64,000 nucleotides of DNA from contig JAQBVF010000001.1 in the NCBI GenBank assembly GCA_027623675.1, positions 117,497 to 181,496 on the forward strand. The letters are read 5' to 3'. The translations under genes were made by a program, and so were the position numbers. This document shows, piece by piece, positions 1 through 64,000 of the stretch. Under the pieces are notes generated by a model that had not been told where the DNA came from, made no database searches, and saw only the letters and a program-made list of their open reading frames with translations. The DNA is from Chloroflexota bacterium. Its GTDB lineage: Bacteria > Chloroflexota > Dehalococcoidia > Lucifugimonadales > UBA3495. How positions within the stretch are numbered: the first letter of the stretch is position 1; each line of letters opens with the position of its first letter.

Positions 1-1478
1 CCGGACCCGGCGCCACCAACCTGGTCACGGGAATCATGGGCGCCAAGGCCGACTCCGTGCCCATGGTCGCCATCACCGGCCAGGTCGCCCGGGCTTCCCT
101 GGGTACCGAAGCCTTCCAAGAGTGCGATATCTGCGCCATCGCCGCCCCCACCACCAAACAGGTGTTCATGGTTATGTCCGCCGCCGACCTGGCGGACACG
201 GTGAGAGAGGCATTCCACGTCGCCCAAGAGGGCCGGCCAGGCCCGGTGTTGATCGATATTCCCCGGGACGTCCAGCTAGAACTCGCCGAAGCCAATTTCC
301 CCGAAGTGACCCCCATCACCGCGCCCGCTGTTTCCGATGAGGCTTTGGAGCGCCTGAAAGAGGCGGCCCGCCTGATCAACGAAGCCGAGCGCCCGCTCAT
401 CATCGCCGGCCACGGCGTGATGACCTCCGGCGGATCCAAAGAACTTCTGGAACTGGCCGAGCGGTCCGGCATACCGGTCATAAACACCCTGTTGGGACTG
501 GGCAGTTTCCCCGCCGGCCACCCCCTGAGCATGGGCATGCTGGGGATGCATGGCATGTACTGGGCCAACATTTCGGTGGACCAGGCCGACCTGCTGATCG
601 GGGTGGGCATGCGCTTCGACGACCGGGTTACCGGCAAGGTCGACACCTTCGCCCCACACGCCAGGATCATCCACATGGATATCGACGCCTCCCAGATCGG
701 GCGCAATGTTCCGGTGGAGGTCCCGGTGGTCGGCGACGCCAAGGCCCTACTACAGAAGTTGACGCCCATGGTGACCAACGTTCCCAGGCCCGACTGGATG
801 CAGTACATCCAGAACTTAAAGCAGGACCACCCGTCGCTGACCATCCCGCCCAGCGATAAGCTCCAGCCCCAGCAGGTGATCCGTGCTCTGGATACCATCT
901 TGCAAGACGACCCGGAGACCACGGTGGTCACCGGAGTGGGCCAGCACCAGATGTGGGCCGCCCAATTCCTGTCGTTCAAACACGCCAACACTTTCGTGTC
1001 GTCCGGCGGGCTTGGGGCCATGGGGTTCGAGCTGCCAGCCGCCGTGGGCGCCCAGGTTGGCAAGCCGGGCGCGCCGGTATGGGCGGTCGCCGGAGACGGA
1101 GGCTTTCAGATGACGCTTCAAGAACTGGTCACACTGTCGGAGGAGAAGCTGCCGGTGAAGATCGCCTTGATCAACAACGGCTACCTGGGCATGGTGAAAC
1201 AGTGGCAGGAGATGTACTTCGACAACCACTTGAAGGCGGTGCCGGTGAACGGCCCCGACTTCATCAAGCTGGCCGACGCCTATGGCATAGCATCCCTCCG
1301 GGTCACGGAGCATGAGGATGTGCTGCCTGCGCTGCGAAAGGCCCAGGCCCACGACGGCCCGTTCCTGATCGAGTTCGTGGTAGACTCAGACACCAACGTT
1401 TATCCCATGGTCCCGCCGGGCGGCTCTCTAGCCGACACGCTGGAGGACCCGGCCATGAGCAACCACAAAGGGATCTAG
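1..1478 (+). CDS. ilvB: Acetolactate synthase large subunit (5' partial, starts before window)
   Basis: Frame is open from the window start (GPGATNLVTG); GMLGMHG, RFDDRVTG, GQHQMW, and TPP motif GDGGFQM...NN. Confidence 0.95.
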   Translation, partial: GPGATNLVTGIMGAKADSVPMVAITGQVARASLGTEAFQECDICAIAAPTTKQVFMVMSAADLADTVREAFHVAQEGRPGPVLIDIPRDVQLELAEANFPEVTPITAPAVSDEALERLKEAARLINEAERPLIIAGHGVMTSGGSKELLELAERSGIPVINTLLGLGSFPAGHPLSMGMLGMHGMYWANISVDQADLLIGVGMRFDDRVTGKVDTFAPHARIIHMDIDASQIGRNVPVEVPVVGDAKALLQKLTPMVTNVPRPDWMQYIQNLKQDHPSLTIPPSDKLQPQQVIRALDTILQDDPETTVVTGVGQHQMWAAQFLSFKHANTFVSSGGLGAMGFELPAAVGAQVGKPGAPVWAVAGDGGFQMTLQELVTLSEEKLPVKIALINNGYLGMVKQWQEMYFDNHLKAVPVNGPDFIKLADAYGIASLRVTEHEDVLPALRKAQAHDGPFLIEFVVDSDTNVYPMVPPGGSLADTLEDPAMSNHKGI

Positions 1479-1510
1479 CGGGGGACCCAACGGAAAAATA
1501 ACTGAACAAC

Positions 1511-1542
1511 CCCCGGCCAAATTTATCTAACGATGGCCGGGG
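1511..1542 (+). terminator. Stem-loop after ilvB
   Basis: ccccggcca / tggccgggg 9-bp inverted repeat; weak U-tail. Confidence 0.4.
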
Positions 1543-1561
1543 CGTATTTACGGGAGTCCAC

Positions 1562-1975
1562 GTGGAAAAGCTATCTATTCAGGACGCTTCCCGCCGGCTG
1601 AATATATCCCAACGCGATGTGCGGGAATACATCCGGAAGGGCGAACTCAAGGCTGAACGCGACCCAGACTCGGAGCATGGCCGCTGGCTGGTGATCATGC
1701 CCGAGGAAGGCTGGCAAGACCATTTCAAGGCCTACCTGGATGAGTTGGACGCCAGCATCACCCGGTGGTGGTGGGTCAACGAGCATAAGACCGGGTCGGT
1801 CCATTATCTCGAGAGGACCGGCATCGAAAACGTCGAGCCCGATTACCTCTGTGGGCTATCCTCCGAGAACCTCTGGCCGTCTGCCGGCCATTCCCGGAAC
1901 GACCGCTGCCTGGAATGCCTGATGCGGGCCACGGAACAGGGACTGCCTCTGTTCGAGGAAGACCTCACAGACTAG
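1562..1975 (+). CDS. Excisionase/MerR-like HTH protein with C-terminal putative Zn-binding domain
   Basis: LSIQDASRRLNISQRDVREYIRKGELKAER (HTH_17-like); C-terminal H..C..CxxC; GGAG RBS before GTG. Confidence 0.7.
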   Translation: MEKLSIQDASRRLNISQRDVREYIRKGELKAERDPDSEHGRWLVIMPEEGWQDHFKAYLDELDASITRWWWVNEHKTGSVHYLERTGIENVEPDYLCGLSSENLWPSAGHSRNDRCLECLMRATEQGLPLFEEDLTD

Positions 1976-2018
1976 GGTTTATCCGGGGCCTATCAATGGT
2001 CGGTGCCGGCTGGAACGC

Positions 2019-3443
2019 CTAGCCCCCACCGCCGGGGCCGCCTGCGCCGATGCCCGGCTCGGTCATGCCGGCAGGGTCGAGAAGCTTGTCCAACTCGGCG
2101 TCGGACAATTCTGTCTTCTCCTTGGCCATCTCTCTGATGGTCGTACCTTTGGCCGAAGCCTCTTTGGCGATGGAGGCCGCGGCGTCGTAGCCGATGGCCG
2201 GCGCCAGGGCCGTCCCCAGCATCAGCCCCTTCTCAACCATGTCCGGCCCTACACTGGTGGCCGTGATCCCCTTGACGCACTGGTCGGCAAAGTTATGGGC
2301 CGACGCCGCCAGAAGGGAGATTGACTGCAGGATGTTGTAGGCCGCCACGGGCATCATGGTGTTCAACTCGAAGTAACCGCCCTGACCCGCCAGGGCCACC
2401 GAGGCGTCGTTGCCGATCACCTGGGCCACCACCTGAATCACCGACTCAGAGATCACCGGGTTGATCTTGCCCGGCATGATGGAACTGCCCGGCTGCACCT
2501 CCGGCAGGGATATCTCGCCCAGGCCCGCCCGGGGTCCGGAGGCGATGAACCGGATGTCGTTAGCGATCTTGTGCATGCTGATGGCGATGGTCTTCAACGC
2601 GCCGCTGGCCTCGACCAACGCATCCAAAGATGACTGGGCCTGGAAGTGGTTGGCCGTCTCTTTGATCACGATCCCCGAAGCCTGGGAGATCGTTAGGCAG
2701 GTCCGGCCGGAGAACTCCTCGTGGGTGTTCACTCCGGTGCCCACGGCGGTGCCGCCCAGAGCGACCTCAGCCAAGGCTTCTTGAGCGCGGTGCAGGCGCT
2801 GGATGCTGTACTCGGCCTGCCCGGCATAGCCCCGGAACTCCTGCCCCAGCCGAACTGGAGTGGCGTCCTGCAGGTGGGTGCGTCCCGTTTTGACGATGGG
2901 CCAGAACTCGTCGGATTTCTTGGTCAGTTCCTCGGCAAGAAATTCCAGCGAAGGAATCAGGTCTTCTTTGATGGACAGCAGCGCCGCCACGTGGATGGCC
3001 GTGGGTATCACGTCGTTGGACGACTGGCCCATGTTGACGTGGTCGTTGGGATGGACGAGCCTTGAGCCCAGGTCTCCGCCCAGGATCTGGCTGGCGCGGT
3101 TGGCGATGACCTCGTTGGCGTTGGTGTTGGTGGAGGTGCCGGAGCCGGTCTGGAATATGTCCAGGACGAAGTGCTCATCCAGCGTGCCGTCGATGACCTC
3201 TTGGGCCGCGGCGACGATGGCGTTGCCCGCCTTCTCCTCCAACAGGCCCAGCGACATATTGGTCTTGGCCGCCGACTGTTTAACCAGGCCCAGCGCCCGG
3301 ATGAAGGCCCGGGGAAAGACCAGGCCGCTGATGGGAAAGTTCAAAACCGCCCGCATGGTTGACGCGCCGTACAGGGCGTCGGCTGGGACTTCCATCTCAC
3401 CCATGGAGTCCCGTTCAATTCTCACTTTGGGGCGCGTGGACAT
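2019..3443 (-). CDS. fumC: Fumarate hydratase class II
   Basis: RIERDSMG, QTGSGTSTN, HPNDHVNMGQSSND, KTGRTHLQDA, GSSIMPGKINP. Confidence 0.95.
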   Translation of the reverse strand: MSTRPKVRIERDSMGEMEVPADALYGASTMRAVLNFPISGLVFPRAFIRALGLVKQSAAKTNMSLGLLEEKAGNAIVAAAQEVIDGTLDEHFVLDIFQTGSGTSTNTNANEVIANRASQILGGDLGSRLVHPNDHVNMGQSSNDVIPTAIHVAALLSIKEDLIPSLEFLAEELTKKSDEFWPIVKTGRTHLQDATPVRLGQEFRGYAGQAEYSIQRLHRAQEALAEVALGGTAVGTGVNTHEEFSGRTCLTISQASGIVIKETANHFQAQSSLDALVEASGALKTIAISMHKIANDIRFIASGPRAGLGEISLPEVQPGSSIMPGKINPVISESVIQVVAQVIGNDASVALAGQGGYFELNTMMPVAAYNILQSISLLAASAHNFADQCVKGITATSVGPDMVEKGLMLGTALAPAIGYDAAASIAKEASAKGTTIREMAKEKTELSDAELDKLLDPAGMTEPGIGAGGPGGGG

Positions 3444-3615
3444 GGCGGTACCGTCCTAAATCAAATCTCATGTTGGGCCAAAGCCCAAACCCACATGATT
3501 CTAGCGGCTGCAGGTCGACTTGGGTAGTGGGCGGTATCAGACACAAGGTTTCTGGGCCGCACGCCTCCCCGGGAGCGGCTCGATATTTTATGATTGCTGA
3601 CTGTAATATATCCAG

Positions 3616-5037
3616 ATGATTCGACGGATCGGGCGCAGACTGATAATCGCTTTCCTGGTGACGCTTGCCGTCGCCTGCGGCGCAGCGTCACCGGGCCCGT
3701 CCGAGGTTGTTCTGGCACAACCAACCGATACACCGGTCACAACCCCCGCAGAGAGGGCGCCGACGCCCACTCTAGTGGCTACCGAAAACCCCGCGGCTTC
3801 ACCGACCCGGCCGCCGGCGCGCTCTTCCACAATCGCTCCTCGGCCCGCCAGCCAGCAGGCAGCTTCGGAGCCCCTGCTGGATTGCACTCCGCATTCCCTA
3901 CCTCAGCGCACCCAGCGGTCGTTGGCCGTGGACCCGAATGACGATGACAAGATCTATATCGGCGTCGAGCAAGAGGGCTTCTTCAAAACGCATGACGGTG
4001 GAAAAACGTGGCAAAGGGCCGTAACCGGCATCAAAGCCTGGGACAGGACTGACGGGACGGGCCTCTGCTATGAGGAGTTTTACTCGACAATCATCGACCC
4101 CGATGACCCGGACCACATCTGCATCGCCATGGCCGGGGGTCCGGGCACGGTCAGCGTCACAAACACCAGCGCCGGAAACAACGGAGTGTACTGCTCGGTG
4201 GATGGAGCGGAGTCGTGGACTCAGAGAGTGAGCCCCCACATGAATACAGCGGTATATTCCATCTCCGCTGACCCGGAAGATTTCGACGTTATGTACGCCG
4301 GAGTGAACGGCGGTTCCTGCTCCAACCTGCCACCTGTGTGCGACCCCGACACCTATTTCAACTCGGTGGGGTCGGTGTACCAGACCAAGGACGGGGGTCT
4401 GACTTGGTCGGAACTCAACACATTGGCGGCGCGAGACGTTAGGGTAATCTCGGTGCGCGTTCACCCATTGGACCCCCATCTGATAGTGGCGGCGACCTTT
4501 TCCAAGGTCACGGTTCAAGGGGGAAACGCCGGCAATTTTGAAGGATCAACCCAATTGGGACTCATCCGGTCCCAGGACGGCGGGAAGACCTGGAGTAGTT
4601 CGGTGAACGGAATGAACGATTCTCCACGGGAACAGGCCCTTCTCGGCCTTGAGATATCACCTCGTAACCGGTCCCGACTGTACGTCACCGCCTCAAGCAA
4701 CACATCGTATTGGTCATCGGACTCAGGGGAGACTTTCCACCCGTCCCGCAGGATGACGGCCTTCGTCTTTGATCCGTTCGATAGCGCAGGCCTGCACATG
4801 CTGGGCAGCAATGGGGAATCGATACAGGAAAGCACCGACGGCGGTGAGACCTGGGGTATGATCTCCGCCACGCCTGGGTTTGTTTCCTTTCAGAGCGGGG
4901 TTCCAACCGCTCTGGTATGGAGCGGCAACGACCCTGACAAGGTATTCTTGTCCGGCCCGTACGCCACGCTTTATGTGTCGCCAGACGGTGGCGTCACCTG
5001 GTCGCAGTTGCTCTCCGCCGAGCGGCTACCCAAGTAA
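3616..5037 (+). CDS. Lipoprotein with BNR/Asp-box repeats (beta-propeller)
   Basis: Lipobox AVAC after basic/hydrophobic signal; Pro/Thr linker; repeated (S/T)xDGGxTW. Confidence 0.8.
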   Translation: MIRRIGRRLIIAFLVTLAVACGAASPGPSEVVLAQPTDTPVTTPAERAPTPTLVATENPAASPTRPPARSSTIAPRPASQQAASEPLLDCTPHSLPQRTQRSLAVDPNDDDKIYIGVEQEGFFKTHDGGKTWQRAVTGIKAWDRTDGTGLCYEEFYSTIIDPDDPDHICIAMAGGPGTVSVTNTSAGNNGVYCSVDGAESWTQRVSPHMNTAVYSISADPEDFDVMYAGVNGGSCSNLPPVCDPDTYFNSVGSVYQTKDGGLTWSELNTLAARDVRVISVRVHPLDPHLIVAATFSKVTVQGGNAGNFEGSTQLGLIRSQDGGKTWSSSVNGMNDSPREQALLGLEISPRNRSRLYVTASSNTSYWSSDSGETFHPSRRMTAFVFDPFDSAGLHMLGSNGESIQESTDGGETWGMISATPGFVSFQSGVPTALVWSGNDPDKVFLSGPYATLYVSPDGGVTWSQLLSAERLPK

Positions 5038-5054
5038 CCTCTCCGCCATTATAG

Positions 5055-5102
5055 AAAAGAGAAAGGCGGCGGCGCAGCCGTATTCCAGCCACGCCACCGC
5101 CT
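5055..5102 (-). terminator. Intrinsic terminator for the GMC gene
   Basis: Minus strand aggcggtggcg...cgccgccgcct followed by ttctctttt. Confidence 0.55.
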
Positions 5103-5140
5103 GAGTAAACACTGGATGGCCAGCACAACACGGCTGCCGT

Positions 5141-6691
5141 CTACTTGCCCTCTTTGATCCAGTCGGCAACGCGCTCGGCGATCATGATGGTGGTGGCGTT
5201 GGTGTTGGCCCGGATCACGTCGGGCATGACCGAGGCGTCAATCACGCGCAGTCCCTCCAGGCCATGGACCCTGGCGTACTGGCTGACCACGGCCATGGGG
5301 TCGGAGCTCGGCCCCATCTTGCAGGTGCCAGAGACGTGGTGCTGGGTGTAGCAGTTGGTCATGATCCAGCGGTCCAGTAGAGCATCCTCGGCCAACTCTT
5401 CCTTGGTGGGGTTGATCTGTTCCACCACATGGGCGGCGAAGGCCGGATGCTCGGCGACCTTCGCCGCCATGCGCATCGCCCCGCGCATCCGCTCCCGGTC
5501 GTAGTCGGCCGAGAACAGGTCATAGTTCAAGTAGGGCTGGTCGTGGGGGTCGGTCGTGTTCAGGGTAAGCTCACCGGCCGACGTGGCGTTCTGGAGGCCC
5601 ACACTCAGTCCAAAGTGGAACGTGTCGCCCTCGTAGGACACGCTGGCCGGGCGGTGCTCGCTGCTCATCAAAGTGGGCGTCATCTGGAAATCGCCCCGGG
5701 TCGGCGACCCCGGCAGACTGAACCGCAGGCCAACCTGGAGGCTGGGAGTGTCGATGTCGGGCGGGTCTCCCTCGCCCTTGAACAGCATGTAGGCCGCCGG
5801 ATGGTCGCGCAGATTCTTGCCCACGCCGGGCAGGTCATGGACCACGTTGATGCCCATCCGCTCCAGTTCCTTGGCCGGGCCCACCCCGGACAGCAGCAGC
5901 GCCTGGGGCGAGCCGATGGCCCCGCCAGACAAGATGATCTCGCTGCCTTCCACGTTGAACACCTCGCCGCCGCTCTCAGCCTCGACGCCCACGGCCCGCT
6001 TGCCCTCGAACAGGACTTTGCGGATGGCAACCCCGCCGCGCACGGTTATGTTAAGTCGGTGCCGGGCCAGGTTCAGGTAGGTCAGGGCGGTGCTCATGCG
6101 GACACCGTCGATATTGTTCAGGGGACGGGCCGCCACGCCGGTGGAGTCGGGGTTGTTCTGGTCGGGGTCTTCGGGGAAGCCCACGCCCAGGCAGGCCTGG
6201 TAGAACGCCTCGGCGACGGGGATCCAGTCCTCCCGCTTGAAACGGCGCACGGGCAGCGGGCCCTCGTTGCCGTGGAAGTCGTCGCCGGGGAAATCCCAGT
6301 CATTCTCCATCTTGCGGAAGTAGGGCAGGATCTTGGTGTAGGCCCATTCATCGTTGCCCCACTCGGCCCACTGGTCGTAGTCCTCGGGCAGGCCCCTGAA
6401 GACCACCTGGCCGTTGACGGCGCTGGAGCCGCCGGTGGCCTTGCCCCTGGGGATGATGATCGGTTCCGGTTGGAGCGGCGTGGCCGTGGCGCGGTAGTCC
6501 CAGCTATGAGGGCCGTAGGCCGACCGCCAGACGTTGTAGCCCTTCTTAAGGTCTTCGGGCAGGTGCTCGTAGTCGGGATAGTCGGGGCCGGCCTCCAACA
6601 GCAGCACCGTCTTGGTTGGGTCTTCAGAGAGCCGGGTGGCCACCACACAGCCGGCCGAGCCGGCCCCAACGATGATGTAGTCGTACTTCAT
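5141..6691 (-). CDS. GMC family FAD oxidoreductase (choline dehydrogenase/MftG-like)
   Basis: YDYIIVGAGSAG, PRGKATGGSSAVN, PGVGKNLRDHP, H..GTCKMG, GLRVIDASVMP...NT. Confidence 0.9.
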   Translation of the reverse strand: MKYDYIIVGAGSAGCVVATRLSEDPTKTVLLLEAGPDYPDYEHLPEDLKKGYNVWRSAYGPHSWDYRATATPLQPEPIIIPRGKATGGSSAVNGQVVFRGLPEDYDQWAEWGNDEWAYTKILPYFRKMENDWDFPGDDFHGNEGPLPVRRFKREDWIPVAEAFYQACLGVGFPEDPDQNNPDSTGVAARPLNNIDGVRMSTALTYLNLARHRLNITVRGGVAIRKVLFEGKRAVGVEAESGGEVFNVEGSEIILSGGAIGSPQALLLSGVGPAKELERMGINVVHDLPGVGKNLRDHPAAYMLFKGEGDPPDIDTPSLQVGLRFSLPGSPTRGDFQMTPTLMSSEHRPASVSYEGDTFHFGLSVGLQNATSAGELTLNTTDPHDQPYLNYDLFSADYDRERMRGAMRMAAKVAEHPAFAAHVVEQINPTKEELAEDALLDRWIMTNCYTQHHVSGTCKMGPSSDPMAVVSQYARVHGLEGLRVIDASVMPDVIRANTNATTIMIAERVADWIKEGK

Positions 6692-6853
6692 GCCTGTCTC
6701 CTCAAAGCGGTTATTCGTGTGACCTGAGATCTTGGTCCAAACGGGGTGTTCTCGAGAAGTTCCCTCGGGAGGTCTTGCAGGGACTCTTCCGGGGAGTAGA
6801 CCGGCGAATTATACCCTGGCCGGTGGACAAAGGGGACCGGCGGCGCCAACGAA

Positions 6854-8053
6854 TCATCTGACGCTGGCCAAGATCCCTTTCAGGTCGTCCACGCTCTCGA
6901 TCTTGCGGACGTTTCGGTGGAGGCCGAAATCGGTCATGGCGTCGGCTGCGATCTGGTCGATGTCGTCCTCGGAAACGCCCACCTGACTCAGCCTGACCGG
7001 CAGATTCAGGCCGCGGAATAATTCTTCCACGGAATCTGCCGCGGCGGCGGCGGACTCGCGGTCGTCCAGTCGGTTATCAACCACTCCCATGGCGGCGGCG
7101 AAGCGGGCCTGCCCGGCGGCGTTGGCCTCGGCATTAAAACGCATACCGGGGGCGGTCAGGATGGAGTAGGCGTCGCCGTGGCCGCATTCGGGGTAGCGAG
7201 TGTCCAGCGAGTGGGCCAGGGCGGTCACCACCCCGAGTGCGCTGCCCCCGGCCCCGGCGTCGGTGGCCCGGTTGTACAGGAAGGCCGCGGCGCACAGGTT
7301 GATGCGCACCGCCGGGTTATCGGGCTGGGACTCCACCAGCGGCAGGTTCTCGGTCATGAAACGCAGCGCCTCCAGCAGGTCGCTCTCCGCCAGCGGGTTG
7401 AGGCCAGTGCGCTGCAGGGCGGCGGCGATGCCGGTGAAGCAGGACGCGGTGGCGTTCAGACAGAGCCAGGGTGATGCCGTGAGCAGCGCTTGGTCGTCCC
7501 AGATGACCGCTTGAGGCCGGGTCTTGGGGTCGAACAACTCTAGCCGGTGGCCCGACTCTGGGTCGATTAGCGCGGTCCCGGCACGGGTGACGGCGGTGGT
7601 CGCAGTTGTCAGGACGATGAAGTTGGGAATCTTGGGGGCCATCAGGCGGGGACTAACCGGCGGCTTGCCCGCGGGATATTGGGTGCACAGTTCCTGGGCG
7701 GTCCCCTTCTCGGCCAGCAGGATTGTGATGCCCCGGGCGGTGACCACGGCGCTGCCGCCGCCGACCGCCACGATGCCGTCCGCGTCGACCTCCCTGGCCG
7801 CCGCGACACCCGCCAACACCGATGTCAGTGGCGAACCGGTCTTTCCTCCGCTGAACACACCGGCGAACCGCTCTACCAGGGCTTCCCGCACCCGTTCCAC
7901 CAGGTCGGTATTGTTGGCGATGGACTGCCCGCAGACAACCAGCACCCGCTGTGCTCTCGTCCGATCGACCTCTTCGGTCAGCTTGCTGATGGCGTTCGGT
8001 CCGGCATGGACCCGCACGGGATAGCCGACGAAACGGAAGGGATCGGTGGTCAC
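6854..8053 (-). CDS. Iron-containing alcohol dehydrogenase family protein
   Basis: AVGGGSAV, TALAHSL, HGDA, LNLPVRLSQVGV; GTG start chosen from the AGGAG RBS. Confidence 0.85.
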   Translation of the reverse strand: MTTDPFRFVGYPVRVHAGPNAISKLTEEVDRTRAQRVLVVCGQSIANNTDLVERVREALVERFAGVFSGGKTGSPLTSVLAGVAAAREVDADGIVAVGGGSAVVTARGITILLAEKGTAQELCTQYPAGKPPVSPRLMAPKIPNFIVLTTATTAVTRAGTALIDPESGHRLELFDPKTRPQAVIWDDQALLTASPWLCLNATASCFTGIAAALQRTGLNPLAESDLLEALRFMTENLPLVESQPDNPAVRINLCAAAFLYNRATDAGAGGSALGVVTALAHSLDTRYPECGHGDAYSILTAPGMRFNAEANAAGQARFAAAMGVVDNRLDDRESAAAAADSVEELFRGLNLPVRLSQVGVSEDDIDQIAADAMTDFGLHRNVRKIESVDDLKGILASVR

Positions 8054-8141
8054 GGCAATCATTCTCCTGGGCTTGGCTGGGGCAGTGACTAATGGTGCCA
8101 CCCACGTCAATATTTGGCAACCGGCGTATCCGGCCCCATTG

Positions 8142-8169
8142 TTGACAGTTAATCCCGGTGGGCTATCAT
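8142..8169 (+). promoter_or_regulatory. Sigma70-like promoter
   Basis: TTGACA-16 nt-TATCAT upstream of the 8313 ORF. Confidence 0.5.
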
Positions 8170-8312
8170 GTGCAGAATCACCGGTATGCGGAGTCTGACC
8201 ATGGCGCGGATGGCTGGCAATTCGGATCCCACCCCAGGGCGTAATCCGGCGTTCTTGTTGCAGCCTCCGGTGGTAGAATCGAGCCAAGTGTAGGACCCAA
8301 GACGAGAGTTTC

Positions 8313-8852
8313 ATGCCAGAACTGAGCAAGAAAGATGAGACCCGCATGGTGCGCTACCGGGGCCAGAGCCTGCGGTTGCTGCAAGACGCCATGGACGAGA
8401 TTCGCGTCGGCCGCTGGCTGCGCTGCGAGGAACTTCTCTGGGGCAGCCTGACGCTGGCGGTGAAGGGCGTGGCCCTGGCCCGGGGGCGGGATCTGGACGG
8501 AGCCAAGGCCGTCGAGGAATACGCCATAGAGTTGGGCAACGAGAACCGGGACCGCCGGATCAGAGAGGCTTTCACGAAGCTGGGGACATTCGGCGAGACC
8601 GCGGAGAGGGTGAACGAGGCCCGGATCAGGGCCGACCATCTGGTAAACACGCTGGAAGATGTCACCGGGGCGGTCGAGCGGCTCTGGGACATGGCGCCCG
8701 GCGGCGACCTGCTCTCCAGGCTGGTCCAGGGCGACTTCGACGCACCGGAAGAAACAGACAATGATCACGGCCTAAGCCTGCTTAACGGCCCAACGCAAGA
8801 GGAACTGGACGAACTGGAAGACATGGACGGAGGCCCCCTTGGCCAGGTCTGA
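8313..8852 (+). CDS. PaREP1/HEPN-like helical protein with acidic tail
   Basis: LLQDAMDEIRVGRWLRCEELLWGSLTLAVKGVALARG resembles PaREP1 'A.EE...GD..QA.EK.W.A...AVK'. Confidence 0.6.
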   Translation: MPELSKKDETRMVRYRGQSLRLLQDAMDEIRVGRWLRCEELLWGSLTLAVKGVALARGRDLDGAKAVEEYAIELGNENRDRRIREAFTKLGTFGETAERVNEARIRADHLVNTLEDVTGAVERLWDMAPGGDLLSRLVQGDFDAPEETDNDHGLSLLNGPTQEELDELEDMDGGPLGQV

Positions 8853-10197
8853 TCAACGGGCCGGCCAACCGGACGCCGCAACCGATATGGGGCGTCAGCC
8901 CACCGTGTCCATCCACACCCAGGGCTGCAAGCTGAACCAGGCCGACAGTCAGGCGCTGGCCCGGCAATTTGAGCAGGCCGGTTTCACCCTGGTGCGTACC
9001 CCGGCACGGGCCAACGTGGTGGTGTTGAATTCCTGCACCGTGACCGCGACCTCCGATGCCAAAGCCCGCCAGTACCTGCGACGCGCCCGCCGGACCAACC
9101 CCGATGCCTTGGTGGTCGCCACCGGCTGCTACGCCCAGCGGGCCAAGCAAGACCTGGCGGCGATGGATGCCGTATCTTTGGTTCTGGACAACCGCGACAA
9201 GCCGCAACTGGTTTCAACGGTGGCCGGCAGGCTGGATGCCGCGCCGGTACGGTCCATGGCAAGCGGTGCTTCGCCCCTGGACCTGTACGCGGGCCGAACC
9301 AGGGCCATGGTGAAGATACAGGAGGGCTGCGACCAGGTCTGCGCCTACTGCATCGTGCCCAAGGTCAGAGGCCGGGAGAGGAGCATCCCACCCGAGGAGA
9401 TAATCGCCCAGATAAATGGGCGGGCCGCGGAAGGCTGCCGGGAGGCGGTATTGACCGGCACCCAACTGGGCACCTACGGGTTCGACCTGCCGGACATTAG
9501 CCTGAGGGACCTGGTGGCGCGGATATTGGCCGAGACGACCGTCGACCGGTTGCGGGTGTCTTCCCTCCAAGCCCAGGAGATCACCCCGGAGTTGTTAGAC
9601 CTGTGGCAGGACCCGCGGCTCTGCCCCCATTTCCACATCCCGCTGCAGAGTGGCAGCGACACCATCCTGCGGGCCATGCGCCGCCGCTACGACACCGCCC
9701 GGTTCGCGGAAACGGTGGAGTTGGTGCGGTCTAGGATCCCGGACGCTGGTATCACCACCGATATCATTGCCGGCTTCCCCGGCGAGGGCGTAAGGGAGTT
9801 TGCCGAGAGTTACAGTTTCGCCGCGTCCATGGGCTTCAGCGACATGCACGTGTTCCCCTACTCCATCAGGCCGGGAACGTCGGCGGCCCATCTTGGCGGG
9901 CAGGTCAACGACGCCCGGAAACAGGAGCGGACCGGTGAGCTGCTGGAACTGGCGGCCGCCGCCGGCCTGGAATTCCGCCGGGCGGCATTGGGCCAGACCA
10001 GGCCAGTACTCTGGAAACCCGCCGGCCTAGATAACCGCCCAAAAAGCGCCGACGGGTATTGGACCGGACTCACCGACAATTACCTTAGAGTGCGGGCGCA
10101 GTCCGACCAGGACTTGGGCAACGTCATCAAAGACGTGCGGTTAACAGGTCTACCTAAGGAAATGGACCATGGCTTGGTCACAGGCGAAGTCGTCTGA
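8839..10197 (+). CDS. mtaB: tRNA t6A37 methylthiotransferase MtaB
   Basis: HTQGCKLNQADS, NSCTVT, TGCYAQ, radical SAM motif CDQVCAYC, HVFPYS.RPGT, GLTDNYLRV. Confidence 0.9.
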   Translation: MARSDQRAGQPDAATDMGRQPTVSIHTQGCKLNQADSQALARQFEQAGFTLVRTPARANVVVLNSCTVTATSDAKARQYLRRARRTNPDALVVATGCYAQRAKQDLAAMDAVSLVLDNRDKPQLVSTVAGRLDAAPVRSMASGASPLDLYAGRTRAMVKIQEGCDQVCAYCIVPKVRGRERSIPPEEIIAQINGRAAEGCREAVLTGTQLGTYGFDLPDISLRDLVARILAETTVDRLRVSSLQAQEITPELLDLWQDPRLCPHFHIPLQSGSDTILRAMRRRYDTARFAETVELVRSRIPDAGITTDIIAGFPGEGVREFAESYSFAASMGFSDMHVFPYSIRPGTSAAHLGGQVNDARKQERTGELLELAAAAGLEFRRAALGQTRPVLWKPAGLDNRPKSADGYWTGLTDNYLRVRAQSDQDLGNVIKDVRLTGLPKEMDHGLVTGEVV

Positions 10198-10396
10198 TCG
10201 ACTCCCCCGGACTTCGCGTGGGCTAGTCCAACTGTTCTTCCCTCGTCAGGGCAGTTAGGACATCGGCAGTTGGCTCCCGCAGCCGGCAGTCCTGCCGGCA
10301 TCAAGCCTTTGCCAGATTGTGTTCCCCTTCTGGTTATCCGATATTAAGTTGTACGCCATCGGGCCGATAGTTCGGCCACCGGATGTTTAACCCGGT

Positions 10397-11227
10397 CTAC
10401 AGATCAACGGGTCTGAGATAGCCCATCTCACCGCGGCGCTCAAGATATCCCGCTTTGATATCGTGGCCGTGGGAGAAGACCAACAACCAGCCCTGTTGTT
10501 CGGCTTGGGTCAACAGGTCCCGCTTCTGCTCCAGAGTTACCTCGGGAGAGCTATCGAAGGCGGAAATAGCCACCAGGTTCAGGTGATGGGGCGTGGGGAC
10601 CAGGTCTCCAAGAAACACCACCCGCTCGCCGCCGTGGTTGAACATGACCATCTGATGACCTGAGGCATGGCCGTCGGTGACTATCGCGTTCAGTCCGGGG
10701 AGAATCTCTGAATCGCCGTCCAGCAGTTCCAGCTGACCCCGCTCTTCTATGGGCAGGAAGTTCTCCGACCGGTGCGCTCCGTTGCAACGCTCATTGGGAT
10801 TGCAGGCTTCGTCCCAGCATTCCCGCTGCACGTAGTACTTGGCCTTGGGGAAGGTTGGCACCAGATTGCCGGCGCGGTCCAGACGGGTGCATCCGCCAGA
10901 ATGGTCGAAATGCAGGTGGGACAGCACCACCGCGCTGATGTCCTTGGGGGTCAGGCCGACGCCCTTCAATCCCTTCAGGAGGCGGCTGGGCACCAGGCCG
11001 AGGTTCTCTTTGTCCTGGTCCACTTCTTTGGAGCCGATCCCCGTATCCACCAGAACGTTCTGTCCGGCCACTTGCAGCAGCAGACAGTTCAGTCCCAGCG
11101 TCATCCGGTTCTTGCGGTCGGTGACCACGCTGCCTTCCCAGGCAACCTTCGGCACCTGACCGAACATGGACCCCCCGTCCATCTTGATTACTCCATCACT
11201 GATGATCTTTACAGCTGTAGACATCAT
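10397..11227 (-). CDS. MBL-fold metallo-hydrolase (YtnP-like)
   Basis: DGGSMFGQVPK..W, SHLHFDHSGG, GHASGHQ. Confidence 0.9.
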   Translation of the reverse strand: MMSTAVKIISDGVIKMDGGSMFGQVPKVAWEGSVVTDRKNRMTLGLNCLLLQVAGQNVLVDTGIGSKEVDQDKENLGLVPSRLLKGLKGVGLTPKDISAVVLSHLHFDHSGGCTRLDRAGNLVPTFPKAKYYVQRECWDEACNPNERCNGAHRSENFLPIEERGQLELLDGDSEILPGLNAIVTDGHASGHQMVMFNHGGERVVFLGDLVPTPHHLNLVAISAFDSSPEVTLEQKRDLLTQAEQQGWLLVFSHGHDIKAGYLERRGEMGYLRPVDL

Positions 11228-11507
11228 CGTTACACACAACCCCTCATTCAATTATTATTGAACGTTCCGCCCCGCCCGGTGCCGTGACCAATAAGGGTTC
11301 CGAAGTTGACCCGAAGTGTCTCATCAGAGATTGCCGAAGAAGAGAGAATAGTGCTGATGACCGCGAGTATGGTCTACCGGGTTGGTTCTGGCGGGCCCGT
11401 TCTGCAGATACTATGTATTGTTTTGACCGTTGGTTTTCGATCGCTTATGTTTTAAGTAGCTTATGTTTATATCCTTATGATTACCTCCCGTACTTTCCCT
11501 TTTAGAC

Positions 11508-11545
11508 AAAAATAGCCGGGGTCCGATACCATCGGCCACCGGCTA
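11508..11545 (-). terminator. Intrinsic terminator inside a long intergenic region
   Basis: Minus strand tagccggtggccgatggtatcggaccccggcta followed by ttttt. Confidence 0.65.
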
Positions 11546-11614
11546 GAGCTAACGCTGACGCTAAGTAAGGCCACACCACACACGCCCACTCTCTCTCGTT
11601 GACCCAATTAGCAG

Positions 11615-11643
11615 ATTAATGTAAGAGCGCCGCCGCCTGTCAA
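11615..11643 (-). promoter_or_regulatory. Sigma70-like promoter
   Basis: Minus strand TTGACA-17 nt-ATTAAT. Confidence 0.45.
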
Positions 11644-11906
11644 GGGGGAAATACACGACTTTGAGGTCAGTATTCGGTGGAATATTAAACTTATTTAAGG
11701 CTTGGGTCAAATCCACGCCTGGGGCTCCGACGTTATGTATACCTTGCCGTTTAAGGGTGGACCCTTTTTGGCCGATTTTAGAGATGCTATACTAGCCGGA
11801 TTCCGATACTGACCATCACCAAAAACCGGGGGGAAACCCGGCGAACACCCGGCCGCATTGCCCACCGCCGTACCAGCAGAACGGCCGTTGAACGAGAGGC
11901 TTCGAC

Positions 11907-13325
11907 ATGGAGAAAGACCGGAAAGAGACCACCGAGTTAGGACTGATCGGCCACCTGATGCGGAGGGCTGGATTCGGCGCCACGCTCCAAGAGTTGGAAG
12001 CGTACCAAGCCAAGGGGTACGAGGCCACCGTGGAGGAGTTGATTCACCCCGAAGACGCACCCGAATGGAACGACGACCTGGTACGCCGCTACCAGCCCGA
12101 CCAGAACAGCATCATGTACTTCGAGAGCGCCCAGGCTTATTGGATGTACAGGATGATCAATTCCAAACGCCCCTTAGAGGAAAAGATCGCCCTGTTCTGG
12201 CACGGCCTCTTCGCCACCGCCTACGGTAAGCTGAACCACGCTAAGGGCGTGGTCAACCAGACCGATACCTTCCGCCGTCACGGCCTGGGGACCTTCCACG
12301 ATATATTGACGGAGCTGTCCAAGGACCCGGCCATGATCTTCTGGCTGGACAACAAGGACAACCATAAGGATGCCCCCAATGAGAACTACGGACGGGAGCT
12401 TCTGGAGCTCTTTTCCATGGGCATCGGCAACTACACCGAAGCCGACGTGAAGAGTTGCGCCAGGGCCTTCACCGGGTGGACCATCGCCAACCAGGACTAC
12501 ATGAGCGTCCGCGCCGCCCGGGACTCCATCTGGCCTTCGGGACGCATCGATTGGCAGTTCGAGTACAAGCCCGAAGACCACGACGAGACCGAAAAAGAGT
12601 TCCTGGGCCGCACCGGCAACTTCAACGGCGAAGACGTCATCGACATCGTTGCCATGCGCCCGGCCACCAGTTGGTTCATAGCCGGCAAGCTGTACGCCTA
12701 CTTCGTCTCCGACACCTCCAATGAGGAGGCGACAGCGTTCCTGGCCGAGGAGTACCGCAAGTCAGGCGGCGACATCCGCTCCATGCTGCGGGCCTTGTTC
12801 CTGTCGGACTATTTCAAGTCGGAGGATGTCTGGTACGCCAAGATCAAGAGCCCTACAGAACTGGTTGTGGGCACGGCCCGGTTGGCCGGCAGTTACCAGA
12901 CCCCCCAATGGGATATCACCAACCTGGCCAGCGACGCCAATTTCATGGGCCAAGAGATACTTAATCCGCCCACCGTTGAGGGCTGGCACACCGGCACCGA
13001 GTGGGTGGACACCGGGACTCTGGTGGAGCGGGTGAACTCGACGGCGTTGGTCATTGGCGACGCCCTGCAGCCGGGGGTCCGGGACATGATCCAGCGGCTC
13101 AAAGACCGCCAAGACACCTATCAGCCGGACGAGCTGGTTGACGCCTGCCTGCTCTTGTCCGGAGGCCTGGAGGTGTCGCACGGAACCCATCAGCGCCTGG
13201 TGGAATTCGCCGCCAACTGGGGCGAGGTGAGTTTCACTCCCGAAGACGCCGTCGCCTGCTCCGAACAGCGGGTCGTCGAGCTGCTCCAAGTGGTCCTAGC
13301 CACCCGCGAATACCAGATGGCCTAG
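11907..13325 (+). CDS. DUF1800 family protein
   Basis: HLMRRAGFG, EKIALFWHGLFAT, PAMIFWLDN..N....PNENYGRELLELFSMG, ARAFTGW, PPTVEGW. Confidence 0.9.
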   Translation: MEKDRKETTELGLIGHLMRRAGFGATLQELEAYQAKGYEATVEELIHPEDAPEWNDDLVRRYQPDQNSIMYFESAQAYWMYRMINSKRPLEEKIALFWHGLFATAYGKLNHAKGVVNQTDTFRRHGLGTFHDILTELSKDPAMIFWLDNKDNHKDAPNENYGRELLELFSMGIGNYTEADVKSCARAFTGWTIANQDYMSVRAARDSIWPSGRIDWQFEYKPEDHDETEKEFLGRTGNFNGEDVIDIVAMRPATSWFIAGKLYAYFVSDTSNEEATAFLAEEYRKSGGDIRSMLRALFLSDYFKSEDVWYAKIKSPTELVVGTARLAGSYQTPQWDITNLASDANFMGQEILNPPTVEGWHTGTEWVDTGTLVERVNSTALVIGDALQPGVRDMIQRLKDRQDTYQPDELVDACLLLSGGLEVSHGTHQRLVEFAANWGEVSFTPEDAVACSEQRVVELLQVVLATREYQMA

Positions 13326-13371
13326 GGGCCTGGCGCACTTCTGTGCCCGGCTCGCTAGCAGAAGCAACCAA

Positions 13372-13489
13372 GCTTGTTGTCACCCCGAGTGCTTGTTGTC
13401 ACCCCGAGTGCAGCGAGGGGTCTCGTTGCCAAAGTCGAACCAGGCTTCATCCAGCGATGGGATTCCTCGGCTCCGGCCTCGGAATGACA
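13372..13489. repeat. REP/MITE-like inverted palindrome pair with a 19-bp tandem duplication
   Basis: gcttgttgtcaccccgagt twice (13372-13409); gtcaccccgagtgcagcgaggggtctc is inverted relative to gggattcctcggctccggcctcggaatgac. Confidence 0.7.
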
Positions 13490-13532
13490 GGCTGGTGAGG
13501 CAGGTTTCCAATCCTGTGACTGGACACAACCA

Positions 13533-14546
13533 ATGACCACCACCAAGACATTCACCTATAGCCACACCATCGGCTTTCTGGCCGCCACGGGACGGGGCTT
13601 CACCAACCCGGTGGACCTGGCCATCAACTCCCAGGGCGTGATCTACGTGTTGAACCGGGCGGGGCCTGAAACGCCCATCCGCTTGCCCTCCAAACGGGTC
13701 ACCATGTGCAACCTGAACGAGGACTGGTTCGGAGACTTCGGCGTTGGCGGCACCGGCGACGGGGAATTCTGGTGGCCCAGTTCCATCGCGATCGACAGCC
13801 AAGACCGGGTCTACGTCTCCGACGAGGGCCTGCAGCGCATCTCGGTCTTCGACAAGGACGGAACGTTCCTGAGCAAATGGGGTGAGAAGGGCTCCGGCGC
13901 CGGGCAGCTTGAATATCCCTCCAGCCTGGCCTTCGACGCCGAAGACAACCTGTACCTGGCCGACAGCGGCAACCACCGGGTGCAGAAATTCACATCCGAC
14001 GGCCGGTTCATATCGGCCTGGGGCCAGAGAGGCAGCGATCCCGGCCAGTTCGAAGGACCCTGGGGGTTGGCCTTGGCCGGTTCCGGTAACGTCTACATCT
14101 CCGATTGGGGGAACGACCGCATCCAGCGGTACGCCACGGACGGCCGGTTGATCGAGGAGTTCCCCGCGCTTCCAGAAGGCCAGGCCATTCACCGGCCGGC
14201 CGGACTAACGGTGGACGACGATGGCAACATCTATGTAGCCGACTGGGGCAACGAACGGGTGAAGATAATCGGCCCGGACGGTAGTTTGCTGGCGTCGCTT
14301 CGAGGCGAGTCGGTGGACTCCAAGTGGGCGGCTGATTACTTCGAAGCCAACCCCGAGGAAGGACGGCTACGCTACGAGGCCGACCTGGTGCCCGAATTAG
14401 ACCCGCCGGCCCGGCGCGACCGGGAGATATCCGCCGGAGTGGAGAGCTACTTCTGGGGACCCACGGCGGTCAAGCTAGACGGCCAAGGCCGCCTATACGT
14501 CGCCGACAGCCTGCGCCACCGGCTGCAGGTCTACCAGAGCAATTAA
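13533..14546 (+). CDS. NHL-repeat beta-propeller protein
   Basis: Repeated F..P..IA.D..GNVYVSD.GN.RIQ.F units. Confidence 0.9.
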   Translation: MTTTKTFTYSHTIGFLAATGRGFTNPVDLAINSQGVIYVLNRAGPETPIRLPSKRVTMCNLNEDWFGDFGVGGTGDGEFWWPSSIAIDSQDRVYVSDEGLQRISVFDKDGTFLSKWGEKGSGAGQLEYPSSLAFDAEDNLYLADSGNHRVQKFTSDGRFISAWGQRGSDPGQFEGPWGLALAGSGNVYISDWGNDRIQRYATDGRLIEEFPALPEGQAIHRPAGLTVDDDGNIYVADWGNERVKIIGPDGSLLASLRGESVDSKWAADYFEANPEEGRLRYEADLVPELDPPARRDREISAGVESYFWGPTAVKLDGQGRLYVADSLRHRLQVYQSN

Positions 14547-14558
14547 TGGCCGGAACGC

Positions 14559-16253
14559 CTAGCGGACTTTGCGGCGGGCCTGGTCCATGCGGGCCCAGGT
14601 GTCCCGGAGCGCCACCGTGCGGTTGAAGACCGGGGCCTCGGGCGTGGAGTCCAGGTCGACGCAGAAATAGCCCTGCCGCAGGAATTGGAACCGCTCTCCC
14701 GGCTTGGCTTGGTCCAGTCCCTGCTCCAGCTTGCAACCCCGCAACACGACCAACGACTCGGGGTTAAGATTGTCTTTGAAATCACCGCCCTCCGGCAGGT
14801 CGTCGGGGTCTTCGGTGACGAACAGGTGGTCGTAGATCCGGACCTCCGCATCCACCGCCTGTTCCGCCGACACCCAATGGGAGGTGCCCCGGACCTTTCT
14901 GCCGTCGGCAGAAGTTCCCCCGTAGGTTTCCGGGTCGTAGGTGCAACGCAGCTCGGTGATCTCGCCGGTGGCCTCGTCTTTCACCACGCCGGTACAGGTG
15001 ATGTAGTAGGCGTCTTTGAGCCGTATCTCCCGGCCTGGCGACAGGCGGTAGAACTTGGGCGGCGGGTCCTCGCTGAAATCGTCCCTCTCGATGTACACGG
15101 TGCGGGAGAAGAGGACCGGCCGCTCGCCCATGCTCATATCTTCCGGGTTGTTCACCGACATGATCTCTTCGGATCTGCCCTCAGGGTAGTTCTCGATGAC
15201 CACCTTCAGCGGGTCCAGCACGCCCATGACCCTGGGCGACCGCTTATTCAGGTCGTCCCGCAGGGCATGCTCCAACAGGGATATCTCAACCGTGTTGTCG
15301 CGCCGGGCCACGCCGATGCGGTCGCAGAACTCCCGGATCGCCTCGGGCGTGTAGCCCCGGCGGCGCAGCCCCGAGAGGGTGGGCATGCGCGGGTCGTCCC
15401 AGCCGTTCACGTAGCCGCCGTTCACCAATTCCATCAACCGCCGCTTGCTGAGGACCGTGTGAGTGATGTTCAGCCTCGCGAACTCGATCTGCTGCGAGTG
15501 GTAGATGCCCAGCTCGTCCAGGAACCAGTCATATAGGGGGCGATGGACCTCAAACTCCAGCGTGCAGACGGAGTGGGTGACGCCCTCGATGGAGTCCGAC
15601 TGGCCGTGGGCGAAGTCGTACATCGGGTAGATGGGCCATTCGTCGCCGGTGCGGTGGTGGGACTGTTTCAGGATGCGGTACATCACCGGGTCCCGCAGGT
15701 TCAGGTTGTTGGCGGCCATGTCTATCTTGGCCCGAAGCACGCGGGCGCCTTCCTCGAACTCTCCGGCCCGCATGCGGTGGAACAGGTCCAGGTTCTCCTC
15801 GACGGACCGGTTGCGGAAGGGGCTCTCTTTGCCGGGCTCCGTCAGCGTGCCCCGCGTTTCCCGGATCTCCTCGGGGCTGAGATCGCAAACGTAGGCCTTG
15901 CCGGCTTCGATCAGTTGGATGGCGAATTCGTACAGCTTGCCGAAGTAGTCCGAAGCGTAGTACAGGTTCTCGCCCCAGTCCCAACCCAGCCAGCGCACGT
16001 CCTCCATGATAGATTCGACGTATTCCGTCTCCTCCCTGCTGGGATTGGTGTCGTCGAAGCGCAGGTTACAGGTGCCCCCGAACTCAGCCGCCAGCCCAAA
16101 GTTCAGGCAGACCGACTTGGCGTGGCCGATGTGGAGATAGCCGTTGGGCTCGGGGGGGAACCGGGTGACCACCCGTCCGCCGAACTTCCCGGACTTGATG
16201 TCGTCGGCGACTATGCTGCGTACGAAGTCCACCGATGTTTCAGTCTGTGTCAT
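14559..16253 (-). CDS. glnS: Glutamine--tRNA ligase
   Basis: [57 protein letters not shown]. Confidence 0.97.
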
Positions 16254-16373
16254 TATCGTGTCGTCCTAAGTATCTTGCGGGTGGCCGTCCGTCTGGCTTG
16301 CCGCCCCGGACCATTCTTTCTCGTTCTTTCGTTGATGGCCTGGATGGCCGGTGGCCGTCCATCTATTCGGCGG

Positions 16374-17843
16374 CTATCCGGAGGCGCTCAACCGTTCCAG
16401 CGCGTTCTTCAAGCGGCTCACGGTACGGTCCTTGCCCAAAACTTCCAGCATCTCGAACAGCGGAGGCGAAACCGCCCGGCCGGTGGCGGCAACCCGCAGC
16501 ACGCCGAAGAACTGGCGGCGCGACAGTGAAAGCCGCTCACCGGTGGCATTCAGCATCTCTTCCAGTTTCTCATGCTGATAATCGTCTGTGGCGCTAAGGT
16601 CAGCCAAAGCGGCTTTGAGGGCCGCTAGCGTCATGTCCCGGTCCATGCCTTTCTGAATGATTGTCCCCGTATCGAAATTTTCGTCGGCTTTGAAGAAGTA
16701 AGACGTCATGTCAGCCGACTCGTCCAACCGCTTGATGCGCTCTTGGACCAGCGGGGCGATCCGGCGCAGGTATTCCTCGTCCACCGGGAGCATGTCCTTG
16801 GGCAGGTCTCGCTCCAAGAACGGCATCATCCGGCTGGCGAGCTCTTCCGGGGTCAACTCCCGGATGTACACCCCGTTCATCCAGAGCAGTTTCTCCTGGT
16901 CGAAGATGGCCGACGACTTGGTGACCCGGTCCAGGGTGAAGTTTTCGATAACGGTCTGTATGGGAACAACATCCGTTTTGTCGTCCAGCGCCCACCCCAA
17001 GAGCAGCATGAAGTTGGTCAACGCCTCGGGCAGGTAACCGTCGACCTGATACTCGCCGATGGCGGTCGCGCCGTGACGCTTTGAGAGCTTAGCCCGGTCC
17101 GGCCCCATGATCATGGGCAGGTGGGCGAACTCTGGCGGCTCGAACCCCAGGGCGTAGAAGAGTTGCAGATGGCGTGGTGTGCTGGGCAGCCACTCCTCGG
17201 CGCGCATGATGTGGCTGATCTTCATCAGATTGTCGTCGGCCACCACGGCCAGGTGGTAGGTGGGGAAGCCGTCGGACTTCAAGATGATGAAGTCGTTCTG
17301 AGTCTCGTTACGCCACTCGACCTCGCCCCTGATCAGGTCTTTGACCCTGGTAACCCCTTCTCTGGGCATGGCGAACCGGATGACCTTGGAGTCGGTCCCG
17401 GCGCTCAGCTTGGCGATCTCGTCTTTACTCAGTTCGCGGCAGTGGCAATCGGCGCTGGCCGAGGTGCGCCGGTCGCGTTGCCGCCCGTCATCTTGGGCCG
17501 GCCGTTCCTGGCTGCAGAAACAATGATAGGCGTTGCCCTCGGAAACCAGCTTGTCGGCAAGGTCATGGTAGATCTGCAGCCGTTCCGACTGGTAATAAGG
17601 GCCGTAGGGTCCGCCCACCTCCGGGCCCTCATCCCAATCGATGTTCAACCAGCGCAGGCCCTCCAACATTGCTTCGATGGACCCCGGAACCAAACGCGCC
17701 TGGTCGGTGTCTTCGACCCTGACGATGAACTTACCGCCGTTGTGACGGGCAAAAAGCCAGTTGAAGAGGGCAGTCCGGATGTTGCCGATGTGGGGCAGTC
17801 CGGTGGGGCTGGGGGCGAACCGGACGCGGACTTCTCCGGGCAA
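16374..17843 (-). CDS. gltX: Glutamate--tRNA ligase
   Basis: VRVRFAPSPTGLPHIGN, KLSKRHG; TTG start after GGAG. Confidence 0.96.
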   Translation of the reverse strand: MPGEVRVRFAPSPTGLPHIGNIRTALFNWLFARHNGGKFIVRVEDTDQARLVPGSIEAMLEGLRWLNIDWDEGPEVGGPYGPYYQSERLQIYHDLADKLVSEGNAYHCFCSQERPAQDDGRQRDRRTSASADCHCRELSKDEIAKLSAGTDSKVIRFAMPREGVTRVKDLIRGEVEWRNETQNDFIILKSDGFPTYHLAVVADDNLMKISHIMRAEEWLPSTPRHLQLFYALGFEPPEFAHLPMIMGPDRAKLSKRHGATAIGEYQVDGYLPEALTNFMLLLGWALDDKTDVVPIQTVIENFTLDRVTKSSAIFDQEKLLWMNGVYIRELTPEELASRMMPFLERDLPKDMLPVDEEYLRRIAPLVQERIKRLDESADMTSYFFKADENFDTGTIIQKGMDRDMTLAALKAALADLSATDDYQHEKLEEMLNATGERLSLSRRQFFGVLRVAATGRAVSPPLFEMLEVLGKDRTVSRLKNALERLSASG

Positions 17844-17942
17844 ATCGATTCTCCACGGCGAAGATATGGGCAGACAATATTGTAGCATGGTTCACGACTG
17901 GTCTCGTGCCTGGAAACGCCTGGTTGGGGCGAGAGCCGGCCG

Positions 17943-18848
17943 TCAGCGGAGGGCGTCGATAGCTGGGAGCAGATCGGGCGGGAGGCTACTACGGAACTCT
18001 AGGGGTTCTCCGCTCAGCGGGTGGTTGAAGCCCAGGTGGAAGGCGTGCAGGAAGTGGCGGTCGACCAAGGGACTGGCTTTGCCGTAGGTGGTGTCGCCGA
18101 CCAGCGGATGGCCGATGTGCGCCATGTGTACCCTGATCTGGTGGGTGCGGCCGGTCTCCAGGTAAAGCTCCAACAGACTGTGTTCGCGGAAGCTCTCCCG
18201 CACGGTGTAGCTGGTCCGGGCCTCTTTCCCCCCAACAACCACCGCCATGCGGGTGCGGCGGCGCGGGTGGCGGCCGATGGGAGCGTCCACCTTGCCATTG
18301 GATGGGGTTGGTTTCCCTTCGACCAGGCCCAGGTAACCCTTGGTGACCCGGCGGGCCTTGATCTGGGCGGAGAGGTCGGTGTGAGCCTCGTGGGTCTTGG
18401 CCACCATCATCAACCCCGAGGTGTCCTTGTCCAGACGGTGCACTATGCCGGGCCGTATCTCGCCGCCGATGCCCTTGATGTCGGGACACATGGCCAGCAG
18501 GGCGTTGACCAAGGTGCTGTCGGGATGCCCCGGTCCGGGATGGACGGCCAGCCCGGCGGGTTTGTCGATCACCACCAAATATTGGTCCTGGTAGACCACG
18601 TTCACCGGGATGTCTTGGGCCACCACACCGGCGGGCCGGGGCGGCGGGACGGATAGGGTTACCTGGTCGCCGGACCTGACTTTGTAGGAAGGTTTCGCCG
18701 GTGTTCCGTTGACCAGCGCCTGGCCGTCGGCGATCAGACGCTGCAGTTGACTGCGGGTCAGTCCTGTGTCGAGGCCAACCAGGTATTGGTCCAGGCGGGA
18801 CTCGCCCTTGGATACTTCAAACCGGTGGACCGCAGTCTTCTCTGTCAT
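17943..18848 (-). CDS. rluD: RluA/RluD family pseudouridine synthase with S4 domain
   Basis: RLDQYL S4 domain; KPAGLAVHP; GIVHRLDKDTSG; TGRTHQIRVH. Confidence 0.9.
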   Translation of the reverse strand: MTEKTAVHRFEVSKGESRLDQYLVGLDTGLTRSQLQRLIADGQALVNGTPAKPSYKVRSGDQVTLSVPPPRPAGVVAQDIPVNVVYQDQYLVVIDKPAGLAVHPGPGHPDSTLVNALLAMCPDIKGIGGEIRPGIVHRLDKDTSGLMMVAKTHEAHTDLSAQIKARRVTKGYLGLVEGKPTPSNGKVDAPIGRHPRRRTRMAVVVGGKEARTSYTVRESFREHSLLELYLETGRTHQIRVHMAHIGHPLVGDTTYGKASPLVDRHFLHAFHLGFNHPLSGEPLEFRSSLPPDLLPAIDALR

Positions 18849-18900
18849 GGCTATCAGAACCCAGGCGGCAGCTTCACGCCCATGGCGTTAGTCACCGGGG

Positions 18901-19506
18901 TCAATGCGCCGAGCCGATCAACCGCTCTTTCACTCCGCAGGTGGAACACCGCCAGCCGCCGGCCACCGTGCGCATCTCGCCCTCGCAGACGGGACACCAG
19001 CCGTAGCCGCTGGTGGGGGCGGAGGCTTTGGAGCCCCCTTGGTCGGCGATCAGGAAGATGTAGGCCATAATCACTAGGCCCGTGATGATTGATGCGTCGG
19101 CCATGTTGAAGATCGGCCAGTCGCCCACATCTATGAAATCGGTCACATGGCCCAGCCGCACCCGGTCGATCAGATTGCCGAAAGCCCCGCCCACCTGCAA
19201 TCCCAGGCTAAGCCGCAGGAGGGCGGTCGGGACCCGCTGGCTGCGGTAGATCAAGACCAGGATGGCTATCCCAATCGCGGAGACCAGTATCAGAGGCGTG
19301 TTCTGGTCCTGAAAGATGCCAAAAGCGCTGCCGGTGTTGAAGGTATGGGTGAAGCGGAAGAAACCGGTGTCGGGGAACGACTCGCGGAACAATAGTTGGT
19401 CCCGGACGATCAGCTTGCTGAACTGGTCGATAACAAAGACGATGATAGCCAGTTGAATCAGGACAAAATCTTTGTAGATCGGAGTGCGGGGGTTTTCGGC
19501 GCTCAC
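18901..19506 (-). CDS. lspA: Lipoprotein signal peptidase II with C-terminal zinc ribbon
   Basis: DQFSK, NTGSAFG, GGAFGNLIDR..GHVTDFI, PIFNMADASI; tail CPVC-x11-CSTC. Confidence 0.92.
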   Translation of the reverse strand: MSAENPRTPIYKDFVLIQLAIIVFVIDQFSKLIVRDQLLFRESFPDTGFFRFTHTFNTGSAFGIFQDQNTPLILVSAIGIAILVLIYRSQRVPTALLRLSLGLQVGGAFGNLIDRVRLGHVTDFIDVGDWPIFNMADASIITGLVIMAYIFLIADQGGSKASAPTSGYGWCPVCEGEMRTVAGGWRCSTCGVKERLIGSAH

Positions 19507-19553
19507 GTTATGGTCTCCGGCTGGATGGGACGGTCCGTTTCAAACTCGGGGCG

Positions 19554-20195
19554 CTACTGATACTTAAGCTGTTCGGTATAGAACTTGGCGACTTTCGGCA
19601 CCAGCCGCCCTTCTTGGCCGTACCAAAAATGGTCCACACCGTCGAAGAGCTCAAACTTGGGAGGGTGGTTGAAACTGGCCAGTTCGGCGCTAAGTTGCTC
19701 CGAGTCCACCAGGCGGTCGCGGTCGCCGGTTGTGATGAGCGTGGGCATGTTGGACTCTTTCAGCGGCGATCCTTCGATGGCGCGCATGGGCGGAGAAACC
19801 AGAACGATGGCGTCGGCCTCGCTGTGCAGTTCGCCATGACCTAAGATAACCGAGGTTCCGAATGAATAGCCGGTCAGCCCGGTCTTATCGTTGGTGTCGG
19901 GCCACGCCTTGATCAGGTCTAGAGCGCCCAAAACCTCCTGGAACTCCTTCTCGCCCTTGGTGTGCTCGCCCTCGCTGGCGCCAACCCCGCGGAAGTTGAA
20001 CCGCAGGGTGACGAAACCCTCTTCGACCAGACCCAACGCCAGGGCCAGGACCACATTGTTGTCCATGCTGCCGCCGTGGAGCGGATGGGGATGGCAGATG
20101 ACCACGCCCGGCCAAGGGCCTGCGCCGTCAGGCTGGGTTACCACACCTTCGAATGTCAGTCCTTCGGTCTTGAACGAAACGGCGCTCTGACGCAC
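19554..20195 (-). CDS. Alpha/beta fold hydrolase
   Basis: CHPHPLHGGSMDN, LRFNFRGVG, GYSFG, DHF. Confidence 0.9.
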   Translation of the reverse strand: MRQSAVSFKTEGLTFEGVVTQPDGAGPWPGVVICHPHPLHGGSMDNNVVLALALGLVEEGFVTLRFNFRGVGASEGEHTKGEKEFQEVLGALDLIKAWPDTNDKTGLTGYSFGTSVILGHGELHSEADAIVLVSPPMRAIEGSPLKESNMPTLITTGDRDRLVDSEQLSAELASFNHPPKFELFDGVDHFWYGQEGRLVPKVAKFYTEQLKYQ

Positions 20196-20412
20196 GGCGA
20201 TAACTCCTTGGGTTGGTCTCTTCGGGCTGGTCTCAAGCAGCGTATATCCATCTTAGGTAACCGCCCGACCTTTGGCAAGAAAATGGGGCTCTCCCGGGCT
20301 GCCTAATTGCAGAAGGCTCCCGGCACCGCCTAACACTGAGGGCACACATGGCTTAGTCGTTCCGGTGGAGGGCAGCATCCGTTAGTTTCTCAGGCGCAAT
20401 CCTGCTAGAATA

Positions 20413-20443
20413 CCGGGTAGTTTTTCCGGGTAGTTTTTCCGGG
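20413..20443 (+). repeat. 13-bp tandem repeat in the ltaE leader
   Basis: ccgggtagttttt twice plus ccggg, right after TGcTAGAAT (extended -10, 20403-20411). Confidence 0.8.
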
Positions 20444-20482
20444 CCAAATCTACCGAATCATTTCGAGAAAAGGGATCGTCTA

Positions 20483-21531
<1,049 letters not shown>

Positions 21532-21532
<1 letters not shown>

Positions 21533-22122
21533 TGGCGGAGATAACATTTGAGCGTGGTCACACGGCGCTACTCATCGCCGATTTCTACGCCGAGATGATG
21601 AACACCCTGCCCCACGCCACCGAGCGGGGCGTGGTGGCCAAGGCCGCCGCGGTGCAGGCCGCCGCCCGGCAGGCCGGAGTCATGGTCTGCTACTGCGCCA
21701 CCGTGTTCCGGCCGGGCTATCCCGAGATCGGCCAGAGGAACAAGACGTTCAGCCAGCGCAAGGCCTCGGGCCAGACCGCCAACCCGGACCCCATGGACGT
21801 CATCCACCCGTCGGTCAGGCCCCAAGAGGGTGAGGTTGTGGTGGGCAAGCACCGGGTGAACGCCCTCTACGGCACCGGACTGGACGTGGCGTTGCGGGCC
21901 AACGATATCCGCGACCTGGTGGTCCTGGGCTACGCCACCAGCGGCGTTGTCTTGTCGACCGTCCGCTACGGCGCCGACCTGGATTACAACCTTTTCGTGG
22001 TCGAGGACTGCTGTTCCGACTCCGACGCCGACGTCCACGATTTCTTGACCCAGCGCATCCTGTCCCGCCAGGCGGAAGTGTGCGGCTCGGACGATGTTAT
22101 CCGGGCGTTGGGAGCTATATAG
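21532..22122 (+). CDS. Isochorismatase-family cysteine hydrolase
   Basis: TALLIAD, KHRVNALYGT, GYATSGVVLSTVR, VEDCC. Confidence 0.88.
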
Positions 22123-22272
22123 TTGGCCGACCTGCCCCCGGATCAGCGTTCTAAGCATGATAGCTCCCGGCGTTACCAGATTCGCACCCGGTACATCGCC
22201 GTCGCCGCGTTGGCCATCGCCATCGGCCACGTTGTCTACGCATTCCTGCGCGACCACGTTTTCGATTATTGA
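22123..22272 (+). CDS. Small single-TM protein (49 aa), absent from the ORF track
   Basis: GGAG-8 nt-TTG directly after the upstream stop; MADLPPDQRSKHDSSRRYQIRTRYIAVAALAIAIGHVVYAFLRDHVFDY. Confidence 0.6.
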   Translation: MADLPPDQRSKHDSSRRYQIRTRYIAVAALAIAIGHVVYAFLRDHVFDY

Positions 22273-22494
22273 TCGCTGATGCCCGCCTGGGACGAGGGTT
22301 GCCATGCGGTCCCTTAAACCAATAAGTCACCCGAACCGGCACTACCTGCGGGTTGCCTGCGCCGCGTTTCGCCATTAATATGCACTCAGATACGCGTCCC
22401 GTATCATAAAGACCGACCGGGGCCTCAGTTCGCAGGCTTCGGGCGGATCACTCAATCAAGCGGAGGTGCTCAGGTTCTAGATCGTATTCTCTCT

Positions 22495-23352
22495 TTGTTT
22501 CGCAGCAAGACAGCGGAGCTCGAAATCGAAAAAACAGGCGGGTCATCCCAGCCCGGCGGCACCATGGATGTCCAGATCGCGATACGGCCCCGGAAGGGAA
22601 TGAAGGTCAAGACCGGCCAGGTGGAATTGGTCTGCAACGAGCAATGGTGGGAGAAAGAAACCCCTGGAGACAGCGGTAGCGGGAAGCTTCAAACGCATTC
22701 GGTATTGTCCCAGCCGCTGGTCCAATCTTTTATCGCAGACACAGAAATATCCGCCGCCGAACCGGTCGTCAGGTACGCAAGATTTCAGATTCCCAAAGAA
22801 GTCCCGCCCACGGTCCACGGGTCGGTGGCACAGGTGTCGTGGCAACTCTCCGCCCGGCTGGAGATCGAGAACGGAAACCCGATCACCGTGTCCCAGGAAG
22901 TGACGGTTCTAACTCCTCAGGTGGTCAAGGCCGGACGCAGCGTGGCCTCTCTTTCAGAAGAGGCCATTTTCACCGATTGCACCCTGGCTCTGGTCTTGGT
23001 TAACGACGTGGTCGGCGCTGGCGGCTTCCTCGAGGGTGAACTGCGGGCCAAGGTAAACAGCCCTCAGCAAGCCAAAGACGTCAGGATGGAGCTGCACAGC
23101 TCCGAAAGCGCCGGGGAACGGGAAGTGGAGTCCGTCCGGGAGCGGGTTTCTCTGGTGGCCAACTTACAGTTGAACACCTCGGATGAGCCCTACGTATGGG
23201 CTTTCAGCCTGCCGGTCCCGGCGCAGACCCTGCCGACGGTGAAGAGTGGGCATACCGCGGTGTCGTGGCGTCTAAAAGCGGTGGTGGACACGGAACAGAC
23301 CAAAGAGGCCTACCACTTGGAGCGCGACGTCCAGGTATTCACGTCCACGTAG
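22495..23352 (+). CDS. Tandem arrestin-N/Spo0M-like beta-sandwich protein
   Basis: Two internal repeats: F.IP...PPTV.G....VSW.L.A.L and FSLPVP...LPTV.S....VSW.L.A.V; true start may be near 22474. Confidence 0.7.
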   Translation: MFRSKTAELEIEKTGGSSQPGGTMDVQIAIRPRKGMKVKTGQVELVCNEQWWEKETPGDSGSGKLQTHSVLSQPLVQSFIADTEISAAEPVVRYARFQIPKEVPPTVHGSVAQVSWQLSARLEIENGNPITVSQEVTVLTPQVVKAGRSVASLSEEAIFTDCTLALVLVNDVVGAGGFLEGELRAKVNSPQQAKDVRMELHSSESAGEREVESVRERVSLVANLQLNTSDEPYVWAFSLPVPAQTLPTVKSGHTAVSWRLKAVVDTEQTKEAYHLERDVQVFTST

Positions 23353-23361
23353 CGACGCGAC

Positions 23362-24714
23362 TTAGGCGTCCCCATCGCCGGCCTTGCCATGCCACCAGCG
23401 TTCCAACCGCTGGCCGATCTCCCGCTCTGCCCCTTCTTCGCTGGGTTGATAATAACGGCGTCCTTTCAGGGACGGCGGAAGATACTCTTGTTCCTCGAAA
23501 TGGCCCTCGAAGTCGTGGGAATACTTGTAGTCTTTGCCGTATCCCATGTCCTGCATCATCCCCGTCACGGCGTTGCGCAGGTGAATGGGCACCGGCTCGT
23601 TGGCCTGCTCCCGAACGTCGCGCATCGCCTGGTTCAGCGCCGCGTAGGCCGAGTTGCTCTTGGGGGCGGCGGCCAGATAAACGGTCGCTTCGGCCAGCGC
23701 GATCCGTCCCTCGGGCATGCCCAGGAAGTGGACCGCCTGCTGGGCCGCCACCGCCACCGGCAGCGCCTGCGGGTCGGCCAGGCCGATGTCCTCTGACGCC
23801 AGAATCACCAGCCGCCTGGCGATGAACAGCGGGTCCTCTCCCGATTCGACCATCCGCGCCAGCCAGTAGATGGCGCCGTCTGGCGACGAACCCCGGACCG
23901 ACTTTATGAACGCCGAGATGGTGTCGTAGTGGCTCTCCCCCGACTTGTCGTACATGGGTGAGCGCCTTTGGAGGGCATCTGAAACGGTCTCCAGATCTAT
24001 CACACGCTTGCCATCGGCGCTGGGGGTGCTGGCGTAGGCCGCCGTCTCCAGAGCGTTCAAGGCGATCCTTGCGTCCCCGTTGGCGATATTCACCAGATGC
24101 CCCATCGCGTCATCGGCCAGCGTCGCGTGCATCGGGCCAAGCCCCCGTGCCTGGTCGGCCAGGGCACGCTGGATGATGGCCTTCATCTGGTCCGGCGTCA
24201 GGCTCTGCAGGGTAAACACCCGGCACCGGGACAGCAGCGGGGCGATGACCTCGAATGACGGGTTCTCGGTGGTGGCGCCGATGAAGGTGATGGTGCCGTC
24301 CTCGACATGGGGCAGGATGACGTCCTGCTGGGCTTTGTTGAAGCGGTGAATCTCGTCCACGAAGAGGATGGTGGACTGCTGGTGCATCCCCTTCCGGTCT
24401 CTTGCCTCACCCACTATGCGGCGCAGGTCGGCCACCCCCGATGTGACGGCGCTGACCGGTTGGAAATCGGCCTGAGTAGACGTGGCCACGATCCGGGCGA
24501 GAGTGGTCTTGCCGGTGCCGGGCGGGCCCCAGAGGATGATGGACGGCAGGCGTCCGGCGGCGATCGACTTGAGCAGCACCCGGCCGGGGTCCACGATCTG
24601 GTCCTGGCCCACGAACTCGTCAAACGTTTTCGGCCGCATGCGTTCAGCCAGCGGAGCGTCACGCTCGGCCTGGGCCTTTCTGCCGTGCTCGAACAATGAC
24701 TCGGAAGTGCTCAT
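23362..24714 (-). CDS. rarA: Replication-associated recombination protein A
   Basis: PLAERMRP, GPPGTGKT, DEIHRFNKAQQD, GATTENPSFEV, ISAFIKSVRGS, ASEDIGLADP. Confidence 0.96.
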   Translation of the reverse strand: MSTSESLFEHGRKAQAERDAPLAERMRPKTFDEFVGQDQIVDPGRVLLKSIAAGRLPSIILWGPPGTGKTTLARIVATSTQADFQPVSAVTSGVADLRRIVGEARDRKGMHQQSTILFVDEIHRFNKAQQDVILPHVEDGTITFIGATTENPSFEVIAPLLSRCRVFTLQSLTPDQMKAIIQRALADQARGLGPMHATLADDAMGHLVNIANGDARIALNALETAAYASTPSADGKRVIDLETVSDALQRRSPMYDKSGESHYDTISAFIKSVRGSSPDGAIYWLARMVESGEDPLFIARRLVILASEDIGLADPQALPVAVAAQQAVHFLGMPEGRIALAEATVYLAAAPKSNSAYAALNQAMRDVREQANEPVPIHLRNAVTGMMQDMGYGKDYKYSHDFEGHFEEQEYLPPSLKGRRYYQPSEEGAEREIGQRLERWWHGKAGDGDA

Positions 24715-24751
24715 TGGTGTTCACCTCCCACCTGGGCTACTCGAACCGGGA

Positions 24752-25774
24752 CTACTGGAACCGGGGCATGACTTCTTTGGCAAATAACCGCATTGAGCTT
24801 TGGACCTCGGCGTGGGGAAGCATGCCGCCAATGTTGAACCAGCACATGAACTCCTCCGGCCCGTACAGGTCCCTGAATCTCTCCAGCTTGGCCGTCACCT
24901 GGTCCGGCGTGCCCACGGCGGCGAACTCCTCCATCACACTCTCGGCAGTTAGGGTCGACGCCCGGCTGGAACCCTTGCTGGCGCCCCTGGCCCGGCCGAT
25001 GTCCCGGAGCGTGTCCAGGTAGTTGTCGATGGTTTTGGTAAACCCGGCCCTGGCCTCTTTCTCCGAAGCGGCCACGTGTATCGGGACGTTTACGTTGACC
25101 TTCACATCGGCGGCATCGTGGCCGTTCTCCGCCAGTTCCGCCCGGTAAGACGCCAACCCGGCCAGAGCTCCTTCCCTGCTCACGATGGTCGGCGCAACGA
25201 GGATGTTGTGCCCCAACTCGCCGACGATGCCGAAGGTGTCGGCACTGTTGGCGGCCACGTACACCGGAGGATGGGGCTGCTGCAACGGCTTGGGAATCAC
25301 GCCGAGGCCATGGGCCTGGAAGTACTTGCCCTGGTAGGTGAAATTATCGTCGGCCCACGAACCCAGCACCACCTCCAGCCCTTCCAGAAAGCGGTCCCGG
25401 CCCTCTTCCTGGTCGATGCCGTAACCCTCGAAGTGGGTCGGCATGGAACCCCGGCCCACGCCGAAGATGGCCCGGCCGTTGGATAGCACATCCAGGGTCG
25501 CCACCTCTTCGGCCAGGCGGATGGGCTGGTGCAGCGGGAGCAGGCTGACGGCGTTGCCGATCCGGATGCGCTTGGTGGCCTGGGCAACAGCCGAGGCGAT
25601 CATCAACGGGGCCGACATGACCGAGAACCAGGGATTGAAGTGAAGCTCGGCCAGCCAAACTGAGTCAAAACCAAGTTCATCGGCCAGTTGGCATTGGGCG
25701 ATGGTGTCCCGGACGCGGGCGGCTGGATCTTGGTCCACCGCGCAAGGGAGTTGGAAAAAGATGCCGAACTCCAT
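24752..25774 (-). CDS. LLM class flavin-dependent oxidoreductase
   Basis: ADELGFDSVWLAELHF, PIRLAEEVATLDVLSNGR, PKPLQQPHPP, LFAKEVMP. Confidence 0.92.
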   Translation of the reverse strand: MEFGIFFQLPCAVDQDPAARVRDTIAQCQLADELGFDSVWLAELHFNPWFSVMSAPLMIASAVAQATKRIRIGNAVSLLPLHQPIRLAEEVATLDVLSNGRAIFGVGRGSMPTHFEGYGIDQEEGRDRFLEGLEVVLGSWADDNFTYQGKYFQAHGLGVIPKPLQQPHPPVYVAANSADTFGIVGELGHNILVAPTIVSREGALAGLASYRAELAENGHDAADVKVNVNVPIHVAASEKEARAGFTKTIDNYLDTLRDIGRARGASKGSSRASTLTAESVMEEFAAVGTPDQVTAKLERFRDLYGPEEFMCWFNIGGMLPHAEVQSSMRLFAKEVMPRFQ

Positions 25775-25945
25775 TGGTGTCTCCATCTGATGGCTTTTGG
25801 GGTAGAGCGAATCGCCAGGCCGCAAGCCGTGAACCATGGCGAGCTAGCGGCCCGCCTATTCTAATACAAACGTATGGGGTCGATTTGCCGCCGCCCCCGT
25901 TGATGGATCGGCGAGTCTGAACTGTGGCTGGCCGGTAGCGCCGCC

Positions 25946-27511
25946 CTACAGCGGGATGTTGCCGTGCTTCTTGGGGGGGAGGCTGTCGCGCTTGTTTTGG
26001 AGCATCACCAGAGCTTTGATGATCTGGGTCCGGGTCTCGGCGGGGTCGATCACGTCGTCCAGGAACCCGCGTCCGGCCGCGATATAGGGCGTGGTGAAGC
26101 GGTCTTGGTACTCTTTGATCAACTCTTGGCGCTTGGCGTCCGGGTCATCGGCCTGGGATATCTCGCTGCGGTAGATTATGTTCACTGCGCCTTCAGCCCC
26201 CATGACGGCGATCTCCGCCGATGGCCAGGCGAGGTTGATATCGGAGCGCAGGTGCTTGCTGCTCATCACGATGTAGGCCCCGCCGTAGGCCTTGCGGATG
26301 ATGACCGCGACCTTGGGCACCGTGGCCTCGGCATAGGCGTATATCAGCTTCGCGCCGTGCCGAATTATCCCGCCGTATTCCTGCTCCACGCCGGGCATGA
26401 AACCGGGGACATCCACCAAGGTCACGATGGGAATGTTGAAACAGTCGCAGAAGCGAATAAAGCGCGCCGCCTTGGCCGATGCGTCGATATCCAGAACTCC
26501 GGCCAAGTACTCGGGCTGGTTGCCCACCAGGCCCACCGCCATTCCGTTCATCCGGGCGAACCCGACCACCACGTTGGGCGCGAAGTTCTGATGGACCTCC
26601 ATGAACTCTTCATCGTCGATGATCTTGTAGATGACCTCCCGCATGTCGTAGGGGCGGTTTGAGTCGTCGGGAATGAGATATCGCAGGTCGGGTTCGTTCC
26701 GGGTCGGCGGGTCGTCCGTGGGGACTTCGGGAATCTCATCCATGTTGTTGCTGGGCAGGAAGCCGAGGAGGCGGCGCACTTCGTTGATGCACTCCTCTTC
26801 AGTCTCGTAGACGAATTGGGCCACACCACTCCGGGTGGCATGGGTCGCCGCGCCACCCAGGTCCTCGTGGGTCACTTCTTCGCCGGTCACCGCCTTGATG
26901 ACATCGGGACCGGTGATGTACATCTGGCCCGTGCCTTTGACCATGAAAACGAAGTCGGTGATTGCCGGAGAGTACACCGCGCCGCCGGCGGAAGGGCCAA
27001 CGATCACCGATATCTGGGGGATGACGCCTGAATACATGGTGTTGCGGAGGAATATATCGCCGTAGGCCCCCAGGCTGGTGACCCCTTCTTGGATGCGGGC
27101 CCCGCCCGAGTCGTTGAGCCCCACGGCGGGACAGCCGGCCTTGACCGCCAGGTCCAGCATCTTACAGATCTTCTGGCTGACCGCCTCCGAAAGGGAGCCG
27201 CCCATCACGGTGAAGTCCTGGGCAAAGGCGAAGACCTGCCGGCCCTCCACCAGTCCGTAGCCGGTCACTACCGCGTCGCCCAGGATCTTGCGGTCGCCCA
27301 GACCGAAGTCGGTTGCCCGGTGGGTGACGAACGGGTCCAACTCCTGGAAGGTGCCGTCGTCCATCAGCAGGTTCAATCGCTCACGAGCGGTGAGCTTGCC
27401 CCGGCTGTGCTGTTGGTCTATCCGGTCCTGGCCGCCGCCTTTCAACGCTTCTTGGCGCATGGCGTCCAGGGCTTCTATCTTCTCGTCCATCTGCCTTTTT
27501 TCCGCAGTCAC
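25946..27511 (-). CDS. Acyl-CoA carboxylase beta subunit (PccB/MmdA-like)
   Basis: GKLTARER, DSGGARIQEG, GGAVYSPAITDF, DVPGFMPG, RKAYGGAY, KKHGNIPL. Confidence 0.93.
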   Translation of the reverse strand: MTAEKRQMDEKIEALDAMRQEALKGGGQDRIDQQHSRGKLTARERLNLLMDDGTFQELDPFVTHRATDFGLGDRKILGDAVVTGYGLVEGRQVFAFAQDFTVMGGSLSEAVSQKICKMLDLAVKAGCPAVGLNDSGGARIQEGVTSLGAYGDIFLRNTMYSGVIPQISVIVGPSAGGAVYSPAITDFVFMVKGTGQMYITGPDVIKAVTGEEVTHEDLGGAATHATRSGVAQFVYETEEECINEVRRLLGFLPSNNMDEIPEVPTDDPPTRNEPDLRYLIPDDSNRPYDMREVIYKIIDDEEFMEVHQNFAPNVVVGFARMNGMAVGLVGNQPEYLAGVLDIDASAKAARFIRFCDCFNIPIVTLVDVPGFMPGVEQEYGGIIRHGAKLIYAYAEATVPKVAVIIRKAYGGAYIVMSSKHLRSDINLAWPSAEIAVMGAEGAVNIIYRSEISQADDPDAKRQELIKEYQDRFTTPYIAAGRGFLDDVIDPAETRTQIIKALVMLQNKRDSLPPKKHGNIPL

Positions 27512-27667
27512 AACCCCTCCCGAAACATCGCGAACAGGCACGCTCGACCGTGGTTCATAGTAGCAGACGCTCCGAACGAGGAGCAAGGAGCCTGGGCGTG
27601 CCCCACAGTGATAAAATGGTGGCGTTTCCCTGCAGATCCTCTTTCATTTCCACGGAGTGCCCAAACC

Positions 27668-28534
27668 ATGCCCCAAGTGCAGACCCCCATGAGCGATCTG
27701 ACCGTGGCCAACGGCGAAAGGCTGGCCTGGGGGACCCGCACCTATGTGATGGGCATCATCAACCTTACGCCGGATTCGTTCTCGGGGGACGGACTCGGCG
27801 GCGATGTCTCGGCGGTGGTGGACCAGGCTCTGCGGTTCCAAGGAGAGGGCGCGGACCTTCTGGACCTGGGCGCCGAGTCATCCCGTCCCGGCCACGAACC
27901 GGTCTCACTGGAAGAGGAACTACACCGGTTGATGCCCGCGCTGGAAGCGGTAGCCAACCGGGTGGACCTGCCCATCAGCGTTGATACCTATAAGGTTGAT
28001 GTGGCCCGCCGCGCCGTCGATGCCGGAGCCGTTATCATCAACGACATCTGGGGGCTGAAAGCCGAACCGCTGCTGGCGCAGGCCGCCGCCGACACCGGCG
28101 CCGGTCTGGTCCTGATGCACAACCAATCCGGGACCGCGTACCAAGACCTGCTGACGGACGTGGCCGCAAGCCTGCAAGCCAGCGTCGCCACGGCCATCGC
28201 CGCAGGGGTCCCGCAGGGGAACATCATCGTTGACCCTGGCATCGGCTTCGGCAAAACACCCGACCAGAACCTGGCGGTCTTGGCTGGACTGGGCGAACTC
28301 CAAGCCATCGGTTGCCCCTTGTTGGTGGGCACGTCCCGCAAGTCCACCTTGGGGCTGCTGTTGGACCTGCCGCCCGACCAGCGTGTCGAGGCCACTGCGG
28401 CCACGGTTGCCCTGTCCATCGCCGGCGGGGCCGACATCGTGCGGGTCCACGACGTCAAGGAGATGGTCCGGGTCTGCCGGGTAACCGACGCCGTGGTCCG
28501 GGGTTGGCGGCCCGCGGACTGGAAGACGTCTTGA
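27668..28534 (+). CDS. folP: Dihydropteroate synthase
   Basis: VMGIINLTPDSFSGDG, GAESSRPG, DPGIGFGK, GTSRKS, VRVHDV. Confidence 0.96.
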   Translation: MPQVQTPMSDLTVANGERLAWGTRTYVMGIINLTPDSFSGDGLGGDVSAVVDQALRFQGEGADLLDLGAESSRPGHEPVSLEEELHRLMPALEAVANRVDLPISVDTYKVDVARRAVDAGAVIINDIWGLKAEPLLAQAAADTGAGLVLMHNQSGTAYQDLLTDVAASLQASVATAIAAGVPQGNIIVDPGIGFGKTPDQNLAVLAGLGELQAIGCPLLVGTSRKSTLGLLLDLPPDQRVEATAATVALSIAGGADIVRVHDVKEMVRVCRVTDAVVRGWRPADWKTS

Positions 28535-29022
28535 ACGGTGTCATCTGCTATCTGGGGCTTGGCGCCAACCTGGGCGACCGGCGGAGCAACCTGGACCTTG
28601 CCGTTCAGGGACTGGGATCCGGCGTAGAGCTGACGGTGCTCCGGACCTCCAGCGTCTACCAGACCGCCCCCTGGGGCCTGCTGGACCAGCCCGAATTCCT
28701 TAACATGGTGGCTGAGATATCCACCGTCATGTCGCCCCAGGACCTGCTCAAGCACGTAAAAAGCTTGGAGCAGGACTTGGGCCGGGTGCCCGGTGTCCGG
28801 CTTGGCCCCCGCCTGATCGACGTGGACATCCTGCTGTACGGAGACCAAGTGGTGGAGCAGCCAGACCTACATATTCCCCACGCCAGCCTGCATCTCAGGG
28901 CCTTCGCACTGGTCCCTCTGGCCGAGTTGGCGCCCCAGGCGGTGCACCCGGTCCTTGGCGCGACCATCGCCGGCCTGGCCGGGCAGGTAGACGGTTTGGA
29001 CGGCGTAACCCGGTGCGTCTAA
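28531..29022 (+). CDS. folK: 2-amino-4-hydroxy-6-hydroxymethyldihydropteridine diphosphokinase
   Basis: YLGLGANLGDR, QPEFLN, GPRLIDVDILLYG, IPH...RAFALVPL; overlaps the folP stop. Confidence 0.95.
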   Translation: MNGVICYLGLGANLGDRRSNLDLAVQGLGSGVELTVLRTSSVYQTAPWGLLDQPEFLNMVAEISTVMSPQDLLKHVKSLEQDLGRVPGVRLGPRLIDVDILLYGDQVVEQPDLHIPHASLHLRAFALVPLAELAPQAVHPVLGATIAGLAGQVDGLDGVTRCV

Positions 29023-29068
29023 ATCCGATCGGTTAATCCCAGATGGGCCGATTCGTGCCTGAAATGGA

Positions 29069-29117
29069 TTAGCAGTCGCGACGCCCGGTTGACAATCTGG
29101 CCCGTCTGACGCATGAT
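29069..29117 (+). promoter_or_regulatory. groEL promoter with a degenerate CIRCE (HrcA) element overlapping the -35
   Basis: TTAGCAGTC-N9-GGTTGACAA; TTGACA(29089)-17 nt-CATGAT. Confidence 0.55.
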
Positions 29118-29214
29118 TTTCAATCGGGAGTGCCCCAGTATCAATCTACGGACAAAAATCGCCCGAGCTGACGGCTGTTCTAGCGACGGCACTTATAGGA
29201 ACGAGGAGACAGTC

Positions 29215-30840
29215 ATGGCCGACAAGCAACTCACATTTGACGAAGATGCCCGCGCTAGCTTGATGCGCGGCGTGGATGAGCTTAAACGGGTGGTTGGGCT
29301 AACCCTAGGCCCCAGCGGCCGCAACGTTCTGCTCAGCCGAATGTTTGGACTGCCCATCGTTTGCAGCGACGGCGTCACCGTCGCCAAAGAGGTGGAACTG
29401 CCCGACCCCTACGAGAACCTGGGCGCCCAACTGGTCAAGGAGGCCGCATCCAAGACCAACGACGCGGTTGGCGACGGCACCACCACCTCGGTCGTGCTGA
29501 CCCAGTCCATCCTCCGGAACGGCTTTATGAACGTGGCGTCGGGGGCCAACGGCATCGGCATCCGCGATGGCGTTGACCTCGCGGTGGCGGCCGTGGTCGC
29601 CGAGCTGAAGAACATGGCGATCCCCGTGAAGGACCGCGACCAAGTCGCCCGAGTCGCCGCCCTCTCCGCCCACGAAGAACCCATCGCCGAATTGCTGGCC
29701 GATGCCCTGGACAAAGTGGGACGGGACGGCGTGGTGACCATCGAAGAATCCAAGTCACTGGTTGACGAATTGGAGTTCGTGGAGGGCGTCCGCGTGGACC
29801 GCGGCTATCTCTCCCCCCACTTCGTCAGCGACACCCAGCGGATGGAAGCGGCCATCGACAATCCCATGTTCCTCCTGACCGACCAGAAGATCAGCTCCCC
29901 CAACGAGGTCGTTGGAATCATGGAAAAGATGCTGCAGGCCGGAAAACGCTCGTTGGTCATCATCGCCGAAGATGTTGACGGCGAGGCTCTGTCCACCCTG
30001 GTGGTCAACAAGCTGCGGGGCACCATCGACTGCGTGGCCATCAAGGCCCCCGGCTTCGGTGAGCGGCGCAAGGCCCTGCTGGAGGATATCGCCATCGTCA
30101 CCGGCGGCACCGTGATCAGCGCCGACCGGGGCCTCAAGGTCGAGGATGCCGACATCCCGCTCTTGGGCACCGCCCGCCGGCTGGTGGCCAGCAAAGACGA
30201 GTCCACCATCGTTGAGGGACACGGCGACGACACGGCCATCAAAGATCGATTGAACCAACTGCGCGTCCAGATCGAAGAGACCACCTCCGATTACGACCGG
30301 GAGAAACTCCAAGAGCGCATGGCCGCGCTGGTGGGCGGCGTTGCCGTGCTCAAGATCGGCGGCACAACCGAGCCGGAGATCAACGAACGCAAGTCTCGGG
30401 CCGAAGACGCTCTTTCCGCCACCAGGGCCGCCATCGAAGAGGGGATCGTCCCCGGCGGCGGGGTCGCTCTGGTTCGGGCCGGGCATGTCTTGAACGACCT
30501 GATCAGTGGCCTTGAGGGCGACCAAGCCGTCGGCGCGCGGATGGTCCGCGACGCCCTCAGCGCGCCGTTGCTGCTCATCTGCCAGAACGCCGGACATGAA
30601 GGCCAAGTGGTACTGGAAGGTGTTCGCACCGGCGAGGGCGACTGGGGCTTCGACGCCGACAAAGGCGAATATTGCAACTTGATCGCGGCCGGAATCATCG
30701 ACCCGGTGAAAGTCACCAGGTCCGCCCTGGAGAACGCGGGAAGCATCGCGGGAATGATGTTGACCACCCAGGCGATCATCACGGAGATTCCAGAGTTCGT
30801 GCCCCTGCCCCAAGACATCCAAGACTTTATGCACGACTAG
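29215..30840 (+). CDS. groEL: Chaperonin GroEL (stand-alone, divergent)
   Basis: TLGPSGRNV, DGVTVAKE, GDGTTT, KAPGFGERRK, EEGIVPGGG, GIIDPVKVTR. Confidence 0.95.
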   Translation: MADKQLTFDEDARASLMRGVDELKRVVGLTLGPSGRNVLLSRMFGLPIVCSDGVTVAKEVELPDPYENLGAQLVKEAASKTNDAVGDGTTTSVVLTQSILRNGFMNVASGANGIGIRDGVDLAVAAVVAELKNMAIPVKDRDQVARVAALSAHEEPIAELLADALDKVGRDGVVTIEESKSLVDELEFVEGVRVDRGYLSPHFVSDTQRMEAAIDNPMFLLTDQKISSPNEVVGIMEKMLQAGKRSLVIIAEDVDGEALSTLVVNKLRGTIDCVAIKAPGFGERRKALLEDIAIVTGGTVISADRGLKVEDADIPLLGTARRLVASKDESTIVEGHGDDTAIKDRLNQLRVQIEETTSDYDREKLQERMAALVGGVAVLKIGGTTEPEINERKSRAEDALSATRAAIEEGIVPGGGVALVRAGHVLNDLISGLEGDQAVGARMVRDALSAPLLLICQNAGHEGQVVLEGVRTGEGDWGFDADKGEYCNLIAAGIIDPVKVTRSALENAGSIAGMMLTTQAIITEIPEFVPLPQDIQDFMHD

Positions 30841-30941
30841 CCGCACGCGGCATCCCAGCCTATGCGAAGACCGGCCCGGTCCAGCCACCGAACTCAAGTG
30901 GCCGGCCGGGCCTAGTTATTTCTGCGGCTTGAAGCCGCTGA

Positions 30942-31472
30942 TTGGATGATTTAATGCCGGGTACACCGCTGGACCGCGATTCCATCGCCAGCCTGATCTA
31001 CGGGTCTCCGCCTCTGTTGGCGGACTATCTGTCGTTGGAGGCACAACTGCAGCCCAACGGGTTTGATCTGTCTCTAAAGGCTGTAGCCGGGCTGACGACA
31101 CCCGGAGCCGTCGGCGCGGAAGACGCTGACCGGGAATTGTCGGAAACCGAGCCGATGGACTTTGGGCCCGGCGGCTGGCTGCAACTGGCGCCCGGCCCCT
31201 ATCTGGTCACTTTCAATGAAGTGGTCAACCTGCCGCTGAACGTCATGGCATTGGGACGGCCCCGCTCCAGCTTGCTCCGCAGCGGCGTGGCGATCCACAC
31301 CGCCGTTTGGGATGCCGGCTACCGGGGGCGGTCCCAGGCCCTGCTGGTGGTCTATCAGCCGGGCGGCTACCGGGTGCAGCGCGACGCCCGCCTGATGCAA
31401 CTGGTGTTCTTCAGCATGGAGACCGCCGTGGGCGAAGGCTACCAGGGCCGGTTCCAGTCCGAGAATCTCTAG
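30942..31472 (+). CDS. Trimeric dUTPase/dCTP deaminase family protein
   Basis: QLQPNGFDL, RPRSSLLRSG, WDAGYRGR, QLVF, GYQGRFQ. Confidence 0.88.
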   Translation: MDDLMPGTPLDRDSIASLIYGSPPLLADYLSLEAQLQPNGFDLSLKAVAGLTTPGAVGAEDADRELSETEPMDFGPGGWLQLAPGPYLVTFNEVVNLPLNVMALGRPRSSLLRSGVAIHTAVWDAGYRGRSQALLVVYQPGGYRVQRDARLMQLVFFSMETAVGEGYQGRFQSENL

Positions 31473-31487
31473 GATAGTTAAACGCCG

Positions 31488-32645
31488 ATGGGTCCAGCAG
31501 CAGGCGCGATGCAAGACCTGAAAACCCACATCACCGAGTATGCCGGCCAGTGCGGGTTCGACCTGGTGCGGATCACCGGGGCCAATGCGTTCGCCGAGGA
31601 GCGCGACGCCGCTCTGGCGCGCATCCAGGCCGGGCAGATGGACGGCCTGCCCTGGTTCACCGAGTCCCGGGTCCGGCGCGGCGCTGACCCAGAAGCTCTG
31701 CTCCCCGGCGCGCGGTCCATCATCTGTCTGGGTCTGAGCTATCTTGGCCCCGGATCAGAGGAACCACCGGAACCCGGTAGGGGAAAGATCGCCCGCTACG
31801 CCAGGGTGAAGGACTATCACCGCGTCATGAAGCGGCGGATGAAGGCCTTTGTGCGCGGCTTAGAAGAGCATCTCGGAGAAACTGTCGCGGCACGCTGGTA
31901 CGTGGATGACGGCCCCATGCTGGACCGCGCGGCTGCGGCCCGGTCCGGGCTTGGTTGGTTCGGCAAAAGCACCAACATCCTCACCCCGTCCCACGGCTCA
32001 TGGGTGCTGCTTGGGCAGGTGATCACCGACCTGGAACTGATGCCCGACGCACCCTCGAAAAAGACCTGCGGCGCCTGTGTCCGCTGCATCGACGATTGCC
32101 CCACCGGCGCCATCGTGGCCCCGTACGTGGTCGACAACGCCCGCTGCATCTCCTACCAGACCATCGAGAACCGCGGCGTCATTCCCGTCGAGATGCGGCC
32201 GCTCATCGGCGATTGGATATTCGGCTGCGACATCTGCCAGGACGTTTGCCCGGTCAACCGCAGATCAAAGCTGCCCCAGTTGCCCATCCCCCCGGCTGAT
32301 GCGGTGGGCGCGGCGGGAGAGGTTGATCTGGAGGAGATACTGTCACTGACCGAAGAGGAGTTCCGAAACCGGTTCCAGGGCACGTCGGTCATGCGGGCCA
32401 AACGCGTCGGCCTACAGAAGAATGCCTGTGTGGCGCTGGGGAACGCAGGGAACCGGTCGGCGGCGCCGGCGTTGGAGCGCGCCATGGAGACCGGCGAACC
32501 AATGGTGCGGGGGCACGCCGCTTGGGCCCTGGGGAAGATCGCTGGTCCAAAGGCAAAGGCCGTCTTGGACCAGTCGCTGACAACCGAAGACGACCCCTAC
32601 GTCCGGGGAGAGATTGAGGCGGCGCTGCGGGAGTTCGTTCTCTAA
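31488..32645 (+). CDS. queG: Epoxyqueuosine reductase
   Basis: IARYA...DYH, GLGWFGK, CGACVRCIDDCPTGA, CISYQTIE, FGCDICQDVCP, HEAT tail. Confidence 0.95.
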   Translation: MGPAAGAMQDLKTHITEYAGQCGFDLVRITGANAFAEERDAALARIQAGQMDGLPWFTESRVRRGADPEALLPGARSIICLGLSYLGPGSEEPPEPGRGKIARYARVKDYHRVMKRRMKAFVRGLEEHLGETVAARWYVDDGPMLDRAAAARSGLGWFGKSTNILTPSHGSWVLLGQVITDLELMPDAPSKKTCGACVRCIDDCPTGAIVAPYVVDNARCISYQTIENRGVIPVEMRPLIGDWIFGCDICQDVCPVNRRSKLPQLPIPPADAVGAAGEVDLEEILSLTEEEFRNRFQGTSVMRAKRVGLQKNACVALGNAGNRSAAPALERAMETGEPMVRGHAAWALGKIAGPKAKAVLDQSLTTEDDPYVRGEIEAALREFVL

Positions 32646-32662
32646 CTCGACTACGAACTCGA

Positions 32663-33220
32663 CTAGGCGGACTGGGCCGTTTGGGCGTTGCCTGACCCCG
32701 CTTTCTTGCGGCCTCCGGAACGGCGGCGGCGCTGGTTGTTGGCCGGCGGGTTGAAGTCGGCGGGAACGTAGCCCTTGCCGAAGTGGAGCTTCTTCATCTC
32801 TTCTTCTATCAGGATGAAGTCGTTCTTGGGCAGCAGATGAAGGTTGGCCTGGAAGGCCATGTACCAATCCTCGGGGTTCCACCGCTTGATGTACTCGAGG
32901 CGGGGCGCCAGCATGTTGGCGTCGATGAACTGACTGTCCTCCAGGATCACACCGGGCTTCAGCTTGATGTGGTAGGGGAAGCCGGTACTACCCTCCTTGA
33001 CCCAGATCTCTTCCTCGGCTTCATAGAACGAGGACATGGCGGTCGCGGTGGCGGCGAAGCAGCGCCGGTGGGAGATATAAAGGAGCACGCGGTCTCCCTC
33101 GGTGATCCGCTGCACCTTGCGCCGGTGTTGCGCCTTCAGGCCCAAAAGAGTGAATCCCCGCTCCTTCGTGATGCGGTAATTCTCCTCGTTATTGATCATC
33201 ATCCAAAAATTGCTGGGCAT
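32663..33220 (-). CDS. EVE domain protein with a basic tail
   Basis: FWMMI, VQRITEGDRVLLY, W....FPY.IKL, DF.LI. Confidence 0.8.
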   Translation of the reverse strand: MPSNFWMMINNEENYRITKERGFTLLGLKAQHRRKVQRITEGDRVLLYISHRRCFAATATAMSSFYEAEEEIWVKEGSTGFPYHIKLKPGVILEDSQFIDANMLAPRLEYIKRWNPEDWYMAFQANLHLLPKNDFILIEEEMKKLHFGKGYVPADFNPPANNQRRRRSGGRKKAGSGNAQTAQSA

Positions 33221-33506
33221 ACACACCTCGAAAACCAGACCGTGGGCCATCTCACGCCCTACAGCCAAACCCGCTTCATTCTATCATGATAAAGACTATC
33301 AATCGCTAAAGAGCTGAAGACAGCAAGATATCAATGATGATGGGGCCGCCGTGTCTGATCTTCCGGCAATTTCTTCCGGGATATTGTGCTGTCTTGGGGG
33401 GTGTTGTAACATCAGGCGGGCTTCGGCAGGTTTCCACTAGGCAGGCTTGGCTGACCCCGGCTCGGCACTCGCGGCAATCGCGGATCATTTAAGAGGAATA
33501 ATCATT

Positions 33507-34682
33507 ATGACCACTGGGAACACGGGACAACGGGACATCGCCATCGTCGGCGTGGCCGAATCAGACGTTATGGGTACGGTCCCCAACAAGTCTTCGCTGC
33601 AACACCACGCCGAAGCCGGCCACAACGCACTGGCTGACGCCGGACTGTCCAAGAGCGACGTTGACGGCCTGTTGACCGCCGGCGGCTCCACCTTGGTCAC
33701 CGCCGAGTACATGGGTATCCACCCAACGTTCACCGACAGCACCACCGTCGGCGGGTCTTCTTTCGTGATCCACGTTGCCCACGCCATGGCAGCCATCCGC
33801 GCCGGTTACTGCGAGGTGGCCCTGATCACCCACGGTCAGGCCGGTCGCTCGGCCAGGGCCCGGTTCCCCGCGGACGGCAATCTGCCTTTCCAGCAATACG
33901 AAGCGCCCTATGGGTTCATTGGAGCGCCGATCAACTACTCGCTGGCCTGCTCGCGGTACATGCACCAGTTCGGCGAGGACCGCACCCGCCAGGGCATGGC
34001 CGAGATCGCCGTGGCCACCCGCAAATGGGCCAACCTGAACCCCAAGGCCCTGATGCATGACACAACAATGAGCTTCGATGAGTACCACGACTCTCGCTGG
34101 GTGTCCTGGCCCTTCCACCTTTTCGACTGCTGTTTGGTAACCGACTCGGGCGCGGCCATCATCGTGACCACCGCCGAACGGGCCAAGAGCCTCAAGAAAG
34201 CGCCGGTCTGGGTGTTGGGCGCCGGTGAAGGTCACGACCACAACCTGGTTAGCCAGATGCCCGACTACACCTCTACCTGGGCCAGGCGGTCCGGGCCGCT
34301 GTCCATGCAACGGGCCGGCATCACCCACGACGATCTGGACCTGACCATGATCTATGACTCCTTCACCTACACCGTGATGGTGACTTTGGAGAGCATGGGC
34401 TTCTGCGCACCGGGGGAGGCCGCCGACTTCGTGGCCAACCAACGGACGGCGCCCGGCGGCGATTTCTCGCTGAACACCAGTGGCGGCGGACTGTCGTACA
34501 CCCACCCCGGCATGTACGGCAGCTTCCTGTTGGTGGAGGCGGTCCGGCAGTTGAGGGGCGAGGCTGGCGACCGGCAAGTGAAGAGCAAGCGCGACCCCAG
34601 CCAGAACGCCAAGCTGGCCGTGGTCAACGGCACCGGCGGCTCCCTGTCTTCGACCGGAACTGTGGTCTTGGCCACGGATTAA
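33507..34682 (+). CDS. Thiolase-family protein (SCP2/LTP-like)
   Basis: IAIVGVAES, VGGSSF, DCCLVTDSGAA, IYDSFT, NTSGGGLSYTHPGMYG. Confidence 0.88.
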   Translation: MTTGNTGQRDIAIVGVAESDVMGTVPNKSSLQHHAEAGHNALADAGLSKSDVDGLLTAGGSTLVTAEYMGIHPTFTDSTTVGGSSFVIHVAHAMAAIRAGYCEVALITHGQAGRSARARFPADGNLPFQQYEAPYGFIGAPINYSLACSRYMHQFGEDRTRQGMAEIAVATRKWANLNPKALMHDTTMSFDEYHDSRWVSWPFHLFDCCLVTDSGAAIIVTTAERAKSLKKAPVWVLGAGEGHDHNLVSQMPDYTSTWARRSGPLSMQRAGITHDDLDLTMIYDSFTYTVMVTLESMGFCAPGEAADFVANQRTAPGGDFSLNTSGGGLSYTHPGMYGSFLLVEAVRQLRGEAGDRQVKSKRDPSQNAKLAVVNGTGGSLSSTGTVVLATD

Positions 34683-34726
34683 AACCCGGCCCTAGGACCC
34701 CGTCCGGTACACTTTCCCCGCTTCAC

Positions 34727-34762
34727 AAGGCGGCTCACTCCACGAGCCGCCTTTTCATTTTT
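34727..34762 (+). terminator. Intrinsic terminator
   Basis: aaggcggctc/gagccgcctt followed by ttcattttt. Confidence 0.8.
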
Positions 34763-34902
34763 ACCAAAAACTTGCATTTCTCCGCTTATGTTTGGTCAAT
34801 CATCCTTGGATTCACCTATGCTAGGGTGTCTGCATACTATTGGGTCAGCGTCTATGGCGCTCTCTCATCATTTGTTCCGCCGATGGCGAAAGGATTTTGT
34901 AC

Positions 34903-35883
34903 ATGGACCGCACTATTTCCTCTTTTCTTCAGCACCTCATCGTCGAAAAAGGCTTCTCCCGCAACACCTCCGACGCCTACCGCAACGACCTGGGCCAGTT
35001 CTGGGAATTTCTACAGGACCACGGCAGCGGCCGGTCCAAAGAGCACACGGCTGAAAACGGCAACGGCCATACCAATGGCAACGGCAACGGGCACACCAAC
35101 GGCAACAGCGCCTCCCTCTGGGAAACCGTGGACATCAACATCCTCAACCTCTACATCGAGGACCTGAGAGTCCGCAAGGGATACCGCGACACCACCACCG
35201 CCCGCAAGGTGGCCTCCATCAAGTCGTTCTTCGGGTTCCTCTTAGAGAACAGCCTCATCACGGAAGACCCCACCGAGTCACTGGGTTCGCCCCGCGTCGG
35301 CCGCACCCTGCCCAAGTTCCTCCCGGAGGAGGACGTGACCACTCTGCTGGATGCCGCTTATAAGTCGGGCACCAACGAGGGTCAACGCGACGCCGTCATC
35401 ATGGAACTGCTCTACGCCACCGGACTGCGGGTTGGCGAGTTGGTCTCCTTGAACGTGCAGGACGCCGACCTGTCTGAATCCTACATCCGCTGTCTGGGCA
35501 AGGGCTCCAAGGAGCGCATCGTTCACCTGTACCCCAAAGCCTTGGAAGAGCTGCGGCGCTATCTGAAGCAGGCCCGAGTGGCGCTGCTGGGCCACCGCCG
35601 CACCGAACAGTCGATGTTCGTCAATCACCGCGGCGAGCGCCTGACCCGCCAGTGGGTCTGGACCATTTTAAAGACCTACGCGCAGAAGGCCGGGATCAGC
35701 CAGAACATCACCCCCCACACCCTGCGGCACAGCTTCGCCACACACCTGCTGCAGAATGGGGCCTCACTCAGGCACGTACAGGAGTTGCTGGGCCATTCCA
35801 GCATCTCCACCACCCAGGTGTATACCCACCTGACCGACGGCCACGTGCAGCAAGAGTACGTAAAGAGTCACCCTAGGGCCTGA
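34903..35883 (+). CDS. xerD: Site-specific tyrosine recombinase XerD
   Basis: EKGFSRNTSDAYRNDL, ELLYATGLRVGE, GKGSKERIV, TPHTLRHSFATHLL, LLGHSSISTTQVYTH. Confidence 0.88.
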   Translation: MDRTISSFLQHLIVEKGFSRNTSDAYRNDLGQFWEFLQDHGSGRSKEHTAENGNGHTNGNGNGHTNGNSASLWETVDINILNLYIEDLRVRKGYRDTTTARKVASIKSFFGFLLENSLITEDPTESLGSPRVGRTLPKFLPEEDVTTLLDAAYKSGTNEGQRDAVIMELLYATGLRVGELVSLNVQDADLSESYIRCLGKGSKERIVHLYPKALEELRRYLKQARVALLGHRRTEQSMFVNHRGERLTRQWVWTILKTYAQKAGISQNITPHTLRHSFATHLLQNGASLRHVQELLGHSSISTTQVYTHLTDGHVQQEYVKSHPRA

Positions 35884-35935
35884 TTGCACGGCATCCGGTC
35901 CGTACCCGGATGTTGCTACGAACCAGGCGCGTCAC

Positions 35936-36003
35936 AGGGCAGTCCGGCTCGGCTAGAACGGCGGATAAGCCGGTAATTCCGTGTCTACGGACTGCCCTTT
36001 TTT
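35936..36003 (+). terminator. Long stem-loop with U-tail after xerD
   Basis: agggcagtccg/cggactgccct enclosing about 41 nt, followed by a T-run. Confidence 0.5.
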
Positions 36004-36115
36004 ACCGATTACTGATATAGTTGAACTGTTGCCGTGAGACTGAATCACAGGCTTTCATCAACCTTAGGCAGCCTCAATCAGAATTACAAACACCCTCCTC
36101 AGGAGGAACCCACCA

Positions 36116-36514
36116 ATGGCGGGAAAAGGTCGCCGGGCCGCATCCCGGCAAGGACAACTGAAACGAAAGCGGGTCCAGAAGGGACCCAGCGGAATCCCCA
36201 CAACCCGCCGCACTACCGCGGTTGACGGGGGCGAACAACCCGTGGGCATCACTGCGGGCGTCGAGGATGCCGAGTTGGAAGGCGCCGCCGAGGCCGCGAT
36301 GCCAGCCGAAGCTCCTGTGGCAGCCCCTCGCACGCGCCGGCCGTCTACCGTCGCCCGCACCCCTCATGGCGAGTTCTCCGGAGCGGGGCAACAGGGCCGG
36401 CTGCGGGGCGAACGCCCGGCAGCCTACCTGTTTGCCGGCGCGGAATTCCGGCGCATCATGGTCCTCACCAGTGTTATCGTCGCAGCCCTAATAGTCCTGG
36501 GAATAGTCCTCTAG
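36116..36514 (+). CDS. Hypothetical protein with basic N-terminus and C-terminal TM helix
   Basis: AGGAGG RBS; EFRRIMVLTSVIVAALIVLGIVL tail; 5 nt upstream of uvrC. Confidence 0.75.
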   Translation: MAGKGRRAASRQGQLKRKRVQKGPSGIPTTRRTTAVDGGEQPVGITAGVEDAELEGAAEAAMPAEAPVAAPRTRRPSTVARTPHGEFSGAGQQGRLRGERPAAYLFAGAEFRRIMVLTSVIVAALIVLGIVL

Positions 36515-36519
36515 CCAAT

Positions 36520-38385
36520 ATGCCTCTACCGCTGGTAGAACAGCGTTTAAGGGCCACCCCGGAAAGTCCTGGCGTCTATTTGATGAAGGACCCTCGGGGG
36601 ACAGTGCTCTACGTTGGGAAGGCCAGTGTTCTCCGCAACCGCCTCCGGCAGTACTTCGGTTCCCCAACCAACCTGCCCAACAAGATCCGGCGCATGCTGG
36701 GGCATCTCCACGACTTCGAATACATCGTCACCGACTCGGAAGCCGAAGCGCTGATCCTAGAGAACACCCTGATCAAGCGGTACAAACCCCGCTACAACGC
36801 CCGGCTGAAAGACGACAAGACCTACCCCTACCTCAAGATCGACCTGAGCGAAGACTTCCCCCGGGTCTACATCACCCGGAGGGTGGCGAAAGACGGCGCC
36901 AGGTATTTCGGCCCCTTCGCCACCTCCAACACCGTTCGCAAGACCATGGACCTGGTCAAACGCCTGTTCCCCTACCGGTCGTGCACCAAGAACATCACCG
37001 GCAAAGACGCCCGGCCCTGCCTGGAATACTACATCAACCGCTGCGTCGCCCCCTGCACCGGCTACGCCAGCAAGGACGACTACGCCAAGGTCATCGGCCA
37101 GGTTGTCATGTTCATGGATGGCGACACCGGCGCCGTGACCCGGGACCTGAAAGTCAACATGGACCGGGCATCGGAGGACCTGGAGTTCGAGCGGGCCGCG
37201 GTGCTCAGGGACCGGATCAAGGCCGTGGAGAAGGTGGCCGAAGAACAACGGATCAAGGTCGATGCCAACCCGGTCAGCGACATGGACGTCATCGCCCTAG
37301 CCCAGGGAAGCAACGAGTCCTGGGTTGAGGTATTCTTCATCCGCAAGGGGAAGCTGGTGGGCAGGGACCACTTCTTCATGGAGGGCACCGAGGACGACAC
37401 CGAAGCCCTGGTGGTGGGCCAGTTCATCAAGCAGTTCTACCAAACTGCCGCCCTGGTGGTGCCGCCGAGGGTGGTGTTGCAACACGAGCCCGAAGACGCT
37501 GAGACCATCACCCAGTTGCTGCGGCAGATCCGCGGCGGCGCGGTCCGGCTGGTCTGCCCCAAGCGCGGCGTTCACCGGGAACTGGTCGAGACGGTGGCCG
37601 AAAACGCCCGCCAGGGCTTGATGCAACACCGCATCACCTGGATGGGCAACAACGACATCATCCAGCAGGCCATCTCCGACCTGGAAGAGGAACTTAGCCT
37701 GCCGCTGCCGCTCCGCCGCATGGAATGCTACGACATATCCCACATCCAGGGCAGCAATACCGTGGCCAGCATGGTGGTCTTCGAGGACGGCAAACCCAAA
37801 CCCGCTCACTACCGCCGTTTCAAGATCAAGACGGTGGACGGAGTGGACGACTTTGAGAGCATGCGCGAGGTCCTGCGCCGGCGTTTCAAGCGTTTGGCCG
37901 CCGCACGGGCCGCCGAGGCGCGGGGCGAAGGCGAAGGGGCCGGTATCGACAGCTTTGGCGTCATTCCCGACCTGGTGTTGATCGACGGCGGCAAGGGCCA
38001 GCTCTCGGCCGCCTTGGAAGTGTTCTTGGAGCTTGGCTTGGACGACGTTCCCCTGGCCTCCCTGGCCAAAGAGAACGAGGAGTTGTTCGTCCCGCACACG
38101 CCGGAGCCCATCATCCTGCCGCGGGACTCCCAGGCCCTCTACCTGGTGCAGCGCATCCGCGACGAAGCCCACCGGTTCGCCATCACCTACCACCGGAATC
38201 TGCGCAGCAAGAGCAGCTTGAAATCTCCCATCGACAACGTCTCCGGCATCGGGCCCAAACGCAAGCGAATGCTCATGCGCCGCTTCGGTACCCTAAAGGG
38301 TATCAAGGAGGCGGCGGTGGACGACCTGGCATCGGTACCCGGCATGACCCGATCCTTGGCGATCAGGCTGAAGCAGACCATTTAG
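36520..38385 (+). CDS. uvrC: Excinuclease ABC subunit C
   Basis: PGVYLMKD..YVGKA (GIY-YIG), LKDDKTYPY, ECYDISH, LIDGGKGQL, RDEAHRFAI, HhH. Confidence 0.97.
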   Translation: MPLPLVEQRLRATPESPGVYLMKDPRGTVLYVGKASVLRNRLRQYFGSPTNLPNKIRRMLGHLHDFEYIVTDSEAEALILENTLIKRYKPRYNARLKDDKTYPYLKIDLSEDFPRVYITRRVAKDGARYFGPFATSNTVRKTMDLVKRLFPYRSCTKNITGKDARPCLEYYINRCVAPCTGYASKDDYAKVIGQVVMFMDGDTGAVTRDLKVNMDRASEDLEFERAAVLRDRIKAVEKVAEEQRIKVDANPVSDMDVIALAQGSNESWVEVFFIRKGKLVGRDHFFMEGTEDDTEALVVGQFIKQFYQTAALVVPPRVVLQHEPEDAETITQLLRQIRGGAVRLVCPKRGVHRELVETVAENARQGLMQHRITWMGNNDIIQQAISDLEEELSLPLPLRRMECYDISHIQGSNTVASMVVFEDGKPKPAHYRRFKIKTVDGVDDFESMREVLRRRFKRLAAARAAEARGEGEGAGIDSFGVIPDLVLIDGGKGQLSAALEVFLELGLDDVPLASLAKENEELFVPHTPEPIILPRDSQALYLVQRIRDEAHRFAITYHRNLRSKSSLKSPIDNVSGIGPKRKRMLMRRFGTLKGIKEAAVDDLASVPGMTRSLAIRLKQTI

Positions 38386-38452
38386 CCTCCGCTCCTGTAC
38401 GCCTGGCCCACGCCTGGCGCAACCCCGGTTTACACTTATACCCAATATTTGA

Positions 38453-38481
38453 TTGCCATTAAGCAAACCGTGTTGTACGAT
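38453..38481 (+). promoter_or_regulatory. Sigma70-like promoter
   Basis: TTGCCA-17 nt-TACGAT. Confidence 0.65.
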
Positions 38482-38530
38482 GTACTTCCGTGCCCATCAA
38501 TGGGTATCCCAGGCAGGTTCGCCGAGCTAG

Positions 38531-38601
38531 ATTCCTGACTGATTTCCGGCTATTTTCCGACTGAATTCCAACCGGTTTCCGGCTCTGGTTTTCTTGGTTC
38601 C
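38531..38601 (+). repeat. Phased ~11-bp degenerate repeat array (TTCC core)
   Basis: TTCC at 38532, 38544, 38555, 38566, 38577 and 38598. Confidence 0.65.
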
Positions 38602-38619
38602 CCTGGTTTTAATGTAACT

Positions 38620-39354
38620 ATGGTCAAAGTTTCAATATCCCTGCCCAACAACACTCAGATCACCTTTGAGTCTGAGGAGTCCGAGGTGTTGCATGAGGTG
38701 GTGGGAATGGTGCTGCGTGACCTGCCTAGGGATCTGATGCGGTCGCAAGACCCCAGTGCACCGGTGGAAAAAAGTACCGGAGTTGCAACTACAACGGCCT
38801 CCGCCGTGCTATCGCCCGTGGCCCCAACCATAACCCCGGAACCTGCCGTGGTCTCTGAACCTATCATCGACTCGGAACCCGTGACGGTGGCCGAGACCGC
38901 GCCGCCGCCCGCTACACCGGCACCAGTGGCTCCCGTTGCTGCGCAAGTCTCACAGGAATCGGCTCCGCCGCCATCTGCGCCACCGCGGTCCGCTTCATTG
39001 GACCGGACAACCACGGACCCGGTGGCCGCCACAGCCGAGATGTCTCCGGAACTCCTTTCTGAGGAAGGCCGGGCCAATTTCGTGGCGTTCTGTCGGCAGA
39101 CCAACCCCCTGGGCGACATGCGCCGGGTGGTGGTGGCCGCCGAGGGCGCCAGCCGGCATTTCGGCCTGGACGGTGTGAATGCCGACGACCTGGCCGATCT
39201 CTTTGACATGGCCGGGTGGCGGCGTCCGGGCAACTTCACCCAGACTCTGCGCAACGCCGCCCGCTCCAAGTTCGGCTGGCTGGAACGCATCCCGGGCCGT
39301 TCGGGCCGCTACGCCGCCACCCCCCTGGGTCTCTCCAAAACCGTCGATAGCTAG
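38620..39354 (+). CDS. Hypothetical protein: small N-domain, Pro/Ala/Thr linker, C-terminal winged-helix-like domain
   Basis: ADDLADLFDMAGWRRPGNFTQTLRNAARSKFGWLERIPGRSGRYAATPLG. Confidence 0.75.
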   Translation: MVKVSISLPNNTQITFESEESEVLHEVVGMVLRDLPRDLMRSQDPSAPVEKSTGVATTTASAVLSPVAPTITPEPAVVSEPIIDSEPVTVAETAPPPATPAPVAPVAAQVSQESAPPPSAPPRSASLDRTTTDPVAATAEMSPELLSEEGRANFVAFCRQTNPLGDMRRVVVAAEGASRHFGLDGVNADDLADLFDMAGWRRPGNFTQTLRNAARSKFGWLERIPGRSGRYAATPLGLSKTVDS

Positions 39355-39542
39355 GCGGGCGGCGCTGCCCCGGTTAGTTATAGTTTCCACGGCTTTATAT
39401 TTCCATCTGGGTTCCTTTCATCAATCGGTAACGCTCTGGCGTACACGCTTGGCCTAGGAATTCGTATAATGGCTGCTGGGCCGGCGTCTGCCGCGCCCCA
39501 GACCGGCGAGCGATCCCCTGATAGGAGAACGGCAGAGACTGG

Positions 39543-40286
39543 ATGGAGATATTAACAACTGCGCCCAAGCGGGCCATGGCGGTTACGCCCCACCCCGATG
39601 ACTGCGAAGGCGGGTGCGGCGCCTCGCTGTCCAAATGGGTCCACGAATCTGGGACCGTCGGGGCAGTGGCCATGTGCACCAACGGCAACAAGGGAACCGG
39701 CGACCGGGACATGACCTCGGAGCGCCTGGCCGCCACCCGGGTGGTGGAGCAGCGGGCCGCCTCCGATATTGTCGGCATCTCGGACGTGGTTTTCCTGGCC
39801 CATCCCGACGGCGGGTTGGAGGACACCGAGCTATTCCGCAGTCAGGTGACCCGCGAGATTCGGCGGTTCAAGCCCGATGTGATTCTCTGCATCGACCCGT
39901 ACCGCAGCAAGACCCATACCCACCGCGACCACCGTATGAGCGGTCGAGTGGCTTTGGACGCGGCATTCACCTACGCCTGGAGCTACCAGCACTTCCCGGA
40001 GCAGATCACCGAAGAAGGACTGGAACCCCACCGCGTGGAGCAGGCCCTTATGTGGGGCAGCGAGGACCCCGACGTTTTCGTGGACATCCAGCCCTACCTC
40101 GACGTGAAGGTCGACTCCCTGGGCGCCCACGCCAGCCAGATGTCATCGTCGAGAGAGGAACGCCTGGAGCGGATCAAGAACAACTCGGGCCGCCACAAAG
40201 AGCTTACCGGCCTGGATTACGTTGAGGGATTCCGCCGGATCACCTTCAACCTGGGCTCGCTGGACTGGCAGTTGCTCCACCGGTAG
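39543..40286 (+). CDS. PIG-L family deacetylase
   Basis: PHPDDCE, TNGNKG, HPDGGL, HRDHR, HASQ. Confidence 0.9.
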   Translation: MEILTTAPKRAMAVTPHPDDCEGGCGASLSKWVHESGTVGAVAMCTNGNKGTGDRDMTSERLAATRVVEQRAASDIVGISDVVFLAHPDGGLEDTELFRSQVTREIRRFKPDVILCIDPYRSKTHTHRDHRMSGRVALDAAFTYAWSYQHFPEQITEEGLEPHRVEQALMWGSEDPDVFVDIQPYLDVKVDSLGAHASQMSSSREERLERIKNNSGRHKELTGLDYVEGFRRITFNLGSLDWQLLHR

Positions 40287-40370
40287 CCCCGGCCCGCGCC
40301 TGTACCAGGGACCACCTTAAAACTCCAGCGCCTCAACACTCCTGACCTAAAACCAAGAACGGAGAACACG

Positions 40371-40694
40371 ATGCCTGTATTTGAACTCCGCACCTACACC
40401 CTCTACGTCGGCAAGATGGGCGAGGCCATAAAGCACTACTCGGAGTCGGGCTGGCCGGCGCTCCAGAACGGCGGATTCGACAAGAAACTTGTCGGTTACT
40501 TCACCAGCGATGTTGGGACCATCAACCAACTGGTCCACCTGTGGAAGTTCGACAGCGACGAAGACCGGCGCAACCACTGGTCCACGCTCTTTGCCGACGA
40601 GCCGTTCATGGCCTTCGCCGCCAAACTCCGACCGTTGGTCATGCAACAAGAGGTCAAGCTGCTGCTGGAAGCTCCCTGGGGTCCGCACCCTTAG
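40371..40694 (+). CDS. NIPSNAP family protein
   Basis: FELRTYTL, GYFTSDVGTINQLVHLW. Confidence 0.9.
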   Translation: MPVFELRTYTLYVGKMGEAIKHYSESGWPALQNGGFDKKLVGYFTSDVGTINQLVHLWKFDSDEDRRNHWSTLFADEPFMAFAAKLRPLVMQQEVKLLLEAPWGPHP

Positions 40695-40743
40695 CGTCTC
40701 GGTTCCCTGATTCGACTCCCAAACGCCTTCCACATGGTCCGCA

Positions 40744-41562
40744 ATGAATACAGACCGAACGGAACAGCCGGCAGCCCTATACTCCGTTGAGTACGGCCAA
40801 GACGGACCGCCGATCGTGTTGCTGCACGGCCTTGGTGGCGCCAGCAGCGCCTGGGAAGCGGTGGCGCGGTCGCTGTCGCCGCGAAAGGTCATCGTGCCTG
40901 ACCTGCTGGGATTCGGGAGGTCTCCCCGGAGCAACTCAGCCTATAGCATCGAAGAGCATCTGGACGCTTTGTTGCGGTTGGTTAGGAACAAAGGGCTGCA
41001 GAACGAGCGGTTCGACTTGGCCGGTCATTCGATGGGGGCCATCCTCGCGGCAGCGTTCGCCAGCCGACACCAAGACTTGGTTCGAGGCCTGGCGTTGGCC
41101 GGACTGCCGATCTACCGGTCGAGAGAACAGGCGCTGGAAAGAAGCAAAGAGCTGGGTATACTGGCCCGCTGGATCCTGGGGGAAAGCCCCATGGCAAAAA
41201 TCATGTGTCAGCTCATGTGCCTCTTACGCCCAGGGCTGATCATGGCTGCCCCCTATTTCCTTCCCGGTCTCCCGCCAAACGTCGCCCGAGACGCCTTCCG
41301 GCACGACACCGCCTCATTCTTCGGCAGCCTGCAGAACGTGGTCCTAGGCGATCGATTGGACGGCATACTCGATTCCCTGTCCCAGCGCCCGGTCCTGGTC
41401 ATCCACGGTGAATCGGACAAGATCGCCCCGTTCGAGTTGGTCCAACGCCTGCCCAAGAAATATCCTGGCTGGCGGTACGAGTTTGTGGCAAACGGCGGCC
41501 ACCTCATGCCGATCAAGCAGCCAGAGTTAGTCGCCCAACTGCTGAGGGACATCCCCGGTTGA
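40744..41562 (+). CDS. Alpha/beta fold hydrolase
   Basis: LLHGLG, PDLLGFGRS, GHSMG, HGESDKI, GGH. Confidence 0.9.
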   Translation: MNTDRTEQPAALYSVEYGQDGPPIVLLHGLGGASSAWEAVARSLSPRKVIVPDLLGFGRSPRSNSAYSIEEHLDALLRLVRNKGLQNERFDLAGHSMGAILAAAFASRHQDLVRGLALAGLPIYRSREQALERSKELGILARWILGESPMAKIMCQLMCLLRPGLIMAAPYFLPGLPPNVARDAFRHDTASFFGSLQNVVLGDRLDGILDSLSQRPVLVIHGESDKIAPFELVQRLPKKYPGWRYEFVANGGHLMPIKQPELVAQLLRDIPG

Positions 41563-41564
41563 TA

Positions 41565-42320
41565 TTAGATCCCAGACCGAGATGCCGCCTCGCCCCTTAA
41601 GAACGACATCCCTTGGGAGCGCATCATTGACGTGGTGTTGCTCCGGGCGATGGCCCGCAGGAAGTTGGCAACGATGCCCGTGTTCTTGCGGGTCTCTTTG
41701 CGGGGCGCGGGGAGGGAGACCGCCGATGTCTCGTCCAGCAGGCCCCATTGGGGCGGCAGGCTGCCCCGGGTGACCACGCCTTTGGGGGAGATCAGGTAAT
41801 GGAAGTCGGCGATGCCCATGAATCTGGGGTCGTGGAACTTGGTGCTGAAGGACGAGACCCGGTTGCGGTAGGCGTCCTCTTTGCCGGCAACCCGGCGGTA
41901 GTCGGCCAGGGCCTGCCTGAACGCCGGAACCTCTCGCCAGGCATCAGGGGACTGCAGCTTGGCGTATTCCAAGGCCTGGCTCAGGGTCTCCTTGGCCAGG
42001 TCGGTGCGGCCCGTGACCACGCCCTCCCGGCCTCGCAGCGCCGATAGGTCGCCGGCGGTGTGGTCGTCGCGGGAGAAATCGGACCGGCTGGACTTGACCT
42101 CGACGATGTAAAACGTGTTCTGTGGCCCCACGGCGGCCAGGTCCACGATGCGCCCGCCCGGCCCTTCCAGCTTGACCTCCAGCCCGATCACCCGGCAGCC
42201 CGCCTCGCGGTACAACCACTCCCATGCCGCCATCTTCAGGTCATAGGTCAGCCGGGTCTCGTTACCCCTCTTGAAGGGGGCAGAAACCGTAACCGGTCCG
42301 TCTTCCGCGCGTCCCGTCAT
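41565..42320 (-). CDS. MmcB-like PD-(D/E)XK nuclease family protein
   Basis: LEVKL...RIVDLAAV...IVEVKSSRSDF; LPPQWGLL. Confidence 0.7.
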   Translation of the reverse strand: MTGRAEDGPVTVSAPFKRGNETRLTYDLKMAAWEWLYREAGCRVIGLEVKLEGPGGRIVDLAAVGPQNTFYIVEVKSSRSDFSRDDHTAGDLSALRGREGVVTGRTDLAKETLSQALEYAKLQSPDAWREVPAFRQALADYRRVAGKEDAYRNRVSSFSTKFHDPRFMGIADFHYLISPKGVVTRGSLPPQWGLLDETSAVSLPAPRKETRKNTGIVANFLRAIARSNTTSMMRSQGMSFLRGEAASRSGI

Positions 42321-42432
42321 CCGTCAAATCTACTCGCATATCAAGGCGCTAGGCCGTAACGATGATGAGACTCCTGCCGTCGATTTTCAACGGGCTGCTG
42401 TCGTTAACGGCGCGCCATACCGGCGAACCGAT

Positions 42433-43455
42433 CTAGCCCAGCTCGTGCAGGCGGCGGACCATCTTCCGCATCTGGGCTTCTTCGGGCGGGTCCTGGCTGT
42501 AGACGGTGAAGCATGCCTCGTCCAGCAGACCGCCGTAACGCTCGACGAACCGGTCTGCAATCTCGTCGTACTCGCCGGAGACGCAGAAGGCGTCCAGCAT
42601 TTCGTCGGGGACCAACTCGCCCATCTCAGCCCATTCGCCCTTGAGGGACATCTGGTGCAGTTGCTGGCCGATCTCCTCGAATCCGTGGGCCTCCAGGACC
42701 GGGAAATAGCTCCTGGTCGAGGCGTAGAAGGCGATGCGGCGGCGCACCTCGGCCTGCATCGCCACGATGCTGGAGCGGTCCGGCCCGGTGATGATGAACC
42801 CGCCGCCGGTGACCTTCAACGAGCCGCTGTCTCTGCCCGCCTTCTGGGCGCCCTTTTCCAGTCCGGGACGCACCACTTTGCTCACGTACTCGGGGGAGGT
42901 GAGGCTGTGCAGCATCAGGCCGTCCGAGACCTCGCCCGCCACCTGGCAGTTGTAACTGTTCACGGCGGCGGTGAAGACCTCGGGCGCCGGATATTCGCTG
43001 GGACCGGGACTGAAGAAGGGCGTCATCAGGGAGAACTGGTAGCTCTTGCCCTGGTGGTCCAGCTTCTCGCCGGTCTGCCAACTGTGCCAGATCGCCCTCA
43101 ATGATTGGACGTAATCGCGCAGCCGCGGGCCCGGCGCCTCCCAATCGGTGGAGAAGCGGCGCTGGATATGGCCTTTGACCTGGGTGCCCAGTCCCAAGCG
43201 GAACCGACCCTTGGACAGTTCCTGCAGGTCGTGGGCGAGGTAGGCGGTGATCATGGGGGACCGGGGAAAGGCGATGGCCACCCTGGTCTCGAGGGTGGTC
43301 CGGGTGGTCGACGTGGCGGCCAGGGTCAGGGGCAGGAATGAATCGTGGGCGGTCTCGTTGCTGCACACCGAGTCGTAGCCCATGGATTCAGCCCAGGCGG
43401 CCTCGGCGGGCGCCGAAGCCAGTTCCTTGGCGGCTAGCCGATAGGTAACACGCAT
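42433..43455 (-). CDS. Probable F420-dependent LLM oxidoreductase (TIGR03617-like)
   Basis: ETAHDSFLPL, IAFPRSPM, GLGTQVKGHIQRRF, FSLMTPFF, IAFYASTRSY. Confidence 0.88.
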   Translation of the reverse strand: MRVTYRLAAKELASAPAEAAWAESMGYDSVCSNETAHDSFLPLTLAATSTTRTTLETRVAIAFPRSPMITAYLAHDLQELSKGRFRLGLGTQVKGHIQRRFSTDWEAPGPRLRDYVQSLRAIWHSWQTGEKLDHQGKSYQFSLMTPFFSPGPSEYPAPEVFTAAVNSYNCQVAGEVSDGLMLHSLTSPEYVSKVVRPGLEKGAQKAGRDSGSLKVTGGGFIITGPDRSSIVAMQAEVRRRIAFYASTRSYFPVLEAHGFEEIGQQLHQMSLKGEWAEMGELVPDEMLDAFCVSGEYDEIADRFVERYGGLLDEACFTVYSQDPPEEAQMRKMVRRLHELG

Positions 43456-43457
43456 GA

Positions 43458-43820
43458 CTACTCCTGGGTGGCGGTCTCGTAGCTCTGGTAAACGTAGTCG
43501 GTCTTGGAGGCCATGACGAAGTCGTTGCGGTGCAGGTTGCGAATCTTATGGGTCCACCAGGTCACCTGGACCCGGCCCCATTCGGTGATCAACCGGGGGT
43601 GGTGTCCCTGGTCCTCGGCCAGGGCGCCCAGTTGGTTGGTGAAGTCCAAAGCCCGTTGGAAGTCCTTGAACTTGAAGACCCGGTCCAACTTGGGGATGCC
43701 GTTCTCGTAGATCAGGTCCCACTCGGGAACCTCGGGTTTAAGCTGGGCCACCTCTTCCTCGGTAACGCTGGGCGAGTCCCGGCGGCAGGCCTCGCACTTC
43801 TCATTATTCAAACCGGCCAT
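43458..43820 (-). CDS. phhB: Pterin-4-alpha-carbinolamine dehydratase
   Basis: CEACR, FKDF..AL.F, GHHP, WWTHKIRNLHRNDFVMA. Confidence 0.92.
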   Translation of the reverse strand: MAGLNNEKCEACRRDSPSVTEEEVAQLKPEVPEWDLIYENGIPKLDRVFKFKDFQRALDFTNQLGALAEDQGHHPRLITEWGRVQVTWWTHKIRNLHRNDFVMASKTDYVYQSYETATQE

Positions 43821-43941
43821 CTTGGCACCTCGGTTGGTTATTCAGGCTAGGACTAGGACATCCTCGTGAGGCGAATTTTAGCATAGGGATGGGCGGTGAT
43901 TCCTTGAGCCACATCCCCCGTGGGGTTATAGTCTCTATAGC

Positions 43942-45291
43942 ATGACTGATTTCAGCAGATATACCGTTTCCATCGACTATGACCGGCGTTTGTACCAGCA
44001 GGACATCGCCGGGTCGGTGGCCCACGCCAAGATGCTGGCCAAGCAGGGCATCATCTCCCAGGAAGACGCCGCCCAGATCGCCCAGGGACTGGCCGGAATC
44101 AAGCAGGAGATCGAAGACGGCTCGTTCCCCTGGGACCCGGCCCTGGAAGACCTGCACATGAACATCGAAAGCCGCCTGCACCAGACCATCGGCGCGGCGG
44201 CGGGCAGGCTGCACACGGCTAGGTCGCGGAATGACCAGGTGGCCGTGGACCTGCGGCTCTATACCAAAGAAACCATTGTCGCTCTGGTGCGCGGTTTGCG
44301 GGGCGTGCAGCGGGCATTGACCGGACTGGCCGAGCAGTACCACGACGTGGTCATGCCCGGCTACACCCACCTGCAACGGGCCCAGCCGGTGCTCTTCGCC
44401 CACCATATGCTGGCCTACTTCGAGATGTTCCAGCGGGACATCGGCCGGTTCCACGACTGCCACCAGCGCACGGATGTGATGCCCCTGGGCAGCGGCGCCT
44501 TGGCCGGAGTGGCCTACCAGACCGACCGGGAGTTCCTGGCCAAGGAACTGGGTTTCAGCCGCATCAGCGCCAACAGCATGGACGCCGTGTCCGACCGCGA
44601 CTTCGTGGTGGAATTCCTGGCCGCCGCGTCGGTCTGCATGATGCACTTCTCGCGGATGTCCGAGGAACTGGTCCTCTGGTCCAGCGGCGAGTTCGGGTTC
44701 ATCCGGCTGGCCGACGACTTCACCACTGGCAGCAGCATCATGCCCCAGAAGCGGAACCCCGACTTCGCCGAACTGGCCCGGGGCAAGACCGGCCGGGTCT
44801 ACGGCGACCTTATGGGCATGCTCACGGTGCTGAAGGGCCTGCCCCTGACCTACAACCGGGACCTGCAGGAGGACAAGGAAGGCTTCTTCGACGCCGCCGA
44901 CACCCTCACTACGACCCTGGACGTTTTCCAGGCCATGCTGCCCGGACTGAAGCTGAACGAGGAGCGGGTATCCGGGCTGGCCGGAGAGAGCCAGATGCTG
45001 GCCACCGACCTGGCCGACTACCTGGTGGCGAAGGGCATGCCATTCCGGGAGGCCCACGGCATCATGCGCCAACTGTCCCGCCACTGCGACGAGGGGAATA
45101 TCGGCCTTAATGACCTGCCGATCGGGGAGTACAAGAAACTCTCCAGACTCTTTGAACCGGACGTCTATGACATCACTGCCATTTCGTCCGCCGCCGCCAG
45201 GGACAACCCCGGAGGGACGGCGCCGGGCCGGGTGGCTGCCGCGCTGGCAGAAGCTAAGGAAATATTGGAGGCTGCCGCAGATGGTTTCTGA
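43942..45291 (+). CDS. argH: Argininosuccinate lyase
   Basis: [46 protein letters not shown]. Confidence 0.97.
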
Positions 45292-45958
45292 GGCCAGGGT
45301 GCTCATCGCCCCGTCGGTGCTGTCCGCCGACTTCGCCGACCTGGGCCGTCAGGTCCGGGCGGTCACCGACGCCGGGGCCGACCTGATCCACGTGGACGTG
45401 ATGGACGGCGTGTTCGTGCCCGCCATCTCCTTCGGCGAGGTGGTGGTGGACGCCATCCGGGCCAACACGGATGTCCCGCTGAACATCCACCTGATGATTC
45501 AGGAGCCGGAGAACCTGCTGTCCACCTTCGCCAAGGTTGAGTCAGACCAGATACTGGTCCACGCCGAGGCCTGCGGGCACCTGCACCGGACCGTTTCCCG
45601 GATCAAGGACAAGGGCAACCAGGTGGGTGTGGCCCTCAATCCGGGCACCCCGGTGAGCGCGGTGGAGGATGTCCTTTCATTGCTCGACATCGTGATGGTG
45701 ATGTCGGTGAACCCCGGCGCGTCGGGCCAGTCGTTCATCCCCCAAAGCCTGGACAAGATACGCCGCCTGAAGGCCATCATCGGCCACGCCGGTTGCGATA
45801 CCCAGATCGAGGTGGACGGCGGCATCAAGGCCGACTGGACCGCCCAGGATTCCATCAAAGCCGGCGCCACGATCCTGGTGGCCGGCTCAGCCATCTTCAA
45901 TGACCGCGAGACCATCCCCGAAGCCATGAAGGGCATGCGTGGGTGTGTTCTGGGCTGA
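45281..45958 (+). CDS. rpe: Ribulose-phosphate 3-epimerase
   Basis: IAPSVLSADF, HVDVMDG.FVP, MSVNPG..GQ.FI, IEVDGGI. Confidence 0.96.
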   Translation: MVSEARVLIAPSVLSADFADLGRQVRAVTDAGADLIHVDVMDGVFVPAISFGEVVVDAIRANTDVPLNIHLMIQEPENLLSTFAKVESDQILVHAEACGHLHRTVSRIKDKGNQVGVALNPGTPVSAVEDVLSLLDIVMVMSVNPGASGQSFIPQSLDKIRRLKAIIGHAGCDTQIEVDGGIKADWTAQDSIKAGATILVAGSAIFNDRETIPEAMKGMRGCVLG

Positions 45959-45987
45959 CAGCTACGAGCGGTACGGTTTTAGGCAAT

Positions 45988-46017
45988 AAAAAACCCCGGT
46001 TTGAAACCGGGGTTTTT
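45988..46017. terminator. Bidirectional terminator (rpe/rpmB)
   Basis: aaaaaccccggttt g aaaccggggttttt. Confidence 0.88.
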
Positions 46018-46039
46018 CTGATTCTTCCAGTTGGTCACC

Positions 46040-46246
46040 CTACAGGGCGGCGAAGACCTTTTGGACCTTCTTGGACTTGTGTAGGGAGCGGAGGCAGCGG
46101 CTGCAGATCTTCAACCGAACCGACTTGCCCTCACGGACCAGGGTTTGCTTATGGACGTTGGCCTTGAACCGCGTCTTGGTGTGGCGGTTGGAGTGGCTCA
46201 CGTTGTTGCCGGACATGCCGGCCTTTAGACAGATCTCGCAGCGCAT
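46040..46246 (-). CDS. rpmB: 50S ribosomal protein L28 (Zn-binding form)
   Basis: MRCEIC..GNNVSHSNRHTKTRFKANV...ICSRCLR. Confidence 0.96.
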   Translation of the reverse strand: MRCEICLKAGMSGNNVSHSNRHTKTRFKANVHKQTLVREGKSVRLKICSRCLRSLHKSKKVQKVFAAL

Positions 46247-46506
46247 ATCTCTTGACTCGTTTGTGCCGGTCTGGCTCAACGCCGGACGGCAAGATAACCG
46301 ATGTTTACCAGCATCCGCTCTGGGGAGCGCATCTCAGGTTAACACAAAGCCTACACTCAAACAACCGCCGGTGTCGCCGCGACTTGCGGGCCACCACTGA
46401 GAGCGATCAGTCTTGATCCAGGTCCCAGTTTCGCCGCCCCATACCTTACCTTGATCAAGGGGTGTATCATCCACACTGCATTAATTCTGGACCCAGGAGG
46501 ACCTCG

Positions 46507-46866
46507 ATGAACGTCATCCGACTCGGCGAAGTAGATTTCGTCCCCATCGCAACCGCCACGCCTATCCCCGGTTGGACCGGCGGCGAAGTCAAGCGCACCC
46601 GGCAGCCCATCTTGCCCGAGGGCGCCAGCAAGCACTTCAACAGCAGCGTTGTAAACTTCGAGCGCGGCGCCACCACCGGCTGGCACGTCCACAAGAGCGA
46701 CCAGATCCTGGTGGTGACCGCCGGGAACGGCATAGTAGCCAATGAGAGCGGCCAGCAGGAGATTCACGTGGGCGACGTGGTCCACATCCTGGAAGGCGAG
46801 AACCACTGGCACGGCGCCAAAGCCGATTCCTACATGTCCCACATCACCATCACCGCCGCCGAATAA
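46507..46866 (+). CDS. Cupin domain protein
   Basis: TGWHVH..DQIL, GENHWHGA, MSHI; AGGAGG RBS. Confidence 0.9.
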   Translation: MNVIRLGEVDFVPIATATPIPGWTGGEVKRTRQPILPEGASKHFNSSVVNFERGATTGWHVHKSDQILVVTAGNGIVANESGQQEIHVGDVVHILEGENHWHGAKADSYMSHITITAAE

Positions 46867-46890
46867 CCGGCCCACTTGGTGTTGCAAGTA

Positions 46891-46928
46891 AATAGCCCCG
46901 TCACTCCTGTGGAGCGACGGGGCTATTC
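46891..46928. terminator. Hairpin between convergent genes
   Basis: aatagccccgtcactcc/ggagcgacggggctatt. Confidence 0.75.
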
Positions 46929-46946
46929 TCTATGCCATGAATCTCC

Positions 46947-47510
46947 CTAATCCCGGTATTCCGGGTTGCTCTTCCATTTGGGCTGGGGGGTTTCCTGGCC
47001 GGAGCGGGGCACGAATTCCGACGGCTCGACCAGCTGCAGTTTATGGATGTATCGCGGGCAGTTGGGATAGGACTCGGTCACCCGCACGCGGACGATGAAC
47101 TGGGCCTCATGGTACTCGGCGAGCAGCGGGTCGTCCTCATCGATGGACGCCACCCCCTGAAGCCGCAGCCGCGCCTGACCTTCAAAGTCGATGAACAGCA
47201 GGCCGGCGTTGGGGTTCTGCAGCAGATTGCCCATGGACTGGTACTTGCCATTGCCGTCATAGTTGGGGAAGGCGATGGTGTGTTCATCCACCACTCGCAC
47301 GAACCCGGGGTCGCCGCCCTTATAGGAACACGTCGGCAGCCCACGCTCGTCGCACGTGGCCAGGAAGAACATGCGCGCCTTCTCGATGAACTCCCGGCCG
47401 TCCGGAGTGATGCTATCGCTCACCCGGTCGGACATTCGGTCGGCCAACCTGCGGGTGCCGAACTTGTCCTGAAGCTGCCGGTTGCCGGGATGGTAGTCGT
47501 GGACCTTCAT
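46947..47510 (-). CDS. Pyridoxamine 5'-phosphate oxidase-like FMN-binding protein
   Basis: FFLAT, CSYKGGDPGFV, FPNYDGNG, GLLFIDF, NCPRYIH. Confidence 0.88.
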   Translation of the reverse strand: MKVHDYHPGNRQLQDKFGTRRLADRMSDRVSDSITPDGREFIEKARMFFLATCDERGLPTCSYKGGDPGFVRVVDEHTIAFPNYDGNGKYQSMGNLLQNPNAGLLFIDFEGQARLRLQGVASIDEDDPLLAEYHEAQFIVRVRVTESYPNCPRYIHKLQLVEPSEFVPRSGQETPQPKWKSNPEYRD

Positions 47511-47899
47511 GTTCGTCCTCCCTGGTGGCGGAAAATCTCCACGGCGGCGTAGTCGATGACCGACCCTCGGATGGGCGGGTGGGGTTTCTTGACCCGAACT
47601 TCGACCGACTCCACCGGGAAGTCGGCCAGTATCCGGTCGGCGATGCCCTGAGCGGCGGCTTCCAGCAGATTGCGGGGCTCGCCTTCCATCACCGACTTTA
47701 CGGCCCGGTAGATGTGGGCGTAGCTGATGGTGTCTTCCAGGCGGTCCGACTTCCCTGCCCGGCCCAGGTCCATGGCCACGGTCAGGTCAACCAGATATTC
47801 CTGTCCCAGCACCCGCTCCTCCGGGTTCACGCCGTGAAACCCGTAGAAACGCATGCCCTCCAAAACGATGCGGTCGGTCCGAGACGATTGGCTGCTCAT
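47507..47899 (-). CDS. folB: Dihydroneopterin aldolase
   Basis: DRI.LEGMRFYGFHGV..EER.LGQ, DTISY, NLLE, KPHPPI. Confidence 0.95.
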   Translation of the reverse strand: MSSQSSRTDRIVLEGMRFYGFHGVNPEERVLGQEYLVDLTVAMDLGRAGKSDRLEDTISYAHIYRAVKSVMEGEPRNLLEAAAQGIADRILADFPVESVEVRVKKPHPPIRGSVIDYAAVEIFRHQGGRT

Positions 47900-47913
47900 C
47901 AGCGGTCCCGAGC

Positions 47914-48792
47914 CTAGCGGCCGGCTGCTGCGACGGCGTCGGCGAAGGCCAGCAGGTTCTGCGCCCGCTTCACCACCGGCACGTCCACCATGCGGCCGTC
48001 CATGGCGAGCGATCCCCGGCCCGCTGACTCGGCCTCGTCCCAAGCCGCCATTATCTGTTTGGCGTAGGCCACTTCTTCGGGAGACGGGCTGAATGTCTCG
48101 TTGATTATGTCAAGTTGGGACGGGTGGATGGCGAACTTCCCGGTGTACCCCATCTGCCTCGCCCGCTTGGCGTCGGCCCTGAGGGCGTCCGGGTCCTGGA
48201 AGAGGACGAATGGCGAATCCAGAGAGGCAACGTTGGCCGCTCTGGCCGCCACCGGGACCAGCGACCGCGGCACCTGGACCTCCTCGCCGGTATCGGAGCG
48301 CTCGATGCCCATGTCGTTGGTGAAATCCTCGGCGCCAAAGGCCAAGGCGATCACCCGGCTGGAAGCGGTTGCGATATCCCGGGCGTCCACCAGGGCGCTG
48401 GCGGTCTCGGCCCAGGCGACCACCTTGATGGAACCCGGCTCCACACCGGCCTGGGGCTCGATGGCGCTGAGCATGCGGTCGACGTCGCGAATGTTCCACG
48501 TGGATTCGACCTTACCCAGGCTGATGCCGTAGAGGTCGGGGGAGACGATGGCCTCAAGCTCGGGTCGGGTTAGGCCGGAGTCCAAGGAGTTCACCCGGAC
48601 CATGACCTTCTGTCCTTCGCGCCGCAAGGTGGGCACCCACTCCTTGGCCAGGTCCCTGGCGGCGGTCTTCTCGCCGGGCGGCACCGAGTCCTCCAGGTCC
48701 ACCATGATCACGTCGGCCTTGAAGCTGCGCGCCCGTTCCAGCATATTTGCCCGGTTGCCGGGCACAAAGATAAAGCTGCGTAGTAGTTCCAT
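47914..48792 (-). CDS. CitE-like CoA ester lyase (HpcH/HpaI family)
   Basis: RSFIFVPG, DLEDSV, VRVN, FGAEDF, GK.AIHPSQ, GRMVDVP. Confidence 0.9.
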   Translation of the reverse strand: MELLRSFIFVPGNRANMLERARSFKADVIMVDLEDSVPPGEKTAARDLAKEWVPTLRREGQKVMVRVNSLDSGLTRPELEAIVSPDLYGISLGKVESTWNIRDVDRMLSAIEPQAGVEPGSIKVVAWAETASALVDARDIATASSRVIALAFGAEDFTNDMGIERSDTGEEVQVPRSLVPVAARAANVASLDSPFVLFQDPDALRADAKRARQMGYTGKFAIHPSQLDIINETFSPSPEEVAYAKQIMAAWDEAESAGRGSLAMDGRMVDVPVVKRAQNLLAFADAVAAAGR

Positions 48793-48847
48793 GTTTGGTT
48801 GTTGTTCCTAGTTACCGCGCCCATTTCGGAGCGATGAATAGTTTGTG

Positions 48848-49101
48848 CTATTGCAGAGAAGATTCTCTAAGGCGCTCGGCAATCAGTTCGTCAGCCAAGC
48901 TGGTCTCGCTGGGGACATCCGAAAAATCGTCTTGAGCCGACCAATCATAGTTACTGTTTTCTCTAGAACTAACTTCTCGTCCGCTACCCTGGCGATCAGT
49001 GTGTCACCAGCCGAGATATTCATCGCCTGGCGGATGTGGGCTGGGATGACCACTCTTCCTTGGGAGTCCACGTGGACCTGGTTAGACTTCGACTTTTCCA
49101 T
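48848..49101 (-). pseudogene. AbrB/MazE/SpoVT-family antitoxin, frameshifted at a T5 run
   Basis: VDSQGRVVIPAHIRQAMNISAGD; the typical C-terminus SLADELIAER appears only in the -1 frame after the run at 48922-48926. Confidence 0.75.
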
Positions 49102-49122
49102 AATCGATAACCGGCTGGCCGT

Positions 49123-51969
49123 CTACTTCATGTCGCCCCAGGTGGGGCCCCACTTGGCGTCGACTTTAAGGGTTACGTCCAGGTCCATGGCGCCGGGCAT
49201 CTCGTCGAAGACCAGGGCTTTCAGGGCGTCCATCTCTTCTTTGGGCATCTCAAAGACCAGTTCGTCATGCACCTGCAGGAGCATCTTGGTCCGCAGTTCC
49301 TCCTCGTCCAGCCGCTTCTGCACCCGGATCATGGCCAGCTTCATGATGTCGGCGGCGGTCCCTTGGATCGGCATGTTTATCGCCATCCGTTCCGCCGCGC
49401 CGCGGGTATTGAAATTGGAACTGGTGATGTCGGGTAGGTAACGCCGGCGGCCCAACATCGTCTCCACGTACTGCTCGGACCTGGCCTTGGCCTTCACCTC
49501 TTCCAAGTAACCTTTGATGCCGGGGTACTTGTTGAAATAAGCCTCAATGAACGACGCGCCCTCCTCCCGGCTGAAACCGGTCTGCTGGGATATACCGTGG
49601 GCGGAGAGACCGTAGATCACCCCGAAATTCAGCACCTTGGCGATGCGGCGCTGCTCCGAGTTCACCTCGTTCAGCGGGACTTCAAACATCGACGAAGCCG
49701 TGGATGAGTGGATATCCTCGCCCCGTTGAAAGGCTTCCAAAAGGCCGGGGTCCTGGGACATGTGGGCCAGCACCCGCAGTTCGATCTGCGAGTAGTCGGC
49801 CGAGAACAAGAGCCAGTCCGGCGCACCATCGGCGACGAATGCCCGCCGCACCTGACGCCCAAGCTCGGTGCGGATGGGGATGTTCTGTAGGTTTGGGTCG
49901 CTGCTGGACATGCGGCCGGTGGCCGAGCCGGTCTGGTTGTAGCTGGTGTGCACGCGGCCGGTGGCGGGGTTCACCATGTCGGGCAGCGCGTCAACATAGG
50001 TCGACTTGAGCTTGGCGATCTGCCGGTATTCCAATATCTGGTCGACGACCGGATGCAGGCCCTTCAACCCCTCCAGCGAGTTGGCGTCGGTGGAGAAACC
50101 GGTCTTGGTTTTCTTGGTCTTGGGCAATCCGATCTCTTTGAACAGCAGGTCGCTTAGCTGCTGCGGCGAGTTGATGTTAACCGCGTGTCCGATGGACTGG
50201 TAAAGGGCCTCCTCCGTTTGGTACAACTGCTGCCGCAGGTCCTCGGACATCTCGCGCAGTCCGGCGGAGTCGAGCTTGATACCGTGACGCTGCATGGTCA
50301 CCAGCACCGGAACCAGCGGCATCTCAAGGTCGCTCATCAGGGAACTCAAGCCGTCCCTGACGATGGGCTCCTCGAAGGCCAGGCGGAGACGGCCGGTCAT
50401 ATCGGCGTCGGCGGCGGCGTAGGGCGCGGCCTGGGCGATGTTCACTTTGTCGAAGGTGATCTGCTTGCGGCCCGTGCCGATCAACCCCGAGATGGGCGTC
50501 ATCTCTTGGCCCAGAACGTCCAACGCCAGGTTCTTCAGGCCCAGTTGCCCTCGGCTCAACAGGTGGGCGGCGACCATGGTATCGAAATCGACCCCTTGGC
50601 AGTTGATACCGTGGCTGGCCAGGACCGTCATGTCATAGTTGGCGTTATGGGCGCACTTGGCGATCACCGGCGACTCGAACAGCGGGCGCACCGCCGCCAG
50701 CACTTCCTCCACTGGAAGCTGTTCGCCCTCCTCGTGTCCCACCGGTACGTACCAGGCCACGCCGGGGGAAGTGGCGAAACTCAACCCAACCAAGCCCGCC
50801 TGCACCGCGTCCAATCCCGTAGTCTCGGTGTCGAACGAGAAGCCGCCGGACTCGTACAGCGCCGCCAGCATCCGCTCAAGCTGGTCTTTGGTCTGGACCA
50901 CCGTGTAATCCGCGCCCTCCCCCGGCGTTTGGACCGGCGTCAGGGCAACGGCGCCTTCACCCCGTTCGGAATCGGACTCCGGGATACGGTCGATGGCGGA
51001 GAAGAACTCGATCTCGGTCATCAGCGCGACCACCGCGTTCCGGTCGAAGTCACCGAATCTCGCCGCTTCCAGGTCCAGTTCGACGGGGCTGTCGCGGTCG
51101 ATGGTCATCAGATCCCGGTTCGAGAACGCCCGGTCCTTGAACTCGGCCAAGGACGCCTTGACGCTGGGGCGGGAGATCTCTTCCAGGTGCTCGTAGATGC
51201 CCTCCAGGTTCTTGTATTCGTTGAGCAGGGCGACGGCGGTCTTCTCGCCGACTTTGGGCACGCCGGGGATGTTGTCCGATGAGTCGCCCAACAGCGCTTT
51301 GAAATCGGTCTGCTGGGCGGCGGTCAGACCCGAATAGCGCTGCTCCAACTCCGCCTCGCCGTAGATCTTGCGGTCTTGAATGCCCGAGGCCAAGTCGATC
51401 TTGACTTTCGGGGAGATCAATTGGAAGGTGTCGCGGTCTCCGGTGAGAATCACCGAGTCCAAGCCCATCGCTTCAGCCTTGGCCGACAGCGTGCCAATAA
51501 CGTCGTCCGCTTCCCAACCCTCCAGCTCAAACACGGGAATGCCGAATGCCGTCATGAGTTGCTTAACCCGGCCGAATTGGGGCCTCAGCTCTTCGGGCGT
51601 GGACTCTCGTTGTGATTTGTATTCCTCGAATTTCTTGTGGCGGAAGGTGGGCGCGGAGGTGTCGAAGGCGATGGCGCAGTAGGCTGGGTTCCACTCCCGC
51701 AGCGCCCGCAGGAATACGTTGGTGAAGCCATAGACGCCGGTAACATCCTCTCCGGTGGCGTTAACGGTCAGGTTGCGCTGTGTCGAGATGGCCCGGAACG
51801 CCCGGTGGACCATGGCGTGCCCGTCCATAATCATCAAGATGGGCTGACGCTCGGCGGCCTTTCCAGTCTTGGGCGGGGCCTCGTGGGATATCGATACATC
51901 AGGGGTTGCCGGCGCTTCGGGCTGGTCGTCGCCGAACATGGGCAGGGTATGGGCTTGTTCATCCGCCAT
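49123..51969 (-). CDS. polA: DNA polymerase I
   Basis: 5'-3' exonuclease (EADDVIG, GDSSDNIPGV), FDTETTGL, TGRMSSSDPNLQNIP, DYSQIELR, LQVHDEL. Confidence 0.98.
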   Translation of the reverse strand: MADEQAHTLPMFGDDQPEAPATPDVSISHEAPPKTGKAAERQPILMIMDGHAMVHRAFRAISTQRNLTVNATGEDVTGVYGFTNVFLRALREWNPAYCAIAFDTSAPTFRHKKFEEYKSQRESTPEELRPQFGRVKQLMTAFGIPVFELEGWEADDVIGTLSAKAEAMGLDSVILTGDRDTFQLISPKVKIDLASGIQDRKIYGEAELEQRYSGLTAAQQTDFKALLGDSSDNIPGVPKVGEKTAVALLNEYKNLEGIYEHLEEISRPSVKASLAEFKDRAFSNRDLMTIDRDSPVELDLEAARFGDFDRNAVVALMTEIEFFSAIDRIPESDSERGEGAVALTPVQTPGEGADYTVVQTKDQLERMLAALYESGGFSFDTETTGLDAVQAGLVGLSFATSPGVAWYVPVGHEEGEQLPVEEVLAAVRPLFESPVIAKCAHNANYDMTVLASHGINCQGVDFDTMVAAHLLSRGQLGLKNLALDVLGQEMTPISGLIGTGRKQITFDKVNIAQAAPYAAADADMTGRLRLAFEEPIVRDGLSSLMSDLEMPLVPVLVTMQRHGIKLDSAGLREMSEDLRQQLYQTEEALYQSIGHAVNINSPQQLSDLLFKEIGLPKTKKTKTGFSTDANSLEGLKGLHPVVDQILEYRQIAKLKSTYVDALPDMVNPATGRVHTSYNQTGSATGRMSSSDPNLQNIPIRTELGRQVRRAFVADGAPDWLLFSADYSQIELRVLAHMSQDPGLLEAFQRGEDIHSSTASSMFEVPLNEVNSEQRRIAKVLNFGVIYGLSAHGISQQTGFSREEGASFIEAYFNKYPGIKGYLEEVKAKARSEQYVETMLGRRRYLPDITSSNFNTRGAAERMAINMPIQGTAADIMKLAMIRVQKRLDEEELRTKMLLQVHDELVFEMPKEEMDALKALVFDEMPGAMDLDVTLKVDAKWGPTWGDMK

Positions 51970-52244
51970 AGCGGCACCTCGGAAGGTCCGATTCGTCTCG
52001 CAGTCGCCTCGGGGTGGGAGTTAGCTGCCTTCGAGACAATCCCGGAATAAACTGGAATATCCGGCGACTCTTGGTGGCCGCATTATACAGTAGCCAGGTT
52101 CGTTCCGCGCACTCACCGGAGTCATCCGCCATGCCCCAGGACCCGCCCTGACCCGGCCAAGAACCCTGCCCGCCTGCCTCATGCTAAAATGGATGCTCCG
52201 AGCCTGATGCGGCTGGGACATTCTGAGACAGGCGTGAACCGACC

Positions 52245-52559
52245 GTGCCTCTTTACGAATACCTCTGCGACGACTGCGAAAAGGTGACTTCCGCCCTGTT
52301 CCGCACCTGGTCCGACGAGAAAACGCCGGACTGCGAACACTGTGGCGGCAGCGGCCTACAGCGGCTCGTCTCCAAGTTCTCCTTCCGAGCCTCGTGGGGC
52401 GACAGCTTGAATTGGGCGCCCAGCGGGGAGACGTTGAGAGACGTGGACGAAAGCAGCCCCGCCGGCATCGACTCCCACATGGGCCGGATCAAGAAAGAGA
52501 TGGGCGGCCAGGTGACACCCGAGTTCAACCGCGAACGCCGGGAGATGAAAGACTCTTAA
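52245..52559 (+). CDS. FmdB family zinc-ribbon protein
   Basis: MPLYEYLCDDC...CEHCGG..LQRLVS. Confidence 0.9.
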   Translation: MPLYEYLCDDCEKVTSALFRTWSDEKTPDCEHCGGSGLQRLVSKFSFRASWGDSLNWAPSGETLRDVDESSPAGIDSHMGRIKKEMGGQVTPEFNRERREMKDS

Positions 52560-52609
52560 CCCGGGCCGGCGTCCAACGGCCCATCCGCGATCGCCCTCTG
52601 AGGAACCCA

Positions 52610-52951
52610 ATGCCCACATACGAATACCGCTGCCTCGTCTGCGCCAAGCTGTCGTCATTCTTCGTTAGGTCCATCAATAGCAAGTTGGATCCGGTCTGCG
52701 CGCACTGCCAAAGCAAGGATATGCAGCGCCGTATGTCGTCTTTCGCCATGGGCAAAACGGTAGGTTCGGTGCACGAGAATGCCGCGCCGGGCGGCGAGCG
52801 CCGATCACCCGAATACTACAGTGACCCACGCAACATCGGACGCGGCGTGGAGTCGGCCTTCTCCAAGTACGGCGTCGACATGCCCCAGTCGGTCCGCGAA
52901 AACATCGACGCCGCCCGCTCTGGAGAGACCCCCAAAGGATTAGACCTATGA
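52610..52951 (+). CDS. FmdB family zinc-ribbon protein (second copy)
   Basis: MPTYEYRCLVC...CAHCQSKDMQRRMSSF. Confidence 0.9.
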   Translation: MPTYEYRCLVCAKLSSFFVRSINSKLDPVCAHCQSKDMQRRMSSFAMGKTVGSVHENAAPGGERRSPEYYSDPRNIGRGVESAFSKYGVDMPQSVRENIDAARSGETPKGLDL

Positions 52952-53934
52952 CCAGCGTCGGAGGCCCCAGCCAAAGCCACTATCAGGTACTGCACCACTG
53001 TTTAGCAACAGCCTCAAGGTACGCGCCAACCGCGCTCCATCCCGTGCCGGCGATGCAGGGGCTGAGGGAGATACTCCCGGCCATGCCATCCCCAGGCGCG
53101 ATGGCCGAGACTGACGACGGGCCGCCCGCCACCGCTCAATCGGCCCTGGAACTAATATCCATCGCAACGGGCCTCATCGTGCTATGGGAGGAATCGTCTC
53201 CGGCCAACCCGCTGGGCTGGGAGACGGTTGCTGGTGTCAGCCGGGTCCTGGCCGACCTCACCGACGAGCTGGGCCTGATCGTCCGCCTGGACAAGGCCGA
53301 CCTGGTCCGGGGGCTATACGTCATCATCGACCCGCAGGTCACCGGCGGCCGCACTCCCCTGGAGATCGGACAAGCAGCCATACGGGGCGGGGCGCGGATG
53401 CTGCAACTGAGAGACAAACTGCGCGACAAGGGCGAATCCCTGCCCCTGGCCCGCGGCCTGCAGAAGCTCTGTGCCGAGGCGGGCGCATCGCTGATCCTCA
53501 ACGACCACGCCGACGTCGCCGCCATCGTCGGCTCGGCGGGACTGCACGTAGGCCAGACCGACCTGCCCGTGGATCAGGCACGGTTGGTGCTGAAGCCTCA
53601 CCAAATCTTGGGCCGGTCCAACCACGAGTTGGAAGAGCTGGAAGAATCGGAGCGCATGGGCGCCGACCACGTGGCCTTTGGCGCCATCTACCACACCGAC
53701 ACCAAGGGCGTTGGCCGCCCACCCCAGGGCGTCGACCGGCTGCGCCGGGCCCGCGAGACGGCTAAAACCCCGCTGGTGGCCATCGGCGGCATCACCGCCG
53801 AGAATGCCGCGCCGGTGATCGAAGCCGGGGCCGATGCCATCTGCGTCACCGCCGCCGTGGGTTCAGCCACCGAACCGGAAGCCGCCGCGGCCCGGTTGGT
53901 CAAGGTGATCGAAGAGGCCGGAGGACGGGTTTAA
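52948..53934 (+). CDS. thiE: Thiamine-phosphate synthase with N-terminal extension
   Basis: LYVIID, QLRDK, LND, GLHVGQTD, GRSNH, T.TK, VAIGGI. Confidence 0.9.
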   Translation: MTSVGGPSQSHYQVLHHCLATASRYAPTALHPVPAMQGLREILPAMPSPGAMAETDDGPPATAQSALELISIATGLIVLWEESSPANPLGWETVAGVSRVLADLTDELGLIVRLDKADLVRGLYVIIDPQVTGGRTPLEIGQAAIRGGARMLQLRDKLRDKGESLPLARGLQKLCAEAGASLILNDHADVAAIVGSAGLHVGQTDLPVDQARLVLKPHQILGRSNHELEELEESERMGADHVAFGAIYHTDTKGVGRPPQGVDRLRRARETAKTPLVAIGGITAENAAPVIEAGADAICVTAAVGSATEPEAAAARLVKVIEEAGGRV

Positions 53935-54584
53935 TGCCCTCCCGCTACAGCGGCCACCTCTCCGGCATCGGCGCCAAAGTCATCGTGGAACTGACCGCAA
54001 GGAACCGCGACCGTGAGCAAGCGCTGGCGGTCTCCCGAGAAGTCATCCGGTTCTCGGCCAACGCCATCCGCGCCGTGCACCGCGGCGATTTCGACGATGC
54101 CCGCGAATTGATCGGCAAGGGCTCGGCCAGACTGCGCGAGGCGGACCACATCCGGGAGAGCAGCCCCCAGATATTCAACGCCGGGTTCATGAACGACGCC
54201 CGCAAAGAGTTCACCGAAGCCAACGTCACCCTGGCGGTCATCTCTGGTGGCGACATCCCCAGCTTGGAAGACCTTAAAGTGGACGCCGCGGCCTACATCA
54301 ACGGCATGGCCGAGGTCATCGGAGAGCTGCGCCGCTACATACTAGACGCCCTGCGGCGGGACGCCATCGAAGGCTGCCTGGAGTTCATGGACATCATGGA
54401 CGAGATGTACGGCGTGCTGGTCACCATCGACTTCCCCGAGGGTGTCACCAGCGGACTGCGCCACAACACCGATGCCATGCGCGGCGTGCTGGAGCGCACC
54501 CGGGGCGACTTGACCATGGCCCTTAGGCAGCACTCCCTGGAAGCCCGCCTGGCCGAGTGGGAGAACAACCGGACCGGCGCCTAA
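53934..54584 (+). CDS. Translin/Trax family protein
   Basis: RE.AL..SREVIR.SA.AIRAVHRG, KEFTEA, YINGMAEVIGELRR, LR...D.MR..LE. Confidence 0.85.
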   Translation: MPSRYSGHLSGIGAKVIVELTARNRDREQALAVSREVIRFSANAIRAVHRGDFDDARELIGKGSARLREADHIRESSPQIFNAGFMNDARKEFTEANVTLAVISGGDIPSLEDLKVDAAAYINGMAEVIGELRRYILDALRRDAIEGCLEFMDIMDEMYGVLVTIDFPEGVTSGLRHNTDAMRGVLERTRGDLTMALRQHSLEARLAEWENNRTGA

Positions 54585-54936
54585 TTCGCGCGGGAACCAG
54601 CCGGCAATATCGATGTGGATCAAGGCCCAAACCCGGTTCCCGGGATTGTCCTTACGTCCGTGAGCGACCACGGACCTCACCATTCTCTCCAGAAAGCAGA
54701 CTTTTGTGATCTCATTCCAGCGGCGGAGCAGCCCCTGAAGTCATCGAGAGCAACTACGGTGCGCCGGAAACTTTCGGTCGTGGCACCGGTGGCAGATGCG
54801 GGAGACTTCCCCGGTCACTGTCAGCAGCCCATAGCGCTGGCATCCAGCTCCCCATTAAAGTAACGTCGGCAACCGGCCTGTAAACCATCAGATGCTCCTC
54901 AACCTGCCCCTGGCCGGAACCAAAGGAGCGGCTGCC

Positions 54937-56004
54937 GTGCTAGCAAACGCCCAGACCTGTGCGGTTATCGGCCTCGATGGATATGTGATCCAGGTAGAGG
55001 TCGACATCTCCCCCGGACTTCCCGCCTTCAACATCGTCGGCCTCCCGGACACCGCGGTCCAAGAAGCCAAGGAAAGGGTGCGCGCCGCCCTGCGCAACAG
55101 CGGCTGCGAATTCCCCCTCCGGCGGATCACCGTGAACCTGGCCCCCGCCGACCTTAAGAAAGAAGGGCCGGCCTACGACCTGCCGATCGCGGTCTGCATG
55201 CTGCTCAGTTCGGGGCAGGTAGACTCCATACCCGAGGGCGCCGTTTTCCTGGGCGAACTCGCCCTGGACGGGTCCTTACGCCACACCAAAGGCATCTTGG
55301 CCATGGTGTCGGTGGCCCGCGACCAGGGATACACCTCGGTGTTCGTGCCCACCATCGACGCCGACGAAGCATCGCTCGTGGAGGACGTACAGGTTTACCC
55401 TGTCTGCAGCCTACAGCACCTGATCAACCACCTGCGCTGCGAAGACGAGATCACCCCGGTGAGCGACGACCTGTGGGAGGGTATGGACGATAACGCCGGT
55501 CATTACGAGATGGACCTGGCCGACGTCCGGGGTCAAGAGCACGCCAAGCGGGCGCTGGAAGTAGCCGCCGCCGGGTTCCACAACCTGATCTTCAACGGCC
55601 CGCCCGGCAGCGGGAAGACACTACTCGCAAAGTGCCTGCCCTCGATACTGCCGCGCATGGCCCAAAAAGAGGCCCTGGAAGTAACCAAGATCTACAGCGT
55701 GAACGGGGTACTGTCCCCCGGTAACCCGCTGGTGCTGCAACGGCCCTTCCGGTCGCCCCATTACACCATCTCCAACGCGGGGCTGGTTGGAGGAGGCAGA
55801 ACACTCCGGCCCGGCGAGATCACCCTGAGCCACCGGGGCGTGCTTTTCCTAGACGAGCTGCCCGAGTTCAATCACACCGCCCTAGAGTCGCTGCGTCAGC
55901 CACTGGAAGACAAAGTGGTCACCATCAGCCGTGTTAGCGGCAGCGTCACCTATCCCGCCAGCTTCATGGCGGGGAAACAAACGACACAACTTTCTCCGAT
56001 ATAG
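54937..56004 (+). pseudogene. comM: ComM/YifB Mg-chelatase-like ATPase, 3'-truncated by island insertion near 55964
   Basis: [51 protein letters not shown]; breaks after YPASFM, lacking the expected LVAAMNPCPCG. Confidence 0.92.
55954..55973. other. Putative att site (attL) at the comM break
   Basis: cccgcca-gcTTca-tggcggg, a perfect 7-bp inverted repeat centred on the junction. Confidence 0.7.
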
Positions 56005-56222
56005 TTGGCGGGCCGCCCACTCATCCCGTCGATGACGGCCAGTGAAGCATCCTGTAATCTGCCATCGATGAATGGTCGATGTCGACACGGGCGGCCTAGA
56101 AGCGAATGACGCACCGATAATCTGAAGCACGTTCACGACGTAGACTCACACGCATACCTGGTTTCGACTAACGATGAAGTGGCAACTGATTAGGCGGTCC
56201 ACCTGTTGATTGACGCCAAGAT

Positions 56223-57125
56223 TCAACTTGAATCAGGCGTGGTCTTACTGATGACGATTAGGCGAAGCTCCCTTTTGAATTCCTCTACCAGGCCCCGAAG
56301 GCGAGGATGCTCTTCCATGAGGGCATATCCGGGAGCGATGTAAAGATTCTCCTCATCAATCTTCTCTCCTCCCAGCTCTGCTGCTTGGATGCGGCTGATG
56401 GATTCCAAGCCGTTGTTAACCCTTCCCCATTTATATTCGGTGGCCCTCCTCACATAGTCGACCATCGCTCGCTGTAATTCTTCATATCGGTCTGTTATTT
56501 GTCGTCCCTGGCTCTCTTCGAGGAATCTAAGGACCTCGTAAAACTCGGTCTCCTCGACGTCTGCGAACCAAACCTTCACGACCGAAAGAACCTCCTTGCC
56601 GACCTGTCGCTTGGCCCGCCGGTCCCAGGACATGCGCTCCTGTATCCCCTGTGTCCAGCAGAATGCTCGCCCATTCACCTCAGCCTCGCGGAAGCCTGGC
56701 CCGCCTTCCATGAAGTAGATTGGGACTTGATCTGGTTCTGGCACCCACATGTTTTCCAACAGCATCAAGGTGCGGTCGGCCAAAGGATCATGACTGATGT
56801 TTTCTTCTTGCCCTTGGTCTTCGCTACGGGTCTCCGGTGCACGTTTCCAAGCAGTCCACTTGCCGAACATGGTTTGAACGTACCGCAAGGTGGCCCCGTA
56901 CCCTGCCTTCGCTGCAATCCCTCCGCCGATTTGGTCGTCGATTCTGTCAAGGGCTCTGCGTTGGAATTCGGAGACCACATTGAACGCCCGGTTGACCGTG
57001 GTCCGGTTTCGCCCTTCAAGCTCTTGACGAGCCAAATTCTGCGGGTCACCCCGCTTGACGCTTCGGAATATAACCTCAAGTTCGACTCCGGAAAGTTGCT
57101 TTGCCAATTTTCCAGCACGGTCCAT
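56223..57125 (-). CDS. Hypothetical protein (island)
   Basis: 300-aa ORF with GGAG RBS; no recognisable motif. Confidence 0.7.
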   Translation of the reverse strand: MDRAGKLAKQLSGVELEVIFRSVKRGDPQNLARQELEGRNRTTVNRAFNVVSEFQRRALDRIDDQIGGGIAAKAGYGATLRYVQTMFGKWTAWKRAPETRSEDQGQEENISHDPLADRTLMLLENMWVPEPDQVPIYFMEGGPGFREAEVNGRAFCWTQGIQERMSWDRRAKRQVGKEVLSVVKVWFADVEETEFYEVLRFLEESQGRQITDRYEELQRAMVDYVRRATEYKWGRVNNGLESISRIQAAELGGEKIDEENLYIAPGYALMEEHPRLRGLVEEFKRELRLIVISKTTPDSS

Positions 57126-57243
57126 AGGCTCACTCCCATGCAGGTAGACATCGGCCCTATCGGCCTTAGTGTGCAATCGCGTGCGCGAAAGTCACCTGGT
57201 AGTTTAATGCCTCGCACCTGGAAATGGTGTTCCATGGACGTGT

Positions 57244-57399
57244 ATGGGTCGAAAGTATCGTCAAATCACCGTACAGCGAATCGAGGTCGTCCAGAAGACA
57301 GCACAGGACGATCAACGCGCTCTTCGACGCGTCTTTGAATTGATCTTGAAAGCGTCGCGACAGGATCTATCGTCCCATGATTCTCATCCCGGTCGATAA
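57244..57399 (+). CDS. Small hypothetical protein (51 aa), absent from the ORF track
   Basis: MGRKYRQITVQRIEVVQKTAQDDQRALRRVFELILKASRQDLSSHDSHPGR; ends 12 nt before the AAA gene. Confidence 0.55.
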   Translation: MGRKYRQITVQRIEVVQKTAQDDQRALRRVFELILKASRQDLSSHDSHPGR

Positions 57400-57411
57400 A
57401 GGGTTGGTTGA

Positions 57412-58494
57412 ATGTACCTTAAAGACTTTCTGTCCCAGAGTAAAGAAACCGAATGGCTCGTAGATAGGCTAATCCCAGGCAATTCCAAAATCTTGATAGC
57501 TGCTCCCCCCGGCCATGGCAAGAGTTGGACCCTTGAGGCACTCGCAATCAGTGTTAACTCGGGACAACCGTTCCTGAATAAGTACGCCCTCGATCAAGCC
57601 GAGTCCGTCGCCCTCTTGGACCAGGACACCCCAAGTGACATTCTGGCTGATAGGATGCGAGCCCTCAGCTTCGACCGACCCGCGCCGTATATCCGGGTCT
57701 TCTCACAAGAGGGCCTCTACATAGATACGGTGCGAGACACCAACCGATTGATTCAGTATCTAGAAGAAATTCAGCCGAAGCTGGTCATCTTGGAAACCCT
57801 CGAAACAATCACATCCGACAAATTCGACGAGAACCGGGCAAAAGATATCGATCGCCTTTTCAAGAACTTGAGCCTCATTCAGAAGGAATTCCAGTGTGCT
57901 GTGGTACTTTCCCATCATTTAGGCAAAGGACGCCAGGGCACCGAATCCGGAAATCGCATTAGAGGCAGCAGCGCTTTGTTGGCCCGTGTTGACGTCGCTT
58001 ACACGCTGCAACGACTTTCCGGGTCCAACGCAACCCGCCAGTTCTTGATCCAACCCATCCCCAAGCGCGTCCAGACCGTCCCCGGGTTTCTTTGTGAGCT
58101 GCTAACTGAGGAGAATGAGGGTAAGTTGGTGGCCGCCGAGATGCGATGGGTCGTGGATTGGACTACTAACCTGGACCCAGCGTTGGCGGACGGTAGGACG
58201 ATGGTTTTGGACCTACTCCGGGACCGGGCGAGAGAGGGGCTTACGGTTAACGAAGCGGTCCAGGTTAGCGGCGGGTACTTCGGCGACCGTGAGACGCGGG
58301 AAATACTTCGGAGTCTCCTCGAAGAAGGTTTGATCACCCGAGCCGTTGAAGCGCATGGCCGGTTCCGATTTTGGCTTCCTGAGTTTGTGCCTAGCCAATC
58401 ACCAGCCATTGCTCTGCCAGCGGGTGTTCCATCAGATGGCCAATGGCAGGATATAGAGAGCAAGTTATCAAGTACTCAAACGCAGGAAAGCTGA
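57412..58494 (+). CDS. AAA_25/RepA-like SF4 helicase with C-terminal wHTH
   Basis: WLVDRLIP, Walker A APPGHGKS, Walker B LVILET, VVLSHHLGK, RGSSAL. Confidence 0.85.
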   Translation: MYLKDFLSQSKETEWLVDRLIPGNSKILIAAPPGHGKSWTLEALAISVNSGQPFLNKYALDQAESVALLDQDTPSDILADRMRALSFDRPAPYIRVFSQEGLYIDTVRDTNRLIQYLEEIQPKLVILETLETITSDKFDENRAKDIDRLFKNLSLIQKEFQCAVVLSHHLGKGRQGTESGNRIRGSSALLARVDVAYTLQRLSGSNATRQFLIQPIPKRVQTVPGFLCELLTEENEGKLVAAEMRWVVDWTTNLDPALADGRTMVLDLLRDRAREGLTVNEAVQVSGGYFGDRETREILRSLLEEGLITRAVEAHGRFRFWLPEFVPSQSPAIALPAGVPSDGQWQDIESKLSSTQTQES

Positions 58495-58598
58495 AATACT
58501 GTGAACCTGGACCAGATCGCATATTGGATTTTTCGTCCACATCTAGGCGTGGCAGAATTGCAGTTTTTCAGGTTTTTGGGTTTTCGAAGGGGGTAGTC

Positions 58599-59084
58599 AT
58601 GAAGGATGATCTCTCGGTATTGATTTCCAGGACCGAGTCCAAAGGGGCCGCACTCCGTGCTCGCGGCGATCGACTGGAAGTGTGGGGGCTCGATAGGCTC
58701 GCTCCCGATCTCGTTGACGAATTGAAAGACCGAAGATCTGACTTGGTCAAATGCCTGAGTCACCGTGACGCTGAGGGCCGGAAAACGGCTCAGCTCTTGG
58801 CCTGGGCCTCCGAATTAGCTGAGCAGGAGCTTAGGCTGGAAAGGCCGGTGCGCTACACGGAGGCTCCACGGCGCATGGTGAGCACCATCCATGCGTCCTG
58901 GTATGCCACCCAGTACCTCAGAACCATCGCACTAGCCCGGCAGAGGATAGATAGTCGCCGGTCGACCGATTGGCCCCCGCAATGGTGGAGAGAGCGGGAA
59001 GAGGAAGGAATAGCCGCGCTAAGGAACCTCCGCACGGTGTTGGAGAACGGCGGCAAACGAGTCGCATCTGGCGGCCAAGTCTAA
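58599..59084 (+). CDS. Hypothetical protein with TubC N-terminal-like domain
   Basis: LISRTESKGAALRARGDRLEV....LAPDLVDELKDRRSDLVKCL. Confidence 0.7.
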   Translation: MKDDLSVLISRTESKGAALRARGDRLEVWGLDRLAPDLVDELKDRRSDLVKCLSHRDAEGRKTAQLLAWASELAEQELRLERPVRYTEAPRRMVSTIHASWYATQYLRTIALARQRIDSRRSTDWPPQWWREREEEGIAALRNLRTVLENGGKRVASGGQV

Positions 59085-59177
59085 GCTAAACACTCCAGCC
59101 CGCGAACGCTATATTGGTACGCCTAGAATCGCCCTACCTCTCCGTCACTCCGACCATGATTGGATATGATGCAACTG

Positions 59178-60209
59178 TCAAGAGGGGGCCTCTGGTGCAG
59201 GCGATTCCTCGAACGTGAACATGTCGGGCATCCCGACTCCTAGAGCCACAGCCTCATCCGATCCGAAAGACCGTCGTTCGAGCGGCATAGCCATCAACGT
59301 CTTGAGAGAGTCGGCCACACCCTGTTCCGCGATGAACGATCCCCGCAGGTAGACGTCGTCGATCTCCCGCACCACCCGGCCCGCGGCTTGGAGAGCCTCC
59401 AGGCCGTCATCCAGCAGTCCTTCCGGTATGTCCACCTCCTTGCCGCACGCCGCCACCAGTTCGGGGGCGGGTGAGTAGACGTGGCCGTCGTCGGCCAGCT
59501 CGTTCAACATGTGCTCCAAGGCCGCTTGGGCACGGAAGGGGGACAGGGGGTCGATCCCGATGTCCTGGGCGATCTTGTCGGCGGTCTTGAACCCGATGCC
59601 CCGGATGTCCTGGGCCAGCCGGTAGGGGTTCTCTGTGACTACCTGGATGGCCTCATTGCCGTAGGCCTTGTAGATGCGGGTGGCGTAGGTGGAGCTGACC
59701 CCGTGGCCCTGGAGGAACAGCATCACCTCCCGCACCTCCCGTTGGGCCTCCCACGCCTCTTGAACACGACTGATCCTGGCGGGACCGATGCCGGGGACCT
59801 GAGCGAGCCGGTCTGGGGCTTCTTCGATGACGTTCAGGGTCTCTTCACCGAACGCCTCGACCATGCGCCCGGCCAGGACCGGGCCGATGCCCTTGATCAG
59901 GTTGGAGGCCAGATACCGGCGGATGGCGTTGGCCGATGCTGGCAACGCTGAGGTGTAGTGGGACACCTGGAACTGGAGCCCGTACTTGGGGTGCTGGAGC
60001 CAGCGGCCTTGGAGGGAGAGGCGTTCACCGGGCTGGATCCCGGGCAAACTTCCCACCACGGAAACCAGGTCGCGCTGTCCTGGGGCCTTCAGGCGGCAGA
60101 CGGTATAGCCCGTCTCGTCCCCGCTGTAGACCAGGCGCTCCACCTCCCCGGTGAGTGTCTCTGGGCTCAACGGGCGATGGCGGCCTGTTATCCTGTCGGT
60201 GGCGCTCAC
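59178..60209 (-). pseudogene. RecD2-like helicase N-terminal fragment (no ATPase domains)
   Basis: GEVERLVY, HPKYGLQF, IKGIGP, NPYRLA.DI.GIGFKTADKIA; ends before Walker A. Confidence 0.85.
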
Positions 60210-60919
60210 TGGCGATGGTTCCCATTCGCCCACTGGGGCACGTGGTGGTTGGCGTTCTTCACTTCCGTTTCCAAGCCCCTATATCCCGGCTCGATGCTTT
60301 CCAGCAGTCCCCAGAACCTGGCCGAGTGGTCCGGCTGCTCGATATGGCACAGCTCGTGGAGGAATACGTGCCGCACCAGATGCCCGGGAAGAAATAGTAG
60401 GCTGCGGTTCAGGCTTATGTTGTGGTTCTGGGAACAACTGGCCCAGCGGGTGGTCTGCCCCCGCACCGTTGCCTTCTTGAATGGTATGCCGGATTCTTCA
60501 CTGACCGCCCGGAGCCAGGGGATGAGGCGGACTTGGGCCTTACGGTGGAGCCAGCGGGACAGGACTTGGGCCACGAACTCAATGTCCCCGACGTCACCCT
60601 CAACATAGAGTTGAGCATCCTGTGCCTGAGAGATTGAAATCCCGGTATCGTGAGTGGGCCGGTACTGGACCTCCCAGCGTTCGCCCAAGGCGGCCAGGTC
60701 GATGCGGTCGGGGCGGGTGATGCCGGGGGCGGACTCGATGGCCGCGAGGTGCCGGTCGATCCACTCCCGCGAGTCATTGATGATCCGTCCGATGTGGCGC
60801 CGGTTGAACCCCCTAGGGATGACCACCTCCAAGCCCTTCTTCGGAGACACCTTGAGGATGACCCTCTTGGCCCGGTGGCTTTCACGGACGGCGTAATCGA
60901 GTTTGGACACCATCACCAC
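60206..60919 (-). CDS. YgjP/DUF45 (M48-like) zinc metallopeptidase domain protein
   Basis: S.RAKR..L, GLEVVIP, QTTRWASCS, HELCH..PDHSARFW. Confidence 0.9.
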   Translation of the reverse strand: MVMVSKLDYAVRESHRAKRVILKVSPKKGLEVVIPRGFNRRHIGRIINDSREWIDRHLAAIESAPGITRPDRIDLAALGERWEVQYRPTHDTGISISQAQDAQLYVEGDVGDIEFVAQVLSRWLHRKAQVRLIPWLRAVSEESGIPFKKATVRGQTTRWASCSQNHNISLNRSLLFLPGHLVRHVFLHELCHIEQPDHSARFWGLLESIEPGYRGLETEVKNANHHVPQWANGNHRQ

Positions 60920-61144
60920 GATCCTCCCCTGCCGGCCGCCCGGTCGGCCACTTTTTGTTCACTGGCCTGGTTCCCGCTCCGCGATGGGGATATTATACCT
61001 ACTCAACGCGATGCCTTGATGACATTTATGAGAAGGTAACCAGTTATGGGACCAGTCGGCCGAGCTGGTGAATACGGGCTAATCGTCGAATGTGTAAAAT
61101 AGGGGTGGCAAGCGAAGCACAACAATGGAAGGATAAGGAGCGAT

Positions 61145-62797
61145 ATGACCAGCGAGCAAGCCCTGGATAGCACCGAACTGGATGTGGTGATCGTCGGCGG
61201 AGGAGTAAGCGGCTTATATGCCCTGTATTGCCTGCGCGAGCTCGGCTATCGGGTGAAAGTCTACGAGCAGGGTGGGGATGTCGGCGGCACCTGGTACTGG
61301 AATCGCTATCCAGGTTGTCGATGCGATATCGAAAGCCTTGAGTACTCATTTTCCTTCGACGAGAACCTAGAGCAAGAATGGCAGTGGCCTGAACGGTATG
61401 GCACCCAACCCGAGATCCTGCGTTACCTCAACCATGTGGTTGAGCGGCATGACTTGCGCAAAGACATCGTTTTCAACTGTCCGATCACGTCTGCAACGTT
61501 CAACGAGGAAGCGGACCAGTGGTTACTATTGACGGGAGAGGGACAACGTATAACTAGCCGGTTTTGCATCATGGCCACGGGCAACCTGTCGACACCTCGA
61601 GTTCCCGACTACGAGGGCTTAGATGACTTCCAAGGCAAGTGGTATCACACCGGGCAGTGGCCCCACGACGGTGTCGATTTCACTGGCCTGCGCGTTGGCG
61701 TTATCGGGACCGGCTCCTCCGGCGTGCAGTCCATCCCGATCATCGCCCGACAAGCAAGCCATCTCTATGTATTCCAGCGGACCCCACAATTCTCCCTGCC
61801 GGCCCGCAACGGCCCAATGGAAAGCGAGAAAGAGGCTGCGCACAAGGCCAACTACCGGACCCTCCGTGAGGCTGCCTTTGATACGCCTTTCGGCATAGCT
61901 GGTTATCCGCCACCAACACGGTCGGCACTAGACGTGTCGCACGACGAGCGGCAGGCCTCCTACGAAGAAAAGTGGGCCGAAGGGGGCAGTATCAGCTTTC
62001 TATACACCTACAAGGACCTCCTCACTAACAAGGAGGCGAATGATACCGCGGCCGATTTCGTGCGCGATAAAATTCGGCAGACCGTCAAGGATCCGAAAGT
62101 GGCGGAGAAGCTTATTCCGTACGACCACCCGATTGGGACCAAGCGCCTGATACTCGACAGCGGATACTTCGAGACCTACAACCGAGACAACGTCACTCTG
62201 GTCGACATTCGCGAAGCCCCAATCGAGCGATTCACCCCGGAGGGATTGCTGACAGCCGATGGGAACGATTACGAACTGGACGCGGTAGTTTTCGCAACCG
62301 GCTTCGATGCTATGACCGGGGCTCTGCGCAATATCGAACTGGACAATGGAGCAGGACTTACCATTCAGGACAAATGGTCGAATGGACCGCGTTGCTTCAT
62401 GGGGCTGGCGATGGCCGGCTTCCCAAACCTGTTCATGATCACCGGACCTCAGAGCCCATCGGTAAAAACTCAGATGATTCTGGGTGCCCAGCAGCATACT
62501 GATTGGATCGCCGAATTCCTGGAGTATATGCGACTCAACGGCTTTACCCGGTTCAATGTTGAGCAGCAGGCTGAGGATGCCTGGGTACAGCACAACAATG
62601 ACATCGCGGACTCGACGCTTTATCCACTAGCAAACTCTTGGTATGTCGGTGCCAACGTTCCGGGCAAACCCCGCGTCTTCATGCCATACGTTGGGGGCTT
62701 TGACCGCTACACGAGGGCCTGCGACGAGTTAGCCCAGAATGGTTATCCGGGCCTACAATTTAGTGGTCGCGGCCAAACAGTAAATGCGGCTGATTGA
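61145..62797 (+). CDS. Type I Baeyer-Villiger monooxygenase
   Basis: GGGVSG, GGTWYWNRYPG, fingerprint FQGKWYHTGQWP, GTGSSG, ATGFDA, SWYVGANVPGKPR. Confidence 0.93.
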   Translation: MTSEQALDSTELDVVIVGGGVSGLYALYCLRELGYRVKVYEQGGDVGGTWYWNRYPGCRCDIESLEYSFSFDENLEQEWQWPERYGTQPEILRYLNHVVERHDLRKDIVFNCPITSATFNEEADQWLLLTGEGQRITSRFCIMATGNLSTPRVPDYEGLDDFQGKWYHTGQWPHDGVDFTGLRVGVIGTGSSGVQSIPIIARQASHLYVFQRTPQFSLPARNGPMESEKEAAHKANYRTLREAAFDTPFGIAGYPPPTRSALDVSHDERQASYEEKWAEGGSISFLYTYKDLLTNKEANDTAADFVRDKIRQTVKDPKVAEKLIPYDHPIGTKRLILDSGYFETYNRDNVTLVDIREAPIERFTPEGLLTADGNDYELDAVVFATGFDAMTGALRNIELDNGAGLTIQDKWSNGPRCFMGLAMAGFPNLFMITGPQSPSVKTQMILGAQQHTDWIAEFLEYMRLNGFTRFNVEQQAEDAWVQHNNDIADSTLYPLANSWYVGANVPGKPRVFMPYVGGFDRYTRACDELAQNGYPGLQFSGRGQTVNAAD

Positions 62798-62870
62798 GGC
62801 AGCTTGCGCGCAAGCCTTGCAGTATACCGCTTAACATCTTGAGCACATCGGCAAAGGAAAAGGCCCGCAT

Positions 62871-63077
62871 CAGCACCTCCGCCCGTCGCCTGCCCGTGAG
62901 GATCAGGGTCAAGTTGATGGCCCGATCACGGAGGCCGATTGGGGTGTCGGGAACCGTGTTCAGAAGTTTCTTGATATCTGCGGAGGGTAAACCCCTGGGC
63001 AGCGCTGGCGCCGCTTTGGGGCGCTCAAGCTGGTCGCAGGGGTTGGCGGCCACCCGGCTCATGCGGACTAGAAATCT
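62871..63077 (-). pseudogene. Tyrosine integrase internal fragment
   Basis: RFLVRM..VAANPCDQLERPK...PRGL...IKKLL...GLRDRAI.LTLILTGRRRAEVL. Confidence 0.8.
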
Positions 63078-63164
63078 ATCGCTAAACTTTCTTGGGTATA
63101 ATCTACCAAATTTGTAAGCCCAGCGCGTGCCCTCGGGTAGGCGCAGCATCTCGGGGAGCAAAAC

Positions 63165-63899
63165 TTGAGTATCGACCGGCAGCGAGTGTCCCGCCGGGAC
63201 AAGGCAGTATTGGCGGAATTGTTCGAAACCCTTGCGGAGTCAAAAGGTTCTTGGAGAGAGAAGCCATTAACTGCTTTCGCGGCACTCAAGGGGTCGGAGG
63301 ACCCGTGCCTGCTAATGGTTATCGGTAGAGCGGTGAATGGTTGGAGGAAAGATAAGTGGTTCGCCGACGATATCAAGATTCCGGATAAGCGGTCGGAGAT
63401 TTTGGACGACACGTTCATCCCAACGACATGGCACGACAACGAACCGATGCGATGGGTAGACCTGGGATGGGGTGCAAGGGACCGGTACAACACTAAAAGA
63501 TCTGCGTTCTGGCGAGTCATACAGGCTTCAGCCAAGCAGCTAGGCATCGACGACATCGCTAAGATCTGTTGGACCAATCTATACAGGGTCTCGCCTCATT
63601 CGACTGGGAACCCATCGAGCCGATTGGCTGCCGCCCAATTTGACCATTGCCTCCAAATGCTCAAGATCGAGATAGAGGACTGGAATCCTCGCCGCCTTTT
63701 GTTTCTGACCGGGTATAGCTGGGCGAAACCATTTCTTGAAGGGTTGGGTTGGGAGCCGGATTTCAAAGTCCATAATGCGGCAGTGGAGGCTGCGGGATCT
63801 GCTCCGGATGGAACAAGAATCGTTGTTGCCCCACACCCTCAAGGGAAGCCTCAGAATAAACTAGTTTCGGCAATCATAGAAGCCTACAACCCGACCTAA
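63165..63899 (+). CDS. Uracil-DNA-glycosylase-fold protein
   Basis: LMVIGRAVNGW, SAFW, WTNLYR, EI....P..LLFLTG, PHPQ. Confidence 0.7.
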   Translation: MSIDRQRVSRRDKAVLAELFETLAESKGSWREKPLTAFAALKGSEDPCLLMVIGRAVNGWRKDKWFADDIKIPDKRSEILDDTFIPTTWHDNEPMRWVDLGWGARDRYNTKRSAFWRVIQASAKQLGIDDIAKICWTNLYRVSPHSTGNPSSRLAAAQFDHCLQMLKIEIEDWNPRRLLFLTGYSWAKPFLEGLGWEPDFKVHNAAVEAAGSAPDGTRIVVAPHPQGKPQNKLVSAIIEAYNPT

Positions 63900-63901
63900 T
63901 C

Positions 63902-64000
63902 GTGAAACTCGTTGTTGCAATGCTGGTAGCGAACCTGCTCCTTGCCTGCTCGACCACAGAGACTGTCACTGACCTGTTTGATCCGAGCGAGCGGTTCGAA
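63902..64000 (+). CDS. Putative lipoprotein (3' partial)
   Basis: MKLVVAMLVANLLLACSTTET..., lipobox LLAC; open to the window end. Confidence 0.5.
   Translation, partial: MKLVVAMLVANLLLACSTTETVTDLFDPSERFE

Follow-up and report, generated by a model that had tools for sequence, protein, structure and literature searches.

A large serine recombinase island in comM of an uncultured Dehalococcoidia bacterium, whose insertion probably also clips a short tail from its own integrase

Mg-chelatase-family genes are the commonest target of predicted site-specific integrases (12.4%), and competence genes are enriched among the targets of large serine recombinases (LSRs; Durrant et al., PMC10083194). In Proteobacteria, mobile elements disrupt comM at a conserved position, which has been interpreted as limiting the transformational removal of mobile DNA (PMC4774983, PMC12378983), with ComM described as helpful, not essential, in the latter account. 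The serine integrase of Bacillus phage vB_BsuS-Goe14 truncates itself on entering spoVK, losing 131 aa and leaving a 97-aa ORF (Kohm et al., bioRxiv 10.1101/2021.11.22.469490). The ssrA islands of Dehalococcoides carry a CcrB-like LSR, DsiB, whose 3' end overlaps the att site and which its authors suggested is perhaps fully functional only on the circle; DsiB C-termini were found to be divergent, with no evidence of a conserved tail (McMurdie et al., PMC3146451). In the archaeal suicidal tyrosine integrases of SSV1, pTN3 and pT26-2, the att site lies inside the gene, which is split on integration (PMC8371274).

The locus described here shares features with these systems. Like the elements of Durrant et al. 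(PMC10083194), as these are presented there, it pairs an LSR with insertion into a Mg-chelatase/YifB-family gene, and it shares with the published proteobacterial elements a conserved insertion position in comM. On balance, we consider it probable that, in part of the population, an LSR island has inserted into comM at its Phe343 codon and that this insertion clips from the integrase a tail that would be rejoined only on the excised circle, where it likely biases the enzyme towards integration. The comM insertion itself is ordinary and published; what was not found in print, within the parts of the literature consulted, is a circle-only tail of about 20 residues with measured selection, in two comM-targeting clades.

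The interrupted comM gene and its two junctions

The window, by which we mean the whole 64,000-nucleotide stretch analysed, ends where contig C47 ends, position 64,000 being the last. In a profile search, the ORF at 54,937-56,004 (+) matched residues 8-344 of TIGR00368, the YifB/ComM family (E 1.5e-123). Codons 1-344 (54,937-55,968, +) constitute the 5' part of comM (yifB), with the ChlI domain, Walker A at residue 221 and Walker B at 303, and are 88-90% identical to intact comM within the genus. The original prediction placed the end of homology at YPASFM, and this is where it falls: after codon 344, at 55,968, 11 unrelated, element-derived codons and a stop (55,969-56,004, +) close the truncated frame, where intact comM of genus relatives reads YPASFM and then YPASFMLVAAMNPCPCG. 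GC content changes from 0.62 upstream to 0.55 in 55,969-59,298. The 344-codon piece would be inactive, because the NPCPCG and RISGPLLDR segments that follow Walker B in the intact protein are missing together with the C-terminal domain. Upstream of comM, a gene at 53,934-54,584 had a below-cut-off match to archaeal PRK14562 models (best E 1.8e-76), which we take to be translin-like.

A six-frame search of the genome located the comM 3' half at a single place, on contig C22, and both halves matched PF01078 and TIGR00368 in complementary ranges in the profile search. Read in the direction of comM, C22 carries a cargo-gene end, a tRNA-Sec 3' half, a 72-aa HTH gene of the excisionase family that overlaps the integrase start, a 534-aa LSR, and FMLVAAMNPCPCG up to the comM stop. 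The expectation that the left junction was the attL of an LSR element, with the integrase and the comM 3' half lying together beyond 64 kb, was thus borne out, since C47 ends at 64,000 and the LSR, attR and the 3' half are all found on C22.

The host-side B arm of attL spans 28 bp (55,935-55,962, +) and is followed by a 7-bp core common to attL and attR (55,962-55,968, +; attR copy at C22 3,969-3,975, - strand); in relatives the shared core is TTCA, TTC or TT alone. The crossover dinucleotide TT (55,963-55,964) provides bases 1-2 of the Phe343 codon, and the P' arm (55,965-55,992, +) is an inverted-repeat match to the P arm on C22. Both proposed reconstructions could be obtained. Joining the host sides (attB) yields an open ComM frame of 508 aa, and joining the island sides yields an attP whose arms match at 20/28 positions, with the outer 11 perfect, when centred on TT, and at no more than 10/28 at other centres here.

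An inverted repeat around the central TT had first drawn attention to this junction. It is present as described, forming the inner part of attL (55,954-55,973) with 7-bp arms at 55,954-55,960 and 55,967-55,973 around gc-TT-ca, and it is unlikely to occur by chance at a fixed spot, because a perfect repeat of 7-bp arms and 6-base spacer is found at 350 of 3,069,437 genome positions. The repeat did point to the right base, but as a palindromic att site it is peculiar to this copy: the mirror is 7/7 here and 2-5/7 at the attL of seven related two-ended elements, and is therefore no general rule. The diagnostic symmetry lies instead in attP, where it peaks at TT in all eight two-ended elements (12-20/28, the next best centre reaching 9-11), in agreement with the predicted crossover.

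The assembled parts of the island amount to 8,032 and 2,431 bases, giving a length of at least 10.5 kb; no contig-end overlap in the genome bridges the unassembled middle, and C22 ends in a repeat common with contig C18. The two junctions might accordingly be thought to derive from different elements, in a tandem array or in different strains, in which case the reconstructed attP and the full-length integrase would never exist. That no contig spans the island and that its contig ends lack overlap would fit such an origin. We consider it very unlikely: arms vary between elements, yet P' is matched nowhere in the genome better than by P on C22, an unrelated site tying at 20/28, and both island ends have equal depth in metagenome run X1 (26.8 and 27.8). 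A second attP or an array inside the island was rejected, as the assembled parts hold no further att or arm copy; a tandem array or a second integrase could still lie in the middle, because that part is unassembled.

The tRNA-Sec 3' half on C22 (L001:6037-6091, +) covers positions 43-97 with 89% identity to the host gene on C23, and is followed by a TAGGC-type flank, as is selC in many family members; it is probably what remains of an att site once used by a selC-targeting element. In several genomes of the family 2-5 such halves occur, often 1-3 kb apart. Twelve bases at 56,002-56,013 also recur at the end of the tRNA-Sec half, resembling a direct repeat that would suggest a nested selC element; this reading was rejected, since 94 of 2,000 random island windows matched as well and those bases belong to codons of the integrase tail motif described below. 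A perfect TATAAT (L001:5760-5765, -) abuts the first ATG of the HTH gene, 7 bases before the second, an arrangement resembling that of leaderless transcripts and absent from the consensus-scan list. The gene cut by the end of C22 (L001:6182-6406) is 94% identical to a gene at the end of C18 (G000:C18:39315-40278), near a tRNA-Leu gene; in the C18 copy an in-frame TGA precedes PGCC, which makes it look like a GrdB/PrdB-type selenoprotein. Other serine recombinases of the genome (C39:79128-80660 and on C31) are 26-28% identical to the comM integrase.

Related elements and an integrase tail in frame only on the circle

Among 40 related genomes, 22 had a real match to comM, which was broken in the insertion zone in four. 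In a class-wide sample comM was found in 362 of 401 genomes, a tally that takes in the source genome and G256 (flagged unpublished), and at least 14 of 361 genomes carried clear insertions (37 hand-picked, junctions visible in 27, 14 clear). Within about 30 bp of comM lie three separate sites, each taken by a different, distantly related integrase group: site 1, the TT, by integrases 48-63% identical to that of the comM island, and site 2, 6 bp further on, and site 3, a TG in the NPC|P codons, by integrases 25-28% identical. The TT site holds eight elements with both ends, 33-175 kb long where contiguous; this set excludes G653, whose 5' junction was unmatched by the pattern, and G875 has one end only. 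The element of G876 lies in the opposite orientation and shares TT alone as its core.

Two same-clade elements (L094 and L095/L156/L158) occupy the same TT in reverse orientation, as a flipped attP dinucleotide would predict. Among relatives of the comM-island integrase with genomic context, L094 is the nearest (63%). Seven clade members (L036, L043, L098, L107, L109, L114 and L119) apparently lie inside other serine recombinase genes, the evidence being a translated flank for L043 and similar tails for the other six. Of 19 genomes in the host's genus, 10 yielded neither comM half (G001, G006, G007, G009, G010, G012, G013, G014, G018 and G019), some of them 91-92% complete, possibly reflecting either real loss or assembly breaks at the hotspot.

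The comM-island integrase has the domains PF00239 (Resolvase), PF07508 (Recombinase) and PF13408 (Zn-ribbon) above cut-off in a single open frame, and its catalytic Ser21 is invariant in 13 sequences. In the integrated state the frame runs through attR and stops 7 codons on in another comM frame, giving 534 aa; across attP it would read on for 24 codons located just inside attL, giving 551 aa. The TT crossover that breaks comM also splits the integrase gene, a point beyond the original prediction. The clipped 3' end (55,964-56,035, +; 23 codons and a stop, with no start codon) is in frame only across attP, and its motif L-R-Y-S-W (55,994-56,008) lies outside the 28-bp arm.

The circle tails of the eight TT elements are all open for at least 19 codons and share the consensus [LI]-[RQH]-Y-[ST]-W, usually followed by x-[AV]-x-L, with Y and W invariant in 8/8. 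Over codons 11-19, identity by codon position is 0.67/0.68/0.38, and single-base differences comprise 64 synonymous and 8 replacement changes where 25% synonymous is expected under neutrality, compared with 28:82 and 32:84 in the other forward frames; no p-value is attached to 64:8 because the pairs are not independent. On these sequence comparisons, we conclude that the tail is under protein-level selection. The conserved stretch in attL could in principle be a DNA site, such as an extended attP or a box for an accessory protein, and it does adjoin the P' arm, where constraint at the DNA level is expected. This seems to us hardly credible, given that third codon positions vary while first and second positions are constant in the integrase frame only, that serine is spelled with both AGY and TCN codons, and that a natural gene carries the motif in frame. 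Of the eight tails, that of the present copy diverges furthest (leave-one-out score 22.1, with 37 equal or better genome positions) and may for that reason be decaying.

None of the best 120 database relatives carries the tail motif; their ends are tails read from various target genes. An out-of-sample scan upstream of six clade members outside comM recovered tails in two, at 42.6 and 21.5 kb from the integrase, each with an arm match of 18/28, the same dinucleotide and the right frame, and with a score reached by no position in 6.14 Mb of the present genome. The remaining four comprise one natural in-frame gene, one ambiguous case and two without a tail in the stretch fetched. The natural gene (L037:1348-3012, on G002:C4) encodes a full-length integrase that includes the tail in frame, and a short stretch within its P arm is duplicated; the chromosome here harbours an attP that has not recombined. 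A different circle-only tail, N-Y-T...R-R-V...L, characterises the distant NPC|P clade, with the same stop codon position in 7/8 and 61 synonymous against 28 replacement differences (33% expected). In this set G002 failed the pattern and G372 is not element-like, and the codon count was made without G179 and G032, which have an extra codon, and the divergent G270.

The predicted structure of the natural full-length relative (mean pLDDT 74) aligns with the SPbeta, Bxb1, phiC31 and LI integrases to about residue 503 (best alignment Z 18.0, rmsd 22, 436 aligned), and the tail is modelled as two extra strands with a pLDDT of about 45-69, from one sequence. Because the alignment with solved LSRs extends that far, the model indicates that the clipped enzyme keeps every known LSR domain and that the tail is an addition. 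This bears on the possibility that the integrase is suicidal, that is, that the clipped enzyme is inactive or unstable and the island is locked in place until a full-length relative or the tail of a neighbour becomes available. The strong selection on the tail does imply that it is needed in some reaction, the best 120 database relatives are all clipped and yet islands of 33-175 kb with IS and defence genes persist, and there is an archaeal precedent (PMC8371274). We nevertheless regard a suicidal integrase as unlikely, since the clipped form lacks nothing of the stretch alignable to complete, active LSRs, all 8/8 elements have an unbroken gene, and here it has its own upstream HTH gene.

In the mechanism that we favour, the circle would make the long, 551-aa enzyme, which would insert the element at the comM TT; insertion would break comM and clip the conserved tail of about 20 residues, and the clipped integrase would probably excise only rarely, with a directionality factor, the tail being rejoined to the enzyme only on the excised circle. 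The HTH protein beside the integrase is a candidate for this factor; no counterpart of the HTH gene was found beside related integrases, nor any conserved directionality factor near them. The element may gain by disabling the ComM helicase, which, following the published idea, helps transformation to remove mobile DNA. Against this mechanism stand the low pLDDT of the tail strands, modelled from a single sequence, and the ambiguous and apparently tailless elements among the six outside comM. Whether the tail sets direction, as opposed to its clipping causing a plain loss of activity or stability, appears about evenly balanced. Should it set direction, a state-dependent control of a serine integrase could hardly be smaller.

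Intact and interrupted comM in the population

The locus was carried by metagenome runs X1 and X2, either or both of which may be the source of the genome. One X2 contig of 7,287 letters (depth 9.07) covers the comM 3' half with letters 1-1,101 and the 5' half with letters 1,095-4,063, with zero differences on both; the two placements were taken as one contig because of their equal length, equal depth and 7-letter overlap, which is the 7-bp core itself. An intact comM allele with identical flanks exists and is the exact attB. Host contigs of X1 (depth 47.4 and 46.8) break exactly at the core, and its island-end contigs are continuous through attL and attR, so that island ends stand at about 0.6 of host depth and empty sites at about 0.4, a rough occupancy because contig depth is not the share of cells. 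A chimeric assembly, which the original prediction had named as refuting it, as would the absence of a downstream 3' half or recombinase, is contradicted at this junction because the contigs of X1 and X2 branch exactly at the core. The mixture of intact and broken comM with identical flanks shows that a gain or a loss took place recently in this uncultured aquatic lineage. A wider metagenome scan for the locus gave three distant matches only. Runs X3-X9 contributed small shares, with cargo pieces found in X3 and X7 when X3, X7 and X8 were compared, and X10 contributed almost nothing.

The proposal that excision would restore comM is upheld by the open joined frame and by the exact empty allele in X2, and the suggested search for an empty site or an excised circle yielded the former but not the latter: no attP branch was seen in the X1 and X2 contigs, which drop rare forms. 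The further suggestion of a competence switch fared less well. Intact and interrupted comM do coexist, and a regulated switch like that of the Listeria comK prophage, in which a signal would cause excision, comM would be restored for transformation and the element would then re-insert, would be consistent with the intact integrase and att sites, with an empty allele that is common in two samples, with the presence of intact comEC and dprA and a pilus-type ATPase in the host, and with an excision that would restore comM and a complete integrase in one step. Such a switch nonetheless seems improbable and is unsupported by the contigs, as X1 holds no attP branch although empty sites reach about 0.4 of host depth, intact comM is usual in relatives (4/22 interrupted), no conserved directionality factor was found, and ComM is presented as an accessory factor, not a regulator or essential part (PMC12378983). 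Most cells with intact comM probably belong to a sub-population that lives alongside the interrupted one and never had, or has lost, the island, and are not in a programmed on-state. Given its intact comEC and dprA, the host could still be affected by the loss of comM. The gene yifB is reportedly among those listed in the TIGER paper on regulated gene integrity. A bolder form of the reading that we favour, in which a single event flips two genes, excision restoring comM and completing the integrase, with the tail acting as a discarded integration-licensing switch in at least two distant clades and most database copies clipped, strikes us as possible, if doubtful.

Within the window, the island cargo begins with a 317-aa ORF (56,223-57,176, -) that had no family match in Pfam, NCBIfam, PADLOC, PHROGs or Atlas. 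It is followed by an AAA_25 (RepA-like) helicase (57,412-58,494, +; PF13481, E 1.9e-24, with matches to primase/helicase PHROGs), possibly the replication gene of the element to judge from its family, and by a small ORF (58,443-59,084, +) with a weak likeness to TubC_N-bearing phage proteins (Atlas 0.91, below the recognition mark), which is a lead only. A captured block (59,178-64,000) then reaches the contig end and includes a truncated RecD2, a YgjP/M48 peptidase, a Baeyer-Villiger-type monooxygenase, a tyrosine-recombinase fragment and a UDG-like gene. From 59,269 to 64,000 the depth in both X1 and X2 climbs to roughly that of the host, further graph paths enter at the RecD2 truncation, and two marine runs from other studies, X3 and X7, contain pieces of the block at 98-100% identity; this stretch is a shared mobile block with the monooxygenase, fused into the island. 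No conjugation or virion genes were found in the assembled 10.5 kb, from which the island middle is missing. In two complete islands of relatives, restriction-modification, SIR2-HerA, ThiF-JAB and AIPR genes accompany many transposases; 81 of their 108 ORFs were scanned with no match to conjugation or virion families, and they have no genes in common with the cargo of this island.

Comparison with known systems

A literature search, not exhaustive since it missed the Goe14 preprint, found no published account of a Chloroflexota comM island, nor of an LSR tail that is short, conserved and confined to the circle. Neither Chloroflex- nor Dehalococc- matched in eight supplements of PMC10083194, no passage in its main text places attP inside the integrase gene, and the available portions of PMC12286644, PMC12884075 and PMC3816273 describe no closer case. 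Because none of the best 120 relatives carries the tail, integrases mined from chromosomes for genome engineering, which are read in the integrated state, have possibly been assayed in the wrong form. The tail also offers a direct test of an idea only speculated on in the Goe14 and DsiB papers, as the two enzyme forms are about 20 residues apart.

In contrast to the proteobacterial comM elements, the island resides in an uncultured host that its named relatives mark as Dehalococcoidia-like, and the elements compared here use three comM sites within about 30 bp. The precise excision of the Listeria comK type, which restores the reading frame, has its equivalent here in the 508-aa joined frame and the empty allele of X2. 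The archaeal integrases use tyrosine chemistry and, as described, have their catalytic domain split off on integration, whereas here no known LSR domain is separated from the others and only a short tail is removed. The DsiB islands are closer, with an LSR gene overlapping the att site in what we infer to be the same host class; they target ssrA, whereas the present island targets comM, and the dsiA/recF/parB/mom module reported for them is absent from the assembled parts here, the middle being missing, with an HTH gene and a tRNA-Sec half beside the integrase. The Goe14 integrase, from its published description, likewise has attP inside the integrase coding sequence, so that integration shortens the protein; Goe14 leaves a long ORF, whereas the comM island leaves a piece of about 20 aa without a start codon, on which selection could be measured across many elements.
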